Position numbers and translations under genes: made by a program
Source of the DNA: Octopus bimaculoides
Taxonomy: Eukaryota
NCBI RefSeq assembly: GCF_001194135.2
Contig: NC_068983.1
Location: forward strand, 153,761,352-153,813,802
Length of the DNA: 52,451 nt
Direction: 5' to 3'
Shown: positions 1 through 52,451 of the stretch, piece by piece
Position numbering within the stretch: the stretch's first letter is position 1
Layout: the number at the start of each line of letters is the position of its first letter
The notes under the pieces: generated by a model
The model's input: the letters and a program-made list of their open reading frames with translations, nothing else
What the model was told of the DNA's origin: nothing
Databases searched by the model: none

Positions 1-13
1 TGTGTGTGTGTGT

Positions 14-191
14 GCGTCAGTGTTTGTTGTCCCACCATCGCTTGACAACTGATGTTGGTGTGTTTACTTCTATGTAACTTAGCGGTTCTGCAAATGAGAC
101 TGATAGAATAAGTACCAGGCTTACAAAGAATAAGTCCTGTTTAAGGTGGTGCTCCAGCATGACAGCAGTCAAATGACTGAAACAAGTAAAA

Positions 192-193
<2 letters not shown>
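14..193 (+). mobile_element. 3' half of a tRNA-derived SINE (same family as 37247-37677)
   Basis: Aligns by eye to 37487-37677 (catcgcttgac...ggtgtgtttac...gaataagtac.aggctt.caaagaataagtcctg...cagcatgac...gtcaaatgactgaaa). It follows a (TG)n run, as the full copy does. Confidence 0.8.
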
Positions 194-230
<37 letters not shown>

Positions 231-838
231 CAGAATTATGTATATACGTGTGATGTGCTTGTGCTTATATATATATATATATATATACATACACGCATGC
301 ATACATATGTATATGTGTATGAGTGTATATATTCATGGCTAAACAATATAGATTTTCATTTCTCATTCGATCATTTTACATTTCTGCATTAGTATTAATT
401 CATACCTAAAAATATTCTCCTATTCATTATTATGAGATTTCTTTTTTTCACACTATAACTGGTAACACTCTTATCCAGGAAATATGCATTGCATAATGAG
501 CATTTACAGCATATATTAACACGAGACTTTCGAAAACTATACGCTCCGTGTTTTCTTCTATGTAAGGGCATAAAGAAGGAAAGACACTCCATAGTTAATG
601 ATATACATACAAAGATTCACTTCCATTTTATCTGCGTGAATGTACTTCTCTTCCTCTCTCTCTCCCTCTATCTCTGTATATATAGATATATTTATTTGTG
701 TGTGTTTCTCTGTGTGTTTCTCTGTGTGTATGTATATAAAGTATATTCGTAAATACGTGTATGTATGTGTATGTATATGCATATATATATGCATATATAT
801 GTATACGCACCTGTATTTATATATATACATACACAAGC

Positions 839-885
<47 letters not shown>

Positions 886-935
886 AGTGTGTGTGTGTAG
901 GTATGTATGTATGTATATATACATATATATATAAG
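194..935. repeat. Compound (TA)n/(TG)n/(TATG)n microsatellite cluster
   Basis: Direct reading. Explains the YI/CV/HT-rich pseudo-ORFs at 489-998. Confidence 0.9.
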
Positions 936-1442
936 GACGAATTCATGCATATGCATCTCAAGATACAAATATCTGTTTGACTGTATCATTTTAATCATTA
1001 TCGTTTCCTGACGTCATTGTCTCACTATATTATTTTTAACTTCTGCTCCTCCCACCCTCCCACACGCCACTCTCTTTCCAACTCCCTTTCTACTTGATTC
1101 ACACTACTCCATTTCTCTCTTTCGCTTTCCACACCTTCGCTTCTTCATTAACTATTTTTATTCCTCTTCTCTCCCTCCCCCTTGTTTGTACTATCTTTAT
1201 ATTTATCTCTATTGTAATCTCTACGATTCTGCCTTTCTCTGTTCCAATCACAGTTCCCTTTATCAAACTCTCTTTTGCACTCTACTTCACCGATCTGTGG
1301 CATCATTTCATACCATGCTGATTGTGAAGTGCATAGAGGAAAGTCAGCTAATTAAGAACCGTTAGTTAATTACATTTTCAGCAGTCATTCGACCACATGA
1401 TTGAAACACCCATCGTCTCCAACATAAATCTTAGTCAGAAAC

Positions 1443-1444
1443 CG

Positions 1445-1476
<32 letters not shown>

Positions 1477-1685
1477 CGCACACGCATACACACACACAAA
1501 GACGCACATTCACACAGAAGGTTTACGCATATAAACACGTACACACATAATCATGTATGCTCATTCATCCGTTCAACCATCCATACACAGTCCCACACAG
1601 AGTGACATTATTGGTATGTATGTATGTATGTATGTATGTATGTATGTATGTATGTGTGTATGTGTGTGTATATGCATGTATGTGT
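1443..1685. repeat. (CA)n and (TATG)n microsatellites
   Basis: Direct reading. Confidence 0.9.
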
Positions 1686-1801
1686 GAATGAATAAATGAA
1701 AGTATGAGCTGTTCACTGTTCGAGTGAATGCTAATCACCAGCGGCTCGTTGTTCCGTTCACCGGGTCGATTGACAAAGATAACTGTAATAAGAAAAGAAC
1801 G

Positions 1802-1806
1802 ATGAA

Positions 1807-1841
<35 letters not shown>

Positions 1842-2100
1842 CGATGATGATGATGATGGTGATGAATGATGAGCAGGTGGAGGAGGTACAGGTGGACGGC
1901 ATCAACCATGATGTACGATGGTGGTCATGGTTTAACAACGACAATAAAGATCGGCGTTACACAAACAACTACAGACGCATCAACAATAACAATAACAACA
2001 TCATGGACAGCAACAACTGCAGCAGCTGCAGCAACTATAACAGTAAGGATGCTACTAACAATATTAATAATTGGAATAGCAATTGCAAATGATGATGATG

Positions 2101-2131
<31 letters not shown>

Positions 2132-2230
2132 GGAGGAGGATGAGGAGGAGGATTATGATGATGATGTTGATGATGATGATGATTGTTGTTGTTGTGGTGG
2201 TGGTGGTGGTGGTGATGATGATGATGTTGT

Positions 2231-2262
<32 letters not shown>

Positions 2263-2526
2263 ATGATGATGATGGTGATGGTGATGATGATGATGATGAA
2301 GATGGTGAATGATGAGCAGGTGGAGGAGGTACAGGTGGACGGCATCAACCATGATGTACGATGGTGGTCATGGTTTAACAACGACAATAAAGATCGGCGT
2401 TACACAAACAACTACAGACGCATCGACAATAACAAGTATGATGATGACGATGATGATAACGATGATGAGAACGATGATGATGAGGAGGGTGAAGACGACG
2501 ACGATGACGACGACGACGACGACGAC

Positions 2527-2572
<46 letters not shown>

Positions 2573-2578
2573 TTGATG
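1802..2578. repeat. (GAT)n/(GGT)n/(GAC)n trinucleotide mosaic containing a 119-bp exact direct duplication (1863-1981 = 2306-2424)
   Basis: Direct reading. The poly-D, poly-M and poly-H ORFs here are repeat translations. Confidence 0.9.
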
Positions 2579-2582
2579 AAAC

Positions 2583-3066
2583 CGCAGAGATTGGCGAAGT
2601 CGGAGATTAGCAAAATCTTCTTGGATTTCCCAAACCAAACAGACCAGGTGAGAGAGCATAACAGAGTAAAAGTAGTGGTAGGAAAACGCACCAAATATGG
2701 TATATAGATGATGTTGCATGCCCTTTTGACCCACGAATAGTTAAGAAGGAAAGCAAAACGATAGATACAACCCTCTGAAATACGAAATAACCCAGCTATG
2801 GAAAATGAAGAAGGTGAAGATAGTGCCAATTATTATTGGGTTCTTGGGGACAGTATCAGAAGGCATCAAGAGTAACATAAAGGAAATTTGAATAGAATGC
2901 TCAGTGGTACTGTTACAAAGGGTTTGCCTTCTTGGACAGCATAATCAGGAAAGATTTAGCTGAAAAGAACAAATAGCATGCTACCATTGGCTGCAGGTAA
3001 GAAGCCCCTTACGGATGCAAGACTCCAGGAGCTCCGACCACACCTGTGATAAAGAAAATAATAATA
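2583..3066 (+). mobile_element. R4/Dong-clade non-LTR retrotransposon 3' end (restriction-like endonuclease domain, 3' UTR, AAT tail), decayed
   Basis: Frameshifted translation gives IFLDFPNQTDQVREHNR..VVV..IDDVACPFDPRIVKKES...LKYEITQLWKMKKVKIVPIIIG.LGTV, the PD..D-type RLE region. It ends in aaaataataataag. Confidence 0.8.
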
Positions 3067-3077
3067 AGAAGAAGATG

Positions 3078-3130
3078 AAGAATGATGATGATGATGATGA
3101 TTATGATAATAATAATAGTAATAATAATGA

Positions 3131-3207
<77 letters not shown>
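3078..3207. repeat. (GAT)n-(AAT)n-(ACT)n-(AAT)n microsatellite
   Basis: Direct reading. Confidence 0.95.
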
Positions 3208-3743
3208 GGGAACTATGTACGCTGAAAGCTGTGTCAACACTGTGGTATAACAACAGAAAGAAGACGGTATAGGCACAGGCCAGAAAATGGTCACAGAAAA
3301 CGAGGAAGTAACCACACTCTGGGATATTCTAATACACAGAGACAGAGAAATTAGGCCGGATATAGTTCTCAAAAAATATGCTTTCTAATTGATGTATCAA
3401 TACTAACAGATAACAATGTTTCTCTAAAAGTAACGGACATACTTTCAAAATACAAAGACCTGGAAATAGAAGTAACTCGAATTTGGAGTTTAAAACCAGA
3501 AACAAGTCCAATCATAGTAGGCGCATTAGGTATGATAAAAAAATATTCAGGCAAATTTATAACAAGAACACCAGGACTTACAACTATGCATCCTACGTAA
3601 AATAATTTAAACCGAGTAAAAATGAGAGCATCACAGTAAACCACAGCACATACCCAAGGCACACAGATCTGCGTTCGGTAGTACAGTGAAAGGAAGAGAT
3701 AAAAATACGACTACTGAATAATAACAGTAATAATAATAATAAT
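3208..3743 (+). mobile_element. Second R4/Dong-clade LINE 3' end (different subfamily), flanked by (AAT)n
   Basis: Frameshifted LCQHCGITTERR.YRHRPE.VTENEEVTTLWDI.IH.DREI..RPDIVL..FLIDVSI.TDNNVSLK..DILSKYKDLEIEVTRIWSLKPET.PIIVGALGMIKK gives the RLE motif RPDI..IDVS. Confidence 0.8.
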
Positions 3744-3750
3744 GGTGGTG

Positions 3751-3781
<31 letters not shown>

Positions 3782-3782
3782 A

Positions 3783-5330
3783 TTCCAGCTGCAAGAGACC
3801 AGCACACACGGTGTAGATAGAACAAACAAGCCAATGCTGTGGTCATGGAGTATTACTACATGAGCAACCCTGTGGACGAAAATGTTGTTCATATTAGGGG
3901 ATACCGACAGCGTATCTATCATCAATGGAGAGAAAGAGGATTGTTTCAACTCAGATTATGTGATCAAGTTAGAGCAATAAGTAAAAAATCGCTGTTTCAC
4001 AGAAGTAGAGCTCGTAGCTATCAAAAGACGAGTATTGGAAAACCGCAAGAGAGGAAACGATGAAAATACAGTTCTTATTGATAAAAGTAGTCTCATAGCA
4101 GGAAACAGGGGTGAGATCACTAATAAACTACAGGAATGGAATAGTGGCAGCTTGCCCGATGAGCTGGCAAATAAATGGCGCGGAAGAAGATAATAAAAGT
4201 AATGGTGACAGATGGGCAAAATGCAATCTACGATAGAATAAGGGCAAGGCTGAAGGAGAACGATAGCAACATTATTTGCAACCTTAAAAAAGGGTGATCG
4301 GTGTAAATTGAACCAAGAATCGAACAACGTTAAAGAAATTCTGAAATATATCAGAACAAAATGCATCACAGAAACAAATAAATTCATTAAGTCAGTAAGT
4401 GTTGTTGTGCCAGAAAATGTGGGTGGTGATGTCAAGAAAAGAAACCTAATGGGAATGGCAAAAAAAAAAATATCCATGGTGGAAAAGAAGAATACAGGAA
4501 GGGTTAGACATGCTCTCAAAAGACATCTCTGTGTTAGACCGAAGAGAGAAAGGGGGAGCTTAAAAGAGAACAAAAATACAGGGCACTGAATAGGACTATG
4601 ATATTGAAAGAAAGGTCCTGAAAGTGGTCATGGTGGAACTGAAATAGCGCCTTGTTACAACGAAAGCAATGATGGTAAAATACAATCAAAGAATGAAGGG
4701 TTACCAGCAAAATAAGCTCTTCAGAGTAGATCATAACAGTTCTACAAAGAAATAAATGGAGAGTGCACAGATGAAAAGTTGATACTAGATAACATTGAAA
4801 TTCAAAGGTTTTGGAGTGACATCTCGAGCAAAGACAACGAGCACAAGAAGGATTCTGATTAGTTAAAAGAACTCAAACAAACAGTTCTCTGTCCAATACA
4901 TGCAGAACTAGTCATGAAGGAAATCAGCAAAACAAATAAGCAACTGGAAGACTAGTGATCACTTGATTTGGTGAATGCCATGCACGAATAGCTGTACAAC
5001 TCACCTTGTTAAATGCCGACCAAGTGACACCAGAATGGTTGACAATAACTAGGACACTGCTGTGCTTGAAAAAGACTGAAAAAGCCAATACTGTAGACAA
5101 TTACAGGCTGATATCCTGGTTGTCACGTATGTGGACGTTAGTGATTGGAATAGTCACAGAATCATTGTACAGACATCTGGAAAAAAAGGGAGTCTTGTCA
5201 CCAGAGTAGAAGGTTTGCAAGCTCACGTGCAGAGGTACCAAGAATAAGCTCATGGTAGAGAAAACTGTACTTAGAGACTGCAAGAGGGGGAAAACTAATT
5301 TAGCTATGTCATGACTAGATCTCAAGAGAA
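3783..5330 (+). mobile_element. R4/Dong-clade LINE 5' ORF region through RT subdomains 1-3, pseudogenised and 3'-truncated
   Basis: N-terminal VMEYYYMSNPVDENVVHIRGYRQRIYHQWRERGLF; middle QFYKEINGE..RFWSDI; RT start PEWLTITRTLLCLK...VDNYRLISWLSRMWTLVIGIVTESLYRHLE...CRGTKNKLMVEKTVLRDCKRGKTNLAMS. Many stops and frameshifts. Confidence 0.82.
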
Positions 5331-6282
5331 ATTGTTCCAGTAATAGCGACCCGGAATGCAAGAAAAACCTTCGTATGTCATGGTGACTATTACTAATTCA
5401 AAAACCAAAGCTGCTTTTTGTACAATGTGTCCCTGTGTTCAGTCTTGTGGGAATGTTTATCTCAGAAATTACGAGGAAACTAACCTGATTCATTGATCGG
5501 ACAAGATAAACACGAAAGTGTAGGAACTATAAACAATGTGTACATCCAGCGGATGGATAAACATTGAAATGATCTGTTATAAATGCGTAAATAATTCGTT
5601 TTAAACATTTTTAACAACAAATTAACAATGTCTAAAATGTTGGTCATTGGACAACATTAAACATAGGGAATATGAGCCCAATAAATATCAATAAGGAATA
5701 TACGCAAGATACAATAATGCATTTATGGAAGGGTGATTAAGATGTTCAGTTTGAAAATGCACTGGTTTAGTCACGTAATGCGATATTCTAGGTACATAAC
5801 TTCTACTACACCACAAGTTGACTAATCACATGAGTGATTTTGTAGTGTAAAACTATGGAATTCCTTTATATGTGTGTGTGAGTGAGTGAATGTGCAGAGG
5901 TGCATTTTTGAGTGTGGGTGTGTTTATCTTTTCTTTTTTCTTTTATCAGCTGTTAACCGCTGTTCGTTTGTTTGCATCAGTGTAATTTATTTGTGCAGCA
6001 AAAAAAGATCGATAAAATCAGACCTCAAAGAAAAGTTAACACTGTTGTTCTAATAAAGAGATGCAGACTGTTTTGTGTACGCTTTTATATATCGGTCGTG
6101 ATTATTTATAGAAGTTTATATAAGACGCTTTTGTAATAATACTCGTGATGAATATATATGTGACTAGGTGTTTTATATATACGTACAGAGTTTTACAATT
6201 CTTGGCTGAGACTTCCTTCTTTGGAGCATCTTATATCAACGAACTGGCACATTTTGATTATTGTTATTATTAGTGGGTGAGC

Positions 6283-6460
6283 TTCCAAAATCGTTAGCCA
6301 GACGAATAAAATGCGTAGCAGCATTTCTTCTGATTTTTTCTGTTCTGAATTGAAATCCCGTTTTCATCTTTTGTGGTTTGTGAAATTAGTACGTCTCAAA
6401 GACAGGGCGAATGTAATTGACTTGTAAAACTGCTGATTTCGTGCCAAAATTGGAAAGTGT
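6283..6460 (+). mobile_element. Degenerate tRNA-derived SINE
   Basis: gggtgagct..aaatcgttagc...aaaatgcgtagc...ttctgaattgaaatccc resembles the 24311-24540 and 38527 copies. Confidence 0.5.
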
Positions 6461-7542
6461 TATCATTGCATTTGCTTTTGTAATTGCCAATCTATTTTCA
6501 GTCCTAATCCAACGAAACCCAACCGCAATTATCCTTCAAATTAGATAAATTTTAAGGGGAGAAATATTGTTTGCAACGACTGACAACAGCAAAGAACAGA
6601 TTGCTGTGTTAGAGTACTTTATAATACAGGTCTATTCAATATGCGGTAAATGGCGGATAGAAAAAGAGTAACAATCAGCAAATACAAAGAAATTGCACAG
6701 TCTGATAAAAGCAATCGAACACGAACAATATAGAGTAAAGACATATTTATCATGAAAGCAATAAGAATTTAGAACAGAATGTACAAAAAGAAACGTGAAT
6801 TGGCTGAAAATCTTGTTACAGTGATTTTATGAAAACGACGTTATTAAATTGTATTTTGAAAAATGGTCCGTAGACTGAATCCAGTTTATATTTTAGCACA
6901 CACTCAAGAGTATATCAGATGATGGACAGAAATCAAATTGATAGCTATATGTACGTGAATAATGGTCCTTTCACGCGGGAAGCAAAGATTTGTTTAATAG
7001 ATTATACTAACCTTAGCATTTTGCTGGTAATTCTTTCATGTATCTCTGAAGTACAAAAAAACTTAATCGTACTTCGTGACATGTAAATTCCTGTTGATTA
7101 AGACGGATAAAAATCCTGCATCGCATTTAGACTGTCACTCTACTAATTCCGCTTAATAGACAACACGTGTAGCGTATCTAACGATGGTGTCAAAAATCTG
7201 AAACAAATGTATTGTATTAAAAACAACGCATGTGTTGTTGGTTATTCTTCTCGAACATTTTGTACTGATAATAACGGTAATACAGATACAAAAGTGCATA
7301 AATCATTGTAGAAAGGTTACATAGTTAGAAGATTGCTTTGCAACAAATTCAAATGTAATCTCGAAGTGCGGAGTCTTGAGTCATTAAACTCAAGTGTTTG
7401 AAGTTCTGTTATTGAGTTATATGGTCAATCCATCACTCAGTTTAACAATACCATATGTACATATGTGGCTTACGCGGATTCCATTCTGTTGCATGTTTCC
7501 TGGACAGATTACCGGTTTGAGTGTAATTTCTTTCTTCCTCAG

Positions 7543-7626
7543 TCATCAAAGTTTTGATAGAAAGCTTGCAACAGGATGTCAAATATTACAGGATCACCAG
7601 CGCAAAATACTTGAGTTACGACAAAA
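7543..7626 (+). CDS. Candidate internal exon of an unidentified host gene
   Basis: Acceptor tttctttcttcctcAG, donor AA|GTAATG, 84 bp, open in two frames (IKVLIESLQQDVKYYRITSAKYLSYDK or HQSFDRKLATGCQILQDHQRKILELRQ). No homology recognised. Confidence 0.3.
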
Positions 7627-7999
7627 GTAATGCATGCACATGGAAAGCAGTAACAACTAGATATAAAGGGTGGCTGTCATCAGAGATAGTAGATTAAAAC
7701 AGAAAGTGAAACGATGGAACATTATAACAATAATAGCCATTTTAAATCGACTGATTGTCAAAACCACTTATGAAATATATTGCCGCAGGAATAAAAACTA
7801 GAAAGCTTATAGATAAAAAAAAGTGAAATTATTAATTCCAATTTATTTGTAGCTTGTTTGACAGATATTTACTAAGAGTAAACCAGAAAGAATTCAAGCG
7901 ACTCTGTAAAAAAAAAAAATAAATAAAAACTTTTATATACTAGATATTTCTCTTATACAAACTTATTTCTAAGAGATGCAATGCAATATTTGAGAGTTC

Positions 8000-8700
8000 A
8001 TGCCGCATTCAAAGGAGGAAGCAATTCTTAAAACAAATTCCACAAGAATTATTAATAACGCATGAGTCAGACCAATCTAGTTCTCAGGTGGTTAAATGTT
8101 CATAAGAAGCTGTGTACGTCAATAATTTCCTTATTCACCTTATACTCGTCATAAGAATGCTAACAAGGTGCATGAATATCTGTAAATTGGAATAACATGT
8201 CAGATGGGATACAGTTTGGTGCACCGTCGTACTTGGCAGAGAAGATCAATTATTTATAGGTAAACTCTCCAGTGGGAATATAAAAGACAACTGTATGGAA
8301 GGTCGATGTAAATCAGACACATTGTATATAATATATTGCACTATGACTTGAGAGTTTGAGTATTTGTAGGCGTGAATTGTTGTATCATTGTAGAACAGAT
8401 ATGCTGATAGTGGTTTAGCACCAAGTTATCTCTCCTCCATTAATCAAACCATATGATCAAAATATTTCTCTCCATAATCGACACTTAAGTTTTACAAAAC
8501 ATTGAGAAAGTAAGGTTTGTTTTGCGGGTGATGTGACTGCTGGTTTTAGCCATTTGAGTTACAATGAGCTTCAAACTAATTCGCAAAAATGTAACATTTC
8601 TAGACAAATGTACAGAGTCAATGTCTGTGGATGACATCACTCTAGCATAACATAAGCGAAACATCACTCTTAACTCCTATATCTATCATAACAAAAAGCC
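8000..8700 (-). mobile_element. Possible very old hAT (Charlie-like) transposase remnant
   Basis: Weak scattered motifs on the minus strand: HLSRNVTFLRI (cf. PLSRNTV.RRI), DGAPN (cf. TDGAP), DVHSF..TFNHLR. Heavily decayed. Confidence 0.3.
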
Positions 8701-11700
8701 TTCCAGCAGTGACCTTAATAATTTTACAAACACTGTCTATGTAATTCGACATCACTCACATGCATATTCTTTTTAAGGAGTTATGTTTGAGGAGTGAAAT
8801 ACTCATAATTTGCTTCTCTTTTCCTTAGAGATCTTATCACTACTTAGAACATTTCTCATTGATTGCTTAGATGCGTTTTGTATTTTGGTCGCAAGCCATA
8901 AGAAGCATTGGTATTGTTTTTCTTTTATATTTTGTTTTATTTTTGCTTCATTTAACCCTACACTCATCTATATTCACCACCGCTCAACGAATTTCTCCAA
9001 AAACACACAACACTTCCCTTACATTTCTTCCGGCAAAGAGGATTGCTATTCTAAGGGACCCCCTTTCTCAAATTGGCTTTTGCTCACAATTATTTGTTCT
9101 CTATAACATTCCAGACAGATGAAAATTCTCCAGAAATTGAGTATTAAGAAACCGCAATTAGTTATATTCCCAGACGGCATCACTGATCCCCCCAACACAC
9201 AGACCCTAATATTCTTGTATTCTTTCTCACCGCCAAAGCACAAACTTCAGCATACCAACCTCATTCATGCCACTATTTCATATTTCCTATCCATTTAACG
9301 TCAGACTTTACACTGTATATTTGGAAAATATTCTCCAAAACTGTCATTTCCCACTTCTCCAAACGCATGATCCCATTACGGAGGACATTGTTAGATACAT
9401 AAACGCAAATATATTATAAAGTTCGTATCTTAGCAGAGACTAATCAACGAATTTTGAAAACTTTATAACAGAAGGTAATTACTATTATGAACAAAAACAA
9501 CTTTTAAATGCAATATTTCTTAACAATGAATGTAACAAAATTTACAAAGTAAAACTTATCACAAGCAATTCACATTATGTGTGTGGCAGAGTTAATTAAA
9601 AGCTTCATCTAGTAAAGGTTTAAAGAAAAACAGGAAGTTAAGTCGTACGTAACATCATAAATGTTATGGGACAGAACATTAAATGACGTGAAACGAAAAA
9701 GAAAACTATTAAATTAATGATTATTTCTATTCAAGAAAAGTAGAGATGACAATGCAGAAATTAAATTTTATTGAAATTATATATGAAATATTGTTCTTTG
9801 GGCATCATAAATTTGACAAGTATGGCTACAAGTCATGTTTAATCCATATGAAACCTGAACAGACAAGCGTAGCGTTTAGCAATCTTAAGGTGATACGTTA
9901 GATTGAAAATACACATAAATGCGTGGATGTTTCAATTAATAAAGATGTGAAATTGCTCATGGATATATTCTACATGACAACTACGAATGATAATGGTGGA
10001 GAGTAATCAAGTACTTGATTATCATAACTCTACAATAACAAATTCAAAAACTGAATGGTAAAGCACGCTTTGGCTGAATTTGAACGCTTACTATAAAGGG
10101 CAGCAACAGAATGTGTTTATAGAAGTAATTTGTGGTGGAAACGATCTATTCAATTGTAGTCTCTAAATTGTTTGGATTTGTGTCTTTATTAGAAAACATA
10201 TTGAAAATGTTGTTTTCAGAGTTGAATCTATGAATGCGCATTGATTAAATGCTCTAAACTATATAATTTCGTGTCTGCCTTTTCTACATCCAAATGACAC
10301 TACGATTAGTGCTGATTTCTATGCCTAATCGAATAATAAGCAATGATACAATTCGTATTTTACAGTCAGGCTCGACAAATCAACATTTCCATTGCATATC
10401 TATGATTCTCGTCACCGTTTTGAATTGTTATCCACTTATAGGAAATGATTCCAAACATTTGCGCTGTTGTTCGATTGAAAATTATATGTTTATGTACCAA
10501 ACCCTAGGAGTTTATTTGTGTAGTTTTCCTTCATTTTTTGAACATCAACATTTTTTTAATAATACTATATTTTTGTACCAATAGAAAATCCCATTAAAGC
10601 CTCATGCTAATACATTCATAATGCTTTGTATATCATCGATTATAATAACTATCAATATATTCATAAATTCAAATATTTTGCTACCGCCGTTGGAATATTC
10701 CTTGTCTTAAGGCAGAAGATTAATTCCTTAGGTATGCTTTTGAATAACCGGGTTAATTCAGTGGAGAGTTTGTATTTTTCTAACATCCTGTTTGATAAGT
10801 CGTTGAATTATTTTAATACATTACATACCTTCTGTTTCAACTCAACTCTTTTTGTAATTTCAGAGAACTCTAGCGAACATTCTGCAGAAACTTTAAATAT
10901 ATAGTTAGTAACATCCGTTATTGAGTTTCACAGTATGGAGTAATTGTATACTACACATGGCATCCCTAAGCTGCGTAAAACGCGATTAGCTTTGTTCTGA
11001 ATTAATAAGAATGTCGAAGTAATAGTGCGAAGAAACTCCAGGGTTCCCGATAACTGAATTTATTTATCTCAGTCTTCATGGATTACTATACACTCTTAAT
11101 AAACACGTAGAATATAGAGTGTTGTAGAATAATATATTAAAACTCTGGCTCACCAAATCCATAACACAGTTTCAAAACCCAACGGTAGAAATAAAGTTTC
11201 AGCTTACGCTCTTTGCAATTACTTCAAAGGAAAGTCTAACGCCAGAATGTGCAAGCCTTGTATTTCATATCTTTTCATATTTCATAATAGTTGATATTTG
11301 TCTCAGAAACAGTTTATAGATAAAAGAATACGAAATGTCAAATATCAACAACGGAAAAGAAATATTGTAGAGAATGCATTTTGCGATACTTATGATTCAA
11401 CAAAGATATTATTTTTAGTATGTATAATAAGATTGAAAACATAGGATGCAAAATAGGTGATACACACTTGCTACGAAAATTGATTTCGTTGTTACTGCTA
11501 ATAAATAAATGATTACCAAATTCCGAAATGCAATTTAGGCATTCAAAATGCTAGGAAGCACATCCGCAGAGGATATGATTGGAATCCTAGATTTATTTGT
11601 TTAAAAAAAAAAGAATATTAACACAATATGTATAGTGTTTAAAACCATGAAACGCTGAGACGAGAATTATATCAAGAATGTCCTCATTGCCATTCGAGAT

Positions 11701-11732
11701 GTAAATCCTTCGAAACCCATAAAAAGTTACTC

Positions 11733-11747
11733 TGTGTGTGTGTGTGT

Positions 11748-11838
<91 letters not shown>

Positions 11839-11916
11839 TGTGTTTGTGTGTGCATGTATACATCTCTCTCTCTCTCTCTCTCTGTATATATATATATGAA
11901 TATATACATATATATT

Positions 11917-11975
<59 letters not shown>

Positions 11976-11985
11976 CATTCACTAT
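11733..11985. repeat. Compound microsatellite (TG)n-(TC)n-(TA)n-(CA)n-(TA)n
   Basis: Direct reading. Confidence 0.95.
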
Positions 11986-12180
11986 GAGGATATTTGAATC
12001 TCTTATGGGGATAGTTTGACCAAGGATATTATAAAACATAAAATATTATTAATAAGCCTGAAAATGGAGAGATTCAATGGATATATATTACTTTATTAAT
12101 TAACATTGCCTACAATTGCTTCACATCACACACAATTTAAATTACAAGACATTTATAATAATCTAAGTTTGCATTTTAAG

Positions 12181-12224
12181 TACCCTGGCTAGAAGATCAT
12201 CAGGGCAAATTGGACATCACAGAG
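12181..12224 (+). CDS. Candidate 44-bp exon (PWLEDHQGKLDITE)
   Basis: Acceptor tttgcattttaAG, donor GAG|GTAACA. Phase-compatible with 7543-7626. No homology recognised. Confidence 0.3.
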
Positions 12225-12304
12225 GTAACATTTTGATCAGTTGAAATACTCCAACAGACTGAGTAGATTCAAGCGTGTTTATTGTGTTTTTGTGTGCGTG
12301 TGTA

Positions 12305-12336
<32 letters not shown>

Positions 12337-14102
12337 TAAGTGTATATATATGTATGCATGCGGCAATATTTTAATTTCTATAAATGTTGTGTCGACGCCC
12401 CCATGTGAAGGAGTAATATCTCCCAAGACATATAAATAGAGGTAGTATGGCCATGATAGGTGTGTTGTGTAGCGGTTGAGTAGAGATGATCCGAAGGTGC
12501 TAGATAGCAGTAGCTTGAGATATAACAATAAACATTGATATCCACGTTTTGTAAAAATACTATTTCATTTTTATTATATTTATATATTAATATATTTCAT
12601 TACTTTTATTATTTAGTATTAATCTTAATTTTCATCCTTTATGTAATTCTTATATACTTTAAGTCATTATTATTTTTGCATATAAATAAAAATAAAAGTA
12701 TTAACACACACGCATACACAAAAAAAACGCGCTTGCATTTGCTTAATTTCTTGGAGTATTCAATTGATCAAAATGTAAACTCTGTAATGCCCATTTTGCC
12801 CTGAAGATCTTCCACCCGGGATACTGAAAATGCAAACTTATATTATTATATGTTTTCGAATTTAAACAGGGTGTAGAGTGAAACAGTAGTCGGCAATGTT
12901 AATTAATTAATTTATTTATTTATTTATACCCATTGAATCCCTCCATTTTCAAACTTACATATACACACCCATATATATATATATATATATATATAAAGCA
13001 CACCACACGCCTACATGCACAAACTCTCACACACCAAATTATGTGTGTATGTTTATAATGGCATTTATTTGGCTTCCGTAAAATTCTTTGGATGTTGGTT
13101 TTGTGCATCAGCCTCTCCGCCTTTTATGAAAACACGTTATGATTATTTTATTCATCACTACACATAACAAAATCAGTACGAAACGACAATTAAATGAAAC
13201 CTAAACAAAAACTAATATATACAAATGTTCACTAAACTGCCAGAGAAATGACACAGACCATATTGAGTTATGATGACCTGCCAATGTCATTACTTTTTGT
13301 AATTCAGGATTGATGGTGAAGATCTAACAGCCTTGACACGTAAATTCCTGTGTTGTATTGTTGCATAGTATCATATTATGGAAAGACTAGTTCGGACAAT
13401 TGAACAGTATTTCATTTCACGCATGACATTTCGACTGATATTCCATTACCCACCTGGCCTGGAATATCATATCGAATCGTCATTATACGCCTCAATTGAT
13501 ATGATTTCATGGGATTTCATTACACGCCCGATAGGCTTTTGGTAGTTGATAAGATCAAAATGTATTTCCTTTCTTCTCGTTTTCTTGTTACGATAGAAAG
13601 AGCCAGCATAGTAACATTACTTTCAATACTAATACGATACCCAACACCACCTCCACTATAACAGCAGTGATATTTAGACGATTCAGATTACCAAACATCG
13701 CTGATATAAAGAAACGTTAAAAACAAATGGGAATAAACACAATGCAATATTCTGAGTGATTATTTTTTAAAGCAAGAATAACAAAATATACAGAGTTTAT
13801 ATTTGCCTAACGTTTTTAGGGTTAATCGATGATATAAAGAAACAAAATGGAAACAAAATACACATATTTTAGATGAATTGCATGATAAAAATTGCAGTCT
13901 AAATATTGTGACGGGAAAAAATAGATAAATCAAAAGCAATAATGTCATTTTGAAACGTCTAAATCAATATATATATCTGAATTTACAACACCATTACATG
14001 ACTGAATGAATAAAAAATTCAGAATATTTTTATGTATCTGATTGGCACTTCTTATCTACCGTGCCTATTTCCATCCCCCGTCATACACTCTAGTTTTCTT
14101 TC

Positions 14103-14106
<4 letters not shown>

Positions 14107-14188
<82 letters not shown>

Positions 14189-14433
14189 TCTCTCTCTATC
14201 TCTCTCTCCCCTCTCTCTCTCTCTCTGTTTCTTTCTCCTTTTTCCTCTCTCTCTCTCCCTCCATCCCCCTCTATTTCTCTCTCTGTATATAACTATATAT
14301 ATGCACACATGCACACGTAGATATGTGTATGGGTATGCGCATATGTATTGTGTGTAAGGGTGTGTGTGTGTGTGTGTGCATTGTGTTCATGCGTATGTGT
14401 GTGTGCATTGTGTTTGTGCGTATGTGTGAGTGC

Positions 14434-14480
<47 letters not shown>
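14107..14480. repeat. (CT)n and (TG)n microsatellites
   Basis: Direct reading. Confidence 0.95.
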
Positions 14481-15564
14481 ACGACACAGCGTAAATCAAA
14501 ACTGAAATTAGGCTGAATAACGTGGGTTAATTATGTAAATGCGAATGCCACTGTATGCCTCTGTGTAAGTGTGAGTGCGAGTTTGACGAGTGTGTGTACG
14601 AGTGTGTATGCGAGTGTGTGTGTGTGCGCGTGAAGCCTCATTAGTTGAAGACTACGAAATATAACATGGTAAGATGAAGAGTTATGAGTGGGTAGAAAGT
14701 AGATTATTGTAGAAAGTATATGAACTGTCAACAGCACAGCGGAACGACTATTATTGTATTGCAAAAAGCAAAAGAAACGGAGATAGTATGCTTATAAGCC
14801 AGAATTTAGATCGTATCTACACCTGCAATTACGAAACAAGTCGGGTGGTGTTTTTCTTTTTTTTTTTTGGTTGTCAGTCTAGAATGAAATTGTGCGACGC
14901 TGTCGCGTCGTTCCATATATTCTAATTTCTTGACAGGTTTGAGTTTTGTTTCGTCAGCAATGTTAGCGGGGCTCAACAATTTTAGTGAGAAGCCAGTCTT
15001 TGGGATGTTGCCTTAAATATCTTCAGGATGTGTGTGCTTTAATTAGTAGAGATTGCTTGTTAGGTGGAATCCAAAACAGGATGGGGCGGTGAATGTTTTC
15101 GGTTATTGATGTCGTGTGCAATAATTGATGCAATTAGACTCTTTAGAATATGTAAGCCTTACATTTTTCTTTTTCTCTTTTTTTCTGTTTTTTCTTATTG
15201 TCTTTATTTATTTATTTATTCTCTCACTGTAATAGCATATGGGACTGTGATGATCCATATTGGAGGTATTTAAGGGTTACCGTCTTCAACTCGGTGCAGA
15301 TTTGGCATATGATATCCAACGATTTATTACACAGAGAGAAAGATTATATGTGTCTATACAAAACGTTCTGAATTAAAAGAAGAAGAAAAAAAAAAGATTA
15401 ATAGTTATCGCCAAGCCAACATGGCAGTCCCAAAATTAGGACGAAAGCTGCCGTGAATTGGCTCCAAGAAGCCATCGCCTCTAGCTAGCTATGTGACACA
15501 CGAAACCTGTGTCCTTTATAACCTTCGAACAGGGGAGGTCAGCAGCTTCCCCCTGCTGGTTTGG

Positions 15565-15615
15565 CATCTGCAGACTAGACTAGTTTCAGGGTGTTGCCCT
15601 TTGTCAATGCAGAGC
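15565..15615 (-). ncRNA. Minimal type I hammerhead ribozyme, U3-A8 core variant
   Basis: Minus strand reads GCUCUGCA-UUGACAA-AGGG caaca CCCU-GAAA-CUAG u CUAG-UC^UGCAGAUGC. Stem I has 6 bp plus 2 bp, stem II is 4 bp and perfect, GAAA is present, stem III is self-complementary, and the GUC triplet predicts cleavage between 15573 and 15572. Confidence 0.82.
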
Positions 15616-15850
15616 AGCCAAGCTCCAGCCAGGCGGCGCTACTGACTGTGTCTGTTCGAAGGTTATTTATCTAAGTTCAGTAGAATCTATCCACTGGTTT
15701 TCAGAAATAGAGTTATTAATATTTCTAAGTCTCCCTAAAGGAGACTACGGCAGCGGTACTGGAAATTAATAGTTATCGCCAAGCCAACATGGCAGTCCCA
15801 AAATTAGGACGAAAGCTGCCGAGAATTAGCTCCAAGAAGCCATCGCCTCT

Positions 15851-15902
15851 GCTCTGCATTGACAAGGGGCAACACACTGAAACTAGTCTAGTCTGCATAT
15901 GC
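15851..15902 (+). ncRNA. Second copy of the same hammerhead with weakened stems I and II
   Basis: GCUCUGCA-UUGACAA-GGGG caaca CACU-GAAA-CUAGUCUAG-UC^UGCAUAUGC. The core is intact, with a G-A mismatch in stem II and a C-U mismatch in stem I. Predicted cut after 15893. Confidence 0.7.
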
Positions 15903-16969
15903 CAAACCAGCAGGGGGAAGCTGCTGACCTCCCCTGTTCGAAGGTTATAAAGGACACAGGTTTCGTGTGTCACATAGCTAGCTAGAAGCGATGGCTTCTT
16001 GGAGCTAATTCACGGCAGCTTTCGTCCTAATTTTGGGACTGCCATGTTGGCTTGGCGATAACTATTAATTTCCAGTGCCACTGCCGTAGTCTCCTTTAGA
16101 GAGACTTAGAAATATTAATAACTCTATTTCTGAAAACCAGTGGATAGATTCCACTGAAATTAGATAAATAACCTTCGAACAGACANNNNNNNNNNNNNNN
16201 NNNNNNNNNNNNNNNNNNNNNNNNNNNNNNNNNNNNNNNNNNNNNNNNNNNNNNNNNNNNNNNNNNNNNNNNNNNNNNNNNNNNNNNNNNNNNNNNNNNN
16301 NNNNNNNNNNNNNNNNNNNNNNNNNNNNNNNNNNNNNNNNNNNNNNNNNNNNNNNNNNNNNNNNNNNNNNNNNNNNNNNNNNNNNNNNNNNNNNNNNNNN
16401 NNNNNNNNNNNNNNNNNNNNNNNNNNNNNNNNNNNNNNNNNNNNNNNNNNNNNNNNNNNNNNNNNNNNNNNNNNNNNNNNNNNNNNNNNNNNNNNNNNNN
16501 NNNNNNNNNNNNNNNNNNNNNNNNNNNNNNNNNNNNNNNNNNNNNNNNNNNNNNNNNNNNNNNNNNNNNNNNNNNNNNNNNNNNNNNNNNNNNNNNNNNN
16601 NNNNNNNNNNNNNNNNNNNNNNNNNNNNNNNNNNNNNNNNNNNNNNNNNNNNNNNNNNNNNNNNNNNNNNNNNNNNNNNNNNNNNNNNNNNNNNNNNNNN
16701 NNNNNNNNNNNNNNNNTATATATATATATATATATATAATGTATGTATGTATGAATGTATATGTAGATGTATGTTAATATCACTTTCTAGATATAAATAT
16801 CATATATATATATATATACAAATATATACATATATATATGTATATATACGTCTATATATAAACATATATATGTATATATACGTCTATATATGTATATATA
16901 TATAGATAGATAAATAAATAGAGATAGATATATACATAAATAAATAAATATATATATATTTAAATGTAC

Positions 16970-17005
<36 letters not shown>

Positions 17006-18091
17006 ATCAGTAAGTGTACACAAATGTATATAAATTTCTCTACGCATACGTAGCTTTATATATTCTAATACATCTATTGATATACTTATGCAGCTATCAG
17101 TTCTTAGCGATACGCACCTACGCAACTACAGTCGTTAAGATGATACATACAGCTAAATTTATAATTCTGATGTATAGATATTCCTTAAATATCATACTAT
17201 CATACATTGCGAAACCAAAAGTAAAAGAAGAAGAGACGGGACAAACATGGTACATCTAACGGACATAAATTCTCTATGCCAGAAATGGTGAAAAGCACTG
17301 TTCTTTGAGAAAGACACTTCAAACAGTTTTCACAATACCATTCATCAAAAAACTTACAAATCACTTGATTGGAAAGCATGATATCGTATACAACTTAATA
17401 AAAATTTGGTATGAAATCTCACGTGAATAACGTCTAGTAAACGGTTCACAGAAAGGAGAAATAAAATAAAAAGACACAGAAATATTTCCAACAGCACACA
17501 CATTGAATGTAGTAAGCAAATATACACCTGAATATATAAGAGCCCAATAACTTACCAACTGAACTGGGTAAAGACTTAATTATTTAAGGTCTAGCATTGC
17601 AAGGTTCTCAACAATAAAAATATTCTACCTTGTCCCACCGGTAGAATATATATCGCTAAAATAAGTAAAATTAATCCTTGATGAAATCATTAGTAGTATA
17701 TACCAATAATCTAAGCTTGTTTTACGATGCCTCATTGTTAATTAACTGCTCACTAATTGTGATAATATGCAACTAAATACGTTTATGCAGCGTACGGTTA
17801 ATTTAGTGATACACCAACATAACCAAGGTCCTGCATTTAAAATAGAACGAGAAGATAATATACATTAAGATAGGTTACAGACTTACATATTCTAAGATAA
17901 AAAAAAAATTCAACATAATTTGACATTGATATGCTCAAGCTTATCTTTACATCCGATAGTATTATTGCCACGCTGCTACACTGATTTTAAGCAGCTAAAG
18001 TACATTATATAATCTACAGCAATCTGTTTTCCCAACACAAGATTCCCATTAAATATTCAAACCTGAAATAATGTTTCAAGCTTCCTTCCAG

Positions 18092-18191
18092 GTTTAATGA
18101 CCGAAATATATATGATCGCTAGTTTTCACCGCCAGAAAGACATTTGCTTCAAGCAAAGATATTTAGAATATTCAATAGATGCAACGTTAAA
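18092..18191 (+). CDS. Candidate 100-bp exon (LMTEIYMIASFHRQKDICFKQRYLEYSIDATL)
   Basis: Acceptor gtttcaagcttccttccAG, donor AA|GTTAGT, open frame. No homology recognised. Confidence 0.25.
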
Positions 18192-18805
18192 GTTAGTTTC
18201 AGAAACATACTTTTCTTTTGCACAATAATAACAATCAGGAAACAATTTTATTTCAACCAATTCAGCATTCTACCTCATAAGCACTTGCATAAACATCACA
18301 AAATAGTTCGCCCGATAATCTATGCTTATAAATCCATAATTAACAGAGTATTTCATTAACGAAAGCAACACAAGCGAAGGCTACTTCAATCTAATAGAGT
18401 ATATTGTCCTTTCAAACTCCAGCATATCAACTCTTTCATCAAGTATAAGATAGCAGATGGTGGAGAAAAAAAAACATACAGATACGCATTCGAGATGGTC
18501 ATTTTGACTCATCTTCATCCCAAGCCTACCCTGACTATTTTTTACACGTACAATACCGTATATTAAATAAAGTACTTTTCAAAAAAGATAACATTAGCAT
18601 CCGGCAGATCACACACTCGAAATTGAACAATAGCATCAGTATTGCCTGTCTAACATACCTTCAACAATTTATCCTTTTCAGTTGCATTAAAACCAAATCT
18701 CTTTGTCTGTAACCTTCCACCCACAACAACCACAACACAGTCCACGGTCAAATTACTGCATTTCATACCGCACGTTTGTAACATATTTTGTTACATATAT
18801 TCGTG

Positions 18806-19826
18806 CACAGGTGTTGGACAAGATAATAGAAACAGCTAGTATCATAATTTTGAAATATCTATAAAACCGTCAAAAGCTTGTTTATTTTTATGTTTTATTG
18901 ATTTATTATTAGTGCTGCTTAATATGTTTTGCTAAAACTTTCAGATAGGGACCATTGGACTCTTAAGTGAATTGTTAGAAAGGATCGGAAAAGTACAGCT
19001 CCCAAAATTATTGCAGAGCTTAAAGACCACCTCGAGAAACCAGTTTCCACAAAAACTGTTCGCCGCGAGCTGCACAAAGTCGGATTTCATGGGAGGGCTA
19101 AAATTAGAAAACCACTACTTTCAAAAATAAACGTTGTAAACCGTTTAGAGTGGAGTAAAAAAAAATACAGAATTGATCCCTAGAGCAGTGGAAGGACGTT
19201 ATTTTCTCGGATGAGTAATCCTTTACCTTATTTCCGACCACCGGCCGAGTATACGTGTGGAGACAGCCAAAAGAAGCATTTGACCCCGAGTGCCTTCTTC
19301 CAACTGTTAAACATGAAGGAAGATCTGTGATGATCTGGAGGGGGGGGCTATGTCTTGAAAAGCCGCTGGCCCAATGGTTTCCCTTCATAGCGGAATTAAT
19401 AGTCAAGACTATTTAAGCATTTTATCTCATCAAATTCATCCCATTCTTGCGGAACTTTTATGGAGGGTAAACGTAATCTTTCAGGATGATAATGCACCAA
19501 TTCACACAGCTAAAGTTGTTACTGAATGGCACGAGGAACATTCTAGTGAAGGTGAACATTTTACCTGGCCACCACAGTCCTTAGAACTCAATATTATCAA
19601 ACATTTATAGCAAAGTTTAGTAAAACAAGTAAGGAGTCGATATCTTCCACTATCATCACTACAAGAACTGGAGACCGTTTTAGCTTAAGAATGGACAAAA
19701 ATTCCTTTGGAAACAATTCAAACTTTCTACGAGTCCATAGCTCACGGAGTTCAAGCTGGAATTACTGCTAAAAAAGAATTCGTATGAAATTTTGAGGTGT
19801 TTCCATTATTTTGTCCAACCACTGTG
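18806..19826 (+). mobile_element. Tc1-family DNA transposon, internally deleted and decayed, with TIRs and D-36-(E) spacing
   Basis: TIRs cacaggtgttggacaagataatagaaaca and tgtttccattattttgtccaaccactgtg, with TA on the right. Transposase pieces: VSTKTVRRELHKVGFHGR..RKPLL, WKDVIFSDE, TGRVYVWR, PTVKHEGRSVMIW, FQDDNAPIHTAKVV...WPPQSLELNIIKHL. Confidence 0.9.
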
Positions 19827-19892
19827 TATATATGCAGCATGCGAGAGTTATTTGAGGACAGACTTGGTAATTTAATATAACAATTGTAGAAA

Positions 19893-20113
19893 TATTAATA
19901 CGTGTAAGTCTCTCTAAAGGAGACTACGGCAGCGGTACGCGGTACTGGATATTAATAGTTATCGTCAAGCTAACATGGTAGTCCAGAAAAATAGAACGAA
20001 TGCTGCCGTTGATTAGCTCAAAGAGGCCGTCGCCTCTCGCTAGCTATGTGACACACGAACCTGTATCCATTATAACCTTCGAAAAGGGGAGGTTATCCGC
20101 TTCCCTTGCTGGT
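19893..20113 (-). mobile_element. Diverged partial copy of the 368-bp hammerhead repeat, truncated shortly before the ribozyme
   Basis: aagtctctctaaaggagactacggcagcggtac...attaatagttatcg..aagc.aacatgg...gctagctatgtgacacacgaa.cctgt..cc.ttataaccttcgaa.aggggagg matches 15727-15850 and 15482-15560. Confidence 0.85.
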
Positions 20114-20200
20114 CTTAGGTAAATAATCCTTTGAACATACTCCAGGAGCTCCAACAAAACCTGTGGTAAAGAGAAAATATTATTGTTGTCGTTGTTGTTT

Positions 20201-20238
<38 letters not shown>

Positions 20239-20258
20239 ATTATTATTATCATTATTAT
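20113..20258 (+). mobile_element. R4/Dong LINE 3' UTR stub followed by a (GTT)n/(ATT)n tail
   Basis: aggtaa...actccaggagctcc.ac...acctgtg.taaaga.aaaata matches 2995-3060. Confidence 0.65.
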
Positions 20259-20261
20259 TGA

Positions 20262-20910
20262 GGGAGAGAGAGCAGCGCATGCCATCAAATGACACAGGGA
20301 TTCAAATATACGAAGCCCAATATACCCATCATGACTACCCGTCTGATAACGATACACTAAGGACATGCATCGCAAACTTATGAGCGCGATAAAGTGATCT
20401 CATATCAAGATTAACAGCATATGACCTTTCAGATGGGACCTAGTTAGAATTTTCCTCAGGTAAGGTAGCCCATCCCACTCAAAAGGTCCCTGCATAAGGG
20501 TTGTTTAAGGATGATAAACGAAACACCCATGGTACCAAAAGTGAATTGTTCAAACCCCAAAATGGCTATGAATCCCCATCTCTACTTCTGCCTGTGATCA
20601 GAGATGCACATACAGTCATTCACTAAGGAACATGCTCAACTGGTTAAGGTCAAGCAACTGACAAGGAAAACTGTGGCATTGAATAGAATGTTTGTTGAAG
20701 CCCATATTTTATACCAAGACAAAACATGTACATGATAATATTTCCAATCAGTTAAGATCGGAAGTCTTGAGAGACAGTGCCTGGTATTGCATCAGGGCAT
20801 TATTGTTGTTGCTGTTGTTTTTGTTGTTGTTATCATTACTATTATTGAGTGAGAGAGCAGTGCATGTCATCGTAGGGAAACGGGGGTGCAACTATGCGAA
20901 ACCCATATAC
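20262..20910. mobile_element. Non-coding interspersed repeat (~550 bp) plus the start of a second copy
   Basis: gagagagcag(c/t)gcatg(c/t)catc occurs at ~20265 and ~20851, each after a trinucleotide run. Recognised from memory as a common octopus repeat; family not assigned. Confidence 0.5.
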
Positions 20911-22329
20911 GCACGGTTTCTGAAACTAGCTCGTCGTGTTGAACAATAATTAAAAAAAAATTATTTCTGATTTACGCAGAAGGCCAGAAATTTTAAGAAA
21001 GAGAGAGTAGTTGATACCATCAACAAAACTACTTGACTAATACTTTCTTTATCGACCCCGGAGGGAGGATAATTAATTTTTTTCTCAGTGAGATTTTCAC
21101 TGAGACCATAAACAGCATGATGAAATGCTTCTGGACAGCGTTTTTCTAATGTTCTAAGCATTCTGCCTGTGCTTTTCGATCAACTAAGCCTTGTAGTCAC
21201 AGTTCAACATTCACCATCATTATCCCGCTGTGGAGTGGGACACTCGACCTGAGAGAGCATTTTGTTAAAGGCCTAATTATTTTAAGGAAATTATATTAAA
21301 ATGTGTACCTTACATTCAATGCATATAGGATACTAAAGTGGAAAGATAACACATCCAAAAATACTTTTAATCAAGTTGTTTTCCTGCACGATTCTGCCAT
21401 GTAACGAAGTGCTAAAATTTTTCTCCAACCCTCTTGACGGACCCCAAACCACCTCGATCGAGATAAATATTATTGATGTTACCAACAAGGTAGCACCGAG
21501 ATCCAAAATTAGTTATAATAACAATTACAATCATCGCAAAAATAATAATATGCATAGATAAGTGATTTGGGTTGTCGTTAAGTCTTCTGAGTTAAGCTGC
21601 CCATTCGCAGATTTTGGCTTTATTTATTATTTTATATTTGTTGTTTTCAAAACCATTAAAATAGGAAGATAACAAAACGAAGACTTATCCTCTTCATCAG
21701 CTTATTCACGGGGAGTGCCAGTTTATGCTCCGACCACCTGTGTGTATTTTATTACATAGCGTGACTTTCTGTTGCATGTCATTGTCACGACATTCCTAAT
21801 TGCAATAACGAGTTATATCACGTCGTCTCAAGGGATTCAAGGATATCACTACCATGACAAGCTGAGGGTGTGATGGTATGTGTAACCCGCCAGGAATGCT
21901 AGAATGAAGGTAGGAATAGTAAAAGGATTGATGATAGATAAGAATGAATTACTCAGTGCTGAGAATAAAGGAATAGAATAAAGCAATAGAATAAAGGAAT
22001 AGAATAAAGGAACAGAAACATAAATAATTATTGGAGAAAATACAAAAAGAAAAATTGAAATAAACATAAATGAAGATCACCCCAAATATCATTAATGATG
22101 CTGAAAAAGAAGCAGGCATTTTTTTTAAACTTAGAAGGCTACATCAATAATGCGATTTGACTTTTGAAAAGTATCTATATCGTGCATATCAATGAAAAAT
22201 GTATTATCTGTACTTTCAAATGCTGAAGCCACTGAAGTGGTGAAAGAATAAAGATATTGCAAATTGGTAGGGAAATAAAGATATACATTGCTAATTGATG
22301 CAATAAACTGACTACGTTGATTGTGACTG

Positions 22330-22560
22330 ACGAATGGATACCTGAGACGACTAACTGAATTAATCAGGGACAATGCATTAAAGCAAATCATATAAAGATT
22401 GATAAAACTCAGTCTGACGAGGAACTCACATTAAGAGAAGAGACTAATTCTTTTCGAAGTGAATGTACTAAGGTATTACAAAAGAAAGAATGGCTCCCGC
22501 GGCAAAATTAGTATATTGTGATGTTAGCCAAGTTTGTGAAATGATGTCCAAGACGCTGGG
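22330..22560 (+). mobile_element. Degenerate R4/Dong LINE C-terminal fragment
   Basis: ANHI.KIDKTQSD...EET..F.SECTK..QK resembles TNYIKAKIDKTQSDSKCRLC..EETINHIVSECTKLAQK. Confidence 0.4.
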
Positions 22561-22805
22561 ATGGTGAAAAGTGATTGATTTTAAAGGAATTTTTCATAGA
22601 GACAGATTGTAAAATTGATGCAAGCAGGGTAATCATAATCGTATAGAATTGAAGGAATAAAGAGTGTAAGATTATTGACTTTGCAGTCCGATAGAGTATC
22701 AGATTGGAAATTGAGAATATTGAGAAATATCATGATCTGGTCAATAACAAATAAATAAAATGATGATACCATGTAGCAAAAAGTAAGAAATTAATTCACT
22801 GATAA

Positions 22806-25220
22806 TACTGTTCAAGAGCCAAAATGGTTCTTAAGTATGAATAAATGCTTCTCACTAATTTTCTAGCGCTGAATTCAGTTTTGACACTAGTTTTGTGCTA
22901 TCCGACCAGGATTTCTGCGTATTGGTTAAGAAATATGTTCTGCGTACAGTAATTTATATCCCTTTTTTCTACATATTGAGTGGTATGTATATATACTAAA
23001 TAGTGACTTATTTCGCTTTACTGGTTTTAACACTTACTTCATATATCGTGAAAAATGGAAAGAGTCTTAATACCTTTTCCTGGCTTTCCTTCAACGCTTG
23101 TTCTGCTGGTTGTCCGTACATTGCAGTATCCAGCAGTAGTCTCCTGACATTATCGGACTGAACCGGCCCTGATACTTGCTCTCTATTATTGCAATTTCTT
23201 GGTGTAATTTTTCTCCATATTCATCCCTGATGTCTCCTAAGTTATCTGGGAAGATATCCATATGATAAAGAAAGAAATTAAGCTTCACGGACATTCGTGA
23301 AACCAGAGCATTTTTTATTTTGAATCAAGGTTTCAACAATTTCTCCATAGTTGTCTGCACAGTGATTCCCAAGAAAGTTCTGTGTCACATCTGCGAATGA
23401 TTTCTATGCAGCAGTTTCGAAAAGAGTTTAGTGTTTTAGCAAACTCACTATCATTAACAAGCATGCGAATCTGAGCATCATTCAAACCGCCTTTAACTTC
23501 GCATCAGATACCACATCAGCCAACTTCTAACACAAGTACTAAAACCCATTTCTTGTAAGTTCCATGCCTTCTATGAAATGTTTGGCCAAGTCTAATTTGA
23601 AATGTAATGGAGGCAGAAATACCTTTTCTGGATCTGCTAGTGGTTTGTACAGGCAGTTGAACCTTCCTTCGCCATCGTTTACTCTTGCTGGCCAATCTTT
23701 TTTTTTAGTGGCGCTCCACATTTTTAAGTGTACTTCACAAACACAGAAAGCACATATGCTTCGTGTAACTAGTCTGAAGACCTAGGATAAGACCAGTTAC
23801 TTTGAGTTCCTCACATATTTTCCGCTGATGTTTTTGGCACTCAATAGAAGAAAGCACAATTTTCATTGTTTTATAGTTTTCAGCCATATTTGTTGCATGA
23901 GCAATTGCTACAGAGGAAAGGTGATTACCAACATGTAGTAAAACGGCTTTTATATTATTTTTTCCCGAATCAATGAAAAACCTCCAATTATATGATTTGT
24001 ATTAATCAGATTTGCATTTTTTTAAATGCAGAAAGTTGTTTATGCCGATGAGGAGCAGTGGTGATGCAGACGCCGATTTCCAGCAGGTTACGTTGCTTCT
24101 GTCATGATCCCAGTAACTCTGCCTTTTCTTTAGAGAAATCTAGGTCCTTAATAAGATCATGAAGAGCTCCCCAATTAAATAGTATAGGTTCAGTTGAATC
24201 TGGTTCATCTTGATAGTCATAATCCATAGAGCTGCTGCTGCATTCAGAATCCGTGCTTAGCTCGTGTTCAGCAGGTGGAATTGGAACCGGCAATACTTCA
24301 GTGTGTATTATTTCTTTACTGTCCACAAGGGGCTACACACAGAGGGGACAAACAAGGACAGACAAACGGATTAAGTCGATTATATCGACCCCAGTGTGTA
24401 ACTGGTACTTATTTAATCGACCCCGAAAGGATGAAAGGCAAAGTCGACCTCGGCGGAATTTGAACTCAGAACGTAGCAGCAGACGAAATACAGCTAAGCA
24501 TTTCGCCCGGTGTGCTAACGTTTCTGCCAGCTCGCCGCCTTGTATTACAAGTCGGATTGATGAATGGATACTGGGGTATTGTATTGTAGTTCGTGTCTTG
24601 ACAATTATTCCTTTGATGTTTGTAAGACAGAAGCAGCAATCATTATTATGGTCTCTGGGTTCTCGTCACACGATTGGTACGGCAAAATACAAACCCAAGC
24701 TTCGCTTTTCAATCATCCATTCACCTCATGTGATTGAGACAAGATCTACCCACTATATGAGGCACCCATTTCTTGTCTTGGTCAACTAATGGGATTTTAA
24801 AGAAGGCTTTGTAGTTTGATCGAACTGTGTAGGTGATAATTGTTTAATGGTCTCTGGAGTGAAGAGTCCACAAGTATAACAAATTCGGTAGGAATCTTTT
24901 GCACATTTGCGTCATTCCGCGTTTTCTAATAGTGTCAGTGGTTATGAATTATTACAATAACACCCTTGGCTGGTTGTAACTATGTAATCTGAAAAAAAAA
25001 GAAAACCAAAATCGGTTGATAATAAGCAAATATACTAGATATAACATGGAGAAAATAATATGACCTGCCTAATATGTGCCACAAAAATTGATAAGTTCGT
25101 TCTCGAAAACTAGCGATACGGTTTAACCGTTGTCATATTCAGATTCATCACCTTTGATTACCCGTAACTCAGATCAGATCATACCAGAACCATGTTAAAA
25201 ACATTTTTTCTTGACCAGTG
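22806..25220 (-). mobile_element. Chapaev3-like (CMC superfamily) DNA transposon, near full-length, pseudogenised, with imperfect TIRs
   Basis: Minus-strand transposase from ~24915 to 23091: RKCAKDSYRICYTCG; DQDKKWVPHIV; FAVPIV*REPRDHNNDCCFCLTNIKG; LPVPIPP; LHDLIKDLDFSKEKAELLGS; KVFLPPLHFKLDLAKHF; MSVKLNFFLYHMDIFPDNLGDIRDEYGEKLHQEIAIIESKYQGR..GDYCW. Ends are CACTGGTCAAGAAAAAATG (minus strand from 25220) and TACTGTTCAAGAGCCAAAATG (22806). Confidence 0.78.
24311..24540 (-). mobile_element. tRNA-derived SINE nested in the Chapaev3-like transposase, with 7-bp TSD TGTATTA
   Basis: Minus strand aggcggcgagctggcagaaacgttagc (A-box-like)...gagttcaaattccg (B-box). TGTATTA lies at 24304-24310 and 24541-24547. 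Removing the SINE restores the frame SIRLVIHTEVLPVP. Confidence 0.9.
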
Positions 25221-25426
25221 TAACTGGTGCACACGGAAAAGCATTTCAACTGCTGCCTAAGTGACTGGGGCATATTGAACTTGCGATGCATAATCTCCCA
25301 TTGCGTGAAACTGCCATCCTTTATTCGCAAGAATACTATGAAAGATTCTTGTGATTTGAAAAGACTCGCTTTAAACAAACCCCATGATAACATCTCTGTT
25401 AATTTAATTAACATGTAATAAATATT

Positions 25427-25429
25427 TGC

Positions 25430-25487
<58 letters not shown>

Positions 25488-25532
25488 TAATAATAATAAT
25501 AACATCAACAACAACAACAATAATAATAATAA
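25427..25532. repeat. (AAT)n/(AAC)n microsatellite
   Basis: Direct reading. Confidence 0.95.
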
Positions 25533-25699
25533 TGATTACATCATAAGGAAGAAAAAGAAGAGGAGAAGAAAGCAAAGAAGAAAACGGAAAGAAGGTAGAG
25601 AAACTTTATTTCATACAGAGAAATCCTACTCACGCAGTGAACTGTGAAGAAGTACGCCAGGCTGAAAAGTGATTACATGCCATTTAAGGGTTTCTCCAT

Positions 25700-26230
25700 A
25701 GAAACTGATCTTAAAATGAAAGAAAGGAGACCATTTGTAATTGCATGGAACAACAATAAACTCAAAAGATCTAACCTAAAATCCAAGATTGAAGGTCAGA
25801 TTCAAGCTACGAAAGACAAATGCTTAACCACAAATTACAAAATGATACAGGGAAACGATGGAGATTTCAAGTAGGCTAAGCATTCAGACGATTAGATAGT
25901 TGACATTCCTCAGCTGCGGTTGCACAATACTTGTCATATCAGGGTATATTCATTGAATGTTATCAGTCGGCTGGTTCGTCTACAGGGTCGACTAAAAGAA
26001 TGGGATATAAACATGCGAGTAACAACATACGAACAGAACGTGACCATAGTGAACTGATTGGTGACTATTATAAGTGATTAACAAATCAATACTGACTATC
26101 CACAGAGACAAATTTAAGCTTATAGATATCTTGACTATTTCCGACCAAAACAGTTCCCAAAAGTAAAGTCGATGTTGATGGATCACCAAATTGATATAAA
26201 AAGGTTTTTAGACACCAAATTAATAAACAA
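25700..26230 (+). mobile_element. Degenerate R4/Dong LINE C-terminal region
   Basis: LKRSNLKSKIEGQIQATKDKCLTTNY resembles LKSSGLKSETEGFIIAAQDQCL.T.NY. Confidence 0.5.
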
Positions 26231-26936
26231 CCAACAATAATTGATTAACAAGATTAATGATTGATATAACTCAGTCAGACGGCAAAATGAGTGGAATGAG
26301 GGATGAATACACTAGTTATGATGAAATATCTCCAGTGATACGCGATCGAATGTGTAAGCTAAATGATGCTTTCGAAAGAGAAGTTTAATTTCATTACATT
26401 TTCGTATATATATATATATATTCGTATATAGAAATCTCCAGGGATACTTTTACCAGCGGACAAAACAAGTAGCATTTACATTGTTGATATATAGTTATAT
26501 CAGTCCATGATTAGGAAGGAATTGCACAGCAAATATAGACACGCTAGTAACAACATATTGAAAATAATTAATTATATAGCTAATACCGTGATAATATTTT
26601 CAGACATCTGCTTCAGTAAACCTATCAGTATTGTACTTATAATGACTACTGGAAACCGCTGGAAGCCAAATCTACTCTAATATAGAAAAATATGTAATGA
26701 CCATTATTTGTACCTTGTCTTATATATCGCTGTGTGAAAACTGGAGCCCATCCTTGAATTTACCATAAAGATTTGTGATAAACCATAACCTTGGACCCTG
26801 GCATAAGAGTACTTGGAGTTCTTCACTAATCTAAACAATATTGTTAGCTCGGTATACTAACAGAGATTATGAACTATTTTGCACGGATTGATATCTCTCA
26901 CTACTAGCTATATAGTCTGTTAAAGTCTGTCATACC

Positions 26937-26976
26937 GGCCATGACGAAGGGAAATAGCCCTGAAACTCGAGTCGCC
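26937..26976 (+). ncRNA. Hammerhead-like motif (minimal type I) with one extra base in the 5' core
   Basis: GGC-C(A)UGACGA-AGGG aaauag CCCU-GAAA-C UCGA G-UC^GCC. Stem II is perfect, ACUCGAGU is a perfect palindrome, the triplet is GUC, and stem I is 3 bp. Predicted cut after 26973. Confidence 0.55.
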
Positions 26977-27979
26977 TTTATATATTTATATTTATATATT
27001 TGATCCTTTATATTGAACACTCAATATTTCATCTACAGTCAATACTTTATTTCATGGTGCCATCCATTTTTATTTTATTTTATATTATATATTGTATATT
27101 ATATTATATATTCTATATTCCATATTCTATACCCCACATTGGTTCTGCAGGAATATAAATAAAACATAAAAAACAGACAGTGTTGGAACTCTTTTAAACA
27201 AAATAATATATTCCTCTATACANNNNNNNNNNNNNNNNNNNNNNNNNNNNNNNNNNNNNNNNNNNNNNNNNNNNNNNNNNNNNNNNNNNNNNNNNNNNNN
27301 NNNNNNNNNNNNNNNNNNNNNNNNNNNNNNNNNNNNNNNNNNNNNNNNNNNNNNNNNNNNNNNNNNNNNNNNNNNNNNNNNNNNNNNNNNNNNNNNNNNN
27401 NNNNNNNNNNNNNNNNNNNNNNNNNNNNNNNNNNNNNNNNNNNNNNNNNNNNNNNNNNNNNNNNNNNNNNNNNNNNNNNNNNNNNNNNNNNNNNNNNNNN
27501 NNNNNNNNNNNNNNNNNNNNNNNNNNNNNNNNNNNNNNNNNNNNNNNNNNNNNNNNNNNNNNNNNNNNGAGAGATATCCATTTCTATCACCTTTTCGATA
27601 TGTCACCAATCTACGGCATTGAAACAGCTAGATGTGAACTCAGAATTTTCACTCATTTAACAATATTTCGAAACTTACAAGAGTCGTATACTGAAATCCC
27701 TGCTATCTTTCTTATTGGACAGAAAATAACGAATGTCTCTTATACTTCAGACACATTATAAAGAAAAGAAAGAAACAAACCAAAAAAAAAAAAATGGATA
27801 GCAGCCATCTTTCTTTAATTACCACATTTGACCCGGCACCTGCAAACATTTTTTTTGTCTTGTTTGCAAACATTTTATTAGTTTATATCCCGTGATAGGA
27901 ATATTTCAGACAGCAATACCACTACAGCAAACCATCTGCACATAAAATTGCATCGATTCATCCAAATATAGAAACAAAA

Positions 27980-28105
27980 TCATTATCATTTTATTATTTT
28001 TATTATTTTTATTGACATCAACATCGTCTTCATCATCATCATAATCGTCACCATCATAATCATCATCAACATCATATTCCTCATCGCTATCGGTAGTAGT
28101 AGTAT

Positions 28106-28171
<66 letters not shown>

Positions 28172-28456
28172 TAGTCGCACAATCGTAGCAATTTTCACAA
28201 TCATCACGATCAAAAAGATTTTTTGTTGTTTTTATTAAACATCAAATTCGTCATCATCGTCGTCGTCGTCATGAGTATCATCATCATCATCATCACCATC
28301 GCCGTCGCTGACGTCATCGTCGTCGGCGTCGTCGTCGTCTTCGTCGTCGTCTTCGTCGTCGTCTTCGTCGTCGTCGCTAACATCGTAATCCGCATCATCA
28401 TCATCCTCATCATCATCATCATCTTCGTCGTCGTCCTCGTTGTCGTCGTCCTCATC

Positions 28457-28488
<32 letters not shown>

Positions 28489-28667
28489 CTTTATCATTAA
28501 TGCTTCACTACCATATCGATTTTTAATACAGTTGTCAAAACTAATATAAAAACAAACAGAAACTCAGTATTACACAATGCACAAACAAGTAGTAGTAGTA
28601 GTAGTAGTAGGAGGAGGAGGAGGAGGAGGAGGAGGAACAGCAGCAGCACTGGCAGTAGTAGTAGCAG

Positions 28668-28698
<31 letters not shown>

Positions 28699-28960
28699 GC
28701 TGCTGCTGCTGGTAGAAGTAGTAGTAATAGTAGTAGTAGTGGTGGTGGTGGTGGAGGCGGTGGTGGTGGCGGTGGTCTTGGTGGTAGTAGTGGCGGCGGC
28801 GAGGGTAGCAGCAGCAGGAGCAGTAGTATTAGTTGTAATAGTAGTAGTAGTAGCAGAAGCAGCAGCAGCAGTAGTAGTAGTAGTAGTAGTAACAGCAACA
28901 CCAGCACTTATGAACATTGTGATGATGATGATGATGATGATAACGATGACGACGACGATC
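27980..28960. repeat. ~1-kb mosaic of trinucleotide repeats (CAT, AGT, CGT, GGA, GCA, ACT, GGT, GAT)
   Basis: Direct reading. Source of the poly-L, poly-P, poly-T and poly-V pseudo-ORFs. Confidence 0.95.
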
Positions 28961-30329
28961 GACAAAGAAAATTGTATAAAGAATTACTGTGAAAAATAAT
29001 TCCAAAATAGAATGGGCAATTATGTTTCCTATGGTTATATTTTTTTCATGTGAGGATGTTGATGACGTTGCAATAGTTTTATGTATGGTTTTATGTATAA
29101 TTTTATTGCAAGAATGACCATCAACTTCAGTTCGAATGGTTGGAAAGATAACTAGAAATTGTAATATATATAGCAATATCACGATATTGCTCCTTACACC
29201 TTGTTTATTCCTTTAGTTCATCTTATTTTCAACAGTGTCATTGCTACCGTTGTTCTTGTACTGGTTATTCTTGTAATGCATTATATTCTTATTGATTTTT
29301 CTGTATTTCCATTGTAATGTTTTTAACATTATCATTCTTGATATTATTCATATTAATCTTTTTGTATCGTTGTTATTATTAATAGTAGTATTATTACAAG
29401 GGTAATTCTCAGCAAATATTTTATATTCTTTGTTATTTTTTTTTTCCTTCTGCTGAGCTGCTTCTATCAACACTAAACTGCCGGAATTTTATACTTATTG
29501 GCAATATTTCCAAAACGCAAAACATCAATTTCTATATCTGTATACCTATATATTTATTTGCTGCTGAGATTGGGCAACCACGAATATCGAGTCTAATTGT
29601 CTATTTACGGCCATTAGATTTTCTGCTTTGATTATATTTTTGTATTAGTTTTCTACATTGATTATATTTTTTGTGTTAGTTTCGGTTTTAATGCTTGTGT
29701 TCTTGTTATATATGTTGGAACGTTTTCGTATTCTTTTGTTTAAAGTTTCAATACAATATTTAATAACTTTAATAACTTTCAAAACCGGATCAAATCCATG
29801 TAAAATTTTATTACCACAACGAAGATAAAATGAGAGAAACATTTGACACATTTTCTGAAAAAGACGCAGGCTGTCCAACACAGGGAGTTTGTTTGGTAAG
29901 CTGAAAACCCTGTAAGAGCTAAATTACTTAAACGGGTCAATTCTGCTTTGCTCCAAATTCTTAGGAAGAAAGTAAATTAATATTGTGCGTGTAAGTTGCT
30001 CAAATGTGAAAGAAACAAATGTGTTAAGCTCTACATACAAAATATAACGTGTATGGCAGTAACATAAATGCAACTCCAGTTATATGTTGGTGCAATAAAT
30101 CTTTGGTGAAACTTATATGTTGGTACTATATCATTGTTACTTACTTATATTCCATGTTTCCCGCACGCAATTTATTTAATTACTTACGTTTATACATATC
30201 GATCTTTTCAGTAAAATTCCTATTTTGGTTTTGTAATGCATTACCTATTGCGTTCAGTTTCATAATAACTTATTTCTCCATCTTCGTAATCATAACACAC
30301 AATTAAAAAGAGTACAGACCCCTTTTCAT

Positions 30330-30585
30330 CATTAATGAGTATGGCATTGCACCTAAAAAATTCTCCTCCGAGGCACAAGTACCCTCTCTTCCCCACCGAT
30401 GTTATCCAAAGGAAAGGCAAAGCCGGATACATTTTGGCACCAGTTACGTCGCGACTCATTTCTATAGCTGAGTGAACTGGAACAACGTTAAATAAAGTGC
30501 AAGAACACAATACACAACCCGGTCCGGAAATTGAACTCAACTGTCTCGTCATTATAAGTTCGACTTTCTAGCCTTCACACAAGTT
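30330..30585 (-). mobile_element. tRNA-derived SINE (second family)
   Basis: ttggcaccagttacgtcgcgactcatttctatagctgagtgaactgg...cccggtccggaaattgaactc (reverse B-box). Recognised from memory as a common octopus SINE. Confidence 0.65.
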
Positions 30586-32464
30586 CGCACCCGTTATACC
30601 TAAAAGCGGTTTTGTGTGCTTCAGAAATTGTCTTGTGTAACTTCAGAAATAAATACCTAACACCGGTCAAACATCGAAACCAAAGGGAAAATACAGTACA
30701 TAAGTGCTCTATAAGTGCACGTGCGGAAAGAGACTTTTAATATAGGTGCATTCTCTTTTATATTTAAACTTCGTTTCAATTTTCTCAAGTCTACATTTAA
30801 CTATAAAATTAAGAGTAGTAATACATCTTTGGCTAAATGTGTGCATTCTTTCTGGGATAATATTGAAAATAAAATTAGCACAAGCAATGCACAGCCGTAT
30901 GAGGACAATGGTAGTTTTTGAGGGTCTTGTATATCCATGGCTTTCCATATAAGTAGAATTAAATTGAATATTATTAATGAAAGCGATGAGTTGCTCATAA
31001 GATGCCTGTTTCTTAGAAATAAATCCTTCCTATACACTATGAATAGCGTAACCATAAATTAACCTATCAAACTAAAGCCAGTAAATGTATATAATTTGTG
31101 ATCAGTGAGACTCGCTATTGTTCATATCTAATGATGATTATAATTTGGGTTTCACTTTGTAATATATAATGCATTTGATGGTATTCTATCCTTCCATTAT
31201 AACGCAATACCACCTAATTATTTGAAAAAAAAAAATTACCGTGTCGGTCTTCTATACTCATAACAATTTACGCCCTCTAATATCAAATATAATTCAAACA
31301 AAAGCCTTTACCAGACCGATTCTGGTTGTATCCTTCAATACCTCGGAAATATCTTATTTTGCAATTGATTTTGCTCTTATATATTATATATTAGCTACAT
31401 ATCATTTATTTCAAATTTTAGATTTTATATAAAGATAATGCTTTCACAGATTCGTCTTATAGAAACGATTACAATCTGAACTGTGTCATAAGAAATATTT
31501 ATGTGCGTGTGTGTGTGTGTGTGGGGGGGGGGTAGAAGTGTATGCACGTGGGTATTTATGTGCATATATATTTGATCGTGGCTGAATTGGAATAAAAGTT
31601 GATAGTTGAAGAATACTGGTGGTCCTTGCTTTGAAGCCCTAAAGCTTCAATTCATTCAGAATCTTCCGCTGGTGAGTAGTACCATTTTAAAAGCATTCCT
31701 CTTGTTTGTGAATTTATTTTGTATTTTCGTTATTTCATTCTCATCTTGTATTCTTCTCTTCTTACACTAAGAATGATATAGTCTTTAAATTGCTCTCTCT
31801 AATTTAATTAGGCTGTATATGTTCAAATGTGAAATTCTTCTGTAAATTATAGGGCAATGTCTTTGCTCAGTTGTTTTCCATTTACAGACCAAATTACTGT
31901 TATCTTGTCTAATTCTGCTCCCATATATTGTAAATATATAGGGCGAATATGAGCACATATTTAGACTTCAAAAACTGAAGCAGCCGTGATGTTCCAGTGG
32001 AACCATAGGCGAGCTTTCTTTATTTTTCATTTGTTATTCAATACGCAATTTTAAACTATAAAGCTGAGCATTTATATTCATGCAAGCATGTACGTATGAT
32101 TCTGTAAACTGAAATTAATGATACAATATGAAGAAGTTTACGAAACGCCTGTAATCATATGCAAGTCATATGGATAGATGAATCTATTTTTACGTCTCAC
32201 GCCTCATAAATTTATGTTTTGTTTACTGTTTTCGGAAAAGTTTATTATCCGATTTCATATATTTGCAGTCACGCGGATATATAACCTTACACTACCATGT
32301 AATTGATTTCTACATACACCGATAGCCGATTGAAACTGAGGTGCTTACTGTGAGAACCAAATGATTTTCTGACTCCATATATATGAGTATATCTGTATAT
32401 ATACATATATGTGTGTGTGATTCTGTGAAATTGTGTGTGTATGTGTGCATACATACATACACAC

Positions 32465-32509
<45 letters not shown>

Positions 32510-33409
32510 NNNNNNNNNNNNNNNNNNNNNNNNNNNNNNNNNNNNNNNNNNNNNNNNNNNNNNNNNNNNNNNNNNNNNNNNNNNNNNNNNNNNNNNNNNN
32601 NNNNNNNNNNNNNNNNNNNNNNNNNNNNNNNNNNNNNNNNNNNNNNNNNNNNNNNNNNNNNNNNNNNNNNNNNNNNNNNATATATATAAACGAACCGATG
32701 AACGCACGTATTTTCTTTGAAACACTTTTCAGTCTGACTAGAAATTCATTTATTCATACTATGTTCTCTTTCTCGTATGTTCTTTTCTTATAAACTACAT
32801 TGATAGTAAAACATCAAAACAACATAAAATATAGAGTAACGTACATACAAAAGTAACACGCATGATTATAAAGAAAAATGGACAGCCTGGCTGTCAACAT
32901 AATACTCATTGTACATATAGTAATGTTTCAACTGGCTAGACAGTATAATTATTACTATTTGGAATTTTACCTTGGAAAATGTCAAAATATAAAGAAAATG
33001 AGACGAAATGGAGAAAATATACGTAACATTACATTTACATGATATTGTATGAAATATAATGGAAATGTGAGTTTGTTTGCACTAATGACTAATATTTAGA
33101 GTTCAGACAATGTTTCCGTCGTAGAAAGGGTGGTTTATGGTACTTCCCTGTTTACGACAAGAAAAGAGCAACAAAACAACCAATGACAGAAAAACACCAA
33201 ACCATGCATACAGATAGCCCGACACGTTAGTACGATACATTCACAGAAGCACAAATACAAACCTGTGTGTGTGTGTATTTATGAGCATCCATTCATATAT
33301 AAATTCATGCATACATAAATACATAACATATATACATAGATAGTTATACATACTTATCTCTCTATTTACACACGCACACACGCACACATGTATTTATAAC
33401 AAACATATA

Positions 33410-33545
33410 TACACCGGGTGCTGAAATGCTTTCGGTTTTAAGGGTGTCACGTAGACTATGGCTGGAAACCCTGCCTTCTGCCCTTCTAACAGGGCTTAGA
33501 CAAACTGAAGAACCCTTGCCATAAGATTGTGACTCTGGTGAATAT
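33410..33545. mobile_element. Short mariner-derived non-autonomous repeat fragment
   Basis: gggtgctgaaatgcttt...acagggcttagacaaactgaag...aataagattgtg-type sequence resembles mariner termini; recalled from memory. Confidence 0.4.
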
Positions 33546-33584
33546 GGGCAGTGCTTCTTATTTTGTTTACATATAAATACACGT

Positions 33585-34239
33585 TATGTTACATTATTAG
33601 TCCTATATATCGATTTGTATAATTTTTTGGTTATTTTCTATCTGTATATTGGAGAAACAATCTAATGCATCTTGGGTGTTACTCCATAGTTCTAGTTTAA
33701 CATTATCTTTTACTGTTGGTAAAAATTTATCTAAGATTACTTTACTAAGTAATTTGTTAGGACATATTAATCTTACCTGCGTTTTATTTATGGAGTTTTC
33801 CTAGTGGTCCTTAATTGTTATACAGGGTCTAATTGGAGTAAATATCTCCGTCTTATCTCTTAAATTAATATCCAACATTATATTTCTGGCTTCTAGGTTT
33901 GTCTTCTTTAGTGTGGTCTTAGGGACTACCTTATACTCTCTTTTTGTGATTTCTCAATGGATGCGTTCGTGGTATATGTTGGGTTCGATATTATAAATAT
34001 TTCTAGTTTTGTCCCAATGCGTTAAAATTCCATTCTTGGTATCTAAGATTCGTATCAGGTCTTTCAACTTTCTCTGGTATGGGTTGTGCTTGATGTTTTT
34101 AATGGTACTGCATAGTTCTTGTTCGAAGTTATATAGATGTTTGTTAGTGGATGGTGCTTTTCTGGATTGTACTCGTCTCACACTCAAACTTTTAATCCTA
34201 ACTTTTGTTCCTATTCCTCTTATGCTCTCTTCAATATAT
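33585..34239 (-). mobile_element. Penelope-like element, N-terminal and early RT fragment (Naiad/Chlamys-like motifs), pseudogenised, running into a gap
   Basis: One minus frame with stops: ..WDKTRNIYNIEPNIYHERIH*EITKREYK...NLEARNIMLDINLRDKTEIF...ITIKDH*EN..NKTQVRLICPNK..SKVILDKF...ELWSNTQDALDCFSNI...IIQIDI. This resembles the KADKT..Y / ITxKDHKENF..P..RLINP / QWKNT / FIQFDI pattern of those PLE RTs. Confidence 0.65.
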
Positions 34240-35308
34240 NNNNNNNNNNNNNNNNNNNNNNNNNNNNNNNNNNNNNNNNNNNNNNNNNNNNNNNNNNNNN
34301 NNNNNNNNNNNNNNNNNNNNNNNNNNNNNNNNNNNNNNNNNNNNNNNNNNNNNNNNNNNNNNNNNNNNNNNNNNNNNNNNNNNNNNNNNNNNNNNNNNNN
34401 NNNNNNNNNNNNNNNNNNNNNNNNNNNNNNNNNNNNNNNNNNNNNNNNNNNNNNNNNNNNNNNNNNNNNNNNNNNNNNNNNNNNNNNNNNNNNNNNNNNN
34501 NNNNNNNNNNNNNNNNNNNNNNNNNNNNNNNNNNNNNNNNNNNNNNNNNNNNNNNNNNNNNNNNNNNNNNNNNNNNNNNNNNNNNNNNNNNNNNNNNNNN
34601 NNNNNNNNNNNNNNNNNNNNNNNNNNNNNNNNNNNNNNNNNNNNNNNNNNNNNNNNNNNNNNNNNNNNNNNNNNNNNNNNNNNNNNNNNNNNNNNNNNNN
34701 NNNNNNNNNNNNNNNNNNNNNNNNNNNNNNNNNNNNNNNNNNNNNNNNNNNNNNNNNNNNNNNNNNNNNNNNNNNNNNNNNNNNNNNNNNNNNNNNNNNN
34801 NNNNNNNNNNNNNNNNNNNNNNNNNNNNNNNNNNNNNNNNNNNNNNNNNNNNNNNNNNNNNNNNNNNNNNNNNNNNNNNNNNNNNNNNNNNNNNNNNNNN
34901 NNNNNNNNNNNNNNNNNNNNNNNNNNNNNNNNNNNNNNNNNNNNNNNNNNNNNNNNNNNNNNNNNNNNNNNNNNNNNNNNNNNNNNNNNNNNNNNNNNNN
35001 NNNNNNNNNNNNNNNNNNNNNNNNNNNNNNNNNNNNNNNNNNNNNNNNNNNNNNNNNNNNNNNNNNNNNNNNNNNNNNNNNNNNNNNNNNNNNNNNNNNN
35101 NNNNNNNNNNNNNNNNNNNNNNNNNNNNNNNNNNNNNGTATTACTAGTACATATGTGTGTAACACAGTCTTTGCATGTGTATGTATTCTTATAATACTTC
35201 CTAAAGGTTTAGAATAAATAGACATAATAGAATGTTTACCGACTGATGTATGTCATTTTTGTATCCCCTCCATTTTCGTTTTTTCTATATATAAATATAT
35301 ATAAATGA

Positions 35309-35354
<46 letters not shown>

Positions 35355-36759
35355 AAGCGTGTGTGTTTAACGATGCATTGCATATTTATTCTTAATGCCT
35401 CCCGGCCTATATGGACGAAATATCCTACTCATATTTGTGTACATTGCAAGAAACAGCTTCCCAATTTTTACAGCAACAATTTATTCACAATGCCGTAAGT
35501 GTTTATCTCGCTACATATCCCGCCAGAATCTAATTTGTCTTTTATCTTTTCAGGGTCGATAAAATGCAATACTAGCCAAGTAGTGACATTGACTATTTCT
35601 AAAACCACTCCATAAAACTGCGTCTTATAGCTCCTATATTTGTATTTTTTATTAGTTTACAATATTTGGCAAACTTTTGTTCGATGTCTTTAGAAATCAT
35701 TGAAAATGATGAGGAAAGCCTAGAAACCGTTTAATTCCAATTAGTTTTATGCAGAAAAAGAATGCAAAATGTCTCGTGTTCCGACTTTGACAAGAAAAGC
35801 CTTTTGATGATCTATATTTATACACTACATTTCTTGCCAAGTGCAAGTTCGAGTGTGTATGTGTGCGTGTATGTGTATATTTGTGTGTCTTTGTGTTTGG
35901 GTGTGTGTGTATGTGTTTGTGTGTTAACTGAGAGGCACGAAGTACATAAAACCATGACAAAAGCCTTCATTGCAAAACTCCGAAATTATACAATAAGGAA
36001 TAAACATGTAACTGAAGATGAGGAAGTTCTGAAGGCCAGATCAATCACAGTTTTCTCTTCTTAAATCTTATCTAAAATAGGGGGATATAAGAATGCATAA
36101 CAGAGTTACAAGATTTATTGACTAAAAAATATAACAGATCTATGGAATGTGTATATAAATAATAGAAGTAATACTACAAACAGATAATGAGATATTTATA
36201 GGCGTTAAACAAACTGATATTATTCTGGGAGGGGATGGTTCAAATTGGATTAATGTTGTCAATGACAATAAAAAACCGAAATATCTCATAAGTAATTTGT
36301 CACTTTCAACTGGTGCTAACATGTTCAAGACAAATGAAAAATTATCTAATAAAGCTATATAGCTAAAATATTGAAACCAAATATAATCATTGAATCCCAT
36401 AATCAGTCGTGATTTGGAATGATGAAAAGCTATGCAATGAGGGAGGGAAAACCCAACTCTATACACACACAAACAACCCGCATAAAGTACCATGGCTAGG
36501 CACTTACTTAGAGATATAGCAATACATTGCACAATGCAGCATCAAATTAAATTACTGGATATATGGCAATGCACAGACTTCAGCCTATAGTTTTAGGATA
36601 AAATACAGCTATGAAAATTCTGAGTGTAAAATTAACTAAAAGTAAATATATGAATTTCCACGTGGGAACGATTGCAAGAAATGCACCCCACTGTCTGTTT
36701 CTTAGATCTTTCACTGCTATCAGCACAACTGTGAATGAGCCATCTTCAAGCAACTTCTT

Positions 36760-37200
36760 ACCTCCACTCATGTCGTTGGAATACTTAACATTTCTGTACC
36801 TACTCTGGTTTTACTTCAATCTCCGCATCAACCTCGTAGGAAATTCATCTTCCGACATATGTAGAGTTATCGAATTACTCAATTTCGTGGTGTCCAAGTT
36901 TGATTGGTTTTTGTTTGGGCTCCATCAAATGATATATCGTTCATCTTCCAGCACTAATCCGCAGAGATGTTTTCGCCTCTAAACTGTATAGGCATTCTGG
37001 CATTGTCTACTGCATATGTCTGTGGGAGTTTAGTAACGTAAATTTGTCTTAGAAATCCAACTCATTCAGTTTTTCCGGTCCTTGTGCTATTCCAAATCTA
37101 GTGTGTTCAATCGCTTTGCACGTGTTGAAGTCAATCGCTATCAGAGTAGAAAAAGTGACAAAATGCAACCCCGCTTCATTAGTAGCAATTCCGACCAAGT
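36760..37200 (-). mobile_element. RTE-clade LINE reverse-transcriptase fragment, decayed
   Basis: LIAIDF...RFGIAQGPEKLNELDF*DKFTLL (cf. LTDLDFADDIALL)...SLRISA...IKLGHHEIE*FDNSTYVGR*IS..DAEIEVK. Confidence 0.7.
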
Positions 37201-37246
37201 CGTTAGTTGTACTTCTTGTTTTCAATATAAATTGACAAGGTGAATT

Positions 37247-37677
37247 CGCAATGTGGCTGTGTGGTAAGTAGGTTGCTTCCCAACCACATGGTTCCGTGTT
37301 CATTCCTACTGCGTGGCACCTCTGGACAAGTGTTTTCTACTATAGCATCGGGCCGACCTAAGCCATGTGAGTGGATTTGGTAGACAGAAACTGAAGGAAG
37401 CTCGTCGTATATGTGTATAAGTGTACTTATATATNNNNNNNNNNNNNNNNNNNNNNNNATATATATGTAAGTGTATGTGTGCGTGTCTGTTTTTGTCGTG
37501 CCAACATCGCTTGACGAACGATGCTGGTGTGTTTACGTTCCCATAATCTAGAGGTTCGGCAAAAGAGACCGAGAGAATAAGTACTAGGCTTCCAAAGAAT
37601 AAGTCCTGGGGTCGATTTGCTCGACCAAAAGCGGTGCACCAGCATGACCTCTGTCAAATGACTGAAAAACGTAAAAG
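37247..37677 (+). mobile_element. Full-length tRNA-derived SINE with an internal (TA)n/(TG)n microsatellite
   Basis: A-box-like TGGCTGTGTGG and B-box-like GTTCATTCC, then a core, a central microsatellite with a gap, and a 3' half matching 14-193. Confidence 0.8.
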
Positions 37678-38526
37678 TGTAAGTGAAAGAGAGAATGTGA
37701 TTGAGTAACAGAGTATTCAACAGAGTTGGAAGAGAAGGATTTCTGTTTTGGGCATCAAATTTATTACACCAGAAACATTAGAAAACATCGCATGTAGTAA
37801 ACGAGTAAAACAGTATATGTTGAAGCGGAATAGAGTAACTGCTGAACATATGAAAGCGTGGATGAAACACCTAAGTACATTGTCTATGTCTTCATTGTCT
37901 TAATTATCACAGAATACAGCCAAACGTCGGGCATTTGTAATCTGTTACGAGATATCTACAGAAATACCAGGTAATAAACCAGAAAAAATATTTGCCGTGA
38001 TAAAATAACTCCACTGACCACAGACAGAAAGGTTAATTATTGAGGCGCAGTGATCCCTACTCTCACAAAAAAAAAAAAAAGGAAATTTCGATGTGAACTT
38101 CGTCAAAGTGACAAGTGGTGGTTGTAGTGTTGATGATAGACATGATAGTAGTAATTATACTGCTGCTGTTAGAGTTGGTGTTGGTTCATCGTAGCTCAAA
38201 AGCAAAGCCCTATTTTGATAGTAACTCCCAGCATTTTTTGTTACTATGATAGTGGTATTTTTAAATTTCAAATGGCTATTTTTTGCAATTTAGTGTATAT
38301 CCCATCATCTTCGGCAGACAATATATCTGCAGGAATTACATTAAGTCATGTCTCGTGAAAGCTCGTATTTTGTTTCAGAATTGTGCTCCGTCTGAAGTTT
38401 GGGTTTTTCTCTTGCTGTTATTGTTGTTGTCGGTGTATTGATACTCAATAAAGGTAGTGTTTCTTCTGAGAAATGTGTTACTGGCGTTATTGCAAACGCT
38501 GCTTTTATTATTACAGCATGCAAACA

Positions 38527-38690
38527 AGGAGGCGAGGTGGCAGAATCGTTAGCACGCTTAGCGGTATCTCACCCGTCGCTACACTCTGAGTTCAAATTCC
38601 GACCATTCGGGGGTTGATAAAATAAGTGAAAGTAATCGATTCATCCCCTCCCCCAAATTGCTGCCCATGTGGAAAAATTTGAAACCATTA
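38527..38690 (+). mobile_element. tRNA-derived SINE, internally deleted
   Basis: aggaggcgaggtggcagaatcgttagcac...ctgagttcaaattcc matches the 24311-24540 family. Confidence 0.75.
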
Positions 38691-39959
38691 TTACAGCATG
38701 CTCTTAAAAATTATTGCTGTGGTTAAGCAGATTTCTGCTGTTATTGCTGTTCGCTCTTCTGTTGTGATTGTTACTATTGTTATCGAACTTTGTGTTGGTG
38801 GGTATGTTGTCATGAAGGTCTACATTCAGGCCTACATTCAACAGTTGCTTTATGTTCATTTCCCGAGAAGAAGCCCCTGAAATTATATGTTTCTACAATT
38901 TTGCCGTTTTCTCTCAACTGCTACCTGAAGGTGATGCAGTCCTCTGTCAGTAATAGGTTGGAGATCCTACGTAATGTCTATTTAAATCAGGATTTTCAGC
39001 TGCGTCTCAACCCAACTTTTATTTCAAAATCTAAGGTGCAATACATCACAATAATTTATCACAAAAATTCGCAAGCATATCACCAAAACTAACGTTCTAC
39101 TAGGACTCTAGTTCAGGCGGTATATTTATGAATTCTATCTTGATTAGCTTCGCCTAGGAAAAGAAATACCAGTGTAAGTTTCTCAACTCTACGTGAGATG
39201 GGGAAGTGCTTCTCGGCTAGAGTTTTCTATTGCAAAATTCATTTGTATCAATCTTGGCCAGAACTTGTAACACTTTCTGTGTCTCTCGAGACGCTTTTTA
39301 AGCCGGGTGCAGCTTACGAATGTTCGTACTAGATTATGTCTCTTCAAATATTTGAAACCAAGACTTGTTATAAATTCGTTTTCACACAAGTAATATATAA
39401 AAGGATCGTAGTATTCGAGGATTTAAAATATCTCTAGTGTTGTGGTTGCGGTTATATTTACTGTCATTGTCTTCCAAATTAAATATTTGTGTACTTTCTT
39501 TTCTTAATTATTCTCTCCATTGTTCCTTTTGTTTTACCTCTTATACAACTACTTATGTGTTTAGGCATTAATTTTTTGAGAGATTTTAGCATTTTGCCGT
39601 CTAACATAATTGGGAGTGGTAATCAATTTGGATGTAAAAACATTAAGGTGGAAAGATGAAACTTTAAAAATTTAAATATTAAAAATTTGCTAAAACAAAC
39701 GAATATTTCAAGTGCCTGCCTCCGAGCAGAAGCTATTTACGCAATTACAGTTCCTTTTAACAAATACACCAAAGAAACATTACTTGCTAATGCTTCAAGA
39801 AGAGTCAAACTGTGTATTTGAACAGTGTGTCATTTTATTTATTTTTCTATTTATTTTGCTGTCTTATTTTTCTCATAATGCACATCTAAAGCATTTATGC
39901 TCATAAATTTTGACGATAAATTAATTTTCTACTTTATCTGAATATATATAATATGTAGA

Positions 39960-40125
39960 CCAAAATAATTAGCGACACTTCGTCCGTCTTCGTGTTTTGA
40001 GTTCAAATTTCGCCAATGTCAACTTTACCTTTCATCCGCTGAACGTCGAGGAAATAAATACTAGTTGAACAGTGGATAAATTACATAAACCTTCCTCGAA
40101 ATTGTTGGCCTTGTGTTAAATTTAA
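39960..40125 (+). mobile_element. Degenerate tRNA-derived SINE
   Basis: ttcgtccgtctt..gttttgagttcaaatttcgcc...tcaactttacctttcatcc matches the 24311-24540 family. Confidence 0.65.
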
Positions 40126-41719
40126 TAGTCAATTATACAATATGCTATGTGTCATAAATAGACATCTAATACAAGGTATGTAATTGTATTTACACTGATT
40201 GCACTATTAATTATTGTACTTCATGTAATCCTATATCTATTACATTTTCTATTCATATCACCAAGAAGTATCATGTATTCAAGATGTAGTCTAATTGCTT
40301 ACCATATTACATGAATGTATTTCTATGCATAAATGCAATAACTTTCTCTAGTCATAAATTACACTTTTGTATTGGTACGTATATATTTCATTGATATACA
40401 AAATTATATAGCTGTAGTGTGTACGTAATGTTTTTAAAAGCTTCAAAAGTACAGATTATCTTTAATTTTTCGCTGTAGATCACATTAAAAATAGTTTTCT
40501 TTATCATTTTTTAGGTATTTGCAGGTAAATGTCTTTTATTCTATAGTTAGATCACACTTAATTATTTGATTTTTAACGCGAAAACCATTTAATATTTACA
40601 TTATGAAGCATATTTTCAATCTCCCCGTCATTGGGCCGACGATAACATGTCGCAAATGAGTGTATCCGGAAACAGGGGATAATAGCGTGTAGATATAGCA
40701 GGTTATATTGAGAATCTAAAGAGTGCCTCATTGCTGAGCGAGTAGCGCAAAGACTAGACCAGCAGACTCAAGTAACGGTAGATACTGTGAAATACACAGG
40801 AATGTCAAGGTAGAACCGATAAGAAAGGCTAAAAAAAAAGAAAACATCTAAACAGAACACTGCATGCCGCTCTACACTGCAGTGACGTAGAATTATCCAA
40901 ATGCACACATTATGAATACTGATAACAAAAAGTCTACTGTAAACAATCTGCTTATCTTGATGGAACATAACAGAGCTTTCATGAATTACAGCATGAAGCA
41001 TTTGAAGGTATCGAAGATCGTTTCGATGACATTGATGCATAACACACGTAATACGTCATTCTGGGATTTATGGAGGTTCAAAGTTGGGAAGAAAACCAGG
41101 ACAGTGGAAATGAAAGATGAGGATAAATATCCGTCAAATGTAAATTATGTATACAATGTGCATAATATCTCATCCCTTAAATATGGAACTGTAATATATA
41201 TATATATATANNNNNNNNNNNNNNNNNNNNNNNNNNNNNNNNNNNNNNNNNNNNNNNNNNNNNNNNNNNNNNNNNNNNNNNNNNNNNNNNNNNNNNNNNN
41301 NNNNNNNNNNNNNNNNNNNNNNNNNNNNNNNNNNNNNNNNNNNNNNNNNNNNNNNNNNNNNNNNNNNNNNNNNNNNNNNNNNNNNNNNATATAGGATAAA
41401 TTCTTTATAAGAATTTATCAAGTAGTCAGCGTGAAAAAAACCTCATAATGAAAAAAATTCATCATTTTTTCATAAATATATATAAATAATCTATGCAGGT
41501 TACTTCACAGTTTTTCTGTATTTGATTGAGAAACCAGTGGTTTACCGTTCAGTTAAATGTTTTTAAGAGATAAATTTTGAAAGCTGCATTCCCTCGCTTC
41601 CAGTAAATATGTTGCTTATTTTTTGGTAGTTTTTGACTTATTTAGTCCCTCGAAGCGTGAGGCATTACAACACAGTTAATGCCCTTTATATAAATTATTT
41701 ATATATATATATATATATC

Positions 41720-41990
41720 AACGACCCTCATTCGGAGGTGCAAAGTTGGGAACAAAACAGGACAGTGGAGACATACAAGCAAACCGAAAGGAAAAAACAT
41801 GGCGGGTCGATAGACCAGAACGAGGGTAAATTAGCAAACGCTGGAGAAATATCTTCTTTAACAAGAGACAAGATAGAAGAGAGAGGTAGGATACGTCCAG
41901 TCTTTAGGACAGGCCTGACAGAAAAGAAAGATGATCACATGAGGAAAGGAAACATGAACAATGACTACGTGAGCAATGAGCGAGAGTAAA
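41720..41990. mobile_element. Partial copy of the 42347-42820 MITE-like family; a further short match lies at ~41060-41110
   Basis: ggagg..caaagttgggaac.aaac.ggacagtggagacatacaag.aaaccgaa...gggtcg.tagaccagaacgag...gtctttaggacag is shared with 42505-42700. Confidence 0.75.
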
Positions 41991-41999
41991 GGAGAAAGA

Positions 42000-42053
<54 letters not shown>

Positions 42054-42315
42054 ACACGGTGAAGGGGAGAAAAAAGGAATTAGAGAAAGGATGAGAGAGC
42101 AAAAACAAAAGGGGTAGAAAACAGTATAGAGTAAAGTCGCATCAATAAGACTAAGTTATACTTTCTTGAAAATGGATCTGTGGCGTTCAATCAAATAATA
42201 ATATAAATAATACATATNNNNNNNNNNNNNNNNNNNNNNNNNNNNNNNNNNNNNNNNNNNNNNNNNNNNNNNNNNNNNNNNNNNNNNNNNNNNNNNNNNN
42301 NNNNNNNNNNNNNNN

Positions 42316-42346
<31 letters not shown>

Positions 42347-42348
<2 letters not shown>

Positions 42349-42820
42349 CAGGACGGCACCACTAGTAAACAACATGAAATACGAAAACAATTGAGTTCAC
42401 TACGCAAACAAGGAGAGAAACAAATGGAAAATAGGACAAGTAGCATAAAAAAACGACCCTTCATCAGTTGCTCCCATAAGTACCAACATGAAGTTTGGGA
42501 TGTATGGAGGGTCAAAGTTGGGAACACAAAACAAGACAGTGGAGACATACAAGTAAACCGAACTAAAAAAAAAAACAAGAAGGGTCGTTAGACCAGAACG
42601 AGTGTAAAATAGCGAATGCTGGACAAATATTTTCTTTAACAAGACAAAAGATAGAAGGGAGAGAGAGGGTAAGTCCCGTCTTTAGGACAGCCCTGAAAGA
42701 AAGATGATAACGAAACGAAAAGAAAGATGGACGATGGTCACGAGTAAGCAACGAGTAAGCAACGTATTGAAGTCGTTTGTTTTCGTATTTCATGTTGTTT
42801 ACTATTGGTGACATCCTGCA
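42347..42820. mobile_element. 474-bp non-coding TIR element (MITE-like) with 44-bp TIRs, inserted next to (TA)n
   Basis: Left tgcaggacggcaccactagtaaacaacatgaaatacgaaaacaa; reverse complement of the right end tgcaggatgtcaccaatagtaaacaacatgaaatacgaaaacaa (3 mismatches in 44). Confidence 0.8.
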
Positions 42821-44139
42821 CACATATATGCACACGCACACATACACATATATATTTTGCTTATATTATATATATGATATATAAATGTGTATATGTATAT
42901 GTAACATACATAGAGAGTGAGATAGAGAGAGATCAATATAATGCATCACCAACTTGAAGTACAAGAGACAAATGTGTGCTGAAATAAATTCGATCTCAGT
43001 GCGTAAGAAGAACATAGCTAGGTACCAGAAATATTTTCGTAGGCGACTTACTGATTCTCCCTGCTTTGTTTTCCATAACATTAATGTTAATAATGAATGT
43101 TTTTTTCGAATATATATTGTTATTCCACAGTAATCGTGATTTCTTTCTAGTGAACAAGTAAGTTGCAAATTTAAAATAGAAATAGAAATTAGCTAACACT
43201 AGCTAAAGATGTAGTCCCATCTTTCTACAAGTGGTTTTTATCAAAAAGTCAGAAAGGTAACAATAAAAACATATACACAAATATAAAAGTTTTCCCGATT
43301 TATGCCAGTCTATGTTAACAGTTTCATCAATATTAATTAAATTTGATAAATATCGTTAAATTTTGGAAAGCGCAAAGCTCCAGGGAACTGCTTAATGTGA
43401 AAAAAATGACGTTACGAAAAATAAAAGCAAAAGTCATAGCTAACAAAATTACTTTAAATTTTGTATAAAATATGCACAAGAAATTATAGACCAAAATGAT
43501 GTATGATATTTATCCTCCGAAAAACATTCTTACGAAGACACAAGGTAGTGGTAAAAGCAATGTGTGTCGAGCTCATAAGACATATATGTGTGTTCTTTAA
43601 TGATGTGGTATATAACAGTTACACATTTTAAAATGCACATTACTTAAAATTGAAAATATTATATATTTCACACCCAGATTATCACATATCACACAAGTTC
43701 ACGAATATACACATATTAACTGTCCGTTTGTGTGTGTGTGTGTCTGTGTGTGTACACTTATGATTAACACACCTTTATATATGTGCGTGTATTTAAATGT
43801 ATGCAAATACATACATATCACCAGATATGTATTGTATGTTTAATATGCTTTCAAAATAACATTATTTGCCTTGATTTCACTATTGTAACTTTTATATGTA
43901 TATATGTATGTATGTACACTTTTTAAATGCAGTAATGTTGAATTCCCAGAACCTAAAGGTTCATGTATATCATGATATAAATCTAGACTAGGACCCTAAA
44001 GCTGACAAGACACGTGTAATTTATTGTGCTACGAGCTTCATTTTATTAGAAAATTCGTGCCAAGTTTAAACACCCTGGGCCAGTATTATTAAAATCATAT
44101 ATTGGTTATCCAAAAAAAAAAAAAAGAATCCTAGAACTC

Positions 44140-44310
44140 CACCACCACTGCCACCATAACTACCACTACTGCAAACAGCGGTCCCTCCTCCTCCTCCTCC
44201 TCCTACTACTACTACTACTACTACTACTACCAACAGTCTCTACTACTACTTCTATTACGGTCACTACTACTACTGCTCGTGCCACTGCTGCTGCTGCTGC
44301 TGCTGCTTCC
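44140..44310. repeat. (CCA)/(CCT)/(ACT)/(GCT) trinucleotide mosaic
   Basis: Direct reading. Confidence 0.9.
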
Positions 44311-45005
44311 TCCCCTGCTACTACAACCAATTAACTACTGCTGCTTACACGGACAGAGTTTACTCCCGTTTACCATTACCAACACTGTCACTACTACTAC
44401 TTCAGCGAACGNNNNNNNNNNTGTGTGTGTGTATGTGTGTGTGTGCGCGTGTGTGTATTTGTGCCTGTGTGTGTATATGCATGTGCTTTCAACAATTCGT
44501 CAACGAAGTAGGCTACTACACCAGTTGTTCTCCGGTATCAATATACTTCAATGCTTCACTGTTCTGAGATCAAACCCGGCCAACCCATTGGGAGACTTAT
44601 GTAAGACTTGATAAACGACAGCAAATGATGGAATTGTGCACGGACAAAGACTAATTAACTGTGTCGTGAAACCTAAAGAAAATGGTGAAATATGAAATAT
44701 TACAAAGATCTGAGGAAACACTTTGATGTGATGGCTTCTGTGTGATTGATTGGTTGGTGGTCAAAGATGACAGCATTGAATAGGAATGTATATTATGAAA
44801 GGAGCGGCGTGGTGGGAGAGGCGAGGAGCCAATGTGCATGAGCAACTGCAAACAGTAACAAGGTTTTCCTTAATTAGATGTGCGTGCGTGAAATTATGTA
44901 TCTGTAAAGATATACAAACATACATACTTGTATCTATGTATGTTTATATATATCTTTACACATACACAGTTTCCCGCACACACACACACACATATATATA
45001 ATATA

Positions 45006-45047
<42 letters not shown>

Positions 45048-46790
45048 CAAACACACACACATTACTTTTAATACCCATATTGTTCTTCTGGGTGACTACG
45101 TACGTATATATGTTTCTTTATCGGCCACACAGGGCTGAACACAAAGGGGACAAAATACAAAGTAGAGCTTTTCTTTTTNNNNNNNNNNNNNNNNNNNNNN
45201 NNNNNNNNNNNNNNNNNNNNNNNNNNNNNNNNNNNNNNNNNNNNNNNNNNNNNNNNNNNNNNNNNNNNNNNNNNNNNNNNNNNNNNNNNNNNNNNNNNNN
45301 NNNNNNNNNNNNNNNNNNNNNNNNNNNNNNNNNNNNNNNNNNNNNNNNNNNNNNNNNNNNNNNNNNNNNNNNNNNNNNNNNNNNNNNNNNNNNNNNNNNN
45401 NNNNNNNNNNNNNNNNNNNNNNNNNNNNNNNNNNNNNNNNNNNNNNNNNNNNNNNNNNNNNNNNNNNNNNNNNNNNNNNNNNNNNNNNNNNNNNNNNNNN
45501 NNNNNNNNNNNNNNNNNNNNNNNNNNNNNNNNNNNNNNNNNNNNNNNNNNNNNNNNNNNNNNNNNNNNNNNNNNNNNNNNNNNNNNNNNNNNNNNNNNNN
45601 NNNNNNNNNNNNNNNNNNNNNNNNNNNNNNNNNNNNNNNNNNNNNNNNNNNNNNNNNNNNNNNNNNNNNNNNNNNNNNNNNNNNNNNNNNNNNNNNNNNN
45701 NNNNNNNNNNNNNNNNNNNNNNNNNNNNNNNNNNNNNNNNNNNNNNNNNNNNNNNNNNNNNNNNNNNNNNNNNNNNNNNNNNNNNNNNNNNNNNNNNNNN
45801 NNNNNNNNNNNNNNNNNNNNNNNNNNNNNNNNNNNNNNNNNNNNNNNNNNNNNNNNNNNNNNNNNNNNNNNNNNNNNNNNNNNNNNNNNNNNNNNNNNNN
45901 NNNNNNNNNNNNNNNNNNNNNNNNNNNNNNNNNNNNNNNNNNNNNNNNNNNNNNNNNNNNNNNNNNNNNNNNNNNNNNTGCTGCTTCCTCCCCTGCTACT
46001 ACAACCAATTAACTACTGCTGCTTACACGGACAGAGTTTACTCCCGTTTACCATTACCAACACTGTCACTACTACTACTTCAGCGAACGATTCAAGCCAA
46101 CGCTCTAGACAGCCATTATGTACCCGCATAAAAAACGCTCCCACGTGGACTATGTTGACACCAGTAAGAAACAATTACACATTTTTTAAAATATGTATTT
46201 TTGATAAGGTTCGTTTTATCAAGAACCGAAACATGTTAAAAATTTCTCTGACAAAATTATACATTAAAATTCAATTTTTATATATTGGCGTTTTCAAACT
46301 TCTTTTTTATAAATATATATTCATATATACACATACATATATATATATATAAGTATGTATGTGCATGTATGCATGCATGTATGTACGTATGTATGTATGA
46401 ATATTGTTTCTACGTACACAGCGAGTGCGTTATTGTGTTTGTAGTATCAAGCCAGTATTATTACACATATTGTATATAAGGGCGAAGGTTCCTTCCTGGC
46501 GCTCCAGCAGTTTATTTCTGGTTAAAGAACTGAGATCTGTTCTAAGTAAACTAGAAAAACACAGATTTCACTGCACAGAGTTTTTGTATATTTGCTGCAT
46601 TCCTGCAACTGAAATGGCTGTATCTATTACACTCAGCCTTTGAAGTCATCTACACTTCATATCATATTTTATATATAGATATATATATATGAATAACTAG
46701 ATTCATACATACGTAGACACATATATGTATGTATATACATAGGCACACAAACACACATACATATATGAACACACACATTGAGACATATAT

Positions 46791-46830
<40 letters not shown>

Positions 46831-46842
46831 NNNNNNNNNNAC

Positions 46843-47840
46843 TGTTTCATCCTCTGGAATGAAAGTATAGAAAAGCTCAACGAATTCCAAGCACTTCTAA
46901 ATGGATTAAACGAAAACCTACAATTTACGATGGAATACAACAATCAACAACTACCGTTTTTAGATATGCTCATAAAGAAAGTCGGAAACAAGATAGAGAC
47001 AGACGTCTATTATAAATCCACTGACTCGAAACAGTACCTACCATTTGATTCTTGCCACCCGAGACACACCAGGACTAATATCCCATTTTGTTTAGCCAAA
47101 AGAATATGCACTATAGTATCAGATGCAGACACCCGTTATACACGACTCCAGGAATTGAAATCCACACTCGTAAATAGAAACTATCCACAGCCCTTAATCG
47201 AAAATACGATCCAAAGAGTACTTCAATTAAATACAAAAGAACTTAGACAACCAAGACCCAAGAAGGAAGAAAAATTAAAAACCCTGTCTTACATCTCCAC
47301 ACACAACCCACACAACAATGAGGCCTTCAACAACATACTCCACAGCACAGCTCTACTCAAGAAAGACCCAAAAATGAACCGAATCCTCAATACACATACA
47401 ATCATCAAAAGTAAGAGGCAACCAAAATCAATGAAAAATATTTTAACCCAGGCCAAATTACACTCAACTATAACCACTAAATCTACAGTAAAAAAATGCG
47501 GGAAACCCAACTGTAGGATTTTTTTCAACGTAATAGAAGGATCAGAACATCGATTAGAACAAGGCCATAATTTCACAATAAAAACTAATTTTAAATGTGC
47601 ATCGGAGAACTTGATCTACCTAATTACATGCTCTGAATGCAAACGGCAATATATTGGACACACTAAAAACAGCCTATGTCAGAGGATGGCGGTACAGAAA
47701 TCCCAAATTAGGATCCCATAAAACAGGAAAATACCTCTCAGCCAGCACATCGACCAATGTGCTTACAACAAATTTCCCAAATTCACAACGTTTCCTGTAT
47801 ACAAATTCAAAAACAATGCTAGCCAAAATGAACGCATTAG
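46843..47840 (+). mobile_element. Penelope-like element: RT thumb, Cys-linker and GIY-YIG endonuclease (Neptune-type architecture); 5' end lost in a gap
   Basis: Open ~290 aa from DCFILWN (just after the YIDD motif): QFTME..LPFLDM, YYKSTDSKQYLPFDSCHP, RLQELK, KCGKPNCRI linker, NLIYLITCSECKRQYIGHT (GIY..YIG), then SQHI after a premature stop at 47719-47721. Confidence 0.92.
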
Positions 47841-48429
47841 CAAAAGCCAAGGAAGGAAAGGATTATTGACCGGAAGCATGTGACCATGCCGGTGTAAAGG
47901 GAAGAGAGAGAGTGGTAGAGGGAGAAACAGAGGGAGGAAGTAGAAGAATAGGTGAGTAACGAGAGGAAAAGAGAAAGAGAGGAAATACGAGGGGGAAAAA
48001 GAGATACGTAGTAGTAACAGAGGAAGAACGAGAGGGGTAAAGCGAGATACGTAGTAGTACAGAGGAAAACGAGGGGGGGGAAGAAAAAGAGATAGAGTAG
48101 CGTCGGAGGATATGAGTTTACGAAAACTACTTATATTTTGGAAGACGCTGCGTTCAACCATGTAAAAACAAATAGTAAATGAGTATATGCATATATACGT
48201 ACAGGTATGTGCATACCGACATCCACCTGTATGTATAGGTGCATATACATANNNNNNNNNNNNNNNNNNNNNNNNNNNNNNNNNNNNNNNNNNNNNNNNN
48301 NNNNNNNNNNNNNNNNNNNNNNNNNNNNNNNNNNNNNNNNNNNNNNNNNNNNNNNNNNNNNATATATATATACATACATTTACCTGTGTGTGTATGTTTG
48401 CGCCTCTGTTTGTATATATACATTATTTT

Positions 48430-48960
48430 TTTTTTTACTGATGAATCCATATTTAAATTCAATGCCTCAGCTTCAATAAGTGCATCTGCTAGCGAATTCG
48501 GAGTTAGTATATTACGGAAGAACATGAATAGGCCCATCATCCAAATGATTAAGTGAAGCTTTCTGTTTTAAAATTACTCGAAGTGACCCCATTTATTTTG
48601 ACCTGTTGCAACAAAATTTAAGAGACATTTGAATATATAGAATTTATTTTTGGAAAGATGAGGCTCGCCAACCCTACCATAATAATGTAATGACCTACCT
48701 TCCTGAGGTTTTACAACACAAAGGAATTAGATACAGTGGTTCAGAAGAAGCGCTTGCGCAATCACCAAACCTCACATAAGGCATTTTATGAGATTACTTG
48801 AAAGATACGTTTATGGTACAAAGCCGGTCTATGAATTTAGGGAAGACATTGAACGACAGTAGGCACAAATACCGAACGAAATAGGTTTTCATGTTTGTGA
48901 CTCCATGTTTCGTTTTATGTGCAGAGCACCGTGAGCATAAAAGTAATTAATTTCAAAATA
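48430..48960 (+). mobile_element. Degenerate Tc1/mariner transposase remnant
   Basis: FFTDESIFKFN (first D), PIYFDLLQQ, IYFWKDEARQPYHNNVMTYL (cf. FQQDGAPPHY..V..YL), AQSPNLT (cf. ARSPDLT), DYLKD. Confidence 0.55.
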
Positions 48961-49525
48961 AATGTTCATAAAAATTATAAAATGCTATTTATAGATTCTC
49001 TTAAATTTTGAAAATAAAATGTATTTCAATACATACTGATTTTATAATCATTGAGTTTGTGTAAACTTATTTGAAACATCTTGCGTATGTGAGCGCATGT
49101 AGATATANNNNNNNNNNNNNNNNNNNNNNNNNNNNNNNNNNNNNNNNNNNNNNNNNNNNNNNNNNNNNNNNNNNNNNNNNNNNNNNNNNNNNNNNNNNNN
49201 NNNNNNNATATATAGATAGATATAGATATAGATATATATATACATATACATATATATGCACAAATGTGTCTCTGAGTGCGTGCGTGTGTGTATGTAGTTC
49301 GTGAGTGTGCATGTACATGTGTAGACGTGTTATGTAGTATATTTGAGTGTAAAAGTTTGATTGAAGTACACAACATGCTACACAACGTTGCTACAGCACG
49401 AAACGAACAGTAGATCATTTTGCATCCTGTGTACATTATATGATATTAATCTCTCACTGAATGGCTGGAAAGAGTACATTTTTGTTTGTTGCTCCCACCA
49501 GCAACTCAACAGTAAATTATATGAA

Positions 49526-49573
<48 letters not shown>

Positions 49574-51299
49574 TATGTGGGGGGGGGGGCTTGTGTAGGT
49601 AGGTAGGAAGTTAGGTTGATAGATAGAGAGAGACAGACAGACAGAGACAGAAACAGTGAGAGATAGAAACAGAGACAGTGAGAGGCAAAAACAGATAGAA
49701 AGATTTATTGTAAATTAATTACCATTATTTGGACGAGTTATCTTTAAACACCTTTCCTTATGAAGGTACTGTTTCTCTCAACATAATATATCGCTATGGT
49801 TGAATGGAGCAAAACTTGCTTTTTCTAGCTTTTTAACCTACTTGAATAAAGGCACTAACATTTTTTGCTACGAGCTTGTATGTAGGGCTAATGAATGTAA
49901 AACTGATTCTTTCCATGATGGCGTCTATAATATTTCTGATGCATTTTAGCCAAAATTCCTCCTACTTAAACAAAACGATTAGTAATAAATATCAATTTCT
50001 TATTTTTGTTAAGAATAATAAATTCTTCATGCCGTCCTTTCGCTTCATAACTTTGTATTTGACTGGAATATTTTTAAAATATAAGCCAACGCAATTGGTA
50101 CTGCACGAACTGAAACTTTTAGCAACTGAGTCACTAACTTTATTACTTTTGTCCTTCCTAACTACCACACATTATCTTCTGTTCTTTATTACACACAGCT
50201 ATTGTTATCCTTATGGAGAGAAACAGTCTAAACCGTTATTTTTCGGTAAGTCTCGAAGAAATATTTAACAGTAACACTTAATTTTCCTCGAGTTCATATA
50301 CGAATTTGTGAGAGACTAATGTATAACCAGAATAAATTTTCCGGTTCCTATTTCTTTCCTCCAAATAAATGACTACAAAAATCATATCAAAGAATAGCGT
50401 GCAACGAATTGACAGGGGGTCGAGCAGCCAAAGGAACACGGCTGGTGTCATAATTGGGATTTTTCTGTTTCCTTATTTTCGCTTCCAGTTTTCTCATTTT
50501 TATGTCTACCTCATTTTTGTATGATCTTTTGCGTGATATACATACATACACACACACCACACATATATATACATAGATATATATGTGTGTGCGCACTTAT
50601 ACAGACACACACACATGTGTATATATGTATATATATGGAGAAAATTCATATACTCTAACAATTATAGACACACACGGACATATATATATGTATATATGTC
50701 CGTGTGTTTCTGTGTGTATGCGGGTGTATATGTATATTAATTTTGCATAAGACTTGGAGATCTGTATTTAGAAGCAAGTTGTAGCAATAAATGTTTAAAT
50801 AACTTTTGAACAGTAAAACCACTGCACTTTGTTGTTAACGTCAATGCTTACATATAAATTGTCTATATCGAATTTCATTTGGAGTCAGACTCTGTCCTTT
50901 CATCTGTAGGCCTTTGTTGTTATATATCATTTATTATGTCTATCATTAATATATGAATATATGAACATATGTCTACTTATGCACACATCGTTCGATTTAG
51001 ACATAGATATACATGTATCGCTCTGTCTCTCTCTCACCCTATCTCTCTCTTTCACTGTCTCTCTCCATCTCTCGCTGCATATGCATATACATGTATATAT
51101 ATATATATATATAATTGAATCTTCAACGTGTTAACATGTACATCGCGACAATCTGAGCTTACATTTCATCAAGAGTAGCGTACAGTATATAATTCACTTG
51201 GATATTTACCACTTCCGAGTTTCCGCCCGCTATGAAACATATGTAGCCCGGATCTTACCTACTGCACTCCTTAGTTCTTGTACATGTTGTTGTTGTTGT

Positions 51300-51684
<385 letters not shown>

Positions 51685-52337
51685 GCAAAGGAAGCCATTC
51701 GCGTGCCGATTACAGTCCCCGATTTTTTTCGATAGACTGTTGCCATTAAATACTGGGGCGGTGAGTTTCGCATGGGGGTCCTGTTATTATGGGACCAGGT
51801 CATTAGGAATAGGTACCTGGCCTATCAGGTAACTTGGCCATTAAATATGATTCCGCGAACAATCTACTATATCACACAACTCACGTCTTTTTCTTTTCTT
51901 TCTCCTTCCTCTTCTTTTCCTTCTCTTACTTCTCTTCCTACTTCATCTTCTCCTTATTCTCCTCGTTTTTCTTCTGCTTTCTCTTCTTCTTTTTCTCCTC
52001 CCCCAGCTGCTCCGGCTTAAACCATGAATTCTCTATACTCATAAAATTATTTCTTTAGATTTGCTACTACTTGCCTACCAAGCATTCATAAAGGAAGAGA
52101 GGGGGGAATCAGAATATGTGAAGCGTATGGAAATATTTACAAAACATTTCACTTAAATTCTTTTCCTTCAATTTGATTTTCCTTGTTATTTTAATCTTAG
52201 TTGAAAAAGTTTCGAAGACGGAAACCGGTTCCTAAAATGTAGTTCATGATAAAATTATCTTTGCATTCTGTACCTTGTGTTACTTTTGTTATACATATCA
52301 ACTCGTGTGTTACATTTCTACCTTCTAAACGCACACG

Positions 52338-52371
<34 letters not shown>

Positions 52372-52451
52372 CTGTATAGGCATATTTATATATGTATATG
52401 TGTATGTATGACATATAATACATATACATATATAAACTAATTCATATATAT

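What the first reader, a model, noticed from the sequence alone, without database searches (positions are those of the whole stretch)
15397..16185. 368-bp tandem unit with one hammerhead per unit: candidate cephalopod retrozyme / circRNA system
Seen: period of exactly 368 bp (15397 vs 15765) and no coding potential. The ribozyme-sense unit is packed with helices: CAGCAG/CUGCUG (15908-15926), a 15-bp long-range pair CUGUUCGAAGGUUAU/AUAACCUUCGAACAG (~15934 vs ~16168), GACAC/GUGUC, GGCAG..GUCC/GGAC.UGCC, AGUCUC/GAGACU and CAGUGGA/UCCACUG. Established: non-LTR retrozymes in other metazoans are tandem repeats of a few hundred bp with one type I hammerhead per unit, processed to small circRNAs and thought to be copied by PLE reverse transcriptases. 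Inference: this is such a system. I do not recall one described from cephalopods, but cannot confirm novelty.
Basis: partly seen in the sequence, partly recalled or inferred. Interest (0 to 1): 0.9.

Follow-up and report, generated by a model that had tools for sequence, protein, structure and literature searches.

The report
Octopod hammerhead retrozyme-like repeat, variant core
A 368-bp non-coding repeat in an octopus-type genome carries a self-cleaving "hammerhead" RNA motif with an unusual but documented core variant, and looks like a new cephalopod member of the known family of small ribozyme-bearing retroelements; activity and RNA circles remain untested.

Summary
The 368-bp period is real, but the locus is not a plain tandem. 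It holds 1.23 direct units (15397-15850), then an inverted copy of at least 0.91 unit (15851-16185) joined head-to-head, then an N-gap. A third, 87%-identical fragment lies at 19887-20120.

Rfam finds no hammerhead, even at E<=10. A hand-built descriptor finds one type I hammerhead per unit (minus strand 15613-15567; plus strand 15853-15899):
- helix I of 6 bp and helix II of 4 bp;
- a near-palindromic helix III;
- cleavage at GUC^U;
- the core pair C3-G8 replaced by U3-A8.

None of 3000 shuffles gives this motif. U3-A8 is a published variant in Penelope-element hammerheads. The same core recurs in a Penelope fragment in this window, in its Octopus vulgaris relative, and in an unrelated head-to-head element in O. 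bimaculoides, with covarying helices. The 368-nt monomer folds far better than shuffles (z = -7.9).

Best reading: a non-autonomous, Penelope-dependent retrozyme-type element, inserted in the partial-tandem-plus-inverted-copy pattern typical of Penelope elements.

Not shown: self-cleavage, circular RNA, a real multimer array, or genome copy number. I could reach no outside copies.

Verdict: a new member of a known kind, of moderate interest.

The parts
15397..15764 (-). One complete 368-bp unit (left arm). The hammerhead-sense strand is the minus strand. 47% GC, non-coding.
15765..15850 (-). The first 86 bp of a second direct unit, 98% identical to 15397-15482. It gives the head-to-tail junction at 15764/15765. 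The left arm is therefore 1.23 units in total.
   Evidence: (D1)
15567..15613 (-). Hammerhead copy A (intact fold): UCUGCA-UUGACAA-AGGG CAACA CCCU-GAAA-CUAGUCUAG-UC^UGCAGA. It is type I, with helix I of 6 bp, helix II of 4 bp, and a U3-A8 core. The predicted cleavage site lies between 15573 and 15572.
   Evidence: 77 bits against own model
15518..15670 (-). Long imperfect closing stem of the monomer. Sense positions 1-55 (15572-15518) pair with positions 271-334 (15670-15607). Its base is hammerhead helix I, and it contains the perfect 15-nt pair ATAACCTTCGAACAG / CTGTTCGAAGGTTAT.
   Evidence: (I3, I5)
15849..15850 (.). Head-to-head inversion junction, a 2-nt overlap shared by both arms. The 5' ends (in hammerhead sense) of the left and right arms meet here.
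   Evidence: (I1, I2)
15851..16185 (+). Right arm: an inverted copy with its sense on the plus strand, covering sense positions 326-368 then 1-292. It is 96-98% identical to the left unit and includes a second head-to-tail junction at 16069/16070. It runs into the assembly gap.
15853..15899 (+). Hammerhead copy B (decayed). It has one mismatch in helix I (G to U) and one in helix II (C to A). The hammerhead fold scores -2.6 kcal/mol against -9.9 for copy A. The predicted cleavage site is 15893|15894.
16186..16716 (.). Assembly gap of 531 N. It hides the continuation and the right boundary of the right arm. A (TA)n microsatellite follows at 16717-16985.
19887..20120 (-). Diverged partial copy C, 87% identical, covering sense positions about 7/13 to 233. 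It spans the same head-to-tail junction and lacks the hammerhead. Its 5' end lies about 6 nt downstream of the predicted cleavage site.
46195..46243 (+). Minimal hammerhead of the Penelope-like element, also with a U3-A8 core: UUGAUAA-GGUUC...GAACC-GAAA-CAUGU-U. The helix III strand ACAUGU is palindromic. The segment 46132-46329 is homologous to the 3' region of an O. vulgaris PLE copy.
46841..47809 (+). Fragment of a Penelope-like element ORF (C-terminal RT region, HTH and GIY-YIG). It is a candidate for the kind of autonomous partner, not shown to be the actual one.

Best explanation
The 368-bp unit is a non-autonomous retroelement of the metazoan non-LTR retrozyme type, meaning a short non-coding sequence that depends on Penelope-like elements (PLEs). 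It sits in an octopod genome.

Shown here:
- Each unit encodes, on one strand, a type I hammerhead. Helix I of that hammerhead is the base of a closing stem of about 55 bp that shuts a compact, multi-hairpin 368-nt RNA.
- The catalytic core carries the documented U3-A8 covariation in place of C3-G8.
- Helix III is too weak to form as a hairpin but forms a stable self-duplex. If the ribozyme is active, it should therefore cleave as a dimer in multimeric transcripts, as the newt, axolotl and PLE hammerheads do.

Inferred mechanism:
1. Multimeric transcripts cleave themselves at GUC^U into 368-nt monomers.
2. A host RtcB-type ligase circularises the monomers.
3. A PLE reverse transcriptase with its GIY-YIG endonuclease copies and inserts them.

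How the locus fits: the left arm (1.23 units) joined head-to-head to an inverted, 5'-truncated copy beside a microsatellite is the published insertion signature of PLE machinery. As assembled, this locus is a partly decayed insertion, with one intact and one damaged ribozyme. It is not a demonstrated source of circles.
For: - The motif is not chance. All three helices are in type I topology, 0 of 3000 shuffles give it, and it is the only hit in the window.
- The U3-A8 core is a published natural covariation in PLE hammerheads. That paper also describes helix I of 6 bp, helix II of 4 bp, and a short palindromic helix III (PMC4209133).
- The helix III hairpin scores 0 kcal/mol against -10.9 for the self-duplex.
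- The same U3-A8 core occurs in the PLE fragment of this window, in its O. vulgaris homologue, and in an unrelated head-to-head element in O. bimaculoides. Helices I and II covary and loop 2 (CAACA/CAACAA) is conserved.
- My own covariance model recovers the O. bimaculoides copy at 27 bits. On the resulting alignment 94% of cells are paired, 6 pairs change on both sides, and 0 of 500 shuffles reach the covariation score.
- The monomer fold has z = -7.9 linear and -7.75 circular.
- The head-to-tail junction is present in three copies, including the 87%-identical copy C.
- The unit matches the published retrozyme description: 368 bp, 47% GC, non-coding, against 150-450 bp and below 50% GC, with mussel repeats of 350-390 bp (PMC7229834).
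- A partial tandem plus an inverted 5'-truncated copy, with a bias for microsatellites, is described for PLEs (PMC8557442).
- The octopod origin and the PLE ORF are supported.
Against: - No Rfam hammerhead model matches, even at E<=10.
- C3 and G8 are catalytically important positions. PLE-type hammerheads showed low activity in vitro (PMC4209133), so activity is uncertain.
- Only one intact hammerhead is visible, and there are never two in the same orientation.
- Among the window's copies there are no compensatory changes. Substitution rates are equal at paired positions (17/140) and unpaired positions (11/79).
- No copy was found outside the window: in three collections scanned by exact pattern, in six octopod loci totalling 127 kb, or through ORF-based searches.
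- The unit has no sequence similarity to the PLE fragment in the window apart from the core type.
- The inverted junction lies in a short-read scaffold beside a gap.
Confidence: 0.65

Rival explanations
1. The unit is not a separate non-autonomous family. It is the hammerhead-bearing 3'-terminal (pLTR) part of an autonomous Penelope-like element, seen here as heavily 5'-truncated insertions.
For: - PLE hammerheads sit in pLTRs, and PLE insertions are often 5'-truncated, partially tandem, and paired with inverted copies.
- The O. bimaculoides element in L002 is an inverted pair of arms of about 240 nt with no tandem junction.
- A 2026 preprint argues that animal retrozymes derive from pLTRs.
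Against: - The same 368-to-1 junction recurs in three copies of different ages, including copy C at 87% identity. Independent truncations would give different junctions.
- No RT or endonuclease coding sequence adjoins any copy.
- The unit shows no similarity to the PLE copies in the window or in six octopod PLE loci.
Confidence: 0.15
2. The head-to-head inverted arrangement is an assembly artefact. The true locus would be a plain, longer tandem array that collapsed or was mis-joined beside the gap.
For: - The contig ends inside the repeat at a 531-N gap.
- The window is a short-read scaffold with 12 N-runs.
- Repeats of this kind commonly break assemblies.
Against: - The arms differ by 2-4%, so they are distinct copies and not a fold-back of one read.
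- The same head-to-head architecture occurs for another hammerhead element in a chromosome-level O. bimaculoides assembly.
- The architecture is the published PLE insertion pattern.
Confidence: 0.2
3. It is an ordinary local duplication or satellite, and its hammerhead-like motif is a coincidence or a long-dead relic with no RNA-level role.
For: - Rfam finds nothing.
- The core is non-canonical.
- There is no covariation among the window's copies, and no outside copies were found.
Against: - 0 of 3000 shuffles give the motif.
- Hammerheads of identical architecture, with covarying helices, occur in two other octopod element families.
- The fold z-score is -7.9, and helix I is integrated into the closing stem.
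- A dispersed older copy shows that the unit has moved.
Confidence: 0.05

Closest known systems
Metazoan non-LTR retrozymes (Cervera & de la Pena 2020, PMC7229834), especially the 350-390-bp repeats of the mussel Mytilus galloprovincialis
   Same: - A short non-coding unit of similar size (368 bp), with GC below 50%.
- One type I hammerhead per unit.
- Head-to-tail junctions.
- A highly structured monomer in which helix I closes the molecule.
- Co-occurrence with Penelope-like elements.
- The host is also a mollusc.
   Different: - The core is U3-A8, not C3-G8.
- No multimer array is visible: 1.23 units plus an inverted copy.
- Helix III is of the dimer type, whereas most invertebrate retrozyme hammerheads cleave efficiently.
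- Expression and circularity are untested.
- The host is a cephalopod, for which I found no report.
Minimal hammerheads in the pLTRs of Penelope-like elements, including the U3-A8 variant of Schistosoma mansoni Cercyon (Cervera & de la Pena 2014, PMC4209133)
   Same: - The U3-A8 core covariation.
- A palindromic helix III, implying action as a dimer.
- Association with PLEs.
- Motifs found in opposite strands 100-700 bp apart.
   Different: - Here helices I (6 bp, extended) and III (4 bp plus loop) are full-sized, as in canonical type I motifs, and not minimal.
- The motif sits in a 368-bp repeating unit with no PLE ORF attached.
Newt satellite 2 and axolotl retrozyme hammerheads
   Same: - Type I hammerheads in tandem repeats of about 330-350 bp.
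- A weak helix III that requires two ribozymes to pair (dimeric cleavage).
   Different: - Those are vertebrate elements with a canonical C3-G8 core, and their transcripts and cleavage have been shown experimentally.
Plant LTR retrozymes
   Same: - Non-autonomous and ribozyme-bearing, with circRNA intermediates proposed.
   Different: - Plant elements have type III hammerheads inside LTRs, a PBS and PPT, GC above 55% and a size of about 700 nt. None of these applies here.

Membership tests
Metazoan non-LTR retrozyme | Type I hammerhead topology: helix I open, helices II and III closed, cleavage after UH | tested here: met
   Helix I 6 bp, helix II 4 bp, helix III 4 bp plus a 3-nt loop, and GUC^U. 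0 of 3000 shuffles give the motif.
Metazoan non-LTR retrozyme | Conserved catalytic core (CUGANGA ... GAAA) able to self-cleave | tested here: inconclusive
   U4, G5, A6, A9, G12, A13, A14, A15.1, U16.1 and C17 are canonical. C3 and G8 are replaced by U3 and A8, a covariation published for PLE hammerheads. Catalysis cannot be tested here.
Metazoan non-LTR retrozyme | Tandem repeats of 150-450 bp, from dimers to multimers | tested here: inconclusive
   The unit is 368 bp, and head-to-tail junctions occur at 15764/5, at 16069/70 and in copy C. Only 1.23 units are seen in one orientation and at least 0.91 in the other. The gap hides the rest, and TRF finds no array.
Metazoan non-LTR retrozyme | Low GC (below 50%), no coding capacity, no LTR/PBS/PPT | tested here: met
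   GC is 47%. The longest ORF is 50 aa with no homologues. There are no terminal repeats other than the unit itself.
Metazoan non-LTR retrozyme | [quoted passage not shown] | not testable with these tools
   No transcriptome access. The only indirect evidence is a strong fold (z = -7.9) and copy C starting about 6 nt from the predicted cleavage site.
Metazoan non-LTR retrozyme | Many copies in the genome, and co-occurrence with Penelope-like elements | tested here: inconclusive
   Co-occurrence is met: a PLE fragment with a U3-A8 hammerhead lies in the same window. Copy number is unknown: three copies in the window and none in 127 kb of other octopod DNA.
Penelope-like element (autonomous) | A single ORF with RT and GIY-YIG endonuclease between pLTRs | tested here: not met
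   There is no such ORF at or next to 15397-16185 or 19887-20120. The PLE ORF fragment lies 30 kb away and is unrelated in sequence.
Penelope-like element (insertion signature) | A partial tandem plus an adjacent inverted 5'-truncated copy, with a bias for microsatellites | tested here: met
   The left arm of 1.23 units is joined head-to-head at 15849/50 to the inverted arm, and (TA)n follows the gap. The pattern is as described in PMC8557442 and recurs in L002.
Rfam hammerhead families (Hammerhead_1, _3, _II, HH9, HH10) | Score at or above the gathering threshold of the covariance model | tested here: not met
   There is no match at the gathering threshold, nor at E<=10 on 886 nt or on 86 nt.

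The most novel reading that the evidence does not exclude
Octopods, and perhaps cephalopods generally, carry a hidden population of hammerhead ribozymes whose core has switched to U3-A8. The switch would span both their Penelope-like elements and derived 368-nt retrozymes. Standard tools (Rfam models, canonical CUGANGA descriptors) would miss them, and the elements would be transcribed, cleave as dimers, and accumulate as small circular RNAs in cephalopod tissues. In about 180 kb of octopod DNA, every motif that passed a descriptor allowing any Watson-Crick 3-8 pair had U-A. One marginal extra motif has G8.
Probability: 0.35. Interest if true: 0.55.

Novelty: new member of a known kind. Interest (0 to 1): 0.42.

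Why it matters
If confirmed, this would extend ribozyme-bearing circRNA retroelements to cephalopods.

It would also show that a whole lineage of hammerheads with the U3-A8 core is invisible to Rfam-based annotation. Ribozyme and retrozyme censuses in molluscs would then be undercounts.

It also offers a natural test case for the C3-G8 tertiary pair. The same core swap appears in an autonomous element and in its presumed parasites.

Beyond that it is an expected kind of element. Retrozymes in molluscs, U3-A8 variants, and the Penelope link are all already published.

Tried and rejected
- Rfam at the gathering threshold on the window, and at E<=10 on 886 nt and 86 nt, gave no hammerhead or any other ribozyme on either strand. 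I do not take this as absence, because the models penalise U3/A8.
- Tandem Repeats Finder reported no 368-bp array. The inversion explains this.
- A strict or one-mismatch CUGANGA scan found nothing.
- Attempts to reach outside copies all failed:
  - exact look-ups of ORFs in and near the repeat;
  - protein homology with the 50-aa ORF and with a six-frame pseudo-protein of the unit;
  - exact-pattern scans of metagenome contigs (twice), viral contigs, and prokaryotic genome contigs;
  - BLASTN of the unit against six octopod loci.
- A covariation test on the unit's non-hammerhead helices, using the window's own copies, found no double changes, with about half of the single changes breaking pairs. 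This is uninformative for decaying genomic copies.
- A MITE-like reading, based on the 42-55-nt inverted repeat, was rejected. The hammerhead core lies outside the repeat arms, and the unit recurs head-to-tail.
- A SINE, tRNA or snoRNA origin is not supported. The only Rfam hits are chance-level, at E of 1.4 or higher.
- The first GUC (GAAACUAGUC^UAGUC) was rejected as the cleavage site, because helix I then does not pair. The second GUC gives 6 bp.
- A MAFFT alignment of the six hammerheads was out of structural register. I replaced it with an explicit helix-by-helix comparison and a model-based alignment.
Full report
**1. What is in the sequence**

The unit 15397-15764 is 368 bp, with 47% GC against 35% for the window.
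- Its first 86 nt recur exactly 368 bp downstream (15765-15850, 98% identity).
- The direct repeat stops there. 15849-16069 is the reverse complement of unit positions 1-221 (98%), and 16070-16185 is the reverse complement of positions 253-368 (96%).
- The sequence then runs into a 531-N gap at 16186-16716.
- The finding's span is therefore 1.23 direct units joined head-to-head to at least 0.91 of an inverted unit. It is not about 2.1 tandem units, which is why Tandem Repeats Finder lists no 368-bp array.
- Each arm contains a head-to-tail junction, at 15764/5 and at 16069/70.
- A third, older fragment at about 19887-20120 is 87% identical and spans the same junction. The 368-bp circular or tandem permutation is therefore a property of the family, not a local accident.
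- The arms differ by 2-4%, so they are distinct copies.
- No ORF inside the unit exceeds 50 aa. Neither that ORF nor a six-frame pseudo-protein of the unit has any homologue among 5.8 billion proteins.

**2. The hammerhead**

Rfam gives nothing, at the gathering threshold or at E<=10 on 886 nt or on 86 nt. A strict CUGANGA scan also finds nothing.

- Copy A is on the minus strand at 15613-15567.
- Copy B is on the plus strand at 15853-15899.
- The sequence is UCUGCA-UUGACAA-AGGG CAACA CCCU-GAAA-CUA GUC UAG-UC^UGCAGA.
- This is a complete type I hammerhead.
- Positions 3 and 8 are U and A instead of C and G.

Significance and the literature on this core:
- With a descriptor that allows any Watson-Crick pair at positions 3 and 8, 0 of 3000 dinucleotide shuffles of the unit give a hit. 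Copy A is the only hit on either strand of the 52-kb window.
- C3 and G8 pair with each other in the active fold (PMC3884650).
- Cervera & de la Pena 2014 report exactly the U3-A8 covariation in Penelope-element hammerheads of Schistosoma, with about 1,300 hits. They also describe metazoan type I motifs as having helix I of 6 bp, helix II of 4 bp, and a short palindromic helix III that forces action as a dimer (PMC4209133).
- Here the helix III strand ACUAGUCUAGU does not fold alone (0 kcal/mol) but forms a self-duplex of -10.9 kcal/mol.

Copy B has one mismatch in helix I and one in helix II. Its hammerhead fold scores -2.6 kcal/mol against -9.9 for copy A, so it is probably impaired.

**3. 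The rest of the RNA**

The monomer delimited by the predicted cleavage site folds at -150.4 kcal/mol. Shuffles give -104.0 +/- 5.9.
- The z-score is -7.9 for the linear sense strand, -7.75 for the circular form, and -6.4 for the antisense strand. None of 300 shuffles is as stable.
- Hammerhead helix I is the base of an imperfect closing stem of about 55 bp (sense positions 1-55 with 271-334).
- The window's copies give no covariation support for these helices. There are no double changes, and copy C has 17 substitutions in 140 paired positions against 11 in 79 unpaired. This is what neutral decay of inserted copies predicts, so it argues neither way.

**4. Organism and relatives**

At 46841-47809 there is an ORF fragment whose relatives carry RVT_1, HTH_animal and GIY-YIG domains.
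- Its best named hits are Octopus vulgaris (74% identity), Argonauta hians and O. bimaculoides. The window is therefore octopod, and the ORF belongs to a Penelope-like element.
- I fetched six octopod loci through these proteins. None contains the 368-bp unit.

Hammerheads of the same kind do occur in these loci:
- **(a) The Penelope element itself.** Window 46195-46243 reads UUGAUAA-GGUUC...GAACC-GAAA-CAUGU-U. The same motif lies about 660 bp after the ORF in the O. vulgaris copy. The segment 46132-46329 is 74% identical to L001 11644-11842.
- **(b) An unrelated O. bimaculoides element.** L002 3097-3143 reads AUCUGA-UUGACAA-GAGU CAACAA ACUC-GAAA-CAUCGAUG-UC^UCAGAU. It sits in one arm of a head-to-head inverted pair next to (TA)n.

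Across these families:
- Helices I and II differ in sequence but stay paired.
- The U3-A8 box, GAAAC, loop 2 (CAACA or CAACAA) and the palindromic helix III strand are conserved.
- A covariance model built only from the two window copies recovers the O. bimaculoides motif at 27 bits (E about 2e-4). On the resulting alignment 94% of cells are paired, six pairs change on both sides, and 0 of 500 shuffles reach the covariation score. That alignment is fitted to the model, and the sample is small.
- With any Watson-Crick pair allowed at positions 3 and 8, all motifs found in about 180 kb of octopod DNA had U-A.
- One further marginal motif, at 26935-26978, has G8 and an irregular 5' box.

**5. Mechanism**

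Shown:
- A hammerhead-shaped motif with a documented variant core.
- A dimer-type helix III.
- A highly structured 368-nt unit, with head-to-tail junctions in three copies.
- A head-to-head arrangement of the two arms.
- A Penelope element nearby with the same core type.

Inferred from the retrozyme and PLE literature (PMC7229834; PMC8557442; the 2026 preprint):
1. Multimeric transcripts self-cleave at GUC^U.
2. The monomers are circularised by an RtcB-type ligase.
3. They are then copied and inserted by a Penelope RT and endonuclease.

Craig et al. describe the partial tandem plus an adjacent inverted 5'-truncated copy next to a microsatellite as typical of PLE insertions. That architecture is seen both here and in L002.

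Two weak hints fit a ribozyme-processed or circular template:
- Copy C begins about 6 nt from the predicted cleavage site. The chance of this is roughly 3.5%.
- The 3' ends of the insertions differ: sense position 176 in the left arm against about 233 in copy C.

As assembled, this locus never shows two same-orientation hammerheads. It cannot be shown to release monomers and is best seen as a decaying insertion.

**6. Rivals**

- **Truncated pLTR of an autonomous PLE (0.15).** The recurrent junction and the absence of any adjoining ORF or sequence similarity count against this.
- **Misassembled inversion (0.2).** This concerns only the architecture. The divergence between the arms and the same pattern in a chromosome-level assembly count against it.
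- **Coincidental or dead motif in an ordinary repeat (0.05).** The shuffles and the cross-family covariation count against it.

**7. Novelty and score**

- Retrozymes in molluscs (mussel repeats of 350-390 bp), the U3-A8 variant, and the Penelope link are all published.
- I found no paper reporting hammerheads or retrozymes in cephalopods, but the library is limited to open-access text.
- This is a new member of a known kind. Its useful twist is that its core makes it, and apparently other octopod hammerheads, invisible to Rfam.
- Interest is 0.42. Confidence in the main reading is 0.65.

Noticed in passing
window 46132-46329 and 46841-47809 (+): A Penelope-like element fragment (C-terminal RT region, HTH and GIY-YIG), preceded by a pLTR-like segment. 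That segment carries a minimal hammerhead with a U3-A8 core (46195-46243). Both parts are homologous to one O. vulgaris PLE copy, at 76% and 74% identity.
   Followed up: yes
L002 2723-3293 (O. bimaculoides CM046614.1): A head-to-head inverted pair of arms of about 240 nt (94-95% complementary, 93-nt spacer) next to (TA)n. Each arm carries a U3-A8 type I hammerhead: the right arm's is intact, and the left arm's has decayed to UCGACAA. The pair lies within the span of a RING-finger gene call. Apart from the ribozyme it is unrelated in sequence to the 368-bp unit.
   Followed up: partly
window 26935-26978 (+): A hammerhead-like motif found by my own covariance model (19 bits, E about 0.035): CCGGC-CAUGACGA-AGGG AAAUAG CCCU-GAAAC-UCGAG-UC^GCC. 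Its helix III strand ACUCGAGU is a perfect palindrome, and it directly abuts a TA-rich microsatellite. The core is irregular and helix I has only 3 bp. It is probably a solo PLE-type ribozyme relic.
   Followed up: partly
window ~19374-19838 (+): A Tc1/mariner-type transposase remnant, with a weak DDE_3 match, in-frame stops and an ITR-like end (...CCACTGTGTA). It lies 50 bp upstream of the diverged retrozyme-like copy C.
   Followed up: partly
window 19887-20120 (-): Copy C begins about 6 nt downstream of the predicted ribozyme cleavage site and lacks the hammerhead. Its junction carries a 7-nt duplication (GGTACGC). The 3' ends of the insertions differ between copies.
   Followed up: partly
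whole window: The window has twelve N-runs (10-898 N) and 84 tandem-repeat rows. These include long trinucleotide arrays at 2089-2579 and about 28000-28900, and (TG)n, (TA)n and (CT)n tracts. It is a short-read scaffold of a microsatellite-rich genome. No tRNA or other Rfam family reaches threshold anywhere in it.
   Followed up: no

What the first reader, a model, noticed from the sequence alone, without database searches (positions are those of the whole stretch)
15565..15615. Minimal type I hammerhead ribozyme with a compensatory U3-A8 core pair
Seen: on the minus strand, GCUCUGCA-UUGACAA-AGGG(caaca)CCCU-GAAA-CUAG(u)CUAG-UC^UGCAGAUGC has all three helices and a GUC triplet in hammerhead register. 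Established: the canonical core is CUGANGA..GAAA..NUH, C3 pairs with G8 in the active fold, and the U3-A8 double change preserves that pair. Minimal type I hammerheads with palindromic stem III occur in Penelope-like elements and metazoan retrozymes and can cleave as dimers. Inference: covariation at 3/8 together with intact stems points to a functional self-cleaving RNA that CUGANGA motif searches would miss.
Basis: partly seen in the sequence, partly recalled or inferred. Interest (0 to 1): 0.9.

Follow-up and report, generated by a model that had tools for sequence, protein, structure and literature searches.

The report
Variant hammerhead ribozyme in octopus retroelement
The flagged 50-base motif is very probably a real self-cleaving hammerhead RNA with an unusual but already documented core variant, carried by a small octopus mobile element; it adds a member to a known class and its cleavage is untested.

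Summary
The motif exists exactly as described (minus strand, 15562-15620; predicted cleavage between 15573 and 15572). It is more than chance.

- It lies in a ~368-nt, strongly self-folding repeat (z = -8.8). The repeat is arranged as a partial tandem, head-to-head with an inverted copy that runs into an assembly gap. This is the insertion pattern of Penelope-like elements (PLEs) and retrozymes.
- A model built only from the window's copies finds a homologue in Octopus bimaculoides (E = 7.6e-7). It has the same UUGACAA core, loop 2 and helix I internal loop. 12 of 17 base pairs are changed on both sides while keeping pairing.
- The window's own PLE, and one in O. vulgaris, carry a conserved U3-A8 mini-hammerhead. 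Argonauta PLEs carry C3-G8, and other mollusc PLEs carry A3-U8.
- Rfam detects none of these.

- The ribozyme is full-architecture, not minimal.
- Only one of the three unit copies here is intact.
- U3-A8 hammerheads in PLEs were published in 2014.

Catalysis is untested. I classify it as a new member of a known kind, of moderate interest.

The parts
15562..15620 (-). Intact hammerhead motif (copy 1). Outer helix GGC/GCC, internal loop UGC/U, helix I UCUGCA/UGCAGA, core UUGACAA, helix II AGGG/CCCU with loop CAACA, GAA, palindromic helix III ACUAG-U-CUAGU, C17.
   Evidence: 93.9 bits to its own model. The hammerhead fold scores -15.6 kcal/mol against an MFE of -17.2.
15572..15573 (-). Predicted self-cleavage site, after C17 at 15573 and before U1.1 at 15572.
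   Evidence: Register of the motif. This is an inference and was not tested.
15397..15850 (-). Partial tandem of 1.23 units of a ~368-nt repeat. It contains the single intact hammerhead.
   Evidence: The direct repeat 15397-15482 = 15765-15850 is 98% identical with spacing 368. One unit folds as a circle at -145.3 kcal/mol, against -99.5 +/- 5.2 for shuffles (z = -8.8). GC is 47%, against 35% for the window.
15849..16185 (+). Inverted, 5'-truncated second copy of the unit. It is head-to-head with the first and runs into the assembly gap.
   Evidence: The inverted repeats 15397-15617/15849-16069 are 98% complementary and 15649-15850/15984-16185 are 97%. There are 10 differences in 337 nt.
15846..15904 (+). 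Decayed hammerhead of copy 2. A10.1>G gives G.U, a C>A change gives G.A in helix II, and a G>U change gives C.U in helix I.
   Evidence: It fails the descriptor. The hammerhead fold scores -0.6 kcal/mol against an MFE of -9.2.
16186..16716 (.). Assembly gap (531 N) that cuts off copy 2. (TA)n follows it.
19887..20150 (-). Third, older copy of the unit (~83% identity). Its hammerhead region is degenerate: the core box is mutated and ~25 nt covering GAAA, helix III and the cleavage site are missing. The alignment here is uncertain.
   Evidence: The covariance model finds no hit there with filters off.
26936..26977 (+). Solitary hammerhead-like motif next to TA-rich sequence: GGCC-AUGACGA-AGGG(aaauag)CCCU-GAAA-CUCGAG-UC-GCC. 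It shares helix II with copy 1, but position 3 is A while position 8 is G.
   Evidence: Model R2 scores 21.2 bits, E = 5e-4. Sequence. No Rfam hit.
46197..46242 (+). Mini-hammerhead of a Penelope-like element, with a U3-A8 core: AUUU-UUGAUAA-GGUUC(guuuuaucaa)GAACC-GAAA-CAUG-U-U^AAAA.
   Evidence: The homologous block in the O. vulgaris PLE (L001 11727-11763) differs from it at only one position, in the helix II loop, while the 198-nt region around it is 74% identical.
46729..47721 (+). Fragment of the open reading frame of a Penelope-like element (end of the reverse transcriptase, a linker, and the start of the GIY-YIG nuclease).
   Evidence: Weak Pfam GIY-YIG match. Homologues in Octopus and Argonauta carry RVT_1 + HTH_animal + GIY-YIG.

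Best explanation
What it is. The motif is a genuine type I hammerhead ribozyme of a cephalopod (octopod) lineage in which the catalytic-core pair C3-G8 is replaced by U3-A8. It belongs to a ~368-nt, ORF-less, strongly self-paired repeat. That repeat is a non-autonomous retroelement of the retrozyme / Penelope-like-element (PLE) kind.

Inferred mechanism, by analogy with characterised retrozymes.
- Multimeric transcripts of source arrays fold so that helices I and II and their loop/bulge contact form within each unit.
- The weak palindromic helix III pairs between two units, giving a double hammerhead.
- Each ribozyme cuts after C17, releasing unit-length RNA with 5'-OH and 2',3'-cyclic phosphate ends.
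- A tRNA ligase (RtcB) circularises this RNA, and the circle is copied and inserted by a PLE reverse transcriptase/GIY-YIG nuclease. This produces the partial-tandem plus inverted-copy insertions seen here.

What is shown: the motif, the repeat architecture, the fold stability, the comparative covariation, and the presence of PLEs with the same core variant.

What is inferred: cleavage, dimer dependence, circularisation and mobilisation.

This locus itself is probably a dead insertion. It has one intact ribozyme and no second ribozyme on the same strand.
For: 1. The motif is present and rare by chance.
2. Covariance model R1 was built only from the two window copies. It finds O. bimaculoides L003 3090-3148 at 30.9 bits, E = 7.6e-7 in 400 kb.
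3. That sequence keeps UUGACAA (including N7 = C), loop 2 CAACA(A), a 6-bp helix I followed by a 3x1 internal loop (UGC/U here, UAC/U there) and a palindromic helix III. Meanwhile 12 of 17 pairs differ on both sides yet still pair; the slid-register controls give 0-1.
4. The two elements share no other sequence but share architecture. Each is an inverted pair of copies beside microsatellites, with the hammerhead at the tip of a long helix. Fold z-scores are -8.8 and -8.0.
5. This matches published descriptions. PLE hammerheads can sit 100-700 bp apart on opposite strands, and a U3-A8 variant exists (PMC4209133). PLE insertions form partial tandems plus an inverted 5'-truncated copy, show microsatellite bias and cause assembly problems (PMC8557442). 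Metazoan retrozymes are 170-400-nt self-paired tandem units, 350-390 nt in mussel (PMC7229834).
6. The same genome holds a PLE whose mini-hammerhead is also U3-A8 and is conserved far better than its flanks against O. vulgaris.
7. PLE hammerheads in Argonauta are C3-G8, and those in two other mollusc-type PLE contigs are A3-U8. The 3-8 pair therefore covaries naturally.
8. The predicted dimer MFE is the double hammerhead, -43.9 against 2 x -17.2 kcal/mol.
Against: - No cleavage data exist.
- The Rfam hammerhead models give nothing even at E<=10 in a 101-nt slice.
- The 10.1-11.1 pair is A-U here, not the highly conserved G-C; the O. bimaculoides homologue does have G-C.
- The comparative case rests on essentially two independent family members. 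The second was first seen with a descriptor that requires paired helices, although the R1 E-value is independent of that.
- Within the window the hammerhead is not better conserved than the rest of the unit: 3 of the 10 differences between copies 1 and 2 fall in its 53 nt.
- Copies 2 and 3 are broken.
- The tandem is only 1.23 units, with a single ribozyme per strand, so a unit-length RNA cannot be excised from this locus as assembled.
- I could retrieve no further copies of the 368-nt unit.
Confidence: 0.75

Rival explanations
1. Relic reading. The motif descends from a real hammerhead family, but this copy is catalytically dead or very slow, like many PLE mini-hammerheads. The locus is then only a decaying insertion with no present RNA-processing activity.
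For: - The 10.1-11.1 pair is A-U instead of G-C.
- Two of the three unit copies in the window have broken hammerheads.
- There is no excess conservation of the hammerhead between copies 1 and 2.
- Published PLE mini-hammerheads cleave poorly in vitro (PMC4209133).
- There is only one ribozyme per strand at this locus.
Against: - Copy 1 has every helix intact, and the loop 2 and helix I internal-loop elements are shared with the O. bimaculoides homologue.
- The AGGG/CCCU helix II with its A-U closing pair recurs at a second, independent locus in the window (26936-26977). It is therefore not a private lesion of copy 1.
- The hammerhead fold lies within 1.6 kcal/mol of the MFE, and the dimer MFE is the active double hammerhead.
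Confidence: 0.2
2. Chance reading. An AT-poor, palindrome-rich repeat (for example a foldback element or MITE-like DNA transposon) happens to spell a hammerhead-like three-way junction at the tip of its inverted repeat. No ribozyme is involved.
For: - A relaxed U3-A8 descriptor is expected to hit hundreds of times by chance in a multi-Gb genome (0.11 per Mb of strand).
- The flanks of the motif are an imperfect inverted repeat (D5), so helix I comes for free.
- Rfam is silent.
Against: - No shuffle or Markov hit was as good as the observed 6/4/4 helices.
- An otherwise unrelated O. bimaculoides element carries the same core, the same N7, loop 2 and internal loop, with compensatory helices (E = 7.6e-7 for a model trained only on the window).
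- The genome's PLEs use the same U3-A8 core.
- There are no terminal inverted repeats with a transposase, and no tRNA-like head.
Confidence: 0.05

Closest known systems
Metazoan non-LTR retrozymes (Cervera & de la Pena 2020, PMC7229834), e.g. the 350-390-nt mussel Mytilus galloprovincialis retrozyme
   Same: - The unit is ~368 nt, has no ORF and is highly self-paired.
- It carries a type I hammerhead with a 6-bp helix I, a 4-bp helix II and a weak palindromic helix III.
- Copies are tandemly arranged.
- Autonomous PLEs coexist in the same genome.
   Different: - The core is UUGANAA (U3-A8), not CUGANGA.
- Only 1.23 tandem units are assembled, joined to an inverted copy.
- GC is 47%, at the upper edge of the range given in that paper (<45% in one passage, <50% in another).
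- No RNA or circularity data exist.
- There is no sequence similarity to any described retrozyme that I could test.
U3-A8 mini-hammerheads of Schistosoma mansoni Cercyon Penelope-like elements (Cervera & de la Pena 2014, PMC4209133)
   Same: - The same compensatory change in the catalytic core.
- Association with PLE-type insertions, including pairs of motifs 100-700 bp apart on opposite strands.
- A palindromic helix III, implying dimer action.
   Different: - The Cercyon motifs are minimal: helix I is 4-5 bp without a defined loop 1, helix II is long (7-8 bp), and helix III is absent or nearly so. They sit in the pLTRs of RT-encoding elements.
- The present motif has the full canonical layout with apparently conserved tertiary elements, and it sits in a short non-coding repeat.
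- The window's motif at 46197-46242 is the true counterpart of the Cercyon type.
Classical tertiary-stabilised type I hammerheads of satellite-like repeats (Schistosoma Sm-alpha, newt satellite 2; Rfam Hammerhead_1, RF00163)
   Same: - Type I topology.
- A 6-bp proximal helix I followed by an asymmetric internal loop, a 4-bp helix II with an A-rich loop, and a short palindromic helix III.
- Location in ~330-370-bp repeats.
- The loop-level resemblance to Sm-alpha is recalled from memory and is a lead, not a test.
   Different: - U3-A8 and A10.1-U11.1.
- Not recognised by RF00163 or any other Rfam hammerhead model, even at E<=10.

Membership tests
Hammerhead ribozyme, type I | Three helices around a junction, with helix I open (type I) and the elements in the order helix I - box 1 - helix II - GAA - helix III - H17 - helix I. 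| tested here: met
   Helices are 6 (+3), 4 and 4-5 bp.
Hammerhead ribozyme, type I | Literal core box C3-U4-G5-A6-N7-G8-A9. | tested here: not met
   The sequence is U3-U4-G5-A6-C7-A8-A9. The canonical consensus fails at positions 3 and 8.
Hammerhead ribozyme, type I | A Watson-Crick pair between positions 3 and 8 in the active fold (Martick & Scott 2006, as summarised in PMC3884650). | tested here: met
   U3-A8 can pair. The same double change occurs in 6 motifs from 3 Octopus sources. Related PLE motifs have C-G and A-U. The variant is published.
Hammerhead ribozyme, type I | G12-A13-A14, the A15.1-U16.1 pair, and H17 (not G) at the cleavage site. | tested here: met
   The sequence reads GAA, then A...U, then C17.
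Hammerhead ribozyme, type I | A conserved G10.1-C11.1 pair at the base of helix II. | tested here: not met
   The pair is A-U in copy 1, G.U in copy 2, and G-C in the O. bimaculoides homologue.
Hammerhead ribozyme, type I | Helices supported by compensatory changes among homologues. | tested here: met
   12 of 17 pairs are changed on both sides between the window and L003, and 92% of cells pair. Shuffles reached this 0/500 times and slid registers gave 0-1. There are only two independent lineages.
Hammerhead ribozyme, type I | Match to the curated Rfam hammerhead models. | tested here: not met
   No hit at gathering score or at E<=10. The same holds for L003 and the 26.9-kb motif.
Hammerhead ribozyme, type I | Site-specific, core-dependent self-cleavage. 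| not testable with these tools
   This needs in vitro transcription assays.
Metazoan non-LTR retrozyme | A type I hammerhead inside short head-to-tail repeats of ~170-400 bp (dimers to multimers). | tested here: inconclusive
   The period is 368 nt, but only 1.23 units are present, with one ribozyme on that strand. The second copy is inverted and cut by a gap.
Metazoan non-LTR retrozyme | The unit RNA is highly self-paired. | tested here: met
   The circular MFE is -145.3 kcal/mol, z = -8.8. The L003 arm gives z = -8.0.
Metazoan non-LTR retrozyme | Non-coding, with low GC (<45-50%). | tested here: met
   The longest open stretch in a tandem unit is 62 codons, and it has no protein homologue. 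GC is 47%, which is borderline.
Metazoan non-LTR retrozyme | Autonomous PLEs with hammerheads in the same genome. | tested here: met
   The PLE ORF fragment is at 46729-47721 and its mini-hammerhead at 46197-46242.
Metazoan non-LTR retrozyme | Expressed as unit-length linear and circular RNA. | not testable with these tools
   No transcriptome access.
PLE pLTR mini-hammerhead | Lies in the terminal repeat of an element that encodes RT + GIY-YIG. | tested here: not met
   The 15.6-kb motif has no ORF in or next to its unit. The nearest PLE ORF is 31 kb away and shares no sequence with it. The 46.2-kb motif does meet this feature.
PLE pLTR mini-hammerhead | Minimal layout: short helix I without loop 1, and helix III absent or 1-2 bp. 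| tested here: not met
   Helix I is 6 bp plus an internal loop and a long extension. Helix III is a 10-11-nt palindrome.

The most novel reading that the evidence does not exclude
Octopods may carry an active retrozyme/circular-RNA system whose fully tertiary-stabilised type I hammerhead works with a U3-A8 core. Mollusc PLE and retrozyme hammerheads may together sample at least three Watson-Crick combinations at the catalytic 3-8 pair: C-G in Argonauta, U-A in Octopus, and A-U in other mollusc-type PLE arrays. That would be a natural mutational series for a pair usually treated as invariant. It would also mean current CUGANGA- or Rfam-based censuses undercount hammerheads in cephalopods.
Probability: 0.35. 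Interest if true: 0.6.

Novelty: new member of a known kind. Interest (0 to 1): 0.45.

Why it matters
- It extends hammerhead-bearing retroelements to octopods. I found no description of them there in the searchable literature.
- It shows that the U3-A8 core variant is not confined to minimal, barely active PLE motifs. It also occurs in a full-architecture type I ribozyme.
- Rfam and CUGANGA descriptors miss every variant seen here, so counts of ribozymes and retrozymes in cephalopod genomes are likely too low.
- The C-G / U-A / A-U series offers ready-made natural constructs for testing how the 3-8 pair contributes to catalysis.
- For genome annotation, the locus is an ordinary, partly decayed mobile-element insertion.

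Tried and rejected
- **Rfam.** Scans of the window, of 2.5-kb and 101-nt slices, of L001/L002, of L003 3070-3170 and of window 26915-26995 gave no hammerhead.
- **Exact-pattern scans.** I searched for further copies of the 368-nt unit with an invariant 21-mer and with the ribozyme's 3' half, in metagenome, bacterial/archaeal genome and viral collections. There were 0 hits, as expected for eukaryotic DNA.
- **Spurious-ORF search.** I used the 62-codon open stretch of the unit as a protein query, hoping to find spurious ORFs on other copies. There were no candidates.
- **BLAST against fetched loci.** I searched the unit against twelve fetched octopod/mollusc loci. There were no copies.
- **Mariner-type ORF look-up.** I looked up a mariner-type ORF hoping for many identical places. 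Only one place was returned.
- **tRNA-derived SINE.** ARAGORN finds nothing, and the GTTCGAA blocks are simply the two arms of the long helix.
- **Copy 3 as a cleaved-RNA copy.** I first read copy 3 as a cDNA starting at the cleavage site. A closer alignment shows remnants of the 5' half of the ribozyme and an internal deletion instead, so I dropped that argument.
- **MAFFT alignment.** The MAFFT alignment of the window and L003 motifs was out of register. I replaced it with a model-guided alignment.
- **Antisense hammerhead.** An antisense hammerhead around 15425-15452 has no box 1.

Full report
**1. Observation**

On the minus strand, 15620->15562 reads UGGC UGC UCUGCA | UUGACAA | AGGG CAACA CCCU | GAA | A CUAG U CUAG U | C^ | UGCAGA U GCCA. 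This is a type I hammerhead register.
- Helix I is 6 bp, followed by a 3x1 internal loop and a further helix.
- Box 1 is UUGACAA.
- Helix II is 4 bp with a 5-nt loop.
- G12-A13-A14 is present.
- Helix III runs from A15.1 to U16.1 and is a near-palindrome.
- C17 is at 15573, with cleavage predicted between 15573 and 15572.

A descriptor of my own finds only this site in the window.
- Window shuffles give about 0.01 comparable U3-A8 hits per window and none with helices as good as 6/4/4.
- 46 Mb of Markov sequence give 0.11 loose hits per Mb of strand and none as good.
A whole multi-Gb genome would still contain hundreds of loose chance hits, so the motif alone cannot decide.
- Rfam 15 reports no hammerhead at gathering score, nor at E<=10 even in a 101-nt slice.

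**2. Surroundings**

The motif is part of a repeat with a 368-nt period.
- On the minus strand, 15850->15397 is a 1.23-unit partial tandem. The segment 15397-15482 repeats at 15765-15850 with 98% identity.
- It abuts, head-to-head, an inverted copy on the plus strand (15849->16185) that runs into a 531-N assembly gap followed by (TA)n.
- One unit has 47% GC, against 35% for the window.
- It has no long ORF and no tRNA-like part.
- It folds very stably: the circular MFE is -145.3 kcal/mol against -99.5 +/- 5.2 for shuffles, z = -8.8. The hammerhead sits at the tip of a ~55-bp imperfect helix that prolongs helix I.
- The inverted copy's hammerhead (15846-15904) has three substitutions. Two of them break helices II and I, and the hammerhead fold is no longer competitive (-0.6 against -9.2 kcal/mol).
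- A third, older copy (20150->19887, ~83% identity) keeps only remnants of the 5' half of the ribozyme and lacks ~25 nt around GAAA, helix III and the cleavage site.
- Between copies 1 and 2 the hammerhead is not better conserved than the rest: 3 of the 10 differences fall in its 53 nt.
- These are decaying insertions. Any selection acts on source copies elsewhere.

**3. Whose genome, and which elements live in it**

- An ORF fragment at 46729-47721 has a weak GIY-YIG match. Its homologues carry RVT_1 + HTH_animal + GIY-YIG. The best named ones come from Octopus vulgaris (74% identity), Argonauta hians and O. bimaculoides.
- The window is therefore from an octopod and contains a Penelope-like element (PLE).
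- At 46197-46242, a relaxed scan finds a mini-hammerhead: AUUU UUGAUAA GGUUC(...)GAACC GAAA CAUG U U^AAAA. It is again U3-A8.
- The homologous O. vulgaris PLE locus (L001) has the same motif ~660 nt past the end of the ORF homology. The ribozyme block differs at only one position, in the helix II loop, while the 198-nt region around it is 74% identical.
- U3-A8 is therefore the native, conserved core of this octopus PLE.

**4. A homologue of the flagged ribozyme**

- The same relaxed descriptor (helix I >=4 bp, helix II >=3 bp) first picked this site out in an O. bimaculoides locus, L003, fetched for its PLE gene.
- Covariance model R1, built from the two window copies only, finds L003 3090-3148 at 30.9 bits, E = 7.6e-7 in 400 kb.
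- It reads CAGG UAC AUCUGA | UUGACAA | GAGU CAACAA ACUC | GAA | A CAUCGAUG U | C^ | UCAGAU U CCUG.
- Conserved features are box 1 (including N7 = C), loop 2, the 6-bp helix I, the 3x1 internal loop (U-N-C opposite U) and the palindromic nature of helix III.
- 12 of the 17 pairs are changed on both sides while pairing is kept (92% of cells pair). Shuffles reach this 0/500 times, and slid registers give 0-1 such pairs.
- Caveat: there are only two independent lineages, and the alignment is model-fitted.
- The host element has no other similarity to the window's unit but has the same architecture: two inverted copies (2723-2962 and 3056-3293, 94%) beside microsatellites. The second ribozyme is decayed (U4>C, G16.2>A). 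The arm fold gives z = -8.0, with the ribozyme at the tip of a long helix.
- Conserved unpaired nucleotides with covarying helices are what a functional, tertiary-stabilised ribozyme predicts, and what a chance motif does not.

**5. Mechanism**

- In the monomer, helices I and II are near-certain but helix III has only ~4% probability.
- For two molecules, the predicted MFE is the double hammerhead with an intermolecular 10-bp helix III (-43.9 against 2 x -17.2 kcal/mol). The same holds for the O. bimaculoides motif.
- This agrees with the published behaviour of metazoan type I hammerheads with weak palindromic helix III (PMC4209133, PMC7229834).
- By analogy with characterised retrozymes, multimeric transcripts self-cleave to unit length, are circularised by RtcB and are copied by PLE machinery.
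- The insertion pattern here is the documented signature of PLE-type integration: a partial tandem, an adjacent inverted 5'-truncated copy, a microsatellite neighbourhood and an assembly gap (PMC8557442). PLE hammerheads lying 100-700 bp apart on opposite strands are also described.
- These steps are inferred and not shown.
- The A10.1-U11.1 pair departs from the conserved G-C and may slow catalysis. It recurs in a second motif in the window (26936-26977), so it is not a private lesion of copy 1.

**6. Comparison with what is known**

- The C3-G8 pair of the active fold is established (PMC3884650).
- The U3-A8 covariation was reported in 2014 for Schistosoma Cercyon PLE mini-hammerheads, with ~1,300 hits.
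- Retrozymes of 350-390 nt are known in a mollusc, the mussel.
- The giant squid genome paper lists 235 Rfam Hammerhead_1 hits.
- I found no description of hammerheads or retrozymes in octopods.
- The finding is therefore a new member of a known kind.
- It fails two literal hammerhead criteria (CUGANGA and G10.1-C11.1) and the Rfam models. It meets the structural logic behind them.
- It is not a PLE pLTR mini-hammerhead, and not 'minimal'.
- It fits the retrozyme definition, except that a multimeric array and RNA evidence are lacking.

**7. Extra observation bearing on the 3-8 pair**

- Argonauta PLE loci carry CUGAUGA mini-hammerheads on both sides of the ORF, in opposite orientation.
- A head-to-tail PLE array (L011; three units, period ~3.87 kb) and an independent contig (L012) carry AUGAAUA, i.e. 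A3-U8, with a covarying helix II.
- Two further motifs, window 26936-26977 and the L009 3' region, read AUGANGA. This is either A3 opposite G8, or C3 plus an inserted A. It remains unexplained.

**8. Verdict**

- Confidence that this is a true hammerhead-family element of a retrozyme/PLE-type repeat is about 0.75. Whether copy 1 itself cleaves is roughly even odds to somewhat better.
- Interest is moderate (0.45).

Noticed in passing
window 46197-46242 (+) and 46729-47721 (+); L001 11727-11763: A Penelope-like element fragment (end of the RT plus the start of GIY-YIG) with a U3-A8 mini-hammerhead. The ribozyme block differs from the O. vulgaris PLE's at only one position (in the helix II loop), while the 198-nt region around it is 74% identical. 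In the window the ribozyme piece lies upstream of the ORF piece, across a 10-N scaffold join at 46831-46840.
   Followed up: yes
window 26936-26977 (+); L009 ~3606-3645 (+): Hammerhead-like motifs reading C-AUGANGA. This is either A at position 3 opposite G8, or C3 plus an inserted A. Both have a palindromic helix III and lie next to TA-rich sequence. The window motif shares helix II AGGG/CCCU with the flagged ribozyme. Whether they are active variants or relics is unexplained.
   Followed up: partly
L011 757, 4622, 8491 (+); L012 2866 (+): A head-to-tail PLE array (period ~3.87 kb) from an unidentified ENA assembly, and an independent metagenome scaffold, both carry mini-hammerheads with an A3-U8 core (AUGAAUA). 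Helix II covaries (CUGU/ACAG against CCC/GGG). This is a second kind of compensated 3-8 pair that I did not find described.
   Followed up: partly
L005 12487-12519 (+) and 6205-6173 (-): An Argonauta hians PLE locus has two identical canonical (CUGAUGA, C3-G8) mini-hammerheads flanking the ORF in opposite orientation. This is the inverted-copy arrangement typical of PLE insertions.
   Followed up: partly
window 15397-15617 and 15849-16069: 221-nt arms that are 98% complementary and 231 nt apart. Any read-through transcript would form a long, near-perfect double-stranded RNA hairpin, a plausible substrate for small-RNA pathways or A-to-I editing.
   Followed up: no
window 15425-15452 (+), antisense to the unit: GUCC(caaaauua)GGAC-GAAA-GCUGCC looks like the helix II/GAAA half of a hammerhead, but no box 1 precedes it. 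In the sense RNA it is simply a stable hairpin.
   Followed up: partly
one search hit list (P0071, P0089, P0113, P0131, P0146, P0157): Full-length PLE proteins (RT + GIY-YIG) are deposited as proteins of bacterial symbiont MAGs (Candidatus Thiodiazotropha, Solemya velum gill symbiont). These are most likely host bivalve DNA binned with the symbiont. One Mytilus 'Toll-like receptor 4' model (P0080) also contains a PLE domain.
   Followed up: no
whole window: The draft-quality sequence has 12 N gaps and about 80 microsatellite arrays (TRF rows). The repeat elements sit next to (CT)n/(TG)n (14106-14621) and (TA)n (16717-16985), in line with the microsatellite insertion bias reported for PLEs.
   Followed up: no
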